A stretch of 39,307 nucleotides of DNA from an uncultured Erysipelotrichaceae bacterium (GTDB lineage Bacteria; Bacillota_I; Bacilli_A; RF39; UBA660), in the NCBI GenBank assembly GCA_902784095.1, contig CACZTK010000042.1, positions 1-39,307 on the forward strand, written 5' to 3'. Of this stretch, positions 1 through 39,307 are shown piece by piece. Both the position numbers and the translations under genes were made by a program. Each line of letters opens with the position of its first letter. Within the stretch, counting starts at the first letter, position 1. The notes under the pieces were generated by a model. It had not been told where the DNA came from. It was given only the letters and a program-made list of their open reading frames with translations, and did not search any database.

Positions 1-2
1 AA

Positions 3-254
3 AAAAATGAATTTATTGTTTATTGGTTACCTAAACTAGAAAAAAATAAGTATAATCTAATTAGATTTGAAACTATAGAAAACATTAATAAAGAGATGCC
101 ATTAGATATTAGTCCTAGACCTGATACTCTAATAAGAGTATTAATGGAGTTTAAATCAATGGATAAAAAAAATAATATAAAAAAACAGATATTAGACACT
201 CCATTAAGAGAAGGATTCACTGTAGTTGAATGGGGTGGAAGTGAAATTAAATAA
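3..254 (+). CDS. C-terminal fragment (about 83 aa) of a gene truncated by the window edge; function not recognised
   Basis: Frame 3 is open from the first bases to TAA 252-254 (...DTPLREGFTVVEWGGSEIK*). It has the same orientation as dnaI, which follows after a short AT-rich spacer. The tracked minus-strand ORF 20..268 is most likely its antisense shadow. Confidence 0.45.
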   Translation, partial: KNEFIVYWLPKLEKNKYNLIRFETIENINKEMPLDISPRPDTLIRVLMEFKSMDKKNNIKKQILDTPLREGFTVVEWGGSEIK

Positions 255-340
255 TAAAGAGTTATCAAAGTGATAATTCTTTTTGTTTATACTTGAAATA
301 ACAAAAAAATAATATTAAAATGGTTGTAGGTGGTGATTTT

Positions 341-1246
341 ATGGAAAATATAAATAAATATATAGATAAAGAAAAATCACTAGACTTAAAACATGCTTAT
401 ATGGATGCATATAGTAATAAAGAATTTAAAGAATTTATTGAAACGCTACCAATTGAAGAAGAGATTTTAATAAAATATACATCAAAATTAGAAGAGGCAT
501 CAGTAGAATATCATAATTGTAAAAAATGTAAGAATCTATCTTCATGCAAAAATAAAATATGTGGATATAGATATAGTCCAGAAAAAGAAGGAAAGATGAT
601 TAACTTTTCTTATATTATGTGCGATAAAAAAGTAAAAGAAGAAGAAAAAAATGAATACTTAAAAAATGTAGAGTTTTATGATGTAGCAGAGGAAATAAAA
701 AAAGCATCATTTAAGGACTTATACAAAGATGATGCAAATCGTGTACCAGTACTTAAATATATAACCGAATTTATCAAAAAATATACAAAAGGTGAGAAAG
801 TAAAAGGAATGTATTTAAATGGATCATTTGGTTCAGGTAAGACATACTTAATAGCGGCATTATTTAATGATTTAGCAAAAAAGAATATTCGCAGTGCAAT
901 TGTATATTATCCAGAATTTTTAAGAGATTTAAAAGCATCATTTAATAAAGACTATGAAGAAAAGTTTAATTATATTAAAAAAGTAGATTTATTACTATTA
1001 GATGATATAGGTGCAGAAAATGTAAGTAGTTTTAATAGAGATGAAGTATTAGGACCAATATTACAATATAGAATGGAAGAAAATTTACCAACTTTTTTTA
1101 CTTCTAATTTAACTTTGGAAGAATTAGAATCTAATTTATCTATAACATCATCGGGAGTAGATAAAGTTAAAGCAAGAAGAATAATAGAAAGAATAAAACA
1201 ACTAAGTGAAACAGTAGAATTAGTAAGTAAAAACAGGAGGAACTAA
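341..1246 (+). CDS. dnaI: Primosomal helicase loader DnaI (DnaC/DnaI AAA+ family)
   Basis: Walker A GSFGSGKTYL and Walker B LLLLDDIGAE. Cys-rich N-terminal module (CKKCKN..SC..C) typical of DnaI. Start moved from 320 to ATG 341 (MENINKY), which has the RBS AGGTGGTGA just upstream. Confidence 0.85.
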   Translation: MENINKYIDKEKSLDLKHAYMDAYSNKEFKEFIETLPIEEEILIKYTSKLEEASVEYHNCKKCKNLSSCKNKICGYRYSPEKEGKMINFSYIMCDKKVKEEEKNEYLKNVEFYDVAEEIKKASFKDLYKDDANRVPVLKYITEFIKKYTKGEKVKGMYLNGSFGSGKTYLIAALFNDLAKKNIRSAIVYYPEFLRDLKASFNKDYEEKFNYIKKVDLLLLDDIGAENVSSFNRDEVLGPILQYRMEENLPTFFTSNLTLEELESNLSITSSGVDKVKARRIIERIKQLSETVELVSKNRRN

Positions 1247-1248
1247 CT

Positions 1249-3216
1249 ATGGGAAAAAGTGAGAATGTTAGAAATAGAAGTGTACTAGAGACTTATTTTA
1301 AAAAAGGAGATAAAATCTCTAGAAAACATTTTGAACAACTATTCTTTACAGAGGATGGGGAGATTCTTGAAAAAGTACTTCTTACTTTTTTATATGAAGA
1401 AGTAGATAGTATAGTTTGTGTTCCAGATATTACATATTTATTTAAAGCATTTTTATACTTAGAGGTACTAGTTGAAAGATATCCTGAATTAGATAAAAAG
1501 AAAATAGGAAGAAAACTACGTAAAATAGTTGAAAAAATAGAAACTATAGAAGAAGAGAAAAAAGAAGAGTTTTATTCAAAGAAAAAAGTTTCTGATAAAA
1601 TAAAAAAACTAAAAGAACTAATATATGAACTAGAAGATAAAATAGAAGTAAAGAAAGATAATTACTATGAATTATTAGAATATTTTATATTTGAAGTTAA
1701 AAATATTAGTTATATAGAAAAAATATTTCAGACATTTGATCATGCTATCAGAGCAAAGAATACAAATGGTAATACTATATTCTATAGTGTAGTTGACAAA
1801 TATATGCAAACTATACTATCAGATGATGAAGAAAAAGGACAAGACATATTTTTCTATAAGAATGTTATTTCATATATGAAAAATATGAAAGGATTTAATT
1901 TAAGTAATATTGAGAAATCCAAACTATTACAAGATATATTTCATAATATCAATTTCTTAAATAAAAATGATGAACATTATGATGAAAAGAATGAATTGTT
2001 ACTAGAATTAAAAGAATTAATTAGAAATGAAAATGATAAGACATCTATTAAGAAAATAGCAAGTTATTATAATATAGAAATAGATTTTGAAGAAGAATTA
2101 CTTGAAGAACTAAGAATCTATGAATCAAAAAATCAAAAATATCCTAATAGAAAAGTAGTAGATGAATACATGGTTACAATTGATGGAAAATGTACATACG
2201 AAATAGATGATGGATTAACTGCTAAAGTATTAAAGAATGGAAATTATTTATTAGGAGTACATATTGCTAGTGTATTAGGATATCTTCCTTTTGAGTCAAT
2301 AGCAGTACAAAATGCAATATCTAGAGGAAGTAGTATTTATTTAGCTAAGAATGGTATATATAGTAGAGATGAAGAAGAAAGTAAAATAATTCCTATATTC
2401 CCATATGAGTTTTCTACTGATTATGCATCGTTAGTAGAAGGACAAGAAAGACTTGCTAATTCATATTTTTTTGAAATAGATAAACAAGGAAATATAGTAA
2501 ATGAAAAGTTTGAAAAGACAATTGTAAGAAGTAGAAGAAAATGCACATATCAAGAAGCTAATAACATAATAGATTATGGAAGTAAAAAAGAACCAGAGTT
2601 AGAAAGAACTTTACATATATTAACAGAAATAGCTTATACATTAGACAATAGATTTCATCCTTCAGAGATTTATCAAGCCTTAAAATCTCAATCAAATGAT
2701 CCTGCTAAAGTTATATTGGGTAATTCGGCTGCAGAACATATTGTTAATCAAGCAATGTTACTAACTGGTAATGAAGTAGGTAATTGGTATAAAGATGAAA
2801 AAAGAGATTACCCTTGTTTGTTAAGAGTGCATGAAATTAGTGATGAGGTTACAAGAGAATTACAAGAAGCAATTGATAATTTTAAAGTTAGCGTTGATAA
2901 AGAGAGATTTGATAGATTATATGAGTCACTAGCAGGAATATATCCAAAAGCATACTATGATTTGAAAGGAAGACATGATGGACTTAATTTTGATCATTAT
3001 TGTCATGCAACCTCACCAATTAGAAGAAGTGCAGATATATTACAAGAGTATACACTTGACACTTGTTATTTTAAAAAACCAACTGACAAAGAACTATATA
3101 ATTTAGAAAATGTATTAATAGAGAATAAGAATATAATTAATGCACAAAATAATGCTATAGACTATTTTTTAGATGATTGTAGATTTCAAAAAAGATTATT
3201 AAGAAAAGCAAAATAG
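1249..3216 (+). CDS. RNB-domain (RNase II/R family) exoribonuclease-like protein with an unrecognised N-terminal half
   Basis: C-terminal half has the RNB motif I-like TIDGKCTYEIDDGLTAKV..LGVHIASV and the signature HYCHATSPIRRSADILQ (compare HFTSPIRRYPDL). The start is 3 nt after the dnaI stop, with RBS AGGAGG inside the dnaI end. No cold-shock or S1 domain motifs were recognised. Confidence 0.7.
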   Translation: MGKSENVRNRSVLETYFKKGDKISRKHFEQLFFTEDGEILEKVLLTFLYEEVDSIVCVPDITYLFKAFLYLEVLVERYPELDKKKIGRKLRKIVEKIETIEEEKKEEFYSKKKVSDKIKKLKELIYELEDKIEVKKDNYYELLEYFIFEVKNISYIEKIFQTFDHAIRAKNTNGNTIFYSVVDKYMQTILSDDEEKGQDIFFYKNVISYMKNMKGFNLSNIEKSKLLQDIFHNINFLNKNDEHYDEKNELLLELKELIRNENDKTSIKKIASYYNIEIDFEEELLEELRIYESKNQKYPNRKVVDEYMVTIDGKCTYEIDDGLTAKVLKNGNYLLGVHIASVLGYLPFESIAVQNAISRGSSIYLAKNGIYSRDEEESKIIPIFPYEFSTDYASLVEGQERLANSYFFEIDKQGNIVNEKFEKTIVRSRRKCTYQEANNIIDYGSKKEPELERTLHILTEIAYTLDNRFHPSEIYQALKSQSNDPAKVILGNSAAEHIVNQAMLLTGNEVGNWYKDEKRDYPCLLRVHEISDEVTRELQEAIDNFKVSVDKERFDRLYESLAGIYPKAYYDLKGRHDGLNFDHYCHATSPIRRSADILQEYTLDTCYFKKPTDKELYNLENVLIENKNIINAQNNAIDYFLDDCRFQKRLLRKAK

Positions 3217-3256
3217 TGTAAAGTGTGTAAATTTAAGAAAAAAAATAAAAAAATAG

Positions 3257-3285
3257 TTGAATATTAGAAAAAGATAGGTTATTAT
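3257..3285 (+). promoter_or_regulatory. Sigma-A type promoter candidate for the 3312 gene
   Basis: TTGAAT (3257-3262), 17-nt spacer, TATTAT (3280-3285), about 27 nt upstream of ATG 3312. Confidence 0.45.
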
Positions 3286-3311
3286 AGATTTATAAGGTAG
3301 GTGAAAGAATA

Positions 3312-4055
3312 ATGGAACAAGAAAGAGTAGAAAAAAAGAAAGGCACAAATGGTAAAATTGTTGCATTAGCATTAGCATTAGTATTATTAATTGGAGGAAC
3401 ATACGCATGGTTGACTTTAAGTTTTAACGGAACTAAAAGAGTTAGAATTGAATCTGGACACTTAGCAATGGCTATTAAAGGTGAGTCAGATGGAATCAAT
3501 ATTAATCCAGCAGTACCAATAACAGAAAATGAAGGAAAGACACAAAATACTAAATATGAATTTACACTAGAAAATACAGGTAATATTTCGAGTGTATATA
3601 CAGTTTATTTAGATGATGTTGCTTTCAATGCGGAAACAGAATTTGCAATTGATAAGGGATATATCGGATATTTCTTAGAAAAAACTATTTATAATGGATC
3701 ATGTGATGACTCAGGTGTATGTACACCAACAGGCGATGCAGTGTCAACAACTACAAGAACAGGTAATATTGGTGAATTAATTAGCGGATCATATGTTGTA
3801 TTAGATACAAGTTCAGATTCTACAGCTTTAGGTGCAGATCAATATATTGAATACACTTTAAGACTATGGATTCGTGATACAGCTGGAACTAATGATTTAC
3901 AAAAAGTTGAAAATAATGTAACTAAATCTGGTGTATACTCTGCTAAAATTGGTGTAAAAGCTACTCAAATTGGTATCGAAGCTGATGATGCTTATGGTGA
4001 AACAACTACAAGAGAAGATACTTGGGTAAGACCAGAACCACCAGTTACTCCATAA
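3312..4055 (+). CDS. Secreted TasA/camelysin-like protein with SipW-type signal peptide (paralogue 1 of 4)
   Basis: N-terminus is a K-rich stretch, then a hydrophobic helix ending GGTYAWLT, then SGHLAMAIKGE (compare TasA GGGTWAAFND...SGTLDLSAKEN). It has an internal YEFTLENTGN..YTVYLDD and YTLRLWIRD, and a near-C-terminal SAKIGVKATQ (compare TasA ...FSFEATQ). These blocks are shared with ORFs 31880, 32552 and 33776. RBS AGGTAGGTGA. Confidence 0.6.
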   Translation: MEQERVEKKKGTNGKIVALALALVLLIGGTYAWLTLSFNGTKRVRIESGHLAMAIKGESDGININPAVPITENEGKTQNTKYEFTLENTGNISSVYTVYLDDVAFNAETEFAIDKGYIGYFLEKTIYNGSCDDSGVCTPTGDAVSTTTRTGNIGELISGSYVVLDTSSDSTALGADQYIEYTLRLWIRDTAGTNDLQKVENNVTKSGVYSAKIGVKATQIGIEADDAYGETTTREDTWVRPEPPVTP

Positions 4056-4067
4056 TATATAGATTAT

Positions 4068-4097
4068 AAAGCAAGATTTTATCTTGCTTTTTTATTT
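4068..4097 (+). terminator. Rho-independent terminator
   Basis: AAAGCAAGAT / ATCTTGCTTT stem with a TTT loop, followed by a T-run. Confidence 0.8.
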
Positions 4098-4119
4098 TGT
4101 ATATGATATTATTAGTTTG

Positions 4120-4324
4120 TAAAAACGAAGATTAAGGACACGATTAAATTAGTATCTTTTGAAGAGAGTTCATGGTTGGTGAGAATGAATAAAGAATAGT
4201 TTAGTTACTACCTTATTAGTTGAATTATTAAAAGTAATTCCGGTTTAGGCCGTTATCTAAATTAAGTTAAATACTGGATGGTATCGTGTTTAAACACTCC
4301 AATTATGGGGTGTTTTTTATTTTA
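4120..4324 (+). promoter_or_regulatory. T-box leader (threonine specifier) controlling thrS
   Basis: AGAGAG (4163-4168) and GGTGAGA (4178-4184) stem-I motifs. ACT-ACC Thr codons at 4207-4212 in the likely specifier region. F-box-like CCGTTA (4250-4255). T-box sequence CTGGATGGTATCGTG (4274-4288). Terminator AACACTCC/GGGGTGTT plus T-run (4293-4324) lies directly before the thrS RBS. Confidence 0.85.
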
Positions 4325-4337
4325 AAGGAGGATTAAA

Positions 4338-6095
4338 ATGATTAATATTAAAGAAAATGAAAAACTAAGTATCATGAATCATTCGTGTGCACATTTACTT
4401 GCACAAGCAGTAAAACATTTATATCCAAATGCTAAATTTTGGGTAGGACCAGTTATTGAAGAAGGATTTTATTATGATATTGATTTAGGTGATGATGTCA
4501 TTAGTGAAGAAGATTTACCAAAAATTGAGAAAGAAATGAAAAAACTCGCTAAAGATGGTAAAAGAATAGTAAGAGAAGAATTGAGTAAAGAAGAGGCATT
4601 AAAAAAATTCGGTGATGATCCATATAAAGTAGATTTAATTTCTAGAATGGATGAAGATAACACTATAATTAGTTGCTATACACAAGGTGATTTTACAGAT
4701 CTTTGTCGTGGACCACATGTTGAAACAACTAAAGAACTAAAACATTTTAAATTATTAAAGGTTTCTGGAGCATATTGGAAAGGTGATGCTAAGAACAAAA
4801 TGCTTCAAAGAATATATGGAATATGCTTTGAAAATGAAGAAGATTTAGCTAGACATTTAGAATATCTTGAAGAATGTAAACAAAGAGATCATCGTAAACT
4901 TGGAAAAGATTTAGGTATATTTATGTTTTCAGATTTAGTTGGAAAAGGTCTTCCAATGTGGTTACCTAATGGTTTCTTATTAAGAAGAAAACTATCTGAT
5001 TACATAATGGATAAAGAATTAAAACTAGGGTATAAACATGTTTTGACACCATCTTTAGGAAGTGTTGATTTATATAAAACATCTGGACATTGGGATCACT
5101 ATAAAGAAGATATGTTTCCAAAAATGGATTTAGATGATGAAGAATATGTACTAAGACCAATGAATTGTCCACATCATATGATGATGTTTAAGAATTCACT
5201 TCATTCATATAGAGATTTACCACTTCGTATTGCAGAAGTTGCTAATGACTTTAGATATGAATCAAGTGGATCATTATGTGGAATTGAACGTGCTAGAAGT
5301 TTTACTCAAAATGATTCACATATATTCTGTACTATGGATCAAATAAAAGATGAATTTGCTGGAGTAGTAAAATTAATACTTGATGTATATAAAGATTTTG
5401 GATTTGAAGATTATGAATTTAGATTATCCTTAAGAGATAAGAATGATAAAGAAAAATATTTTGATAATGATGAGATGTGGGAAAAAGCAGAATCTGAACT
5501 TAGAAAGGTACTTACTGATTTGAAATTACCATTTTATGAAGCAGAAGGTGAGGCTGCTTTCTACGGACCAAAACTTGACGTTCAAGTAAAGTCAGCAATA
5601 GGACATGATGTAACATTATCTACATGTCAACTAGACTTCTTGCTTCCTGAAAGATTTGAATTGACTTATGTATCAGAAACAGGAGAAAAAGTAAGACCAG
5701 TAGTTATTCATAGAGCAATATTAGGTTCACTTGATAGATTTATTGCATTCTTACTTGAAGAAACCAAAGGAGTATTACCATTATGGTTAGAACCTACTCA
5801 AGTAAAGGTTATACCAGTATCTAGTGAACACCAAGGAGAATATGCTAAAGAAGTAACTGATAAATTAATGGAAAAAGGAATAAAAGCAGTATTAGATGAT
5901 CGTAATGAAAAATTAGGTTATCGTCTAAGAGAAGCTCAAACAGAGAAAGTTAAATATACACTTATTCTTGGAGATAATGAAAAAGAAAGTAATACAATTA
6001 GCTATAGAATTCATGGAGAAAAAGAAACAACTACAGTAAGTGTAGAAGAGTTTATTGAAAAACTAACAAAAGAGATAGAAAACAAAGAAAAATAA
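4338..6095 (+). CDS. thrS: Threonine--tRNA ligase (ThrRS), short form lacking the N-terminal TGS domain
   Basis: Editing-domain motifs HSCAHLLAQA and DLCRGPH. Class II catalytic core (RPMNCPHH, FRYE, GIERARSFTQNDSHIF, FYGPKLD). Anticodon-binding C-terminus. RBS AAAGGAGG. Preceded by a Thr T-box. Confidence 0.95.
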   Translation: MINIKENEKLSIMNHSCAHLLAQAVKHLYPNAKFWVGPVIEEGFYYDIDLGDDVISEEDLPKIEKEMKKLAKDGKRIVREELSKEEALKKFGDDPYKVDLISRMDEDNTIISCYTQGDFTDLCRGPHVETTKELKHFKLLKVSGAYWKGDAKNKMLQRIYGICFENEEDLARHLEYLEECKQRDHRKLGKDLGIFMFSDLVGKGLPMWLPNGFLLRRKLSDYIMDKELKLGYKHVLTPSLGSVDLYKTSGHWDHYKEDMFPKMDLDDEEYVLRPMNCPHHMMMFKNSLHSYRDLPLRIAEVANDFRYESSGSLCGIERARSFTQNDSHIFCTMDQIKDEFAGVVKLILDVYKDFGFEDYEFRLSLRDKNDKEKYFDNDEMWEKAESELRKVLTDLKLPFYEAEGEAAFYGPKLDVQVKSAIGHDVTLSTCQLDFLLPERFELTYVSETGEKVRPVVIHRAILGSLDRFIAFLLEETKGVLPLWLEPTQVKVIPVSSEHQGEYAKEVTDKLMEKGIKAVLDDRNEKLGYRLREAQTEKVKYTLILGDNEKESNTISYRIHGEKETTTVSVEEFIEKLTKEIENKEK

Positions 6096-6108
6096 TCACT
6101 TGCAGACA

Positions 6109-6140
6109 AAGGAAATGGTTGAAACTGTTTCCTTTTTTTA
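6109..6140 (+). terminator. Rho-independent terminator after thrS
   Basis: AAGGAAATGGT / ACTGTTTCCTT stem (with G-U pairs) followed by TTTTTTT. Confidence 0.7.
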
Positions 6141-6164
6141 GTATAATTAAATAAGGTGAAGAGT

Positions 6165-9116
6165 ATGTACTTAAAAGAGATAGTAACGAGTGGTTTTAAA
6201 TCATTCGCAGATAAACTTAATATTAAATTAGAAGATAAGATTACATGTATTGTAGGACCTAATGGTTCAGGTAAAAGTAATGTAGTAGATGCAGTTAGAT
6301 GGGTACTTGGTGAACAATCAGTAAAATCACTTCGTGGTGATGGAACTATGTCTGATGTTATATTTTCAGGTAGTAAAAGTAGAAATCCTTTGAATGTAGC
6401 ATCTGTAGAATTAATATTTGATAATAGTGATCATTATTTAAATATACCTTATACAGATATTTCTATTAAAAGAAAAGTTTATCGTAGTGGAGAAAATGAA
6501 TACTATTTAAATGGAGAAAAGTGTAGATTAAAAGATATTTTAAATTTATTACTTGATAGTGGTATTGGTAAAGAGTCATTTAATATTATTTCACAAGGAG
6601 AAGTAGATAAAATACTTAGTAATTCTCCTATGGATAGACGTATTATTTTTGAAGAAGCAGCAGGAATACTAAAATATAAGAAAAGAAAAGAAGAAGCATT
6701 AAGAAAACTAGACCGTACGCATAATAATTTAGATAGAGTAAATGATATAATCTCAGAATTAGAAGTACAAATAGAACCTTTAAAAGAACAAAGTATTGAA
6801 GCTAAAAAGTATTTAGATGCAAAAGAAAAATTAACTAATTTAGAAGTAGCCGTTATTGCTCATGATTTAGAGTTTTTAAGTGAAGAAGTAGCTAAAAATA
6901 AAAAGATAAAAGAAAAATTAGATAGTGAAATTCTAAGTTTATCTAATGATACATCTTCATCTGATGCAGAGCAAATCAAAAATCAAAATGATTTAGAACA
7001 ATTAGAAAAAGAATTTGAAAATACTAATAAACAATTATTACAGATTACAGAAGAAGCAGAAAAGATAAATGGTGAAAAGAATCTATTAAAAGAACGAAAT
7101 AAGAGTAAAGATGATAATAAGGTTAATGATAGATTAAGACAAATTCTTGAAGAAAAGGGTAATTTATTAAAAAATATAGAACTATTAAAAATAAATAGTG
7201 AAGAAAGTAATAATAGTATAAATAGTATTGAAAAAGAATTAGTGAAGTTAAAAGCCAATTATGAAAAACTAGCTAATGAAAAGAATATGGAACAATTAGA
7301 ATATTCAAGAATAGATAGAGAAATAGTTAATTTAAAACATAGTATTGATTCTTTGCAATTAGAAATAGAAAATGGTGGGTCTATTCCATCTAGTGTAAAA
7401 GAAGTATTAAAGAGTACTGAACTTACAGGTATTTATGATATTATTGGAAATATTATTGATATTGATGAAGAATATACTAAGGCATTAGAAATAGCTATTT
7501 CTTCATCAAAGAATTTTATTATTACAAAGGATGAATCATCAGCTATTAATGCAGTTAATTACCTAAAAGATAATAAATTAGGAAGAGCAACTTTCTTCCC
7601 ATTAACGGTTATTAAAGAGCGTTACGTTGATGGAATCACTTTAAAAAATATAGAATCTTCATCTGATTTTTTAGGAGTACTTTCTGATTTAGTAAAGTAT
7701 GATTCTAAGTATAAGAATATTATTTATAATCAATTAGGTACAGTATTAGTATCACAAAATGTAGAAAGTGCTAACAGACTTAGTAAATTGTGTTCTAATA
7801 AATATAAGGTTGTTACTTTAGATGGTGATGTAATACATGTAGGTGGATCTATTTCTGGTGGATCTATGTATAAGTCTAAAAGTATTGTATCTTTAAAATA
7901 TGATATTCTTCATAAAGAAAATAAATTAAAAGAATATAATAAAGAATTAATAGAAAAAGAAAATAAAATAGATAGTATTACAAAAACACTTGAGAAACAA
8001 AATGAAGAATATATTAATATTTCTAGAAAAAAAGTTGTAGAAAAGGAAAAGAAAGATAATTATAATAATGAATTGAATATAATTCTTGAAAAGATAGAAC
8101 AATTAGAAAAAGAATTAACTTCTTATAAGAGTTTACAAGATAATACTTTTAGTGACTTAGAAGAAAAATTAATTAATGACTATAATGAGAAAATAACATT
8201 AAAAGAAAAATTATTATTATCAGCTAAGAATATTAATAAAAAAATTGAGGAATTAAAAGATAAAATAGATAAATCTTTAGCAGATGATAAGTTAAAGAAT
8301 GCTACATTAAGAACAAAAGAAAAAGAAGCAAAAGATATAGAAATAGCAATTACTAGAAGTGAAGTTAAAATGGATAATATGTTAGGTATTTTAAATGAAG
8401 ATTATTCACTTACTTATGAAAAAGCAAAAGCTGATTATTCTTTAGATATTGATGTAGATGAAGCAAGAAGTGAAGTTAATAAGTATAAGGGTATTTTAAA
8501 GAAATTAGGAATGGTTAATCTAGCAGCTATAGAAGAATATGATAGGGTTAATACTAGATATCAATTCTTAACTAATCAAAAAGATGATTTATTAAAAGCA
8601 GAAGATACTTTACTTGATATTATGAATGAAATGGATGCAGTTATGAAAGAAGAATTTGCTAATACCTTTGAAAAAATAAGAGTAGAGTTTAAAAATGTAT
8701 TTAAGGAATTATTTGGTGGAGGTAATGCAGATTTAAAACTTACTAATCCAGATGATTTATTAACAACAGGAGTAGAGATAGTAGCATCTCCTCCAGGTAA
8801 AAAGTTATCTACTATTTCACTACTATCAGGTGGAGAAAAAACATTTACAGCTATTAGTTTATTATTTGCTATATTAAATGTAAAAACAGTTCCGTTCTGT
8901 ATATTTGATGAAGTAGAAGCAGCACTTGATGAAGCAAATGTAGAGGCATTTGGTAAATATTTAAATCATTACAAAGATAAAACACAATTCTTAATTATTA
9001 CACATAAAAAGAAAACTATGGAATTTGCAGACACTTTATATGGTATAACAATGCAAGAATCAGGAGTTTCTAAACTTGTAAGTGTAAAATTAAATGATAA
9101 AATTGATGTACTATAA
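6165..9116 (+). CDS. smc: Chromosome partition protein Smc
   Basis: Canonical N-terminus MYLKEIV.SGFKSF, Walker A GPNGSGKSN, long coiled coils, hinge region, C-terminal signature LSGGEKT and Walker B FCIFDEVEAALD. ATG 6165 is preferred over GTG 6156 because AGGTGA lies 5 nt upstream. Confidence 0.95.
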   Translation: MYLKEIVTSGFKSFADKLNIKLEDKITCIVGPNGSGKSNVVDAVRWVLGEQSVKSLRGDGTMSDVIFSGSKSRNPLNVASVELIFDNSDHYLNIPYTDISIKRKVYRSGENEYYLNGEKCRLKDILNLLLDSGIGKESFNIISQGEVDKILSNSPMDRRIIFEEAAGILKYKKRKEEALRKLDRTHNNLDRVNDIISELEVQIEPLKEQSIEAKKYLDAKEKLTNLEVAVIAHDLEFLSEEVAKNKKIKEKLDSEILSLSNDTSSSDAEQIKNQNDLEQLEKEFENTNKQLLQITEEAEKINGEKNLLKERNKSKDDNKVNDRLRQILEEKGNLLKNIELLKINSEESNNSINSIEKELVKLKANYEKLANEKNMEQLEYSRIDREIVNLKHSIDSLQLEIENGGSIPSSVKEVLKSTELTGIYDIIGNIIDIDEEYTKALEIAISSSKNFIITKDESSAINAVNYLKDNKLGRATFFPLTVIKERYVDGITLKNIESSSDFLGVLSDLVKYDSKYKNIIYNQLGTVLVSQNVESANRLSKLCSNKYKVVTLDGDVIHVGGSISGGSMYKSKSIVSLKYDILHKENKLKEYNKELIEKENKIDSITKTLEKQNEEYINISRKKVVEKEKKDNYNNELNIILEKIEQLEKELTSYKSLQDNTFSDLEEKLINDYNEKITLKEKLLLSAKNINKKIEELKDKIDKSLADDKLKNATLRTKEKEAKDIEIAITRSEVKMDNMLGILNEDYSLTYEKAKADYSLDIDVDEARSEVNKYKGILKKLGMVNLAAIEEYDRVNTRYQFLTNQKDDLLKAEDTLLDIMNEMDAVMKEEFANTFEKIRVEFKNVFKELFGGGNADLKLTNPDDLLTTGVEIVASPPGKKLSTISLLSGGEKTFTAISLLFAILNVKTVPFCIFDEVEAALDEANVEAFGKYLNHYKDKTQFLIITHKKKTMEFADTLYGITMQESGVSKLVSVKLNDKIDVL

Positions 9117-9146
9117 AAGAAAGCTTAATTGCTTTCTTTTTTTCCT
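9116..9146. terminator. Bidirectional terminator between convergent smc and sspI
   Basis: AAAGAAAGC / GCTTTCTTT stem with a TTAATT loop, A-run on one side and T-run on the other. It overlaps the sspI stop. Confidence 0.7.
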
Positions 9147-9346
9147 TCATTTACTCTTTGTTTAATTGTTTCTAGCATCTTATTTTTTAATTCTTGATCT
9201 GCACCTTGCCATACTATTTCAAAAAATACACCCATACCAGGTAATGTCACTTCATCATTTGATTCAATAGATTCGTTAATAGCATTCTGTAGTTCATCAT
9301 AATCATCACCTTCAAAATTATTAATAATATATTCTCTAATATTCAT
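9125..9346 (-). CDS. sspI: Small acid-soluble spore protein SspI family
   Basis: 73 aa with the family core LPGMGVFFEIVWQGADQELKNKMLETI (compare B. subtilis SspI LPGLGVLFE.IWQ...ML.TL). RBS AAGGAGA upstream on the minus strand. Confidence 0.75.
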   Translation of the reverse strand: MNIREYIINNFEGDDYDELQNAINESIESNDEVTLPGMGVFFEIVWQGADQELKNKMLETIKQRVNEGKKESN

Positions 9347-9365
9347 ATTTTCATCTCCTTAATTT

Positions 9366-9395
9366 TATAATGTATAGAATAGTGTATTTTTATAC
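9366..9395 (-). promoter_or_regulatory. Candidate forespore (sigma-G/sigma-F type) promoter of sspI
   Basis: The minus strand reads GTATA - 18 nt - CATTATA, matching the GnATR-N17/18-CATnnTA forespore consensus. The -10 ends about 20 nt before the ATG. Confidence 0.35.
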
Positions 9396-9513
9396 AAAAT
9401 ACTAGAAATATTTTTGGTTATATGATACAATAGCAACGAATTTTAGTGGAAGGGACTTGATAATATGGAAAAAGATTATTCTCAAGAAACAAGAAAAATA
9501 GTCACACATATTT

Positions 9514-10305
9514 ATGATACAATATTCTAAATATGTTGATTTTAGATATGGTATTTTAGATACAGATAAAAGAAAATACATTATACTATCAACACTGAAT
9601 TCTTCAGAAGAAGTTGCATATCAAATGATTCATACTTCTTATCAATATGTATGTTTAGCTTCGACAATAGCGATGATTAGAAATCAAATGTTTATAGATA
9701 CTTATAAAAGACTTAATTTGAATGAAAAGTTAGGCTCTATTTCTAAAGAATCTAAGAGTCATTTAGAAACACTTAGAAGTAATATAGATTATCAAAAAAG
9801 ATGGGAAATATCTAAAAATGTATACTCATCTATTGCGTCTATTATGCTAGAATCAGTATTTAATTATAAAAAAACATCAGTCTTTGAAAAAATCCTTCAA
9901 GTAAAGGCTTTAGAAACAAAAGATGTTGATGAATTATCAAAAAATAGTCCTTTTTTTGAACAAGAGTATAATAAGTATAATATTCCAATGACAAAAGAAT
10001 TTCTTGTTGATAGAATTGTTAGATTAAATAATGGAATATATAAAGAAAATAATGAAAAATCTTTAGATGAAGTTGTTAATTTTATTTTTGATTTATATAG
10101 AGTTAATAAGCAAGAAGGAGAGCCTTTAGTTGATAGTATTTTATTAGAAAAAACAGAGTTATCTCTTGAACAAGAAAACTCTGGTGATTTTATAGAAACT
10201 AAGTATAAAAAAGTGTATAAACAGGATATTAAAAGCATGTTAAAACAAATGATAAGTAGTGATGGTTTTAAAGAAAAACATAAAACTATTCATGAAAAAA
10301 AATAA
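9514..10305 (+). CDS. Hypothetical protein (263 aa), no recognisable motifs
   Basis: Long ORF with composition typical of the window. ATG 9514 has no obvious RBS. A 21-codon ORF with a good RBS (9465-9530) overlaps it in another frame, so the true 5' end is uncertain. Confidence 0.5.
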   Translation: MIQYSKYVDFRYGILDTDKRKYIILSTLNSSEEVAYQMIHTSYQYVCLASTIAMIRNQMFIDTYKRLNLNEKLGSISKESKSHLETLRSNIDYQKRWEISKNVYSSIASIMLESVFNYKKTSVFEKILQVKALETKDVDELSKNSPFFEQEYNKYNIPMTKEFLVDRIVRLNNGIYKENNEKSLDEVVNFIFDLYRVNKQEGEPLVDSILLEKTELSLEQENSGDFIETKYKKVYKQDIKSMLKQMISSDGFKEKHKTIHEKK

Positions 10306-10349
10306 ATATATAATTATGTATAGTGGACAATTTATTTTATTTATCTTGG

Positions 10350-10378
10350 TTGACAACAACATGTAATTGTAGTAAAAT
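10350..10378 (+). promoter_or_regulatory. Sigma-A promoter of the Wzz/BY-kinase/phosphatase operon
   Basis: Consensus TTGACA (10350-10355), 17-nt spacer, TAAAAT (10373-10378). Confidence 0.6.
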
Positions 10379-10402
10379 TTTTTATAGTCGGGAAGGTGTA
10401 TT

Positions 10403-11080
10403 ATGGAAGAAATTAATTTACAGGAATTATTAAAATTTTATATTTCAAAAATCAAATATATTGCATTAGCAGTAGAACTTTGTTTAATAGGAGGATTTAT
10501 TTATGTTCAATTTATTTTAACTCCTATGTATCATAGTTCAACAACGTTAATATTAGTTAGTGATACTTCACAACAAAACTCTGCAACTATTCAAAGTGAG
10601 GTAACTTTAAATAAGAACTTAGTTACTACATATAGTGAAATAGTAAAATCACGTGCGGTTTTAAATGAAGTTGTTGATGAATTAAAACTAAATGAAACTA
10701 GTGGATCATTACAAGGAAGAATTTCAGTTTCATCTGTAGAAGGAACAGAAATAATTAAGATCCAAGTATCAGATAAAGATAATGAACAAGCGCAAAAGAT
10801 TGCAAATACAACAGCTGAAGTATTTATGAAACAAGTAAAAAAAATATATAATTTAACTAATGTATCTACTATAGATAGTGCTAGTTTAGAAAAAACACCA
10901 TATAATATTCACTTAGTAAAACAACTTTTAATCTCAGCATTTATAGGATTAGTTGGTAGTATGGGTATAGTATTCTTATTCTTCTATTTTGATACTACTA
11001 TTAAATCAACAAAAGATATTGAAGATAAAATTGGTTTACCAGTAATCGGTAGTGTTCCAATTGTTAAGAGAGGAGAATAA
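10403..11080 (+). CDS. Wzz-domain tyrosine-kinase modulator (CpsC/CapA/TkmA-YwqC type)
   Basis: 225 aa with two terminal TM helices flanking a Wzz-like periplasmic segment. It lies immediately upstream of, and is coupled to, a CpsD-type kinase. Confidence 0.8.
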   Translation: MEEINLQELLKFYISKIKYIALAVELCLIGGFIYVQFILTPMYHSSTTLILVSDTSQQNSATIQSEVTLNKNLVTTYSEIVKSRAVLNEVVDELKLNETSGSLQGRISVSSVEGTEIIKIQVSDKDNEQAQKIANTTAEVFMKQVKKIYNLTNVSTIDSASLEKTPYNIHLVKQLLISAFIGLVGSMGIVFLFFYFDTTIKSTKDIEDKIGLPVIGSVPIVKRGE

Positions 11081-11082
11081 TT

Positions 11083-11766
11083 ATGAATAATAACACAGAG
11101 TTAATTGTTAATAATAATCCCAAATCACCATTTAGTGAAGCAATAAAATCAGTTCGTACAAACTTACAATTTTCCATGGTTAATCGTGATATAAAGACAA
11201 TTTTAGTTACATCTCCTGAACCAAGTGATGGAAAAAGTTTTGTATCAGCTAACTTAGCTGTAGCATTTACACAAGAAAATAAAAAAGTATTATTAATTGA
11301 TAGTGACTTAAGAAAAGGAAGACAACATAGATTATTTAAAGTTAGAAATGATAGAACAAAGGGATATTCAAATTTAATTGTTTCTTCTAAGACACAAGAT
11401 GTTATTGAAGATTTTATAATTCACACTGAAGTAAAGAAATTAGATTTATTACCATGTGGAGCTTTTCCACCTAATCCTTCAGAATTATTATCTTCTACTA
11501 ATAATAGAGAGTTAATTGAAAAATTAAGAAAAATGTATGATGTAATTATTCTTGATTGTGCACCTACATTAGGTCTTAATGATTCATTAGTAATGACAAA
11601 ACTATCAGACGTTAATATTGTTGTTGTTAGTAAAGGAAAATCAAAAATAGAGGTATTAGAACAAGTAAAAAATAACTTTGAAAAAGTTAATGCAAAAATT
11701 GATGGAGTAATATTAAATAAAGTAACGCAAAAAGATATGTCATACTATGGATATTATGGAGAATAA
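11083..11766 (+). CDS. BY-kinase (CpsD/CapB/PtkA-YwqD family protein-tyrosine kinase)
   Basis: Walker A TSPEPSDGKSFVSANLA, Walker A'-like LLIDSDLRKG, Walker B VIILDCAP, and a C-terminal tyrosine cluster SYYGYYGE. Confidence 0.85.
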   Translation: MNNNTELIVNNNPKSPFSEAIKSVRTNLQFSMVNRDIKTILVTSPEPSDGKSFVSANLAVAFTQENKKVLLIDSDLRKGRQHRLFKVRNDRTKGYSNLIVSSKTQDVIEDFIIHTEVKKLDLLPCGAFPPNPSELLSSTNNRELIEKLRKMYDVIILDCAPTLGLNDSLVMTKLSDVNIVVVSKGKSKIEVLEQVKNNFEKVNAKIDGVILNKVTQKDMSYYGYYGE

Positions 11767-11768
11767 TT

Positions 11769-12473
11769 ATGATTGATATGCATTCCCATATTCTTTATGG
11801 TATAGATGATGGTTCTAGAACAAGAGAAGAATCAATTGAGTTACTAAAGTTTTTAGAAAAACAGGGCGTTACAGAAAGCATTGTTACTCCACATTATATT
11901 GATGATACACAGTTTGTTGCATCTATTGAAAAGAAAAAAGAATTAATTAGGGATTTGCAAAAAGAAACAAATATAAAATTGTATATAGGAAATGAAGTTT
12001 ATTTTTCAGATAAGACTATTGAAAGTTTAAATAGTAAAAAATTGTCTACATTAAATGATTCTAAGTACATATTAATAGAATTTCCATTATCAAATAGAAT
12101 AAAAGATGTTGATGAAATGGTTTATGATTTGAGTACAAATGGAGTGATTCCAATTATTGCTCATCCTGAAAGATATTTATATGTTCAAGAAGATTATAAG
12201 TATTTAGATAAATTAGTAGAAATAGGAGCTTTGTTTCAAGTAAACTATGGAAGTATAATTGGAACATATGGATCTAAGGTTGAAAAGACTGCAAAGACAT
12301 TATTAAAGAAAGGATATATTTCTTTCTTAGGTTCTGATATTCATCGTATAGATAAGCCAATAGATTTAGAAAAAGCTATGAAAAAATTAAAAAAGATTGT
12401 TAAGAAACAAGAAATAGTTGATGACTTGACATATAATAATATTAAGAAAATAATAAATAATGAGAGTCTATAA
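11769..12473 (+). CDS. PHP-family protein-tyrosine phosphatase (CpsB/YwqE type)
   Basis: N-terminal MIDMHSHILYGIDDGS metal-binding motif, then TPH, AHPERY and GSDIH motifs. Confidence 0.85.
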   Translation: MIDMHSHILYGIDDGSRTREESIELLKFLEKQGVTESIVTPHYIDDTQFVASIEKKKELIRDLQKETNIKLYIGNEVYFSDKTIESLNSKKLSTLNDSKYILIEFPLSNRIKDVDEMVYDLSTNGVIPIIAHPERYLYVQEDYKYLDKLVEIGALFQVNYGSIIGTYGSKVEKTAKTLLKKGYISFLGSDIHRIDKPIDLEKAMKKLKKIVKKQEIVDDLTYNNIKKIINNESL

Positions 12474-12540
12474 TATAGATTCTTTTTTTTGTAAATTTTT
12501 GTCTAAATATTAGTATTTTAGACTATTCTTTACATATTTA

Positions 12541-12549
12541 TGATATAAT
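12541..12549 (+). promoter_or_regulatory. Extended -10 promoter candidate upstream of mraY
   Basis: TGATATAAT (TGn + TATAAT) 27 nt upstream of ATG 12576. The -35 is weak. Confidence 0.4.
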
Positions 12550-12575
12550 TATGAGTGAGAAATGGAGTGAAATTC

Positions 12576-13556
12576 ATGTTATTACTTACAAAAGCAATAT
12601 TTGCAATTATGATTGGTTTTTTAACATCATCAATACTAGGACTTATATTAGTACCAATATTAAAGAGAATAAAAGTACAACAAAAGATTAGTGTATTTGT
12701 TGGTGATGCTCATAGAAAGAAAGATGGTACTCCTACTATGGGAGGATTAATATTTATAATTCCAACGGTTGTTGCTATAGTGGGATTATTAATTACTCAT
12801 AAGATAGCATATACATCTAATTTAGGAATTGTTTTACTTGTTTTCTTGGGATATGCATTTATTGGTTTTTTAGATGATTTTTTATCAATTAAAAAGCATA
12901 ATAATGAGGGATTAACAACATATCAAAAATTATTTTTACAAGTTTTAATAGCAGTTGGTTTCTTTTACATATATATGCAAAATGGAGGACAAACAGCTTG
13001 GGTAGTTGGAACGCTTCACGTTGATGTTGAAATGGGTTGGTTATATGGTTTGTTTATATTATTAGTATTAGTTGGTTCATCAAATGCTGTTAATCTAACG
13101 GATGGATTAGATGGACTAGCAGGTGGATTATCTGCTATAGCTTTCGTTGCATTTAGTTTAATATCATTGATGGTAGGATTTGAAGATATTGGTATCTTTT
13201 CATTAATATTAGCTGGAAGTTTAATAGGATTTTTAGTATATAATTCTCATCCTGCTAAAGTATTTATGGGTGATACAGGTTCCCTTGCTTTAGGTGGTGT
13301 TATGGGTGCAATTGCAATTCTTACACATCGTGAATTAACACTACTTGTTGTTGCGGGCGTATTTGTTGTAGAAACATTAAGTGTTATTATTCAAGTTTTT
13401 TGGGTACAAGTTTTACATAGAAAACTATTTTTAATGACTCCATTACATCACCATTTTGAAAAACTTGGATGGATTGAAACAGATATCGTTAAATTATTCT
13501 TAGTATTTGGGCTTATCTTAGCAATGGCTGGAATAATATTTGGAGTGTGGTTATGA
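12576..13556 (+). CDS. mraY: Phospho-N-acetylmuramoyl-pentapeptide transferase MraY
   Basis: Polytopic membrane protein with MraY motifs [41 protein letters not shown] and PLHHHFE. ATG 12576 (MLLLTK) is preferred over GTG 12555 because GGAGTGA lies just upstream. Confidence 0.93.
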
Positions 13557-14239
13557 TAAAATTAGTATTAGTTAGACATGGACAAAGCATGTGGAATTTA
13601 GAAAACAAATTCACTGGTTGGACAGATGTTGAGTTATCAGAACAAGGAGTAAAAGAGGCAATTGAAGCAGGGAAAGCATTAAAAGAAAAAGGTTATAGTT
13701 TTGATATAGCGTATACATCAGTTTTAAAAAGAGCAAATGATACTTTAAAATATATTTTAGATGAAATGGATTTAGATATACCAGTATATAAAAGTTATAA
13801 ATTAAATGAAAGACATTATGGTGCATTACAAGGATTAAATAAAAAAGAAACTGGAGAAAAATATGGGGAAGAACAATTAAAGTTATGGAGAAGAAGTATG
13901 GATGTTAGACCTCCAGAACTTTCTAAAGATGATGCTAGATATCCAGGTAATGATCCAAAATATAAACAGTTAAGTGAAGATGAATTACCAACTACTGAGA
14001 ATTTAAGAGATACGATTAAAAGAGTAGTAGAGTATTGGAATTCTGATATAAGAGATAAGATTTTAAATAATAAGAAAATAATAATAGTAGCTCATGGTAA
14101 TAGTTTAAGAGGATTAATGAAGTATTTAGACAATATGAGTGATGAAGAAGTAATTAATTTAGAATTAGAAACAGGAAATCCTGTTTGTTATGAACTTGAT
14201 GAAAACTTAAAACCAATTAAACATTATTATGTAAAATAA
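13553..14239 (+). CDS. gpmA: 2,3-bisphosphoglycerate-dependent phosphoglycerate mutase
   Basis: [10 protein letters not shown] catalytic His motif, then ERHYGALQG and [10 protein letters not shown]. The ATG overlaps the mraY stop (ATGA). Confidence 0.92.
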
Positions 14240-14266
14240 AAAGAAGGTTAACTTCTTTTTTTTATA
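14238..14266. terminator. Bidirectional terminator between convergent gpmA and the ZIP transporter gene
   Basis: AAAAGAAG / CTTCTTTT stem with a GTTAA loop, flanked by A- and T-runs. Confidence 0.75.
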
Positions 14267-15038
14267 AGGATAAATCCATTATCATCATGATTACAAAACC
14301 AATTAGTGTACAAAAAGCCATAAAATCTTTTTTCTTATTAGTTTGACTTTCAGGAATTAGTTCTTCAACTACAACATAAATCATTGCTCCAGCAGCAAAA
14401 GCAAGTAAATATGGAAGTAGCATTCTAGATTTTAATACCACGATTGCACCAATAAATCCTGAAATAGGTTCAACAATTCCACTTAATTGGCCATAGAAAA
14501 ATGCTTTTTTTCTAGAAAAACCCTCTCGTCTTAGAGGCAAGGAAATAGCCATGCCTTCTGGAAAGTTTTGTAAACCAATCCCAAAAGCTAACATACATGC
14601 AGTTGAAAATGTTGCTCCGTCTAAACCATATTTTAAAGAACCAAATGCAACACCAATAGCCATACCTTCAGGTATATTATGAAGAGTAATAGAAAAAATA
14701 AGCATTAGACATCTCTTTAAACTAGATGTTTTCTTATCATTCCTTTTTTCTTCTATTTTATCAAATACTTTATCACCAACAAATAAAAGAATTGCTCCCA
14801 ATAACACCCCAACTGATGCAACAATCCATCCAGTTAAATTAAGATTATTAGCCATTTCAATAGAAGGAGCAAGCAGAGAAAAAAATGCAGCAGCAATCAT
14901 AACGCCAGCAGCAAAGCCCAAAATAGCATCCATTACACTTTTATTTATTTTTTTAAAGAAGAATACAATACTTGCACCAAGCAGGGTAATAAACCAAGTA
15001 AATGTGGTGGCAATCAGTGCCATTATAGGATAATTCAT
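14262..15038 (-). CDS. zupT: ZIP-family divalent metal (zinc) transporter, ZupT-like
   Basis: Eight hydrophobic helices with LHNIPEGMAIG and LQNFPEGMAIS plus EELIPES, as in ZupT. Start set at MNYPIM (ATG 15038, GGAGGA 7 nt upstream) rather than the TTG at 15053, which lies inside the RBS. Confidence 0.8.
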   Translation of the reverse strand: MNYPIMALIATTFTWFITLLGASIVFFFKKINKSVMDAILGFAAGVMIAAAFFSLLAPSIEMANNLNLTGWIVASVGVLLGAILLFVGDKVFDKIEEKRNDKKTSSLKRCLMLIFSITLHNIPEGMAIGVAFGSLKYGLDGATFSTACMLAFGIGLQNFPEGMAISLPLRREGFSRKKAFFYGQLSGIVEPISGFIGAIVVLKSRMLLPYLLAFAAGAMIYVVVEELIPESQTNKKKDFMAFCTLIGFVIMMIMDLSL

Positions 15039-15096
15039 AATATAATCCTCCAATCTAGATTATATTATGCATATTGCTAAAGAAGGTGTGGGTGAA

Positions 15097-15125
15097 TTGA
15101 CAAATTTAGGTTTTTGTGGTATAAT
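15097..15125 (+). promoter_or_regulatory. Sigma-A promoter with extended -10
   Basis: TTGACA (15097-15102), 17-nt spacer ending TGG, TATAAT (15120-15125). Confidence 0.65.
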
Positions 15126-15151
15126 TATGCAAGTTTAAAGGGTGGTTGGAT

Positions 15152-15994
15152 ATGAATAAAAAGAAGAGAAATAATATAAAAAAGAAAGTTATGAGTTGTG
15201 CACTTGGTACTACTTTAGGTTTATCTGCCTTAGGTTTAATAAACTCATCTAATGACAAGAAATTACTAGGTAAACCTATGTCTATTGCAACGATGCAAGA
15301 TGATTATACATTAGAAACACCAGAAAATCTTGATAAACGTTTATATAAGTTAAAATATACTAGACAATGTTTACTAGCAATGTCTAAATATCAAGAAAAA
15401 AAGAAAACAGTATTAAATAATTATAAAAAATGTGAGACTATAGATGATATTTTAACAAGACAAAAAGAATTAGAAAGTTTAAAACTAACTGATGAAGATA
15501 AAATATATAAAGATTGTAAGGCATCACCGGAAATTCAACACTTCATTTATGAACAATCAATTGTAAATAATATTCCATTTGATTATTTAATGTCTATTAG
15601 TGATACTGAAACTAGAAGTATGTTTAATGCTAGTGGACTTGCTTCTTATAATCCTGATTCTAATACATATGATTTAGGTTATACTCAACAAAATTCAAAA
15701 GCATCATTGCCATTGTTTGCAGAAAAGTATAATGTTAGTTATGATGAAGCATGGAATCTTTTACTAAATAATGATTATGCTAATGTATGTGCTGCATTTA
15801 TATTAATTGATGAAATAAATAAAAGACACACAGAATATGATCCATATGAATATGCTGGTTGCTATAATGGATGGTTAGGATGGAAGAATTATTCTACATC
15901 AAGAGAATATGTATATAATTATTTTACTGAAGCATATGATGAATCATATACAGAGCATCACACTATTGAAAAGAGTAAGACAAAGACAAAATAA
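15152..15994 (+). CDS. Exported lysozyme-like / SLT-domain (lytic transglycosylase-like) protein
   Basis: Signal/anchor sequence KKKVMSCALGTTLGLSALGL. The C-terminal region has a GH23-like pattern TETRS...(20 aa)...DLGYTQQN..., compare ES...D.GLMQIN. ATG 15152 is preferred over the TTG at 15146. Confidence 0.5.
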   Translation: MNKKKRNNIKKKVMSCALGTTLGLSALGLINSSNDKKLLGKPMSIATMQDDYTLETPENLDKRLYKLKYTRQCLLAMSKYQEKKKTVLNNYKKCETIDDILTRQKELESLKLTDEDKIYKDCKASPEIQHFIYEQSIVNNIPFDYLMSISDTETRSMFNASGLASYNPDSNTYDLGYTQQNSKASLPLFAEKYNVSYDEAWNLLLNNDYANVCAAFILIDEINKRHTEYDPYEYAGCYNGWLGWKNYSTSREYVYNYFTEAYDESYTEHHTIEKSKTKTK

Positions 15995-16046
15995 TAGCTA
16001 GGCAACTAGTTATTTTTTTTACCATTAAATAATAGAATTAAATAAG

Positions 16047-17144
16047 GTGATTCTATTGAAAAAGAATTTTGATATAATACTTTTTACTTCTATAGTTATA
16101 ATATCTATATTTGGACTTATGATGATATATTCGGCATCATCTATTTGGGCAGAATATAAGTTTAATGATAGTTTCTACTATTTTAAAAGACAACTAATAT
16201 TTATAGTAATAGGAATATTTCTAATGTTAAAAATATCAAAGATAGATTATATGGTTTATTATAATAATTCTAATAAAATATTATTAATATGTTTTATTTT
16301 ATTAATACTTGTTCTAATACCTGGTATTGGTAGTGTAAGAAATGGTAGTAGAAGTTGGTTTGGAATAGGAAGTCTAGGTATTCAACCAAGTGAAGCAGCA
16401 AAACTTTCCTTAATTATTTTTACAAGTAAATATTTATCGAAAAGTTCTAAGTTTATTAAGAGTTTTAAAGAGGGAGTACTTCCTATATTATTAGTTGTTT
16501 TTATTTTCTTTGGGCTTATTATGTTACAACCAGATTTAGGTACAGGACTTATTATCGTAGTATCAATTATTTCACTTCTTTTTATTTCAGGTGTAAATAT
16601 GAAATTTTTTATAGGAGGAGGAATACTAGGAATAATTGGAGTAATAATCTTAATTTTAATCGCACCATATAGAATGGATAGAATTACTTCGTTTGTTAAT
16701 CCTTGGAAAGATCCATTAGGTACTGGATTTCAAATTATACAATCGTTATATGCAATAGGTCCAGGTGGTTTACTTGGAACAGGATACTTAAAATCAATTC
16801 AAAAGCAGTTTTATTTACCAGAACCCCAAACAGATTTTATATTTTCAATTGTTAGTGAAGAATTTGGAATAGTAGGAGCAATATTTGTATCTTCTATGTT
16901 TTGTTTAATTATTTATAGAGGTTTAAAAATATCATTAAATTCAAATAACTCTTTTGCAAAATACTTATCTTTTGGAATGATATTTCAGTTAGCATTTCAA
17001 TCAATAATGAATTTAATGGTAGTAATTGGAATGATACCAGTAACAGGAGTTACTCTTCCTTTTCTTTCCTATGGAGGTTCATCGCTCTTAATAACTATGG
17101 CATCAATGGGAATTATTTTAAATATTTCTAGAAATAATACTTAA
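16047..17144 (+). CDS. SEDS-family peptidoglycan polymerase (FtsW/RodA/SpoVE)
   Basis: About 10 TM helices with family motifs GSRSWF..G.QPSEAAK, QPDLGT, PEPQTDFIFS and LPFLSYGGSS. The start is ambiguous between GTG 16047 and TTG 16056. Confidence 0.88.
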   Translation: MILLKKNFDIILFTSIVIISIFGLMMIYSASSIWAEYKFNDSFYYFKRQLIFIVIGIFLMLKISKIDYMVYYNNSNKILLICFILLILVLIPGIGSVRNGSRSWFGIGSLGIQPSEAAKLSLIIFTSKYLSKSSKFIKSFKEGVLPILLVVFIFFGLIMLQPDLGTGLIIVVSIISLLFISGVNMKFFIGGGILGIIGVIILILIAPYRMDRITSFVNPWKDPLGTGFQIIQSLYAIGPGGLLGTGYLKSIQKQFYLPEPQTDFIFSIVSEEFGIVGAIFVSSMFCLIIYRGLKISLNSNNSFAKYLSFGMIFQLAFQSIMNLMVVIGMIPVTGVTLPFLSYGGSSLLITMASMGIILNISRNNT

Positions 17145-17217
17145 TTGTAATAAATAAATTGACTAAAGATATAAAAATAATTATAATATACATCATGTAA
17201 TTAGTGGGGTGTTAATT

Positions 17218-19350
17218 ATGGATGAAGAAAGATATATTGGTATAATAATGACTAAAAAAGAAGTAACTGAAGGAGTTCATATATATTTTCCTGATCATAT
17301 TACAGATGGATATTTAATTGGAGAAGAAGGTGAAAAAGAAGTATTGTTTGAAGATATGTATAGTTGGGAACAATATTACTTATTCAATAATCCTAATAGT
17401 GCTTTTGATACAGAAAATGTTGCTGGTTTTGTAATTAAAGAAAAAGATTTAATAGAACAAAATGAAGGACTTAGTTTGAGCGAAGCTAAGCAAGAGTATT
17501 TTGATAATTCAAAAGAATTAACTTTAGTTGGTTTTTATATATATTCTCAAGAAAAAATTGAATTTCTAAAATTAGGAATAGGAGACTTATTTAATTACTT
17601 TAATAATCTCAAATTGAATAATGAAAGTCCAATAAAGTTTGCTTCAAGTGAAAAACTTTATGAATTATTACTAGGTTCAAATGATGATTTAGAAGGACTT
17701 AAACTAGAAGATGGTATCAACAGTAGCGTTGATTCTGAAGAGGAAACTCAAATGATTTCTATACCTATAAAAGATATGGAACAACTACTTAAAATGAATT
17801 CTACTGAAATAAAAAAGACATTACAAGAAATGAAAAAATCATATGATAAAATTATGAAATATACAGATAGTTTTATTAATAATCAAGATATTATAGATTC
17901 AAAAGAAAAAGCTTTGCAAAAATTAGATAATGTTTATAAGCATATTTTAGATATGAATGATATTAATAGTATTAAGTTAGTTATTAACGAAATAATAGAT
18001 ATGTATACAGAGTTAGTTGTATCATTAGATGATGATATTCAAGATGAAGTAATCCATGATAAAGCTACAAATATGTTCTATGAAAAAATTGATACCTATG
18101 AAGAATTGCTAAAAAGTAATGATATTGACGAAATCAAGAAAAAAATAATTGAAATAAAAGAAAATCAAAGAAAACATATAGATACCATTGAAGAATTAGA
18201 TACAAGTGATTATTATAAACATAAGCAAAAAGAAAAAGAATTAAATGATGTGTTTAATGAAAAAAGTAAGGATCAAAAAGAAAAACTTAAGTTTAATCCT
18301 AAAGATATGAAAGAATTCTTTGATAAAAGAATAATTGGTCAAGAAGAAGCAAAAATAGATGTTATTTCCGCAGTATTCATGAATAGTATAATGGATGATC
18401 CAATTAATAAAAACTCTTGTTTATTAATTGGTCCTACTGGTTCAGGTAAAACTCTAATTGCTGAGTCTGTAGCAGAGTTTTTGGATTTACCATTTGTATC
18501 TATTGATACAACACAATTAACATCTCCTGGTTATGTTGGAGCAGATATAGAAGATTTCTTATCAATATTAATAACAAAAGCAGATGGGGATATTGAAAAA
18601 GCAGAACATGGAATAGTATTACTAGATGAGATTGATAAAAAGGGTAGTGAAAGTAATAGTGATGTTTCAGGTCGTGGAGTTTTAAATACATTATTACCAT
18701 TTATTCAGGGAACAACATATAGTGTTTCAGATTCATCATATGGTAAGAAAAAAGTTAAATTTGATACAAAAAACTTAACAATATTTGCAACAGGTGCTTT
18801 TACTGATGTAAATAAGTATATGGGAAATTCATCAATTGGATTTGGTGCTCATGTTCATGAAAAAGAAGAAGATGTTAAGTATAAAAAGATTACTAGAGAA
18901 GATTTAAAGAAGCATGGAAATATGCCAGAAGAGTTACTTGGAAGATTTTCAACTATTACTCAATTATCAGGACATACTAAAGAAAGTTTAAAAACTATTT
19001 TAACTGGTTCTAATATAAGTAATTTACATTCAGAAAAAGAAAAATTAGAAAAGTTGGGTATAAGTCTTTCATGGACTGAAGATTATTTAGATAAAGTAGC
19101 AGAAAACGCATTAACATTAAAAACAGGTGCAAGAAGTTTAAAGTCTGTTATAGAAGAATCTATTAAGACAGCAAGATGGGAAGCTATTAATAATATAGGA
19201 GAAGTAGAAGGTATTATTTTGAATAAGGATAGTGTAGAAGACGCTGATAAATCAGTTTTAGTATATAAAGATGGTGGAACTAATACTGTTGAAGAAATAA
19301 AAAAGAATAAAGAAATTAGTAAAGTGAAATCAAAACAAGAAGATAAATAG
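17218..19350 (+). CDS. ClpX-like AAA+ unfoldase with a long non-canonical N-terminal region
   Basis: The C-terminal ~350 aa has IIGQEEAK, Walker A GPTGSGKT, pore-1 loop GYVG, Walker B LLDEIDK, an IGFGA (ClpP-docking IGF) loop, and sensor-2 GARSLKSVIE. The N-terminal ~350 aa has no cysteines, so there is no C4 zinc-binding domain. ATG 17218 is preferred. Confidence 0.75.
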   Translation: MDEERYIGIIMTKKEVTEGVHIYFPDHITDGYLIGEEGEKEVLFEDMYSWEQYYLFNNPNSAFDTENVAGFVIKEKDLIEQNEGLSLSEAKQEYFDNSKELTLVGFYIYSQEKIEFLKLGIGDLFNYFNNLKLNNESPIKFASSEKLYELLLGSNDDLEGLKLEDGINSSVDSEEETQMISIPIKDMEQLLKMNSTEIKKTLQEMKKSYDKIMKYTDSFINNQDIIDSKEKALQKLDNVYKHILDMNDINSIKLVINEIIDMYTELVVSLDDDIQDEVIHDKATNMFYEKIDTYEELLKSNDIDEIKKKIIEIKENQRKHIDTIEELDTSDYYKHKQKEKELNDVFNEKSKDQKEKLKFNPKDMKEFFDKRIIGQEEAKIDVISAVFMNSIMDDPINKNSCLLIGPTGSGKTLIAESVAEFLDLPFVSIDTTQLTSPGYVGADIEDFLSILITKADGDIEKAEHGIVLLDEIDKKGSESNSDVSGRGVLNTLLPFIQGTTYSVSDSSYGKKKVKFDTKNLTIFATGAFTDVNKYMGNSSIGFGAHVHEKEEDVKYKKITREDLKKHGNMPEELLGRFSTITQLSGHTKESLKTILTGSNISNLHSEKEKLEKLGISLSWTEDYLDKVAENALTLKTGARSLKSVIEESIKTARWEAINNIGEVEGIILNKDSVEDADKSVLVYKDGGTNTVEEIKKNKEISKVKSKQEDK

Positions 19351-19393
19351 ATACTCTGTATCTATTTTCTGTTATAATTAAGATGGTGATAAT

Positions 19394-20605
19394 ATGGATA
19401 AAATAGTTATTATAGGTGGAGGAGCATCAGGTCTTACATGTGCAATAAAAGCAAAGAATGACAATAATGAAGTTATTATTTTGGAAAAAAATGATGTTTG
19501 TGGTAAAAAGATATTAGCAACAGGTAATGGTAAATGTAATTATTATAATGATAATCAAGATATTAGTAACTATAATTCATTTAACACTGAATTAATATCT
19601 AAAATCATTAACGATGAAAATATTTCTAAAGTAAAAAACTTCTTTAATGAATTAGGTCTTATTCCTAAAATTAAGAATGGATATTATTATCCTATGTCAG
19701 AGCAAGCTTCTAGTATTAGAAATATATTAGTAAATAAGGCAAAAGAAAAAGATGTAAAAATTATAACTAATTGTAATGTAAAAGAAATTACAAAAGAAGA
19801 TAATAAATTTGTAATTAAAACAACTACACATAGTATTATTTGTGATAAAGTAGTTCTTTCAACTGGTTCATATGCAGGAGTAAAAAATATAAAAGATGTA
19901 AATAGTTATAAGATATTAGATAACTTTAACCTAATGATAGAAAATGTTTTACCAACTCTTGTTCAATTAAAAGGAGAAGGACATTATTTTAGAGATTGGG
20001 ATGGAGTTCGAATAGATTCTAATATTAAATTATATGAAGATGATAAGTTTATAAAAGAAGAAAATGGGCAAATACAATTAACAAATTATGGTGTTAGTGG
20101 AATTTGTGTATTTAATTTGAGTAGTAAAATATCTAGAGGTCTTTCTCATCATAAAAAAGAAGAATTAGTAATAGATTTTCTTCCTACAATAGATAATTTA
20201 GATGAGTATTTTAATAGAAGAAGTAAAATACTTGGTAATTATAAAATACTAGATTTCTTAGAAGGATTGATTAATACAAAACTTGTTCATACTATTTTAA
20301 GTATTCTTAATATTGATAAAAATAAAACATATAATGATTTATCAATAACAGAAAAATCAAAGTTGGTTAATATGATAAAATCTTTTAAATTAAAAATAAC
20401 AGGTACTAATGATTATACTAAAGCTCAAACATGTACAGGTGGTTTGGATTTAGAAGAATTAAATCTAAATACCATGGAAGTTATTAAAGTACCTAATTTA
20501 TATGTAATAGGTGAGATAATTGATTTAGATGGAATATGTGGTGGCTACAACCTAACTATTGCATGGCTTACAGGTATACTTGCAGGAAGTGATCTTAATG
20601 ATTAG
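19394..20605 (+). CDS. HI0933/BaiN-like FAD-dependent flavoprotein
   Basis: N-terminal dinucleotide fold IIGGGASGLTCA...ILEKN...GKK, then GNGKCN, and a C-terminal GEIIDLDGICGGYNL typical of the HI0933 family. Confidence 0.8.
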   Translation: MDKIVIIGGGASGLTCAIKAKNDNNEVIILEKNDVCGKKILATGNGKCNYYNDNQDISNYNSFNTELISKIINDENISKVKNFFNELGLIPKIKNGYYYPMSEQASSIRNILVNKAKEKDVKIITNCNVKEITKEDNKFVIKTTTHSIICDKVVLSTGSYAGVKNIKDVNSYKILDNFNLMIENVLPTLVQLKGEGHYFRDWDGVRIDSNIKLYEDDKFIKEENGQIQLTNYGVSGICVFNLSSKISRGLSHHKKEELVIDFLPTIDNLDEYFNRRSKILGNYKILDFLEGLINTKLVHTILSILNIDKNKTYNDLSITEKSKLVNMIKSFKLKITGTNDYTKAQTCTGGLDLEELNLNTMEVIKVPNLYVIGEIIDLDGICGGYNLTIAWLTGILAGSDLND

Positions 20606-22169
20606 ATTAAGACAAATAAAAATAGAAGTTAGTCTAGATAGTAATGAATTATTAATAGAGAAGATTTCTAAGAAATTAAGAATAAAAAAAGAAGAAATAA
20701 AAAGTTTTAGTATTAGTAAAAAAAGTATTGATGCTAGAGATAAAAATAATATTTATTATGTTTATGAAGTAGATATAGATATTTTAAATGAAGAGAGAGT
20801 TTTAAGAAAAAATAAGTCTAGTGACATTTTAAAAATAAATAATAATAGTTATAAGATAGAAGTTAAGAATAAAGAAAATCTTAATAAAAAAATAATTATT
20901 GTTGGAAGTGGTCCAGCAGGATTATTTAGTGCGTATATGTTAGCGTCTTTGGGATATAAACCATTAGTAATAGAACGTGGAGAAAAAATAGAAGATAGAG
21001 TTAAATCTGTAGATAAGTTTTTTGAAACAGGAATTTTAAATACAGAATCCAATATTCAATTTGGAGAAGGTGGAGCAGGAACATTTTCTGATGGAAAACT
21101 TAATACTTTAACAAAAGATAAATTTAATAGAAGTAAAAAAGTATTTGAGATATTCGTAGAAAATGGGGCTCCAAAAGAAATAATGTATTTATCAAAACCA
21201 CATATTGGTACAGATATATTAAGAAAAGTAATAATAAATATGAGAAATAAAATAATAGATATGGGTGGAGAATTTAGATATAGTACTAAACTTACTAATT
21301 TGATTATTAAAGATAATAAAATAAAGCAAATAGAAGTAAATAGTAATGAAAGAATAGATTGTGATATATTAATTCTTGCGATAGGACATTCTGCTAGAGA
21401 TACTTTTAAAATGCTAAATGATAATAGTATTAAAATGTCTCCAAAACCATTTGCGATAGGCCTACGTATTATGCACCCACAAAAAATGATAAATGAAAGT
21501 CAATATGGTACAAAGTATCAATTAGATCCAGCTAGTTATAAATTAACTTATAATACAAATGAAAAACGAGGAGTATATTCATTTTGTATGTGCCCAGGAG
21601 GATTTGTAGTTAATGCTTCAAGTGAAGAAAAAAGATTAGTTGTTAATGGAATGAGTAATTATAAAAGAGATAGTAAAAATGCAAATAGCGCTATTGTTGT
21701 TTCAGTAAGTCCCAATGATTATGGGAAAGGTTTATTTGATGGGATTGAATTTCAAAGAAAGTTAGAAGAAAAAGCATATCAAATAGGTTTAGGAAAAATA
21801 CCTATTCAATTATATAAGGATTATAAAGCAAATACTATTTCAAAAGAAATAGGTAGTATTGAACCAATTATTAAAGGTAAATATAATTTTGCTAATTTAA
21901 ATGAAATATTTCCTAATTATATAAATGAAGCATTAAAAGAAGGTATAGACAGTTTTGGTAAAAAAATAAAAGGATTTTCAAATGATGATACATTACTTGC
22001 TGGAGTGGAATCACGTACATCATCACCAATTAGGATAGAAAGAAATGAGGATATGACTTCATCTATATCTGGTGTTTATCCAATCGGTGAAGGAGCAGGT
22101 TACGCAGGTGGCATTACGACATCTGCAATTGATGGATTAAAAGTAGTAGAAAAAATTATTTTATACTAA
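20598..22169 (+). CDS. FAD-dependent protein (COG2509-type uncharacterised dehydrogenase)
   Basis: IIVGSGPAGLFSA...ERG, FGEGGAGTFSDGKL, and a C-terminal GEGAGYAGGI. Start set to ATG 20598 (MIRLRQIKIEV), overlapping the upstream stop by 8 nt. Confidence 0.8.
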   Translation: MIRLRQIKIEVSLDSNELLIEKISKKLRIKKEEIKSFSISKKSIDARDKNNIYYVYEVDIDILNEERVLRKNKSSDILKINNNSYKIEVKNKENLNKKIIIVGSGPAGLFSAYMLASLGYKPLVIERGEKIEDRVKSVDKFFETGILNTESNIQFGEGGAGTFSDGKLNTLTKDKFNRSKKVFEIFVENGAPKEIMYLSKPHIGTDILRKVIINMRNKIIDMGGEFRYSTKLTNLIIKDNKIKQIEVNSNERIDCDILILAIGHSARDTFKMLNDNSIKMSPKPFAIGLRIMHPQKMINESQYGTKYQLDPASYKLTYNTNEKRGVYSFCMCPGGFVVNASSEEKRLVVNGMSNYKRDSKNANSAIVVSVSPNDYGKGLFDGIEFQRKLEEKAYQIGLGKIPIQLYKDYKANTISKEIGSIEPIIKGKYNFANLNEIFPNYINEALKEGIDSFGKKIKGFSNDDTLLAGVESRTSSPIRIERNEDMTSSISGVYPIGEGAGYAGGITTSAIDGLKVVEKIILY

Positions 22170-22193
22170 ATTTAATAATTGAGTATAAAAAGT

Positions 22194-22250
22194 AAGATGA
22201 GTTTTAAAATTTTTCTAAGGCAATTTTAAAAATTCATCTTTTTTTATTTC
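22194..22250 (+). terminator. Long hairpin terminator after the flavoprotein pair
   Basis: AAGATGAGTTTTAAAAT ... ATTTTAAAAATTCATCTT imperfect stem followed by TTTTTTATTT. Confidence 0.7.
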
Positions 22251-22341
22251 TTAATTTTAAAAAATGGTCATTTGCAAATAAAAAAACTATATGCTAAAGT
22301 GTTCCTACTTAGTTCGAATTAAGAAAAGAAAGGAGTAATAT

Positions 22342-23148
22342 ATGATTGATGATAATAGGTTTTATACCTGTAGAAATGATAGAGCGTTTAAAGAAGTTTT
22401 TATGAATGAAAAGAATAAAGATATATTAAAAGTATTACTTGAAAGTATTTTAAAAGTGGAAATAAGAGAAATAAAATATTTAAACTTAGAAAAGAATGTA
22501 GATAATATTAATATTAGAAGAAAACATTTTGACCTACACCTAGATACTAATATTGGAAAGATTCAAGTAGAAGTAAATGCCAAATTAGAAGACTATACAA
22601 GAAGTAGAAATACCGCATTTATTTGTGATACCTATTCTCATGAGGTATTAAAAGGAGAGGATTATTCAGAAGATAGTTTAATAGTTCAAATAAATTTTAC
22701 TTATGGATTAGGAAAGAAAGAAAAAGATTTAAGAATATATAAGATACAAGATGAAGAAGGAATTTTATATATAAGAAACTTCATAATATATGAATTTAAT
22801 ATGGATTATTATAAAGAAATATGGTATTCTAAAGACAAGAAAAAGATAGAAGAATCTAAATATTTAATTATGCAAGATTTAGATAAAAAAGAATTAGAGA
22901 TTCTATCTAAAAAGGATAAGGTGATAACAAAGTATATGGAAGAATTAGAAAGAGTAAATGAAGATCCAAAGTTTAGAGAATTTGTATCAGCAGAACAAGA
23001 CAATAAGATGATAGAAAATACCATAAAAAAATATGCAAGAAGAGAAGAAAAAAGAGAGATAGCAAAATCACTTTTACAAAAAGAAATTAATATTAATATT
23101 ATATCTGAGTGCACTGGATTGTCTTTAGAAGAAATTAATGAATTATAA
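22342..23148 (+). CDS. Rpn-family PD-(D/E)XK recombination-promoting nuclease / putative transposase
   Basis: Characteristic N-terminus NDRAFKEVFMNEKNKDILKVLLESIL and a nuclease core FDLHLDT...IQVEVNAK. RBS AAAGGAG. No terminal inverted repeats were seen around it. Confidence 0.75.
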   Translation: MIDDNRFYTCRNDRAFKEVFMNEKNKDILKVLLESILKVEIREIKYLNLEKNVDNINIRRKHFDLHLDTNIGKIQVEVNAKLEDYTRSRNTAFICDTYSHEVLKGEDYSEDSLIVQINFTYGLGKKEKDLRIYKIQDEEGILYIRNFIIYEFNMDYYKEIWYSKDKKKIEESKYLIMQDLDKKELEILSKKDKVITKYMEELERVNEDPKFREFVSAEQDNKMIENTIKKYARREEKREIAKSLLQKEININIISECTGLSLEEINEL

Positions 23149-23152
23149 TTAT

Positions 23153-23181
23153 TTGACAAAAACAATGGTTTATGGTAAAAT
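23153..23181 (+). promoter_or_regulatory. Near-consensus sigma-A promoter driving leader RNA copy 1
   Basis: TTGACA (23153-23158), 17-nt spacer ending TGG, TAAAAT (23176-23181). The predicted start near 23188 is a few nt before the conserved RNA element. Confidence 0.7.
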
Positions 23182-23190
23182 TACCCACAA

Positions 23191-23254
23191 GTGAGGGGAT
23201 ATAAGGTAGCGAGCTATCCCGGGTGAAAAACCTACACGTAAATTACGGAGTCAC
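23191..23254 (+). promoter_or_regulatory. Unclassified structured leader RNA, copy 1 (candidate riboswitch/attenuator aptamer)
   Basis: The element reads GTGAG, helix GGGATA/TATCCC around loop TAAGGTAGCGAGC, GGGT-GAAA-AACC hairpin, TACACGT-AAATT-ACGG hairpin, and tail AGTCAC. It is colinear with copy 2 and has compensatory helix changes. It sits between the promoter and a terminator. Confidence 0.7.
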
Positions 23255-23280
23255 GAAAAAAATTTCGTGGCTTTTTATTT
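23249..23280 (+). terminator. Intrinsic terminator (expression platform of leader copy 1)
   Basis: AGTCACGAAA / TTTCGTGGCT 10-bp stem with an AAAA loop, followed by TTTTATTTT. The 5' arm overlaps the conserved 3' tail of the RNA element. The tracked GTG start at 23267 lies inside this stem. Confidence 0.85.
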
Positions 23281-23305
23281 TCGCACGAGGAAAGGAGTAA
23301 TAATT

Positions 23306-24118
23306 ATGATAAAATATGAAAATATTGCAGCAGAAACAATATATCGTGGTATATTTGATAGTAACTTATATGCAATTATTAGTGATTATAGTGTAAAAAC
23401 AGTCCAAGATATAATTAATTTGATAGATCTAGGTATATTTGAAGATTATCAATTGCAAAAAATTAATTCTAAAATAGAAAGAGTTACTAAGGCAATGAAT
23501 AAAGCTAATAATAAAGAAAAAGAACTAGTTATATATGATGCAGGTACTTACGAAGATACTGACTTAGAGTATACAGATACACAAAATAATGGTGATATAT
23601 TGTTACTTGCAAATCCAACTAGTTATTCTAGTCCAAGATATGTATCTTTAAAAAGAGTTTCTTTATCAAAAATAAAAGATTATATAGGACTAACTACGGA
23701 AAATGGTGATAATTATCTTTGTTGTAATAGTAGAAATATTGGAAAAGAGACATTATCTAATGTATTAGAGGCAATAAAAATGTATAATGAACAAGTAGAA
23801 AGACAAGCACAGTTAACTAAAAAACGAGATATTAATGTATTTATGTATCAAAAAGAAGAAAAAGCATTATTAGCTAATGATAATTATATAGATATAATTG
23901 ATTATTTATTAGATACTGCTGAAGAAGAACTTATTTGGGGTAAATTATCAGATAATCAAAGAAAACTATATTTATCAACTATAGATAAAAATAGGGAATC
24001 AGATAAAAGAATTAAATCTAGAATAATTGATTATGTTTCAAATTATACAACAGTAGATGAAATGGAAAAAATTAATAGGGGTTATTATAAAGTATTAAAT
24101 AGATTTATAAGAAAGTGA
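23306..24118 (+). CDS. Hypothetical protein (270 aa), no recognisable domain; controlled by leader copy 1
   Basis: ATG 23306 (MIKYENIAAE) has the RBS AAAGGAG 8 nt upstream. The annotated 23267 start lies inside the terminator hairpin. Confidence 0.7.
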   Translation: MIKYENIAAETIYRGIFDSNLYAIISDYSVKTVQDIINLIDLGIFEDYQLQKINSKIERVTKAMNKANNKEKELVIYDAGTYEDTDLEYTDTQNNGDILLLANPTSYSSPRYVSLKRVSLSKIKDYIGLTTENGDNYLCCNSRNIGKETLSNVLEAIKMYNEQVERQAQLTKKRDINVFMYQKEEKALLANDNYIDIIDYLLDTAEEELIWGKLSDNQRKLYLSTIDKNRESDKRIKSRIIDYVSNYTTVDEMEKINRGYYKVLNRFIRK

Positions 24119-24179
24119 GTATGTATAAGTTTTTACGAGCTACATAGGGAGAAATCTTACACGTTTGACACGGAGTCAC
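24115..24179 (+). promoter_or_regulatory. Unclassified structured leader RNA, copy 2
   Basis: The element reads GTGAG, helix TATGTA/TACATA around loop TAAGTTTTTACGAGC, GGGA-GAAA-TCTT hairpin, TACACGT-TTGAC-ACGG hairpin, and tail AGTCAC. It overlaps the stop codon of the upstream ORF and precedes the ABC operon. Confidence 0.7.
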
Positions 24180-24220
24180 TTACTATTTATATAAATGGTA
24201 AGGTCTTGGTGTCATTTTTT
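24166..24220 (+). terminator. Probable terminator / expression platform of leader copy 2
   Basis: Basal helix TGACAC/GTGTCA followed by TTTTTT, with an upper helix CTTAC/GTAAG. It is weaker than copy 1 because of the large internal loop. The tracked TTG start at 24206 lies inside it. Confidence 0.45.
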
Positions 24221-24247
24221 GTTATAATTAGAATAGGAGGAATATAT

Positions 24248-25231
24248 ATGGCAATTATAGAGGTAAAAAAATTATCAAAACAGTTTAGTGTAAAACTAAA
24301 AGAAAAGGGATTAAAAGGAAGTTTTAAATCATTAATAAAACCTAAGTATAAAAAAATTAAAGCAGTTAGTAATGTATCATTTTCTGTAGAAAAAGGAGAA
24401 ATGATTGCTTTCATTGGACCTAATGGAGCAGGAAAATCTACAACTATTAAGATGCTTACAGGAATACTATATCCAGATAAAGGTGATATTAAAGTATTAG
24501 GATATGATCCTAGAATAGATAGAAAAAAGCTAGCATATGAAATAGGAACAGTATTTGGACAAAAAGAACAATTATGGACTCATTTAACTCCATATGATAA
24601 TTTTAAATTCTTTGGAGCAATCTATGATATACCAGAGAAGGTAGTAGAAAAAAAGATTGAAGAATTAAGAGAATTATTTGAACTAGATGACTTTATAACG
24701 ACACCAGTTCGTAATTTAAGTTTAGGACAAAGAATTCGTTGTGAGATAGTAGCAAGCTTAATTCATGAACCAAAAATACTATTTTTAGATGAACCAACCA
24801 TCGGACTTGATCCTGTAGTTAAGGAAAATATTAGAACACTAATTAAAAGAATGAATAAAGAGTATAAAACAACGATATTCTTAACCAGTCATGATGTATC
24901 TGATATTGAAAAACTATGTAAAAGAGTAATTATTATTAATGATGGTAAATTAGTATTAGATGATTCTATGGAAAACTTAAAATATCATTACTTAAATAAA
25001 AAAATTGTTGAAGCTAAAATGAAAGAACAAGTTAATTTAGATGATGAAGACGGAATTACTATTTTAAAAGATAAAGGATATAATTTAAAACTAGAAGTAG
25101 ATACAAAGAAAAAATCAATAGCTGATGCTTTAAAACTGTTAAATCCAGATAATATTGTAGACATAAATATATCTAATACTCCACTAGAAGATATTATTAG
25201 TAATATCTATAAAAAAGGTGATAAGAAATGA
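24248..25231 (+). CDS. ABC transporter ATP-binding protein (ABC-2 exporter type)
   Basis: Walker A GPNGAGKST, Q-loop, signature LSLGQR, Walker B ILFLDEPTIGLD, H-loop SHD. ATG 24248 has AGGAGG 7 nt upstream. Confidence 0.9.
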   Translation: MAIIEVKKLSKQFSVKLKEKGLKGSFKSLIKPKYKKIKAVSNVSFSVEKGEMIAFIGPNGAGKSTTIKMLTGILYPDKGDIKVLGYDPRIDRKKLAYEIGTVFGQKEQLWTHLTPYDNFKFFGAIYDIPEKVVEKKIEELRELFELDDFITTPVRNLSLGQRIRCEIVASLIHEPKILFLDEPTIGLDPVVKENIRTLIKRMNKEYKTTIFLTSHDVSDIEKLCKRVIIINDGKLVLDDSMENLKYHYLNKKIVEAKMKEQVNLDDEDGITILKDKGYNLKLEVDTKKKSIADALKLLNPDNIVDINISNTPLEDIISNIYKKGDKK

Positions 25232-26019
25232 AAAAGTATTTATTCATCTACAAAACAGAAATAATGAGTAATATTAGCTATGCATTTAATTTAATTACAG
25301 GTTTTGTTGGCTATTTTATTCATATCTTTATATTTTTAAATTTATGGAAATATATTTATAGTAATCCTAAAGAACTTATTAATGGCTATTCTATGAACCA
25401 AATGGTATGGTATGTAATAGTCACTGAAATATTATGGATGTGTATTGGAGGAAGAAAACTTTGTAAACAAATAATAAGTGATGTACGTACTGGTAATGTT
25501 GCCTATAACATCAATAGACCATATAGTTATATTTTGTATCAATTATTTAGTAATTTAGGAAGATTTACAGTTAAGTTTGTTTTATTCACAATACTTGGTG
25601 TAGTAATGGGATTAGTATTTTTACAAGAATTTCCTAATATATCTGTTTTAGGTATTATATTGGTATTACTTTCAAGTTTTCTAGCAACTATAATTAATAC
25701 GTTATTTGTTATAGTTATTGGATTGTTTTCATTTTTTATAGAGGATTCTAATCCATTTTATTGGGTATATTCAAAGTTTATTTTAGTAGTTGGTACATTA
25801 TTTCCAATAGAATATTTTCCAAAAGTAATTCAACCAGTTATTAAAGCTAGTCCAATTTTTGCAGTTAGTTATGCACCTGCTAAAATGTTTGTAGATTTTA
25901 ATATTAATAATGTATTTTATATATTATTAGTTCAATTAGTATATGTTGTTATTTCATATACATTATGTTTATTTATATATAGAAAGGGAGTGAAAAATAT
26001 CAATGTTAATGGCGGTTAA
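25228..26019 (+). CDS. ABC-2 family transporter permease
   Basis: About six hydrophobic helices. ATGA start/stop overlap with the ATPase gene. Confidence 0.8.
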   Translation: MKKYLFIYKTEIMSNISYAFNLITGFVGYFIHIFIFLNLWKYIYSNPKELINGYSMNQMVWYVIVTEILWMCIGGRKLCKQIISDVRTGNVAYNINRPYSYILYQLFSNLGRFTVKFVLFTILGVVMGLVFLQEFPNISVLGIILVLLSSFLATIINTLFVIVIGLFSFFIEDSNPFYWVYSKFILVVGTLFPIEYFPKVIQPVIKASPIFAVSYAPAKMFVDFNINNVFYILLVQLVYVVISYTLCLFIYRKGVKNINVNGG

Positions 26020-26797
26020 AAATCAGATTAAGATTTCTTTATTATCTATTAAATATGCATGTATTAGGGAAATGCTTAATAAAACAACATTCATTACTAA
26101 TGTAATTTTTATGATTTTAAATAATGCTTCTTTTATAATTCAGTGGGTTATACTATATTCATTAAGAGAGAATGTTGGAGGTTATTCATTTAAACAAGTT
26201 ATGTTTTTGTGGGCACTAGCAGCATCAACTTATGGTATTTCTCATTTCTTATTTAAGAATGCTTATACATTATCAGATACTATTAATAATGGAAAACTTG
26301 ATTCTTATCTAGTTCAACCGAAGAATGTATTATTATCTGCAATAACATCTGATGTAGAAGTATCAGCATTAGGAGACTTAATTTATGCATATGTAGTTTT
26401 AATTATTTGTGAATGTACAATTAAATCATTTTTACTGTTTACATTTTTTTCAATAATTGGAGGACTTGTTTTAACTTCTTTAGCAATCATTTTTGCATCT
26501 TTAAGTTTCTGGTTTCAAAAATCAGATGCAATTGTAGATACAGCTAATGGTTTAATGACAAACTTTGCAACATATCCAGATGGTATATTTAAGGGTGCAG
26601 TTAAATTTATTTTATATACTATGGTTCCTGTTGGATTCGTAAATTATATTCCAATTTCATTGATAAAAAGTTTTAACATAGAGTTTTTTGCATTAGCACT
26701 TATATTTGATATAACAATAATAGTATTTGCATTTGTAATTTTCTATAGTGGATTAAAAAAGTATTCATCAAGTAACTTGATGATAGCCAAAATATAA
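26003..26797 (+). CDS. ABC-2 family transporter permease (second subunit)
   Basis: About six hydrophobic helices. It overlaps the preceding permease gene by 17 nt. Confidence 0.8.
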   Translation: MLMAVKNQIKISLLSIKYACIREMLNKTTFITNVIFMILNNASFIIQWVILYSLRENVGGYSFKQVMFLWALAASTYGISHFLFKNAYTLSDTINNGKLDSYLVQPKNVLLSAITSDVEVSALGDLIYAYVVLIICECTIKSFLLFTFFSIIGGLVLTSLAIIFASLSFWFQKSDAIVDTANGLMTNFATYPDGIFKGAVKFILYTMVPVGFVNYIPISLIKSFNIEFFALALIFDITIIVFAFVIFYSGLKKYSSSNLMIAKI

Positions 26798-26811
26798 AGG
26801 AGAGTGATAGT

Positions 26812-27405
26812 ATGGCTAGTTTAATGATAGTAACAGGACCACAAGCAGTAGGTAAAATGACAGTTGCAGAACAAATAAGAGATAAAACTAATTTTCATCT
26901 TATGGTAAACCATGACAGTATTGAAATATCTAATAAAATATTTGGTCGTGGTAGTGATGCTCAAAAAAAGTTTAATCAATTATTTAGAGAAGCAGCATTT
27001 AAAACAGCAATAGAGAATAATGTAGATTTAATCTTTACATTTGTAACAGCATTTGATTTAGAAGAAGAAATAGCTTATCTTAATAGTTTAAAAGATATGT
27101 TTGAATCTACAGGAGGTAATTTCTATTTTGTAGAGTTAGAAGCAGATATAGAAACAAGACTTGAAAGAAATGTTACTCCACATAGATTAGAATCAAAAGA
27201 AAGTAAAAAAGATATAGAATGGACTAAAAATGATATTCTAAAAACTGCTTTAAAATATCAATTAAATTCAGATAAACAATTATTTGAAAATCATCTAAAA
27301 ATAAATAATACTAATTTAGAACCAGATGAAGTAGCAGAACAAGTTATAAATAAATTTAATTTAGAGAGGTCTCAAAATGATAGGAGTAATAGTAGCGTCA
27401 AATAA
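26812..27405 (+). CDS. P-loop kinase-like protein (AAA_33 / small-molecule phosphotransferase-like)
   Basis: N-terminal Walker A VTGPQAVGKMT, about 195 aa, size and layout of small nucleoside/antibiotic kinases. RBS AAGGAGAG, 14 nt after the permease stop. Confidence 0.55.
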   Translation: MASLMIVTGPQAVGKMTVAEQIRDKTNFHLMVNHDSIEISNKIFGRGSDAQKKFNQLFREAAFKTAIENNVDLIFTFVTAFDLEEEIAYLNSLKDMFESTGGNFYFVELEADIETRLERNVTPHRLESKESKKDIEWTKNDILKTALKYQLNSDKQLFENHLKINNTNLEPDEVAEQVINKFNLERSQNDRSNSSVK

Positions 27406-28018
27406 AGAATGGGAATTTGTAATTAATTATTATTCTGATATTGATATAAGAGAGTCTTTATATGGATCTTATTTTATTAAAATAATTGATAACAAAGAAG
27501 TAATATTCTTTAAAACAGGATCAAGAAAAATAAGAAGTGCAGGAGCTACACAATATTTAATTGATCATTATAAATTAGAAAAAGTATTACTAATAGGTAC
27601 AGCCGCTGGAGTTAATCATGAATATAATTTAAAAGATGTGTTAGTTCCTAGTATTATTGTATCTGGTGATACTTCATTTATAGAAAAAGGGGAAGGTTTT
27701 AATAATAAATATGTGATTGATTTAGATAATGAAAGTAATATTATAATTTATTCTAGTGATAAACCATTAATTTATAAAGAAGATGTAGAAAATCTCTTAA
27801 ATAATAATGTTACACTTTATGATATGGAAGCATTTTCTGTAGTAGATATCTGTAAAATAAATAATATAGATATAAAAGTAATTAAAGGAATAACAGATTT
27901 TCCAGGTGATTATTCATCTGATGATGAAAAACAATATCTTGAATATAAAGAAAATGTAAATATAGTAATGAAAAAAATATTAGATAATTATTTAGAAAAA
28001 TATATTTTAGGGGAGTGA
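27377..28018 (+). CDS. Nucleoside phosphorylase/nucleosidase family protein (MTA/SAH nucleosidase-like, PNP_UDP_1)
   Basis: MIGVIVASNKEWE N-terminus, GTAAGVN, YDMEAFSV and KGITDF motifs matching the MTAN-type fold. It overlaps the upstream gene by 29 nt. Confidence 0.65.
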   Translation: MIGVIVASNKEWEFVINYYSDIDIRESLYGSYFIKIIDNKEVIFFKTGSRKIRSAGATQYLIDHYKLEKVLLIGTAAGVNHEYNLKDVLVPSIIVSGDTSFIEKGEGFNNKYVIDLDNESNIIIYSSDKPLIYKEDVENLLNNNVTLYDMEAFSVVDICKINNIDIKVIKGITDFPGDYSSDDEKQYLEYKENVNIVMKKILDNYLEKYILGE

Positions 28019-28022
28019 TATT

Positions 28023-28577
28023 ATGAGTTATTATAAGAAACTAGAAGGAGATAGAATTTACTTGTCACCAATCAGTATGGAAGATGCAGAAACTTATACA
28101 AAATGGCTAAATGATAGAAAAGTAACAGATGGAATTGGTGGTACTAAAAATCTAGTTAATATAGAAAATGAAAAAGAATGGATTACAAAGTGTTTACAAA
28201 GTGGTAGAAAATGCTTTGGTATTATCTTAAAGGAAAATGATAAGTTAATTGGTAATTGTGGTCTAGAAGATTTTGATAATGTTGCTAGAAGCGCTACTCT
28301 TGGAATATTTATTGGTGAAGAACAATATAGAAGTAATGGATATGGAGCAGAAGCTATTAGATTACTTCTTAAATATGGATTTGATATTTTAAACTTACAT
28401 AATATAAATTTAGGAGTATTTAGTTTTAATGAACGAGCAATCACATGCTATAAAAAAGTTGGTTTTAAAGAATATGGAAGAAGACATGAATGTTACTATT
28501 TAGATGGTAAATATTATGATCGAATAGAAATGGAAGTATTAGAAAAAGATTATCGTGGTGATATAGAGTTTATTTAA
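28023..28577 (+). CDS. GNAT-family N-acetyltransferase (RimJ/RimL-like)
   Basis: 184 aa with the acetyl-CoA motif region RSNGYGAEAIRLLLKYGF and a C-terminal Y.K.GF.E.G pattern. Confidence 0.75.
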   Translation: MSYYKKLEGDRIYLSPISMEDAETYTKWLNDRKVTDGIGGTKNLVNIENEKEWITKCLQSGRKCFGIILKENDKLIGNCGLEDFDNVARSATLGIFIGEEQYRSNGYGAEAIRLLLKYGFDILNLHNINLGVFSFNERAITCYKKVGFKEYGRRHECYYLDGKYYDRIEMEVLEKDYRGDIEFI

Positions 28578-28627
28578 TTAGTTTTCTTTATTTAAAAAAT
28601 GTGTTATCCTAGTTTTAGGAGGGTTTT

Positions 28628-29299
28628 ATGGAAAAAGGAAAATTAATAGTAGTTGAAGGTGCTTGTGATGGTATTGGAAAAACAACACAATATGAGATGC
28701 TAAGAAGCCATTTTGAAGAAGACGGAGAATATGTAATTAGCCATCATTTCCCATCATATGGTACATATCAGGCAGCAGCAGTAGAAAAGTATTTAAAAGG
28801 AGATTATGGACAACCTAGTGAACTATCACCATACTTTGTAAATAGTTTGTATGCAGCCGATCGTGGTATTACTTGGTATAGCGAATTGAAAAAATTATAT
28901 GATGATGGAAGTATAATCTTATTAGATAGATATACAACATCAAGTCTAATTTATCAATCAGCACTTATTGAAGACATAGAAGAAAGAAAATCGTTTATTA
29001 ATTATGTAATAGATTTTGAATATAGAAAAATAGGTATCAAAGAACCAGATGAAGTAATATTTTTACATGCACCATTTGATTTAGTAACTGAACTTAGAAA
29101 TGCTAGAGTAGAAAACGAAGGTGTTGTAAATGATATTCATGAAGCTAATTTAGATTTTATGAAGAAGGTTTATGATAATGCTATGTTTTTAGCAGATTAT
29201 CTATCTTGGAATAAAATACAATGTAATGATGGAAATAAGATGAGAAGTATTGATGATATTCATAAGGAAGCATATAGTTTAGTAAAGAAAAAGGCATAG
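28628..29299 (+). CDS. Thymidylate kinase family protein (Tmk-like)
   Basis: P-loop VVEGACDGIGKTTQ, DRY motif LLDRYTTSSLIYQ, lid-like region, 223 aa. Confidence 0.65.
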   Translation: MEKGKLIVVEGACDGIGKTTQYEMLRSHFEEDGEYVISHHFPSYGTYQAAAVEKYLKGDYGQPSELSPYFVNSLYAADRGITWYSELKKLYDDGSIILLDRYTTSSLIYQSALIEDIEERKSFINYVIDFEYRKIGIKEPDEVIFLHAPFDLVTELRNARVENEGVVNDIHEANLDFMKKVYDNAMFLADYLSWNKIQCNDGNKMRSIDDIHKEAYSLVKKKA

Positions 29300-29317
29300 A
29301 AATATGCTTTTTTTTCT
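29291..29317 (+). terminator. Rho-independent terminator ending the ABC/kinase operon
   Basis: AAGGCATA / TATGCTTT stem with a GAAA loop, then a T-run. The stem includes the stop codon. Confidence 0.7.
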
Positions 29318-29469
29318 CAAAAAGTAACAAACTTTTATTTCTCTTTTCGAATTAAAACTTGGAGAATTTATATCAGAATTATATTATGTAGTTCAAAAGA
29401 TGCAGAAGTAGTTGTGTATTCAATGAGTATAGAAAATAGTAAAAATTAATTAAAAGTATTTCTAATTTC

Positions 29470-29498
29470 TTTTAGAAATGCACTTTCTGTGGTAAAAT
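29470..29498 (+). promoter_or_regulatory. Extended -10 promoter candidate for galE
   Basis: TGGTAAAAT (29490-29498) with a weak -35 TTTTAG. An 8-bp inverted repeat ATTTCTAA/TTAGAAAT (29458-29479) overlaps the -35. Confidence 0.4.
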
Positions 29499-29516
29499 AA
29501 ATTAGAAGGTGAAAAG

Positions 29517-30521
29517 ATGAATATATTTGTAACAGGTTGTTGTGGTTATATAGGAAGCCATACATGTGTTGAACTATTAAATAATGATTATAATGTTATA
29601 GGACTTGATAATTTTAGTAATAGCAAAAAAGAAGTTCTAAATAAAATAAAACAAATAACTAATAAAGATATTAAATTCTATGAAGGAAATATGATAGATG
29701 AAGATATTTTAAGAAAAATATTTAGTGAGAATAAAATAGATTGTGTTATTGATTTTGCAGCATATAAGGCAGTAGGAGAATCAGTACAAAAACCTATAGA
29801 GTATTATACTAATAATGTTTCTACAGTACTTAATCTATTAAAAGTAATGAAAGAGTTTGATTGTAAAAGGTTGGTATTCAGTAGTAGTGCAACAGTATAT
29901 GGAGATCCTGAAGTAGTTCCTATAACGGAAGAAGCTAAAACTGGTGGTACTACTAATCCTTATGGTACTAGTAAATTATTTGTAGAACAGATTTTAAAAG
30001 ATTTATATAAATCAGACGATGCTTGGGATATATGCATATTAAGATATTTTAATCCAATAGGAGCACATTCTTCAGGACTAATAGGAGAAGAACCAAATGG
30101 AATTCCAGCTAATTTAATGCCATATATTTCTAAAGTAGCATCTAAAAAACTAGAATGTTTATCAGTTTTTGGTTCTGATTATGATACTAAAGATGGTACA
30201 GGAGTAAGAGATTATATTCATGTAGTTGATTTAGCTTTTGGTCATATTAAAGCCGTAGAAAAACTAGATAAAGAAAAATGTGGTTTATACATATATAATC
30301 TAGGAACAGGAGTAGGTTATAGTGTTTTAGATATGATAAATGCTTTTGAAAGAGTTAATGGAATAAAAATAAATTATAAAATAGTTGATAGACGTCCAGG
30401 CGATATAGCAACATGTTATAGTGATCCAACAAAAGCTAAAGAAGAGTTAGGATTTATATGTAAATATACTCTTGATGATATGGTACGTGATGCTTGGAAT
30501 TATGAAAATTCTAATAAATAA
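29517..30521 (+). CDS. galE: UDP-glucose 4-epimerase
   Basis: VTGCCGYIGSH Rossmann motif, SSSATVYG, catalytic YGTSK, and the overall GalE length and pattern. Confidence 0.92.
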   Translation: MNIFVTGCCGYIGSHTCVELLNNDYNVIGLDNFSNSKKEVLNKIKQITNKDIKFYEGNMIDEDILRKIFSENKIDCVIDFAAYKAVGESVQKPIEYYTNNVSTVLNLLKVMKEFDCKRLVFSSSATVYGDPEVVPITEEAKTGGTTNPYGTSKLFVEQILKDLYKSDDAWDICILRYFNPIGAHSSGLIGEEPNGIPANLMPYISKVASKKLECLSVFGSDYDTKDGTGVRDYIHVVDLAFGHIKAVEKLDKEKCGLYIYNLGTGVGYSVLDMINAFERVNGIKINYKIVDRRPGDIATCYSDPTKAKEELGFICKYTLDDMVRDAWNYENSNK

Positions 30522-30535
30522 AAGAGGCGATTAAT

Positions 30536-31831
30536 ATGGAATTTAAAGAAATAGACAAGAAAACATTTGATAAATTTGAAAAAAATCATGAACAAGTAAA
30601 TTTTAGTCAAACTAGTGCTTGGGCAGATGTAAAAAAAGTAAATGGATGGAAAAGTTATTTCTTAGGATTATATGAAAAAAATAAATTAATAGGGGCAACA
30701 CTTCTTTTAGCTAAGAAAGTTCCAATTGTTAAGAAGAATATGTTTTATGCTCCTCGTGGCTTTTTAATCGATTATAGTAATTATGAAGTATTAGAATATT
30801 TTACTAAAGAAATTAAAAAGTTTGCTAAAGAACATAATGCTATATTTATTAAGATTGATCCATATATAATTTATCAAGAACGAGACTTAGATGGTAACAT
30901 TGTAGAAAATGGTAAAGATAATAAAAAAGCTTTCTCTAATTTAATAAAACTAGGATATAAACATTTTGGATTTAATGTTATGCAAGATACTTTACAACCT
31001 AGATGGATTTTTGTAACTGATACTAAAGATAAAACGATAGAAGAAGTTATGAATGGTATGGATTCTAAGACTAGACAAATAATAAGGAAGAATGAAAGAT
31101 TATGTATTGAGACAAGAGAAATATCTTATGATGAATTAGGATTATTCAAAGATATTATGGCTCATACTGGTGATAGAAGAAATTTTATAGATAGACCACT
31201 TTCATATTATCAAAATATGTATAAGAATTTAGAACCTGCTGGTATTTTAAAAATATTAGTAGCAGAACTTCATACTGATAAATTGATTAAAAATTATGAA
31301 GAAGAGATATCTGTATTAAAAAAAGATTATGAAGATAGAAAATATAAACATGATAATGGAATCAATAAAATGAATGAAAATAAATATCTTTCAAAACAAA
31401 AGTCAGTTGAACAAGAAATAGAAAGAATTACAAAGAAAAAAGAAGAAGCAATAGCTATTCAAAAAGAAAATGGAGATATAATTCCATTAGGAGGTATTTT
31501 ATTTCTTATTCATGGAAAAGAAGTATTGTCATTAGTTGGTGGTTCTTATGATAAGTTTATGGAATTTCAATCAGCTTATACTGTTCATTGGGCAGGATGC
31601 AAATATGCTATAGAAAATGGATATGATAGATATAATTTTTATGGAATCACAGGAGATTTTAATGAAAAGAATCCTTTATTAGGATTATATCTATTTAAAA
31701 GAGGTTTTGGGGGTAAAGTAGTTGAATTAATTGGAGAATTTGATTTAATAGTATCTAAGTTTTGGTATTTTGTATATAAACTTTCATTTAAAATTTATCA
31801 TGGACTAAAAAATATAAAAGCAAAATTCTAA
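30536..31831 (+). CDS. FemAB-family peptidoglycan interpeptide-bridge aminoacyltransferase (FemX/MurM-like)
   Basis: 431 aa with two GNAT-like halves split by a coiled-coil insert (EEEISVLKKDYEDRKYKHD...). The N-terminus has F.Q...W and PRGF patterns typical of FemAB. Confidence 0.8.
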   Translation: MEFKEIDKKTFDKFEKNHEQVNFSQTSAWADVKKVNGWKSYFLGLYEKNKLIGATLLLAKKVPIVKKNMFYAPRGFLIDYSNYEVLEYFTKEIKKFAKEHNAIFIKIDPYIIYQERDLDGNIVENGKDNKKAFSNLIKLGYKHFGFNVMQDTLQPRWIFVTDTKDKTIEEVMNGMDSKTRQIIRKNERLCIETREISYDELGLFKDIMAHTGDRRNFIDRPLSYYQNMYKNLEPAGILKILVAELHTDKLIKNYEEEISVLKKDYEDRKYKHDNGINKMNENKYLSKQKSVEQEIERITKKKEEAIAIQKENGDIIPLGGILFLIHGKEVLSLVGGSYDKFMEFQSAYTVHWAGCKYAIENGYDRYNFYGITGDFNEKNPLLGLYLFKRGFGGKVVELIGEFDLIVSKFWYFVYKLSFKIYHGLKNIKAKF

Positions 31832-31879
31832 TTGACTAAAAAAAATATATGAATTATGATGTATAAAGAGGTGTTATAA

Positions 31880-32455
31880 ATGTTATTGTATCAATTAAAA
31901 GTTAGAAAAAAAGAAATATTTGTAATTACATTTATCTTAGCTTTTGCGTTAATCGCAACTAATAGAATATATTATAAATTTAAGGATTCAAATAATGTAG
32001 ATTATAATACAGCAACTATAGATACTACATTTCATGAAAAAACAGGAGCAGAAGTAAATATTACAAAGGTTACTCCAATGACAGATTCATTAGGTCTTTC
32101 ATCACGTGCATACACATTTACTATTAAGAATAATACTAATGCAAGTTTAAAGTATTCTATTTCAATTGAAGATAATGAATTAAAAGTAGATGAAGATAGT
32201 TGTGAAAGTATGCAAATACCACATAATCTTATTAGATTTGCTATACATCAAAAAGGTGAGAAGAATAATATTTATACACTTAGTGATTTAGTTAATGGAG
32301 AAGTATTAACTAGAATAATAAAAGCAAATCAACAAGAAGAGTATACTATGAGATTTTGGGTTGCAAAAGATTCCATGCTTACAGGAACAAAATTACATTA
32401 TCATGGTATTATCAAGGTTAATGATTTAGGTAATCAAGTAGCAATTATTAGTTAA
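31880..32455 (+). CDS. Divergent membrane-anchored/secreted member of the TasA-like family (paralogue 2 of 4)
   Basis: N-terminal hydrophobic helix without the GTYAWL motif. It shares YTFTIKNNTNASLKYSISIEDNE, LIRFAIHQKGEKNN and YTMRFWVAKDS blocks with the 3312/32552/33776 proteins. RBS AGAGGTG. Confidence 0.55.
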   Translation: MLLYQLKVRKKEIFVITFILAFALIATNRIYYKFKDSNNVDYNTATIDTTFHEKTGAEVNITKVTPMTDSLGLSSRAYTFTIKNNTNASLKYSISIEDNELKVDEDSCESMQIPHNLIRFAIHQKGEKNNIYTLSDLVNGEVLTRIIKANQQEEYTMRFWVAKDSMLTGTKLHYHGIIKVNDLGNQVAIIS

Positions 32456-32472
32456 ATATGTAAATAGATGTA

Positions 32473-32497
32473 AAGTTGCTAATTAGCAACTTTTTTT
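32473..32497 (+). terminator. Rho-independent terminator
   Basis: Perfect palindrome AAGTTGCTAATTAGCAACTT followed by TTTTTT. Confidence 0.8.
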
Positions 32498-32500
32498 GTT

Positions 32501-32528
32501 ATGACATAAAAAAACATTGTGTTATACT
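32501..32528 (+). promoter_or_regulatory. Promoter candidate for the 32552 gene
   Basis: ATGACA, 16-nt spacer ending TGT, TATACT (32523-32528). Confidence 0.5.
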
Positions 32529-32551
32529 TAAAATAAGATAGGAGAGTAGTT

Positions 32552-33619
32552 ATGGAAAATAAAAATGAAGAAATAATAGATAAACAAACTGAAAATGAAA
32601 CAATGACAAATAGCCAAGAAGTTAACAATCAACAAAAACCAGAAGTATATGAAAAGAAACGTAATAAATATGCTTTTGTAGTAGCTTTTGCACTAGTAGC
32701 TATATTATTAATTACAGGAACATATGCTTGGTTAAGAATAGGATTAAATGGAACAAAAACAAATATAATAAAAGCAGGCTTGTTGGATTTAAGGATAGAT
32801 GAGACTCCAACTTCAGAAGAAGTAATACGTATAGAGCGTGCAATACCACAAAGTTATAGACAAGGAATAACAAATCCACCATATAGATTTACTTTAATAA
32901 ATAATTCTAGTGTGGATACAGATTATACAATTAGTCTAGAAGATTTATATGAAGGTGCTGATGCATCATTAACAGCAAATGATAAAATAGCAGATAATTT
33001 AATAAGATATATTTTAGTAAAAAATGATGATGAGATGATCGCAAGTAATTCAAAATTACTATCAACAGGAAGAACAATAGACACTGGAACAATTTCTGGA
33101 AAGAGTGGAAATACACCAACAGAGATACCATATACATTATATATATGGATAGATTCAAAAGCAGGCGACAATGCAACAGAAGCAGATATTATGAGTAAGA
33201 TATTTAATGCAAGACTTAATATAACTGCAGAACAACATCATGAAACAACGCCAGCACAAGTAGGATTCCAACCAACATACTTTGCATTTGGAGATGTAAC
33301 AACAGCATCCCCAACAACAGCACCAGCAGGTAAAAATGTATACGCAGCATTAGATAGTCAGGGAAATAAAGGAGTATGTATAAATAGAAGTGGAACAGTA
33401 CATTGTTTCCAAACAAATAATGTAGCATATGAACAACAACATGTACAACAAGTATTTAACCAACAATGTGAATATCTTTCCGAGTACAGCTGCTGGATCT
33501 GCAATGCGGGTCTTTTCGGCTGCGCTGTGGGTTCGAATGGCGACGTGAGTTGCAACGATCGCGGTCCGAACGAGTACTGCGCTGTGAGTCCGGATGGCTC
33601 AGTGAATTGTGGCCAGTAG
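32552..33619 (+). CDS. TasA/camelysin-like secreted protein with a 125-aa Cys-rich C-terminal extension (paralogue 3 of 4)
   Basis: Acidic/polar N-tail, then KKRNKYAFVVAFALVAILLITGTYAWL (SipW-type signal), AGLLDLRIDE, YRFTLINNS..YTISLEDL, YTLYIWIDS and FNARLNITAEQ. The extension (33242-33616) has 9 Cys and three C-x-[VN]-x3-G-x-V-x-C hairpin repeats. RBS AGGAGA. Confidence 0.7.
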   Translation: MENKNEEIIDKQTENETMTNSQEVNNQQKPEVYEKKRNKYAFVVAFALVAILLITGTYAWLRIGLNGTKTNIIKAGLLDLRIDETPTSEEVIRIERAIPQSYRQGITNPPYRFTLINNSSVDTDYTISLEDLYEGADASLTANDKIADNLIRYILVKNDDEMIASNSKLLSTGRTIDTGTISGKSGNTPTEIPYTLYIWIDSKAGDNATEADIMSKIFNARLNITAEQHHETTPAQVGFQPTYFAFGDVTTASPTTAPAGKNVYAALDSQGNKGVCINRSGTVHCFQTNNVAYEQQHVQQVFNQQCEYLSEYSCWICNAGLFGCAVGSNGDVSCNDRGPNEYCAVSPDGSVNCGQ

Positions 33620-33640
33620 CTTCGCGCCTTGTCTAAGATC
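33478..33640 (+). other. Abrupt high-GC / foreign codon-usage patch covering the last ~46 codons and 3' flank of the 32552 gene
   Basis: Hand count gives 72 G+C in 33481-33600 (60%) versus 36 in 33361-33480 (30%). The patch uses GCG, CCG, TCG, CGC, GGC and GTG codons that are almost absent elsewhere in the window. Confidence 0.85.
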
Positions 33641-33648
33641 TAGGATCA

Positions 33649-33672
33649 ATCTTTGCAAAAGCAAAGGTTTTA
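33649..33672 (+). terminator. Small terminator-like hairpin
   Basis: ATCTTTGC / GCAAAGGT stem with an AAAA loop, followed by TTTTAT. Confidence 0.5.
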
Positions 33673-33690
33673 TAAATGATAGAAAGAATT

Positions 33691-33722
33691 ATTCGAGAAA
33701 TATAAATGTTTCTCGAATTTCT
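33691..33722 (+). terminator. Second hairpin (terminator or operator) between the tandem paralogues
   Basis: Perfect 10-bp inverted repeat ATTCGAGAAA / TTTCTCGAAT with an 8-nt loop, followed by TTCTATT. Confidence 0.45.
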
Positions 33723-33723
33723 A

Positions 33724-33752
33724 TTGTAATGGAAGTTATGGTATGCTAAAAT
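33724..33752 (+). promoter_or_regulatory. Promoter candidate for the 33776 gene
   Basis: TTGTAA (33724-33729), 17-nt spacer ending TGC, TAAAAT (33747-33752). Confidence 0.55.
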
Positions 33753-33775
33753 CTAGTTAAGATAGGATGATTAAT

Positions 33776-34384
33776 ATGGATAATTTAAGTGAAAAACAAA
33801 AAAATAGATATGCATTTATAGTTGCTATTATATTTATAATTATATTATTAATGACAGGAACAGTTTCTTGGTTAATAATAAAAGCTAATTCAAATAAGGT
33901 AAATGCAATTAAGGCAGGAGCATTAGATCTAAGAGTAGATGAATCTCCAACACAAGATGGTGATATACATATAGAACGTGCTATACCACAAAGTTATAGA
34001 CAAGGAATAACTAATAAACCATATAAGTTTACACTTATAAATAATTCAACAATTCCAACAAGTTATACAATCACTTTAGAAGATTTATATGAAGGTATTG
34101 ATGCTACTTTAACTGATAATGATAAAATTTCAGATAGTTTAATAAGATATATCTTAGTAAAAAATGATGATGAGATGATTGCAACAAATTCAAAATTATT
34201 ATCAACAGGAAGAATAATAGATTCTGGAACGATAGCAGGTAAAACAGGTAATCAATCAGTACAAATACCTTATACATTATATGTTTGGATAGACTCTCAT
34301 GCTGGAGATAATGCAACCGAGACTGATATCATGAGCAAAATATTTAATGCAAGACTAAAAATAAATGCAGAACAATATCATTAG
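33776..34384 (+). CDS. TasA/camelysin-like secreted protein (paralogue 4 of 4, short form)
   Basis: KQKNRYAFIVAIIFIIILLMTGTVSWL signal, AGALDLRVDE, YKFTLINNS..YTITLEDL, YTLYVWIDS, and FNARLKINAEQYH followed by stop. About 77% identical (122 of 158 by hand alignment) to the core of the 32552 protein. ATG 33776 was chosen because the leader AAGATAGGA-N8-ATG aligns with that of 32552. Confidence 0.7.
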   Translation: MDNLSEKQKNRYAFIVAIIFIIILLMTGTVSWLIIKANSNKVNAIKAGALDLRVDESPTQDGDIHIERAIPQSYRQGITNKPYKFTLINNSTIPTSYTITLEDLYEGIDATLTDNDKISDSLIRYILVKNDDEMIATNSKLLSTGRIIDSGTIAGKTGNQSVQIPYTLYVWIDSHAGDNATETDIMSKIFNARLKINAEQYH

Positions 34385-34397
34385 TATCAAATGAAAT

Positions 34398-34419
34398 AGC
34401 TACTATCGTAGCTTTTTTC
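34398..34419 (+). terminator. Rho-independent terminator
   Basis: AGCTAC / GTAGCT stem with a TATC loop, followed by TTTTTT. Confidence 0.7.
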
Positions 34420-34436
34420 TTTGAAAAAAAATAATC

Positions 34437-34465
34437 TTGTTCTCTATAAAAAATTATAGTATAAT
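34437..34465 (+). promoter_or_regulatory. Sigma-A promoter candidate for ftsA-ftsZ
   Basis: TTGTTC (34437-34442), 17-nt spacer, TATAAT (34460-34465). Confidence 0.55.
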
Positions 34466-34491
34466 AGTATTGTTAGGATTGGAGTGATGAT

Positions 34492-35730
34492 ATGAATAGT
34501 TATTATACTAGTGTTGAACTTGGTACTAATGATATCAAAATACTAGTTTGTAATAAAACAAAAAACAAATTTCATGTGATTGCTCAAGTATGTAGTCCAT
34601 CTGCTGGAATAAGTAAGGGAATAATTGTTGATACAAAACAAGCTATTAATTCTATTAAGAAGGCATTCAAGAAGATTAATGAAATGTTGCAAATGAAAAT
34701 CACAAAAGCAGTTGTTTGCATTCCAACTATTAATTGTAGGACTGATATCGTTATTGGTAGTTGTGATGTTATTGATTACCAAGAAATAACTGGTGATGAT
34801 GTTAGTAATGTTTTAAAAGACTCAGTAATTGGTCAGGTTGCAGAAGATGAAGAATTAATAACTGCTATTCCAATTAGTTTTAAAGTTGATGAAGAAGAAG
34901 GAATAAAAGATCCTAAAGGTATGGCAGGTAAGTCATTAGAAGCAAAAGTTTTAATTACTACTTCTCCAAAAGATTTAGTATATAAAATGTTAGAAGTATT
35001 AAAACTTAGTGGAGTAGAAGCAATTGATGTCTGCTATTCAGCAGTAGCAGATTATTATGCAGCAAAGAATAACAATTTAGATAAACAAGTTGGTTCAGTT
35101 ATAAATATTGGTGAAGATAAAACAACAATATCTGTTTATAATAAAGGTATAATGATAAAGAGTAAAGTTATTAATGTTGGAAGTAAAAATATTGATAATG
35201 ATTTAACATATATATTTAAGACATCTAGTGAAGAATCAAGAAGATTAAAAGAAAATTTTGTAATAGCAGATTCTAGGTATGCAGATGTTAATGAAATATG
35301 TGAGGCTACTTTAAAAACAGGAAAAATAAAATCATTTAATCAACTAGAATTGTCTAAAGTAGTAGAAGCAAGATGTGCTGAAATTTTAAAAATAGCAAAA
35401 AATGAGTTAAAAAACTTAACAAAAAGAGAAATAAGTTATATAATTATAACAGGTGGAGTAAGCGAACTAGCGGGATTTCAATATGTAGTAGAAGATATAT
35501 TGGGATTAAAAGGGCGTGTTTGTAATATTACTACCATGGGAATAAGACATAATAAATATAGCAGTGTCTATGGATTGGCAAAGTATTTTGATAGTAAATT
35601 GAAATTACGTGGCAAACATGTCAATATGTTAAATAATGAAGATATAGAGAATTTAATTACCATAAAACAAACTAAGGAAAATAATGATAATCTTATTAAT
35701 AAGGTAATCGGACATTTTTTTGAAAACTAA
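34492..35730 (+). CDS. ftsA: Cell division protein FtsA
   Basis: Actin/HSP70-fold ATPase pattern (VELGTNDIKILV, INIGEDKTTISVY, ITGGVSELAG), located immediately upstream of ftsZ. RBS GGAGTGA. Confidence 0.9.
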   Translation: MNSYYTSVELGTNDIKILVCNKTKNKFHVIAQVCSPSAGISKGIIVDTKQAINSIKKAFKKINEMLQMKITKAVVCIPTINCRTDIVIGSCDVIDYQEITGDDVSNVLKDSVIGQVAEDEELITAIPISFKVDEEEGIKDPKGMAGKSLEAKVLITTSPKDLVYKMLEVLKLSGVEAIDVCYSAVADYYAAKNNNLDKQVGSVINIGEDKTTISVYNKGIMIKSKVINVGSKNIDNDLTYIFKTSSEESRRLKENFVIADSRYADVNEICEATLKTGKIKSFNQLELSKVVEARCAEILKIAKNELKNLTKREISYIIITGGVSELAGFQYVVEDILGLKGRVCNITTMGIRHNKYSSVYGLAKYFDSKLKLRGKHVNMLNNEDIENLITIKQTKENNDNLINKVIGHFFEN

Positions 35731-35742
35731 GGAGGAACAGGT

Positions 35743-36882
35743 ATGATAGGTGGATTAGAGATGGATCAATTAGCTAAGATCAAAGTTATAGGTCTTGGTG
35801 GTGGTGGTAATAATGCCATCAATAGAATGGTTGAGTCAGGAGTAAAAGGAGTAGAATTCCTTGCTGCTAATACAGATTTACAAGTACTAAATACATCAAA
35901 AGCTGATGTAAAGATTCAAATAGGGGCAACATTAACTGATGGTCTTGGAGCAGGAGGTATGCCTGAAATTGGAAAAGAATCTGCTATTGAATCAAAGAAA
36001 GAAATAGAAGATGCCTTAACAGGTGCAGATATGGTATTTGTTACATGTGGAATGGGTGGAGGAACTGGAACAGGTTCTGCACCAGTAGTTGCTGAAATTG
36101 CTCAAGCTTTAGGAGCACTTACTATTGGTATAGTTACTAAACCATTCTCATTCGAAGGTAAAAAGAGAATGCAAAATGCTCTTGAAGGTATTGAAGAATT
36201 AAAGAAACATGTAGATACATTAATTGTAATTCCAAATGATAGATTAAGAGAAATCATTGATAAAACAACACCAATGTTAGAAGCATTCAAAGAAGTTGAT
36301 AATGTATTACGTCGTGGTGTTCAATCAATATCAGACTTAATTGCTGTAGTTGGACTTGTTAACCTTGACTTTGCAGATGTTAAAGCAGTCATGGAAAAGA
36401 GCGGACGCGCTATTATCGGTATTGGTATTGGTATGGGTGAAGATAGAGCTATTGAAGCTGCAAGACAAGCTGTTTCATCTCCACTTTTGGAAACATCAAT
36501 TGAGGGAGCAACAGATGCAATTATTAATATTACCGGTGGTGTTAACTTAACATTATTTGAAGCTGAACAAGCTGCAGAAGTTGTTAGAGCAGCAGCAAAT
36601 ACAGATATTAATACAATCTTTGGTTCTGTAATTAATGAAAACTTATCAGATGAAGTTATTGTAACTGTAATTGCAACAGGTTTTGATAAAGGAAAGAAAG
36701 AGATAGAAAATAATCAACCTGTTTACAGTAATGCAGCTCCACCAAGACGTGCAGCAAGACAAGAACCTGAATTATTATATCAACCAAAAGAAAGTGAAGT
36801 AATAACATCAAATAGTGATGATGATTCTTCAGATGATTCTGATTTCGAATTACCACCTTTCTTAAAAGATAGAAATTATTAA
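35743..36882 (+). CDS. ftsZ: Cell division GTPase FtsZ
   Basis: GLGGGGNNA, tubulin signature [11 protein letters not shown], the T7 loop region NLDFADV, and a C-terminal FtsA/ZapA-binding peptide [17 protein letters not shown] lies 7 nt upstream. Confidence 0.97.
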
Positions 36883-36890
36883 GAGTAAAG

Positions 36891-36918
36891 GAAGTCAATT
36901 TATATTGACTTTTTCTTT
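36891..36918 (+). terminator. Rho-independent terminator after ftsZ
   Basis: AAGTCAAT / ATTGACTT stem with a TTAT loop, followed by TTTTTC. Confidence 0.8.
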
Positions 36919-36967
36919 GCAACAAAACAAAACAATGATATAATTAATATAGTGAGGGAGTATCGAT

Positions 36968-39211
36968 ATGGCAAAGAGAAAAAGAAGAAGAGAAACTAAG
37001 AAAAAATTCGAACATTCTGCAGAATTATATGGTGTTTTATTTGTATTAATGGCTATATTAGGACTTGGTAAATATGGGATAATAGGAAGATTTATAACAT
37101 CTTTCTCAGTATTCTTATTTGGTTCTATCTACATGGTATTTTTAGTAGCAATATTTATAATTGGTTGTTACCTAGTTTTAAAAAGAGAATGGCCTGATTT
37201 TTTTTCAACAAAACTTTTAGGATTATATATACTTATATTAGGTATTTTAATACTAATGCATCAGGGATTTATTACACCTAAGAGTCAAAATGCAATGCAA
37301 ATATTCCAAACTACAATGAATCAATTAGTAGATAGTTTTAGTAGTATAATGACTACTGGTATAGTTGATGATTATAGTGCCATTGGTGGAGGTATAATAG
37401 GTGGAGTTTTTGCAATTCTATTTAATAGCTTATTCTCATATACCGGTATGCAAATAGTATCTTGGACTTTAGTAGGTTTAGGTTTTTGTTTATTAATTGG
37501 ATTCTCATTATTTGATATTCTAAAAGAAAAATGGGAAAATAGAACACCTAGAGAAAAGAAAATAAAAGAATCTAAAAATGATAAGGGTGTAATTATAAAA
37601 GATGGTACAGAAGATATTACAACAGAATTAAAAGATGAAGATAAACATATAAAAATTTCTAGTATTGAGGAGTTAACTAAGGTAGAACAAAACAATATAA
37701 ATGTAGAAACAAATAAAGATAGTAAGAATACTACAAATGTTGATTATAAATTACCAAGTATTGATTTATTAGAAAAGCCTAAGAAAAAGTCTAAATCAAC
37801 TGATCAAAGTATTATTGAAAAGAATATATTAACACTTGAAAAAGTATTAAGTGATTTTAAAATTACTGGTAAAGTAGTAGAAGTACATATAGGACCAAGT
37901 GTTGTTCAATATGAGTTAGAAATAGCTAGTGGTACTAGAGTCAATAAGATAACAAGTATTAATAGAGAAATATCTTTAGCTCTTGCTAAAAAAGATGTTA
38001 GAATTGAAGCTCCAATTCCTGGTAAGAATACAGTTGGTATTGAATTTGCAAATGATGATCCAACTCCAGTTAGTTTTTATGAAATAATTAATAGTAAACA
38101 AATGATGGGAGCAATGGATAAAAAATTAATGGTTCCACTTGGAAAAAGTATTATGGGTGATATTGGAGTATGTGAAATTAACAAAATGCCACATTTACTT
38201 ATTGCCGGTACTACGGGTAGTGGTAAATCAGTTTGTGTTAATGGAATAATATGTTCAATATTAATGCGTGCTAAACCTGATGAAGTTAAACTTGTAATGG
38301 TTGATCCAAAAGTAGTTGAATTATCTGTATATAATGGAATACCACATTTAATGTGTCCTGTTGTTACAGATCCAAAACAAGCATCAGTAGCATTAGCTAA
38401 AATGGTTGCTGAAATGGAAAGAAGATATCGCGTATTTAGCGATTCAAAAACAAAAAACATTGAAGGATACAATGAATATATTGAAAAAGAAAACAAAAAG
38501 ATCAGTGATCCTGAAATGAAAAAAGAAAAGATGCCATATATAGTTATAATAATTGATGAGTTAGCAGATCTTATGATGGTAGCAGCAAAAGAAGTAGAAG
38601 ATTCAATTTTAAGAATTACACAAAAAGCTCGTGCAGCAGGAATGCATTTAATAGTTGCTACTCAAAGACCATCAACTGAAGTTATTACAGGTCTAATTAA
38701 AGCAAATATTCCATCAAGAATCGCATTCTCAGTTGGATCTGGAATTGATTCAAGAACAATTCTTGATCAAACAGGTGCTGAAAACTTACTTGGTAAAGGT
38801 GATATGTTATTCTTACCAATAGGAATGAATTCTCCACTTCGTATTCAAGGTTCATTCATAACAGATAATGAAATAAAAAGACTTATTGATTATACAATGT
38901 CACAACAAGAAGCACAATACGATGATGTTATGATGAACTTAAATTCAGTAAATAGTGACAAGAGTGCATCACAAGTAGAAGATATGAACCAGCAAGAGGA
39001 ATATGATGATCCACTTTATAATGAAATAGTTGAATTTGTAATTAGTACTCAAAAAGCAAGTGCCTCACTATTACAAAGAAAATTTAAATTAGGTTATAAT
39101 AGAGCGGCTCGTATCGTTGATTTGTTAGAAGAACGTGGAATTATTGGTCCTGCAAACGGATCTAAGCCAAGAGAAGTATTAGTTCAATTAGATAGTAGTG
39201 ATGAAGAATAA
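36968..39211 (+). CDS. ftsK: DNA translocase FtsK/SpoIIIE
   Basis: Four to five N-terminal TM helices, a linker, a motor domain with Walker A GTTGSGKS and Walker B IIIDELADLM, ATQRPS, and a gamma winged-helix domain (LYNEIVEFV...ASASLLQRKFKLGYNRAARIVDLLEERGIIGP). Confidence 0.95.
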   Translation: MAKRKRRRETKKKFEHSAELYGVLFVLMAILGLGKYGIIGRFITSFSVFLFGSIYMVFLVAIFIIGCYLVLKREWPDFFSTKLLGLYILILGILILMHQGFITPKSQNAMQIFQTTMNQLVDSFSSIMTTGIVDDYSAIGGGIIGGVFAILFNSLFSYTGMQIVSWTLVGLGFCLLIGFSLFDILKEKWENRTPREKKIKESKNDKGVIIKDGTEDITTELKDEDKHIKISSIEELTKVEQNNINVETNKDSKNTTNVDYKLPSIDLLEKPKKKSKSTDQSIIEKNILTLEKVLSDFKITGKVVEVHIGPSVVQYELEIASGTRVNKITSINREISLALAKKDVRIEAPIPGKNTVGIEFANDDPTPVSFYEIINSKQMMGAMDKKLMVPLGKSIMGDIGVCEINKMPHLLIAGTTGSGKSVCVNGIICSILMRAKPDEVKLVMVDPKVVELSVYNGIPHLMCPVVTDPKQASVALAKMVAEMERRYRVFSDSKTKNIEGYNEYIEKENKKISDPEMKKEKMPYIVIIIDELADLMMVAAKEVEDSILRITQKARAAGMHLIVATQRPSTEVITGLIKANIPSRIAFSVGSGIDSRTILDQTGAENLLGKGDMLFLPIGMNSPLRIQGSFITDNEIKRLIDYTMSQQEAQYDDVMMNLNSVNSDKSASQVEDMNQQEEYDDPLYNEIVEFVISTQKASASLLQRKFKLGYNRAARIVDLLEERGIIGPANGSKPREVLVQLDSSDEE

Positions 39212-39268
39212 AGATGAATTAATGATGTGAACCCCGTTTAGTAGACATTATAAAAAAAGACAGTAATT

Positions 39269-39297
39269 AAAAAGAGAAAATTATTTTTCTCTTTTTG
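39269..39297 (+). terminator. Rho-independent terminator after ftsK
   Basis: AAAAAGAGAAAA / TTTTCTCTTTTT stem with a TTAT loop. The T-run is part of the 3' arm. Confidence 0.6.
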
Positions 39298-39307
39298 TGT
39301 AATTTTT

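Follow-up and report, generated by a model that had tools for sequence, protein, structure and literature searches.

A likely new class of transcription-attenuating riboswitch, arranged twice in series ahead of an ABC-2 exporter operon in uncultured Bacilli

The window, i.e. the whole stretch of 39,307 nucleotides that was analysed, contains two similar leader-like sequences. Each is joined to its own terminator; one precedes an open reading frame (ORF) of unknown function and the other an ABC-2 exporter operon. The locus raised the question of whether the two sequences represent an undescribed regulatory RNA, and which genes and which signal such an RNA would connect. The reading considered likely is that the leader is a new transcription-attenuating ON riboswitch class with two members in series in one operon; ligand binding, termination and read-through are inferred, without experimental evidence. 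The family, its fold, the terminator overlap, the promoter placement and the gene associations were established by computation.

Two leader copies in one locus

The initial annotation had aligned copy 1 (23191-23254) colinearly with copy 2 (24115-24179), and this alignment was reproduced far above chance. Both copies showed the order AAGTGAG, 6-nt arm, TAAG, loop, CGAGC, complementary arm, GGG-hairpin, (C/T)TACACGT, five variable nucleotides and ACGGAGTCAC. The 3' block ACACGTnnnnnACGGAGTCAC occurred twice in the window, compared with 0.02 occurrences expected from shuffles. A covariance model run on the window retrieved exactly two sites, copy 1 with 79.9 bits and copy 2 with 83.8 bits, and folding z-scores were -3.67 for the region of terminator 1 and -4.04 for that of terminator 2. 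The compensatory changes described between the copies were present. The P2 arms were GGGATA/TATCCC in copy 1 and TATGTA/TACATA in copy 2, with both strands altered in 4/6 pairs. Pair 4 of P3 was flipped from U-A to A-U, and all five bases of the P4 loop were unlike. For P2, the helix itself stood as described, and an extra closing pair or short helix in its loop (P2a) had been missed. The features of the locus are as follows.

23153..23181, + strand: promoter P1, with the -35 box TTGACA at 23153-23158, a 17-nt spacer and the extended -10 box TGgTAAAAT at 23173-23181
23191..23254, + strand: aptamer copy 1, a four-way junction, from covariance model, covariation and RNAalifold
23191-94 with 23251-54, + strand: helix P1 of copy 1; J1/2 is G23195
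23196-201 with 23215-220, + strand: P2 of copy 1; internal loop UAA 23202-04 opposite GAGC 23211-14
G23205-C23210, + strand: P2a of copy 1, a closing pair around a GUAG loop
23221-24 with 23230-33, + strand: P3 of copy 1; J3/4 is ACA 23234-36
23237-40 with 23244-47, + strand: P4 of copy 1; J4/1 is GAG 23248-50
23247..23281, + strand: intrinsic terminator 1, a 12-pair hairpin (23247-23274) and T-run, from a terminator scan
23306..24118, + strand: 270-aa ORF of unknown function, with the ribosome-binding site GGAAAGGAG at 23290-98
24113..24181, + strand: aptamer copy 2, from covariance model (83.8 bits) and covariation
24115-18 with 24176-79, + strand: helix P1 of copy 2; outer pairs A24114-U24180 and A24113-U24181
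24120-25 with 24141-46, + strand: P2 of copy 2; internal loop UAA 24126-28 opposite GAGC 24137-40
G24129-C24136 and U24130-A24135, + strand: P2a of copy 2
24147-50 with 24155-58, + strand: P3 of copy 2; J3/4 is ACA 24159-61
24162-64 with 24170-72, + strand: P4 of copy 2; J4/1 is GAG 24173-75
24166..24220, + strand: intrinsic terminator 2, a long hairpin (24166-24214) and T-run, dG -23.4 kcal/mol
24220..24228, + strand: extended -10 box TGTTATAAT, immediately 3' of terminator 2
24248..28577, + strand: controlled operon, whole
24248-25231, + strand: DrrA-like ABC ATPase
25228-26019 and 26003-26797, + strand: two ABC2_membrane_6 permeases
26812-27405, + strand: AAA_18 kinase-like protein
27377-28018, + strand: PNP_UDP_1 nucleosidase-like protein
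28023-28577, + strand: Acetyltransf_3 GNAT

The promoter ahead of copy 1, which had been called near-consensus, matched the consensus at 11/12 positions and carried the TG extension in addition. Its predicted start at about 23187-23190 lies immediately 5' of aptamer copy 1. An unknown ORF had been placed behind this copy, and an ORF without known function was indeed found there, starting at ATG 23306 and encoding 270 aa; the 283-aa reading from a GTG is unlikely. The protein had no match in Pfam, NCBIfam or PHROG. Three homologues were found, and its family occurred in five loci, every time behind a motif copy. An AlphaFold2 model based on an alignment of four sequences reached a pLDDT of only 43. 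As only 30 nt separate the terminator from the start codon, leaving no room for a promoter of its own, expression of this ORF needs read-through of terminator 1. Copy 2 overlaps the end of the ORF as reported, the TGA at 24116-24118 being inside the 5' strand of its helix P1, and the ABC-2 exporter operon behind copy 2 was verified as a DrrA-like ABC ATPase with two ABC2_membrane_6 permeases.

A family with a conserved four-way junction

The initial annotation had called for a covariance-model search beyond the window, and this revealed a large family, with at least 235 matches (78 + 132 + 25) at the membership threshold of E<=1e-8 in at least 166 loci. The hosts were low-GC uncultured Bacilli in samples from gut, rumen and bioreactor. 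A phage origin of the motif was rejected, with only two matches among 2.9 million viral contigs.

The family fold is a four-way junction of about 65 nt, composed of P1, P2 with P2a, P3 and P4, with stem lengths of 4-6, 6, 4 and 3-4 bp. A multi-stem junction had been proposed from the two copies alone, and across the family all of its helices were kept through compensatory changes. In the family alignment, 94-95% of cells were paired, compared with 26-49% when partners were slid; 13-14/19 pairs showed changes on both sides, and the observed covariation score was reached by none of 500 shuffles. P2 was supported by covariation in 5/6 pairs, with 99.7-100% of cells paired. P4 covaried in a search that left P4 unconstrained (pair 2, GC 98 and AU 22; pair 3, UA 47, AU 35 and CG 4). 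RNAalifold on a MAFFT alignment arrived independently at the same four-way junction. In an MIp scan, 10 of the 14 top column pairs were model pairs or the new P2a pair, and the remaining four connected columns of adjacent P2 pairs. Helix P1 has little covariation support of its own because it is short (4-6 bp) and nearly invariant (GUGA/UCAC), and the family's restriction to a rather small range of low-GC Bacilli means that the covariation signal is partly due to shared descent and not independent. Near-invariance was also seen at unpaired positions, namely the G of J1/2, the UAA opposite GAGC in the P2 internal loop, the ACA of J3/4 and the GAG of J4/1. The P2 loop was shortened in some second copies, possibly as a sign of degeneration.

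The motif family is absent from Rfam 15. The initial annotation had matched the leaders to no known class, and a search of the whole window at gathering score agreed. At E<=10, positions 23100-24300 gave only chance miRNA and snoRNA matches; at E<=0.5, six further loci gave tRNAs only. The T-box model RF00230 was silent on the leaders, and a T-box identity was rejected; the model scored elsewhere in the fetched loci and therefore works on these genomes. A tRNA-like element was rejected as well, since RF00005 had no match on the leaders at E<=10 and the stem lengths are not tRNA-like; true tRNAs in other loci were found by the same model. The resemblance of GUCAC/AAGU to the 16S A-site and a kink-turn reading of the UAA/GAGC loop were each dropped by eye for misfit of register and pairing.

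One close parallel was ykkC-2a. The ykkC fold comprises about 100 nt in two side-by-side helical stacks, whereas the present motif is a four-way junction of about 65 nt, similar in neither sequence nor structure. Covariance models of the ykkC-yxkD clan gave no match at gathering score or at E<=10. The COG3694 and COG4587 permeases were equated with PF06182, which is our own assumption. In other Firmicutes, ykkC-2a (p)ppGpp riboswitches control operons of a natA-like ATPase with COG3694 and COG4587 permeases; they are transcriptional ON switches acting via a terminator and, ahead of genes for branched-chain amino acids, are also found in tandem with leaders that sense leucine (PMC6003355, PMC9881157). 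The present motif resembles them in its inferred terminator-type ON layout and in the type of its ABC operon; a shared ligand is no more than a hypothesis. In one locus (L046), it stands in tandem with a Leu-rich leader-peptide attenuator followed by a leuA-like gene. GNAT genes are prominent with this motif but not among the ykkC-2a associations in PMC6003355 and PMC9881157. The ykkC-2a link to this operon type was not reproduced in this analysis. Three distant homologous operons (L204, L206 and L207), examined alongside a profile search for distant permease homologues, had the same layout and carried neither an Rfam RNA nor the motif upstream, and a plasmid tblastn search for the link returned cyanobacterial matches only.

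Guanidine-IV (mepA) and its orphan variant Gd4v consist of two hairpins linked by a loop-loop pseudoknot, and their second hairpin serves as the terminator (PMC9788692). As with the present motif, GNAT N-acetyltransferases and exporters are found with them, and Gd4v is likewise an orphan with strong enrichment in gut metagenomes; unlike here, SugE, MATE and a transaminase are the associated genes, and an ABC-2 exporter is not among them (PMC9788692). Identity with Gd4v or guanidine-IV was rejected because the present fold is a closed four-way junction and no Rfam match was obtained. The overlap in gene context with ykkC-2a (natA-type ABC) and with guanidine-IV/Gd4v (GNAT plus exporter, gut enrichment) leaves room for a divergent member of a described family, e.g. 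ykkC, guanidine-IV or Gd4v, or for an unnamed candidate of a large published screen. In view of the silent Rfam models, the differing fold of guanidine-IV and Gd4v and full-text literature searches in which no description of the motif was found, this was regarded as very unlikely.

Terminators, promoters and downstream genes

A hairpin (median dG -16.8 kcal/mol) with a U-run, beginning at or before the end of GGAGUCAC, was present in 177/194 distinct 3' contexts. The mutually exclusive aptamer and terminator that had been proposed for the two copies extended to the family: in at least 91% of contexts, the 5' arm of the terminator overlapped three aptamer segments, namely the P4 3' strand, J4/1 and the P1 3' strand. 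The 5' arm of terminator 1 consists of the last P4 base, GAG and the P1 3' strand UCAC, and that of terminator 2 spans the P4 loop and P4 3' strand, GAG and the P1 3' strand. The overlap supports the direct-competition arrangement of an ON switch, in which the ON direction and the ligand dependence are inferred. Helices P1 and P4 are conserved or covarying though the terminator destroys both, and two alternative states are therefore indicated.

A promoter of the form TTGACA-N16-18-TAnnnT, whose end lay 2-10 nt ahead of the model start, was found in 109/135 first copies, compared with 0.24 expected; this placement rests on consensus prediction and not on mapped transcript ends. Among second copies, of which 42 were in tandem and 18 followed a gene, the TTGACA promoter was found in 0/60. 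Serial copies are therefore co-transcribed. Tandem cases numbered 47, with the copies about 50 nt apart, and other pairs flanked one small gene. Complete riboswitches of one class also stand in tandem within single leaders elsewhere, for example in TPP or glycine arrangements. The likeness lies in two full aptamer and terminator units placed serially on one transcript; serial units are the rule here and the exception there, and, with a gene often lying between the units, a separate product also comes under the first unit.

Between the terminator and the ABC start codon, a TATAAT box occurred in 31/49 family members, often as TGnTATAAT, compared with 11 expected. The box TGTTATAAT behind terminator 2 is probably a second, riboswitch-independent promoter of the ABC operon. 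Because a second promoter follows the terminator, the leader is not the sole control of many exporter operons. Leaders of the M4 family of proteins (15 distinct) had no TATAAT box from terminator to start codon, so these proteins depend on read-through. The boxes before many ABC and GNAT genes, and the strong promoter and strong terminator that first copies carry about 90 nt apart, could also be accommodated if every copy formed a separate small-RNA gene, complete with promoter, structured RNA and terminator, and the neighbouring genes used promoters of their own. This was judged very improbable given the promoterless second copies, the M4 leaders without a box and the short distance to the 270-aa ORF. 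It is further contradicted by the retention of P1 and P4 despite their destruction by the terminator and by the orientation of the motif, which was always that of the downstream gene.

The leading gene downstream of the motif encoded the ABC ATPase (53 cases), a GNAT (44) or an M4-family protein (17), and the trio of one ATPase and two permeases recurred behind the motif throughout the family. Several GNAT acetyltransferase families were represented, and the controlled genes also included a methyltransferase, a nucleotidyltransferase and putative regulators. These associations are coherent, yet they do not converge on a single ligand. Two T-boxes occurred within motif loci; a tandem arrangement with them was rejected because both govern other genes.

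Small proteins of unknown function recurred between first and second copies, namely M4, M12 and the family of the 270-aa ORF. Autoregulated antiterminators such as the BglG/SacY or ANTAR systems share this layout. It is thus conceivable that the four-way junction is bound by an RNA-binding protein, e.g. M4, M12 or the 270-aa ORF product, which stabilises P1 and P4 in a protein-dependent antitermination. This was considered improbable. Most loci consist of tandem copies ahead of ABC or GNAT genes and have no such gene nearby, and the three families are mutually unrelated, yet the unpaired RNA bases are invariant. No RNA-binding domain was detected in them with Pfam, NCBIfam and PHROG, and M4 resembles a Spo0A-C-type DNA-binding fold (by eye only).

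Antibiotic-responsive attenuators and the WhiB7-type resistance regulon offered a further comparison. The controlled gene sets are similar, here with exporter, several GNATs, methyltransferase, nucleotidyltransferase and putative regulators, and premature termination in the leader is common to both; theirs, unlike the present system, needs ribosome stalling on an upstream ORF, and none is conserved here. Since the regulon resembles a drug-resistance set and an AUG lies within GUGAGUAUG in many copies, ribosome-mediated attenuation was weighed, in which a short leader peptide senses translation-inhibiting antibiotics as in leaders found by Term-seq. The ATG, however, was present in 109/189 copies and absent in 80/189, and the ORFs had 1-28 codons in differing frames without a Shine-Dalgarno sequence at proper distance. 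Conservation tracked base pairing and not codons, and this explanation was hardly tenable.

Proposed switch, ligand and significance

Direct sensing by the leader RNA remained the preferred reading, and the switch very probably turns on export pump and acetyltransferase genes upon an unidentified small molecule. In the window, the RNA would start from the promoter at 23153-23181, a few nucleotides ahead of the aptamer, and its initial 65 nt or so could form the four-way junction. The near-invariant unpaired bases are inferred to be the binding site, without binding data. The P4 3' strand, GAG and the P1 3' strand UCAC are predicted to double as the 5' arm of a far more stable terminator hairpin. 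In the absence of ligand, the terminator would prevail, ending transcription near 23280 and, for a second time, near 24220. Once ligand is present, P1 and P4 would be held, the terminator blocked and RNA polymerase would read on. Copy 1 would thereby gate the 270-aa ORF, and copy 2, without a promoter of its own, would gate the ABC-2 exporter, kinase-like, nucleosidase-like and GNAT genes. As copy 2 lies in series without its own promoter, two successive read-through decisions would be required for full induction from promoter P1. The promoter-like box 3' of terminator 2 probably supplies a basal exporter level.

Provided that the ligand is a small molecule, a nucleotide-derived stress signal, e.g. 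(p)ppGpp, is a possible hypothesis without being favoured. An amine-bearing toxic compound or antibiotic, which would be acetylated and exported, is held equally tentatively, and some other ligand is only slightly less likely. A more far-reaching possibility, conceivable but rather doubtful, is direct sensing of an exogenous toxic amine or antibiotic-like compound by the RNA, which would then induce a whole resistance-type set (ABC-2 exporter, several GNATs, nucleotidyltransferase, methyltransferase and putative regulators) and so form an RNA-based inducible resistome of uncultured gut Bacilli. An alternative reading is a second (p)ppGpp riboswitch class, structurally unrelated to the first.

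The motif RNA is suited to in-line probing and structure determination because it is short (about 65 nt), with clear helices and invariant junction bases. Confirmation would establish a new riboswitch class of considerable abundance: metagenomes from bioreactors, rumen and the gut of humans and animals contain hundreds of copies, and the hosts are uncultured small-genome Bacilli whose regulation is almost wholly uncharted. The ABC transporter type under its control (ATPase and two ABC2_membrane_6 permeases) has no known substrate. Because this type is elsewhere reported to be under (p)ppGpp riboswitches, identifying the ligand would at the same time account for an association that has long been puzzling. 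If the ligand were an antibiotic or toxic amine, genes for drug modification and efflux would be driven by a natural RNA sensor; (p)ppGpp as ligand would make the motif a second, unrelated fold for that alarmone.

Two copies of the leader in the Erysipelotrichaceae contig

Direct comparison bore out the colinear alignment of the two copies proposed in the initial annotation. Both run in the order AAGUGAG, a 6-nt arm, UAAG, a variable loop, CGAGC and the complementary arm, followed by a GGG-capped hairpin, (C/U)UACACGU, 5 nt and ACGGAGUCAC. The claimed differences were also found: four of the six pairs of helix P2 differ on both strands, the fourth pair of P3 is U-A in one copy and A-U in the other, and the two copies share none of the five P4 loop bases. 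The conserved 3′ block occurred twice in the window, with 0.02 occurrences expected, and the covariance model built later matched the 39 kb exactly twice, at copies 1 and 2. The extended leaders had folding z-scores of -3.7 and -4.0. The proposed promoter matched at 11 of 12 positions with the TG extension present, and the two proposed terminators were recovered, the first by a terminator scan and the second by folding.

Features of the region (forward strand)
23153-23181: promoter P1 (distinct from helix P1), TTGACA, 17 nt, TGgTAAAAT
23191-23254: leader copy 1
23247-23274: terminator 1, followed by a T-run
23306-24118: open reading frame of 270 aa (ORF270)
24115-24179: leader copy 2, with the ORF270 TGA inside its P1 strand
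24166-24214: terminator 2, followed by a T-run
24248: start codon of the ABC ATPase

The ORF270 stop is followed by 43 stop-free codons (24116-24250) in frame with the ATPase start. This is probably coincidence, because the same frame in the homologous locus L001 is closed by TAA after 6 codons. Between promoter P1 and the HI0933-like flavoprotein genes lies a gene (22342-23148) for an Rpn-family (PDDEXK_2) nuclease or putative transposase. Loci L001 and L005 are syntenic apart from lacking this gene, which therefore has the look of a recent insertion.

Distribution and fold of the family

The motif is a family rather than a local duplication. A search of 5.8 billion proteins turned up just three homologues of ORF270, and their contigs carried both RNA copies almost unchanged, with the protein only 55-60% identical. 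In such relatives (L001 7430-7560, L004 950-1040) the ABC operon was absent, with only 23 ATPase codons remaining in L001. Copy 2 there lies directly 5′ of an Acetyltransf_3 GNAT gene; the leader was therefore retained while its cargo changed.

Scanning 185,579 species genomes with a sequence pattern yielded 78 loci. About 45 were true, and every one of these lay in a low-GC metagenome-assembled genome with the label Bacilli, Bacillales, Erysipelotrichaceae, Mycoplasma, Candidatus Onthousia or Candidatus Faecimonas; the other matches were chance occurrences in GC-rich coding DNA. Covariance model R1, trained on 46 distinct sequences, found 78 copies in the scanned loci. A second pattern, with P4 and the P1 3′ strand left free, detected at least 120 contigs in metagenomes of human gut, rumen, fermenters, bioreactors and activated sludge, and R1 matched in 120 of the 120 contigs listed (at least 132 + 25 matches). 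Locus GC ranged from 22% to 49% (median 27%), and only two motif matches occurred among 2.9 million viral contigs.

The predicted fold, inferred from comparative alignment, is a four-way junction. It was tested on two model-based alignments of 70 and 121 distinct sequences. Standard pairs filled 95.3% and 94.4% of cells, compared with 26-49% when partners were slid by 1-3 columns, and 13 and 14 of the 19 pairs, respectively, changed on both sides. The initial annotation had made the RNA interpretation depend on homologues keeping the helices; these were maintained across the family, with a covariation score reached by none of 500 shuffles. Helix P2 was best supported, with five of six pairs covarying, 99.7-100% of cells paired and 24 different arm sequences. 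P4 covaried in the search without a P4 constraint (pair 2, GC 98 and AU 22; pair 3, UA 47, AU 35, UG 6 and CG 4; pair 4, four types) and P3 at its inner pair (AU 32, UA 28, GC 15, UG 14). Helix P1 hardly varied (GUGA/UCAC) apart from a few compensatory exceptions. RNAalifold recovered the same junction from a MAFFT alignment fitted to no structure.

When all column pairs were scanned for mutual information, 10 of the 14 top-ranked were model pairs or a newly found pair, and the other four linked columns of neighbouring P2 pairs. The new pair ranked first of all and was absent from the model. It joins the bases just inside UAAG and YGAGC (C-G 28, A-U 26, U-A 26, or a GAAA tetraloop) and defines a short stem, P2a, on top of an asymmetric internal loop of invariant sequence (UAA opposite GAGC). 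The unpaired positions that stay constant (G in J1/2, UAA/GAGC, ACA in J3/4, GAG in J4/1) are inferred, without binding data, to be natural candidates for the binding site. Many tandem second copies had a shortened P2 loop (AUUAAAGCU or AUAUUAAGCU) that lacks P2a and retains UAA and AGC (L049 7836-7903, L145 7265-7330, L143 646-711, L183 1804-1872 and others); these may be a minimal or degenerate form.

Terminators, promoters and transcription units

A hairpin (median dG -16.8 kcal/mol) with a U-run started at or before the end of GGAGUCAC in 177 of the 194 distinct 3′ contexts and thus uses up J4/1 together with the 3′ strands of P4 and P1. In most of the other 17 the script chose a stronger hairpin further downstream. 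Such overlap without an intermediate antiterminator, a direct competition of aptamer and terminator, is the layout of ON switches. The initial claim of a novel structured leader with mutually exclusive aptamer and terminator, acting as an ON switch, was supported in observation and interpretation; ligand dependence itself is unproven. That a known RNA family was missed is unlikely, as the annotation's failure to match a known leader class was upheld by the absence of fold and consensus from Rfam 15, and no description was found in the literature searched. The motif is a strong candidate for a new orphan riboswitch, with a mechanism of known kind and a ligand that is probably also absent from both sources.

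TTGACA-N16-18-TAnnnT was present within 80 nt upstream of 109 of 135 distinct first copies (0.24 expected), its -10 box ending 2-10 nt before the model start. None was found upstream of 42 tandem and 18 after-gene copies. Serial copies therefore form one transcript with two successive termination decisions. Stand-alone sRNAs, each with its own promoter, were excluded by these promoterless second copies and by downstream genes that in some cases leave no room for a promoter. A leader peptide as the basis of the motif was also excluded. The dominant arrangements were motif, about 50 nt, motif, operon (47 cases) and, as in the window, motif, small gene, motif, operon. The small unknown proteins encoded between copies would fit protein-mediated antitermination, the main rival to a ligand-sensing RNA; however, these proteins are missing from most loci, and their three families are unrelated to one another.

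A consensus extended -10 box (TGTTATAAT) lies directly 3′ of terminator 2 (24220-24228), and -10 boxes after the terminator were also noted in the L082, L037, L110 and L148 leaders. Of 49 family members, 31 had a TATAAT box between the terminator and the start of the ABC gene, with 11 expected, so that the exporter probably has a second, putative promoter bypassing the switch. The box preceded 20 of 43 GNAT genes and was found in 0 of 15 distinct leaders of M4, a small protein family. In L082 (4727-4990) and L037 (5340-5605, minus strand), a long-range helix brackets each aptamer-plus-terminator unit, with arms GUCGAG...CUCGAC and GUUUUCAUAGA...UCUAUGAAAAC. Alternatively, the second of the 3′ arms can fold locally into the hairpin AUAGA-AAAA-UCUAU, in DNA a palindrome just 3′ of the TATAAT box; it could be an operator.

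Controlled genes and candidate ligands

Tabulation of downstream genes, as initially proposed, gave ABC ATPase (53 cases), GNAT acetyltransferase (44) and M4 (17) as first genes among the loci listed. In every case the ATPase was followed by a pair of ABC2_membrane_6 permeases, each about 263 aa long. Operons contained at least four GNAT subfamilies (best matches PseH, SpeG, AAC(6′)-Ie and RimJ, all sub-threshold), an NTP_transf_2 nucleotidyltransferase with weak ANT(4′) and Lnu matches, SAM methyltransferases, Peptidase_S51, DUF5662, a LOG-family protein, NUDIX, MBL-fold and dienelactone hydrolases, an AAA_18 kinase-like protein and, in two lineages, PNP_UDP_1 nucleosidase-like proteins. In a GC-richer bioreactor lineage the motif preceded double Acetyltransf_3 GNAT proteins.

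M4 genes (about 140-215 aa), 3′ of a first RNA copy in 17 loci
L019 3780-4400
L045 1870-2460
L129, L120 and others

M4 proteins had no Pfam or PHROG match, nor any other database match. They share LG(Y/F)P...GTYLYKD and YSQFY.DIARN....G..TFH.YIE and, by eye only, resemble the Spo0A C-terminal DNA-binding domain.

Two ligand leads stand out, a nucleotide alarmone and a toxic amine or antibiotic, and the evidence does not decide between them. For the alarmone, COG3694 and COG4587 permeases are presumed equivalent to PF06182, which would make the natA-like ABC operon of ykkC-2a the transporter type behind the motif. Sherlock et al. found 12 of 105 ykkC-2a (p)ppGpp riboswitches preceding natA-like ATPase, COG3694 and COG4587 permease operons of unknown function (PMC6003355), and a later study added 23 cases, almost all from Paenibacillaceae (PMC9881157). 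Downstream of the motif and its terminator, locus L046 (6060-6340, minus strand) has a ribosome-binding site and an 18-codon ORF, MFIVSNTTNLLLNLLLRL, which is Leu-rich; another terminator and then a leuA-like (HMGL) gene come next. The ORF and the terminator after it form, in this one locus, a leucine leader-peptide attenuator of the classical type, placed in series with the motif, mirroring the ppGpp-plus-leucine-T-box tandems of ykkC-2a (PMC6003355). Three distant homologous operons gave no RNA match, leaving the ykkC link unconfirmed here. A nucleotide signal would also be in keeping with the nucleosidase, LOG, NUDIX and kinase-like genes and with the putative regulators. The toxic amine or antibiotic is suggested by an ON switch before an exporter and acetyl-, nucleotidyl- and methyltransferases, which is a detoxification pattern. 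The same reasoning was applied to guanidine-IV and Gd4v RNAs, gut-enriched elements that likewise have GNATs and exporters under their control (PMC9788692).

Follow-up and report, generated by a model that had tools for sequence, protein, structure and literature searches.

The window, i.e. the whole stretch of 39,307 nt analysed here, has an overall G+C content of 26.7% (sd 5.2%) and contains a gene for a putatively secreted protein whose 3' end departs sharply from this composition. The features of the locus, in window coordinates, are as follows:

31880..32455, forward strand: upstream neighbour (ORF, 191 aa), adjoining the target gene, with no variable region
32552..33619, forward strand: target gene (ORF, 355 aa)
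33262..33670, forward strand: portable C-terminal cassette (native-codon part of the module, candidate variable repeat, homing tail and hairpin), common to an otherwise unrelated gene of a relative, L026
33377..33406, forward strand: first Cys-bracketed hairpin, CINRSGTVHC (sequence and translation), in native AT-rich codons and outside the candidate variable repeat
33478..33637, forward strand: very probable variable repeat (VR), with the last 46 codons, the TAG stop and a 3' tail homologous to the ends of related template repeats (TRs)
33620..33633, forward strand: GC-rich tail CTTCGCGCCTTGTC, directly after the stop, occupying the position of the initiation of mutagenic homing (IMH) element
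33648..33669, forward strand: hairpin or cruciform AATCTTTGC-AAAA-GCAAAGGTT (inverted repeat and DNA fold; 7-9 bp stem, 4-nt loop)
33691..33718, forward strand: second hairpin (inverted repeat and fold; 13-bp arms, 2-nt loop)
33767..34384, forward strand: downstream gene (ORF), which stops where the C-terminal module would start and has no variable region

In the target protein, an N-terminal membrane/signal helix (residues 37-65) is followed by a beta-sandwich domain and, at the C-terminus, by the Cys-hairpin module (AF2 model, pLDDT 79). The protein had no Pfam or NCBIfam match above threshold and did not reach the gathering threshold of PF12389, and its beta-sandwich domain gave weak pilin-like matches only in Foldseek. 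Judged by sequence, this domain seems to be related to the TasA/camelysin-like secreted family, a name that we use for the resemblance only. A single homologue, P0022, matched Peptidase_M73 (camelysin, PF12389; 29 bits vs the cut-off of 22.5, residues 14-78). In another homologue, P0050, the same N-terminal domain is fused to DUF6273 rather than to the Cys-hairpin module, so that one carrier domain occurs with more than one kind of variable tip. Regarding the neighbouring genes, the 191-aa protein showed sub-threshold Pfam matches to Ig-like and BACON beta-sandwich families only, and the downstream gene corresponds to P0012 (73% identity over 55% of the query).

The sharp rise in G+C described in the preliminary description is real. 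A two-change-point likelihood fit placed its borders at 33480 and 33628, with 59.7% G+C inside the patch vs 30% in the flanks, and the hand counts given for positions 33361-33480 (36 G+C per 120 nt) and 33481-33600 (72 per 120 nt) were exact. The patch is the only 120-nt stretch of the window above 45% G+C. Its codon usage is as foreign-looking as had been suggested: GC3 amounts to 0.67 (33479-33616) vs 0.115 in 12,132 background codons, the geometric-mean synonymous-codon fraction is 0.107, with a background minimum of 0.307 over 1,047 windows of 46 codons, and only 1/46 codons ends in A. The codons singled out as essentially unused elsewhere proved to be rare rather than unused, since all seven occur among the 12,132 background codons, 3-28 times each (GCG 18, CCG 3, TCG 12, CGC 4, GGC 21, GTG 28 and CAG 22). 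The reading frame is intact across the patch (ORF 32552-33619, 355 aa), which overruns the TAG stop by 14-20 nt (CTTCGCGCCTTGTC, 33620-33633) and is followed by the two hairpins at 33648-33669 and 33691-33718. As previously noted, the Cys...Cys motif has one copy in native codons (GVCINRSGTVHC, with its Cys codons at 33377 and 33404), and the patch holds two more (GCAVGSNGDVSC and YCAVSPDGSVNC); the internal 33-nt duplication of the hairpin motif was the sole repeat found by a repeat search around the locus.

If other native genes carried equally GC-rich patches of the same motif, the preliminary description had reasoned, a foreign origin would become less plausible. Such patches were indeed found at the same place in L020, L021, L023/L024, L025, L026, L028 and L029. 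These contigs have 26-29% G+C, and the last 150 nt of the homologous genes reach 49-57% in loci of 26-28%; L021, a contig of 1.3 kb, has 38% overall. In each locus the patch runs past the stop codon and a hairpin follows. Across the family, the module lies at the extreme C-terminus in all 179 clusters.

In four of the related contigs, a second, Asn-codon-rich copy of the patch lies 200-400 nt downstream. The mismatches between the two copies fall predominantly at adenines of the downstream copy, the TR: 22/24 in L023 (Fisher p = 2e-11) and 19/22 in L028 (p = 5e-10). L029 has one TR and two VRs, with 22/24 and 23/25 of the mismatches at TR adenines, and in L021, where only the start of the TR precedes the contig end, every mismatch is at a TR adenine. 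Translated, the related TRs give C-N-V-N-S-N-G-N-V-N-C, in which the variable positions are AAC or AAT codons. In agreement with this, 90 representatives of the family showed an entropy of 3.37 bits at Asn-codon-templated positions vs 1.68 elsewhere (p = 2e-6). The G+C content amounts to 46-48% in the TRs, 53-61% in the VRs and 17-24% in the avd and RT genes.

This arrangement is that of a diversity-generating retroelement (DGR). In DGRs, the TR is transcribed and copied into cDNA by a reverse transcriptase (RT) together with the Avd protein, with random bases incorporated opposite adenines of the template; the resulting cDNA takes the place of the VR at the gene's 3' end, guided by a GC-rich IMH after the stop and a nearby DNA hairpin. 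Complete cassettes were found among the relatives. L028 is ordered target, VR, hairpin, TR, Avd, RT, while L029 and L036 show the order TR, Avd, RT. Profile matches to Avd were obtained in L028, L029, L030, L034 and L036; those of L028 (PF22296 bAvd, E = 1.7e-9; NF033474 DivGenRetAVD, E = 6.5e-10) are both below the curated cut-offs. Once reconstructed, the RTs of L029 and L036 matched RVT_1 (E = 2e-16 and 1e-14), and their best match among solved structures was 8ub7, a 328-aa reverse transcriptase (E = 1.5e-16) that we take to be the Bordetella enzyme.

In L028, L029 and L036 the RT gene adjoins the TR and each recovered copy is interrupted. Indeed, all RT genes recovered in the clade are interrupted or truncated, and all of them break within the same ~45 nt before the YMDD box. 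The L029 gene is broken by an in-frame TAA, and those of L034 and L036 have each lost 1 nt, at sites that differ between the two. A programmed frameshift at one conserved RT site was considered and rejected, since lesions that differ between contigs do not support a single slippery site. In L023 the TR lies beside the target and Avd is a stub, with no RT within 10 kb on either side of the TR. A decayed cassette was seen in L031/L032, where the RT is a 139-aa stub, the mismatches are divided into 21 adenine and 20 non-adenine positions, and G+C has fallen to 45% in the VR and 40% in the TR. In L022, a syntenic orthologue without the patch, G+C is 33% across the homologous domain. With 60% G+C, the VR of the window is at the fresh end of this fresh-to-decayed series.

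Comparison with the related templates revealed the same adenine-centred pattern in the window. Its homology to the L026 and L036 TRs starts at TT(C/T)CGA and ends near TCTAA(G/A). The window VR departs from A at 18/35 columns in which at least three of four related TRs have A, and carries a base absent from all four TRs at 4/71 non-A columns (Fisher p = 1.5e-7 vs the A columns). Variable codons are NNY where the related TRs have AAY, and the framework Cys, Val and Gly residues are all kept.

The tail CTTCGCGCCTTGTC is identical in L026 VR2, while relatives carry TTCGCCCCGAG at this position, which in L023 is exact in both TR and VR. The hairpin of the window begins 14 nt past the GC-rich tail and 10 nt past the last VR base (33637), and a hairpin is located at the same position in eight related loci, with the loops GAAA, GATA, GTAA, GTGA, GTTA and AAA. 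All related loops begin with G except that of L023 (AAA). The hairpin of the window has an AT-rich stem with a T-G mismatch and the loop AAAA; loop and mismatch are unique among the nine loci compared. Previous studies described the DGR layout as a 3'-end VR, a GC-rich IMH and, 4-34 bp downstream, a hairpin with a 4-nt loop; the known hairpin has a GC-rich stem of 7-10 bp, and its 4-nt loop is GRNA, the loop sequence being important in the Bordetella phage system (PMC3240598). A conserved element located 3' of the hairpin in relatives is absent from the window; at this element, L021, L023 and L026 had no Rfam match, the sole match in these scans being an S15 leader. The second hairpin (33691-33718), which has no L026 homology and is not conserved in relatives, probably terminates transcription of the target gene.

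The cassette as a whole appears in a 288-aa gene of L026, with an identity of 94.5% in the native-codon part (33262-33478), 90.6% in the coding part of the VR (33479-33616), 93% at 33617-33645 and 88% at 33646-33670. The shared sequence stops just past the hairpin 33648-33669, and just outside the cassette the identity is ~50% on both sides. The differences between the two loci fall at codon position 1 in 8/13 cases within the VR vs 1/12 in the native part. Near the L026 targets, inspection of the translation suggests a signal-peptidase-I-like gene.

On this evidence, we consider window 33478-33637 very probably to be the VR of a DGR target gene. Its place at the 3' end of a protein-coding gene agrees with what is expected of a VR, which ordinarily spans some 100-150 nt. 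Its product would be the C-terminal 46 residues of a TasA/camelysin-like secreted protein. The AAY (Asn) codons at every second hairpin residue of the related templates, set in a fixed framework of Cys, Val, Ser and Gly, would randomise one face of each hairpin, and adenines at codon positions 1 and 2 are known from AAC-rich TRs (PMC5758913). The G+C jump would then have two causes. Firstly, the template would be G/C-rich at all non-adenine positions, with adenine nearly excluded from third codon positions; secondly, A-to-N mutagenesis would alter roughly one adenine in two, in most cases to G or C, thereby lifting the VRs to 53-61%. The cognate TR would be expected to equal the VR with A at the variable positions, e.g. 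TTCAACTGCAAYGTGAAYTCGAATGGCAACGTGAAYTGCAACGATAAC, followed by a CTTCGCGCC-like tail.

No TR was found within the window, where the best ungapped match of the 163-nt patch on both strands, scored once for identity alone and once with adenine mismatches added, reached 64/163 nt. Likewise, neither RT nor Avd was detected in 20 ORFs scanned with Pfam or in Pfam marks covering the genes from 27377 on, two sets that together take in the ORFs of the window other than 25228-26019, 26003-26797 and 26812-27405. A VR accompanied by no TR, Avd or RT in the window would be a remote target or an orphan, and distances of more than 100 kb between RT and DGR target are on record (PMC5758913). The cassette that wrote this VR may lie in another part of the genome. 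We see about even odds for a VR that continues to be rewritten and for one that became an orphan recently.

Motif patterns searched in genome and viral contig collections yielded no exact cognate TR. An initial N-masked pattern had no match in genome or viral contigs, being too strict because GAGTAC was fixed. Relaxed patterns matched L025, L026 and L028, none of which provided the cognate TR of the window, and several non-adenine positions separate the window VR from the TRs of L026 and L036. All pattern matches were in low-GC contigs and none in GC-rich genomes. The viral contigs matched none of the three patterns and thus gave no sign of a phage-borne DGR lineage. A protein-database search with TR peptides returned nothing above threshold.

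The strongest alternative accepts that a DGR wrote the patch and takes it as a fossil, i.e. a frozen remnant that has not yet drifted AT-rich and whose template and RT no longer function here. We regard this as a serious possibility, with somewhat less than an even chance. An identical 355-aa protein is recorded on four contigs and its 90%-identity cluster has one member; hence, no VR variation has been observed for the target gene, which speaks against the DGR reading, as do the missing TR and cassette genes, the deviating hairpin and the interrupted RT genes. The identity on four contigs would suit a fossil, as would the lack of a TR in the window and of RT or Avd among the ORFs scanned, the singular loop and T-G mismatch, the missing post-hairpin element, the interrupted or truncated RT genes of the clade and the existence of clearly decayed cassettes. 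However, the VR still has 60% G+C, which matches VRs beside near-perfect TRs and not the decayed case at 45%, and both its frame and its framework residues have been preserved. Moreover, the excess of L026 differences at codon position 1 of the VR is what adenine mutagenesis after divergence predicts, and remote targets are well documented (PMC5758913).

A replacement of the 3' end by recombination with the homologue of a GC-rich organism, or a recoded or engineered segment, had been proposed in the preliminary description, in keeping with the sharp junction, the preserved frame and the host-foreign codons. The idea of overwriting by a homologous sequence is borne out in outline, but the evidence points to a DGR template repeat as the source rather than to a GC-rich organism or to engineering, and we consider the proposal as it stood very unlikely. 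The same patch is present in many low-GC relatives, with a GC-rich template copy in the same contig where the context is known, at the extreme C-terminus in 179/179 family clusters, and the motif patterns had no match in viral contigs or GC-rich genomes. Nor are the data explained by a cassette newly acquired from a GC-rich donor, since the avd and RT genes beside the templates have 17-24% G+C and the excess is restricted to template and variable repeats. Even less probable is that the peptide, or selection acting on mRNA structure, dictated the composition. The patch is rich in Gly, Cys, Val and Ser codons, and a Cys/Gly/Val-rich motif might need GC-rich codons, but the same motif is written in AT-rich codons 100 nt upstream (33377-33406), L022 encodes the whole homologous domain at 33% G+C, the excess lies at synonymous sites (GC3 0.67 vs 0.115), and the GC-rich stretch continues into non-coding DNA after the stop. 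Finally, an assembly chimera of reads from two organisms, conceivable for a short-read metagenome contig (MEGAHIT-style record name), has a negligible chance, as the preliminary description had also argued, because the identical protein is recorded on four contigs, the independent L026 contig from another project spans both junctions in the same arrangement at 90-95% identity, and the same architecture recurs in ENA, NCBI and Logan assemblies.

With the patch read as a DGR-written VR, the mechanism is a known one, and it is the diversified protein scaffold that appears to be undescribed, in a comparison outside which the Ig1/Ig2/UVR alignments of Wu et al. 2018 lay. The diversified module is predicted to consist of three Cys-bracketed beta-hairpins with alternating variable residues (C-terminal 129 aa, AF2 model: pLDDT 91, pTM 0.83). 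With the module as query, Foldseek against PDB and BFVD returned no hit with E <= 1e-3 and no lectin, a profile search against PDB sequences was empty, and hhalign against DUF6273 yielded 0.1% probability. The modelled module thus matches no C-type lectin or other known fold in the PDB, BFVD and profile comparisons, where a very divergent lectin variant could still be behind it.

Altogether, these data could reflect a DGR lineage of small-genome gut Bacilli with ~27% G+C that diversifies a Cys-hairpin array new to DGRs, mounted on TasA/camelysin-like and other secreted carriers, by means of a ~400-nt cassette which moves between genes and ends at the homing hairpin. In this lineage, selection would keep the template at 46-48% G+C against 17-24% in the rest of the cassette, so that orphan VRs would appear as isolated GC islands, and the RT breaks within the same ~45 nt before the YMDD box might point to recoding-dependent or switched RT expression. 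As a whole, this joint reading is tentative, and we think it less likely to hold than to fail.

To our knowledge, DGRs are the only prokaryotic system that rewrites a protein surface on demand. Characterised VRs lie almost all in C-type lectin folds (PMC8144416, PMC5758913). A scaffold of a second, structurally unrelated kind, if true, would widen the protein architectures known to tolerate massive variation, and one that is small and disulfide-stapled, with variable residues alternating on beta-hairpins, would be an attractive minimal scaffold for display. For AT-rich genomes, a 150-nt 3' GC island in a secreted-protein gene with few third-position adenines, followed by a hairpin, could serve as the mark of a DGR target even if RT and TR are on another contig; such orphan targets would escape current RT-centred DGR finders. 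In addition, the series of VRs from fresh to decayed (60%, 45% and 33% G+C) might provide a way to date the loss of DGR activity.

In comparison with known systems, the locus is readily related to the DGR of Bordetella phage BPP-1 (mtd VR, IMH, hairpin, TR, avd, brt), in which the VR likewise takes up about the last 45-50 codons of the target (PMC3240598, PMC5758913). As in BPP-1, the template homology passes the stop and includes a GC-rich tail, and a hairpin whose loop has 4 nt lies a short way further on; TR, Avd and RT are present in relatives of the window gene, and the TR/VR mismatches are adenine-specific. Unlike in BPP-1, the locus belongs to an uncultured gut bacterium of the Bacilli with 27% G+C and not to a phage, the hairpin stem is AT-rich instead of GC-rich with the loop AAAA in place of GRNA, the window holds the VR alone, and the diversified domain is not recognisable as a C-type lectin fold.

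The separation of VR and cassette resembles chromosomal DGRs with remote targets (TvpA of Treponema denticola with seven scattered targets; Lineage 4 of Wu et al.), in which the VR gene can sit far from RT and TR among housekeeping genes (PMC5758913). Several paralogous targets can share one TR in such systems, and here L029 has two VRs per TR and L026 two tandem targets. However, the Treponema targets are lipoproteins with FGE-type C-type lectin domains, whereas those described here are TasA/camelysin-like or other secreted proteins with a terminal Cys-hairpin module. Regarding the carrier, the N-terminal signal-anchor and first-strand region (AWLRI...KAGxLDL) is like that of the TasA/camelysin (Peptidase_M73) fibre proteins of Bacillota, and we found no paper in the literature that joins TasA and DGRs. 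A parallel at the variable tip is provided by the DUF6273/C-type-lectin targets of gut phages ('tentaclins', PMC10743442), whose hypermutated residues also lie on a beta-hairpin; these have one hairpin on a lectin body, whereas the module described here is predicted to present three Cys-bracketed hairpins with alternating variable residues.

Average G+C content in the window is low (26.7% overall; mean 26.8%, sd 5.2% in 120-nt windows), and only one stretch exceeds 45%, starting at 33479 and peaking at 60%. A two-change-point fit bounded this patch at 33480-33628, with 59.7% G+C against 30% in the flanks. The surrounding features are:

22342-23148, PD-(D/E)XK (PDDEXK_2) transposase-like gene
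31880-32455, first of three adjoining small secreted-protein genes between femAB and ftsA
32552-33619, forward strand, second of the three, encoding a 355-aa protein, alone in carrying a C-terminal module of Cys-bracketed beta-hairpins and the patch
33478-33637, the probable variable region discussed below, holding the GC-rich patch
33648-33669, hairpin following the patch
33691-33718, second hairpin
33767-34384, third of the three, whose end (…AEQYH) coincides with the exact point at which the module starts in the middle gene (…AEQHHETT…)

The patch covers the last 46 codons and 14-20 nt beyond the TAG stop. GC3 is 0.67 compared with 0.115 in 12,132 background codons, the synonymous-codon score (0.107) lies outside the background range (minimum 0.307 over 1,047 windows), and one of the 46 codons ends in A. 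Together with the fit, these values confirm a G+C jump far beyond chance. The preliminary description was exact in its hand counts (36 and 72 G+C per 120 nt), and its observation holds.

Related loci contain what the patch resembles. Locus L023 carries the patch twice, with the second copy 365 nt downstream and encoding an Asn-rich peptide; over 162 nt compared, 22 of 24 mismatches fall on adenines of the downstream copy (Fisher p = 2e-11). Locus L021 shows the start of such a copy before the contig end, with every mismatch at adenines. These are the template repeat (TR) and variable region (VR) of a diversity-generating retroelement (DGR). Such elements are defined by TR/VR mismatches specific to adenine, an AAY-rich TR, a VR located at the target's 3' end, a tail rich in G+C and, downstream, a hairpin whose loop has 4 nt (PMC3240598, PMC5758913). 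In L028, a TR/VR pair (19/22 mismatches at adenines, p = 5e-10) precedes the accessory gene avd (bAvd, E = 1.7e-9; DivGenRetAVD, E = 6.5e-10) and the N-terminus of a reverse transcriptase (RT). L029 has one TR for two target genes (22/24 and 23/25 adenine mismatches), followed by avd and RT, and L036 likewise carries TR, avd and RT. Once reconstructed, the RTs hit RVT_1 with E = 2e-16 and 1e-14; among solved structures, they come closest to the 328-aa reverse transcriptase of 8ub7 (E = 1.5e-16). The near-perfect pair of L023/L027 (ENA ERZ1461851 contig-81_34; 2 non-adenine mismatches) is accompanied by an Avd stub of 60-64 aa, and no RT was called in the 10 kb upstream or the 10 kb downstream; the RT could act in trans from elsewhere or have been lost very recently. 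The gene upstream of the L028 target (778-2199) encodes an N-terminal type IV pilin-like methylation motif (PF07963, E = 1.5e-5), a hint that some targets of this lineage may lie in pilus- or competence-like surface loci.

The window itself holds only the target side of a DGR, among housekeeping and cell-envelope genes (GalE, FemAB, FtsA, FtsZ, FtsK). No TR was found in it, and scans of all but three of its ORFs, including those beyond 27377, revealed neither RT nor Avd. Homology to the TRs of L026 and L036 begins at TT(C/T)CGA (33478), precisely at the G+C jump, and stops in the post-stop tail. When 111 nt of the window VR were aligned to four related TRs, it was non-A at 18 of 35 columns where at least three TRs have A; of the 71 adenine-free columns, only 4 showed a window base that no TR has (p = 1.5e-7). 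The AAY codons of the TRs correspond to NNY at the variable codons of the VR.

In addition, the 288-aa gene of L026 (OEFW01005034.1, minus strand, 4178..3312) matches 33262-33670 with 88-95% identity. This cassette of ~410 nt, ~93% identical overall, spans the native-codon part of the module, VR, tail and hairpin; its edges are sharp, the downstream one just past the hairpin, with no homology outside and unrelated N-terminal domains and downstream flanks, which suggests that the whole target unit may move between genes. Differences between the two copies fall on codon position 1 in 8/13 cases in the VR and 1/12 in the native-codon part. A gene similar to the window's transposase-like gene, judged from its translation only, adjoins the tandem DGR targets of L026 (5998-6957, minus strand). 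Based on position and bounds, the adenine-column test and this near-identical cassette, the patch is most likely a DGR variable region. Its target-side features agree, with two exceptions: the exact cognate TR was not found, and the hairpin has neither the GC-rich stem nor the GRNA loop that are canonical.

Whether this VR is active, or was until very recently, or is a fossil written by a DGR that no longer serves it, we consider evenly balanced. The lack of a TR in the window and of enzyme genes among the ORFs scanned would fit a fossil, as would the lack of variation among the four contigs with the window protein, the T-G mismatch in the hairpin stem and the AAAA loop, since the loops of all related hairpins but one (L023, AAA) start with G. 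Against this stand the undecayed composition, the intact framework, the bias of the L026 differences to codon position 1 and the remote targets documented for chromosomal DGRs (PMC5758913). Also in keeping with a fossil, the window lacks an element conserved after the VR hairpin of relatives, a short second hairpin and, after it, GAAT(A/G)GTGCCGAACG...GTGTAGGCAC, and has the different hairpin at 33691-33718 in its place. The element has no Rfam match and is present even without a following TR, e.g. after VR1 of L026:

L021, 1070-1110
L023, 4980-5020
L026, after both VRs
L028, 2920-2960
L031, 3745-3790

In complete cassettes, TRs have 46-48% and VRs 53-61% G+C, the adjoining avd and RT genes 17-24% and the loci 28-29%; the G+C excess therefore belongs to the repeat and not to an imported island. 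The TR avoids adenine except in AAY codons and favours G/C over T elsewhere, and mutagenesis, swapping about half of the adenines, adds ~10 G+C points to the VR. The L031/L032 cassette, with an RT stub of 139 aa and 21 adenine versus 20 non-adenine mismatches, is down to 45% (VR) and 40% (TR). Together with the 33% of L022, this gives a decay series with the window VR (60%) at its fresh end. L031 and L032 come from two GAIO21-1 samples and do not differ anywhere in 2,100 nt, VR and TR included, with no diversification between the samples in this truncated-RT lineage.

Foreign DNA, as proposed in the preliminary description, is rejected. The Cys-hairpin domain is common to homologues of the whole protein, and the loci L020, L021 and L023/L024, all from other assemblies, have 26-28% G+C (except L021, a 1.3-kb contig, 38%) with 49-57% in the last 150 nt of the gene; the GC-rich stretch crosses the stop codon, followed by a short conserved tail and hairpin. 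Equally GC-rich patches of the motif in other native genes were named beforehand as the finding that would weaken a foreign origin. In the syntenic orthologue L022, the same domain is encoded at 33% G+C. An assembly chimera, already doubted earlier, is rejected by the identical protein on four contigs and the same architecture in other assemblies.

The RT genes of this DGR clade, in a 5.8-billion-cluster protein collection, all end at or before 234 aa (~375 aa expected). Examined were:

L029, 3885-5027
L036, 937-2057
L034, 435-1500
proteins P0121-P0168

Breaks fall within the ~45 nt that encode KG-x-x-IG-(N/D)-QTSQ-x-FGLIYL, immediately upstream of the YMDD box, and vary by contig: an in-frame TAA replaces the Gln codon in L029 and L030, 1 nt is deleted in L036 and in L034 but not at the same site, and additional frameshifts occur in other proteins. 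Downstream, the frame of L029 and L036 stays open for ~140 codons with YMDD intact, and a short fragment (P0168) is uninterrupted across the region. The cause could be pseudogenisation that happened repeatedly, a hotspot of mutation, or control of the RT by recoding or on/off switching.

Regarding the host, the threonyl-tRNA synthetase of the window shares no more than 84% identity with its counterparts in uncultured gut MAGs labelled Bacilli, Tenericutes, Erysipelotrichaceae and, in several implausible cases, Muribaculaceae (L037, L042, L049), and 74% with that of Clostridium sp. CAG:433. The complete low-GC cassette of L028 (JAGKUT010000090.1, ~29% G+C) bears the label of an 'Actinomycetes bacterium' MAG; these odd labels are probably binning or labelling errors.

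In the C-N-V-N-S-N-G-N-V-N-C units that the TRs encode, two Cys enclose an alternation of Asn codons with fixed Val, Ser and Gly. Among 90 module representatives, entropy is 3.37 bits at Asn-templated positions and 1.68 bits elsewhere (p = 2e-6). AlphaFold2 predicted a stack of beta-hairpins and one helix for the C-terminal 129 residues, with very high local and high global confidence. The module is rare (179 clusters at 50% identity in a set of 1.84 billion representatives) and lies almost always at the extreme C-terminus, in proteins of 86-1,717 aa. The window protein has no family match; in place of the module, some homologues end in DUF6273, which is lectin-like and undergoes hypermutation in gut phages (PMC10743442). 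A C-type lectin, as in known variable proteins, was indicated by none of the tests: Foldseek against PDB and BFVD gave no significant match, searching PDB sequences with a profile yielded no hits, and hhalign against DUF6273 returned a negligible probability. We found no prior description of the scaffold, carrier proteins, host lineage or GC-island signature in the literature. All four appear undescribed, in a comparison that excludes the Ig1, Ig2 and UVR classes of Wu et al., which are reportedly poorly defined; the mechanism, that of DGRs, is already established.
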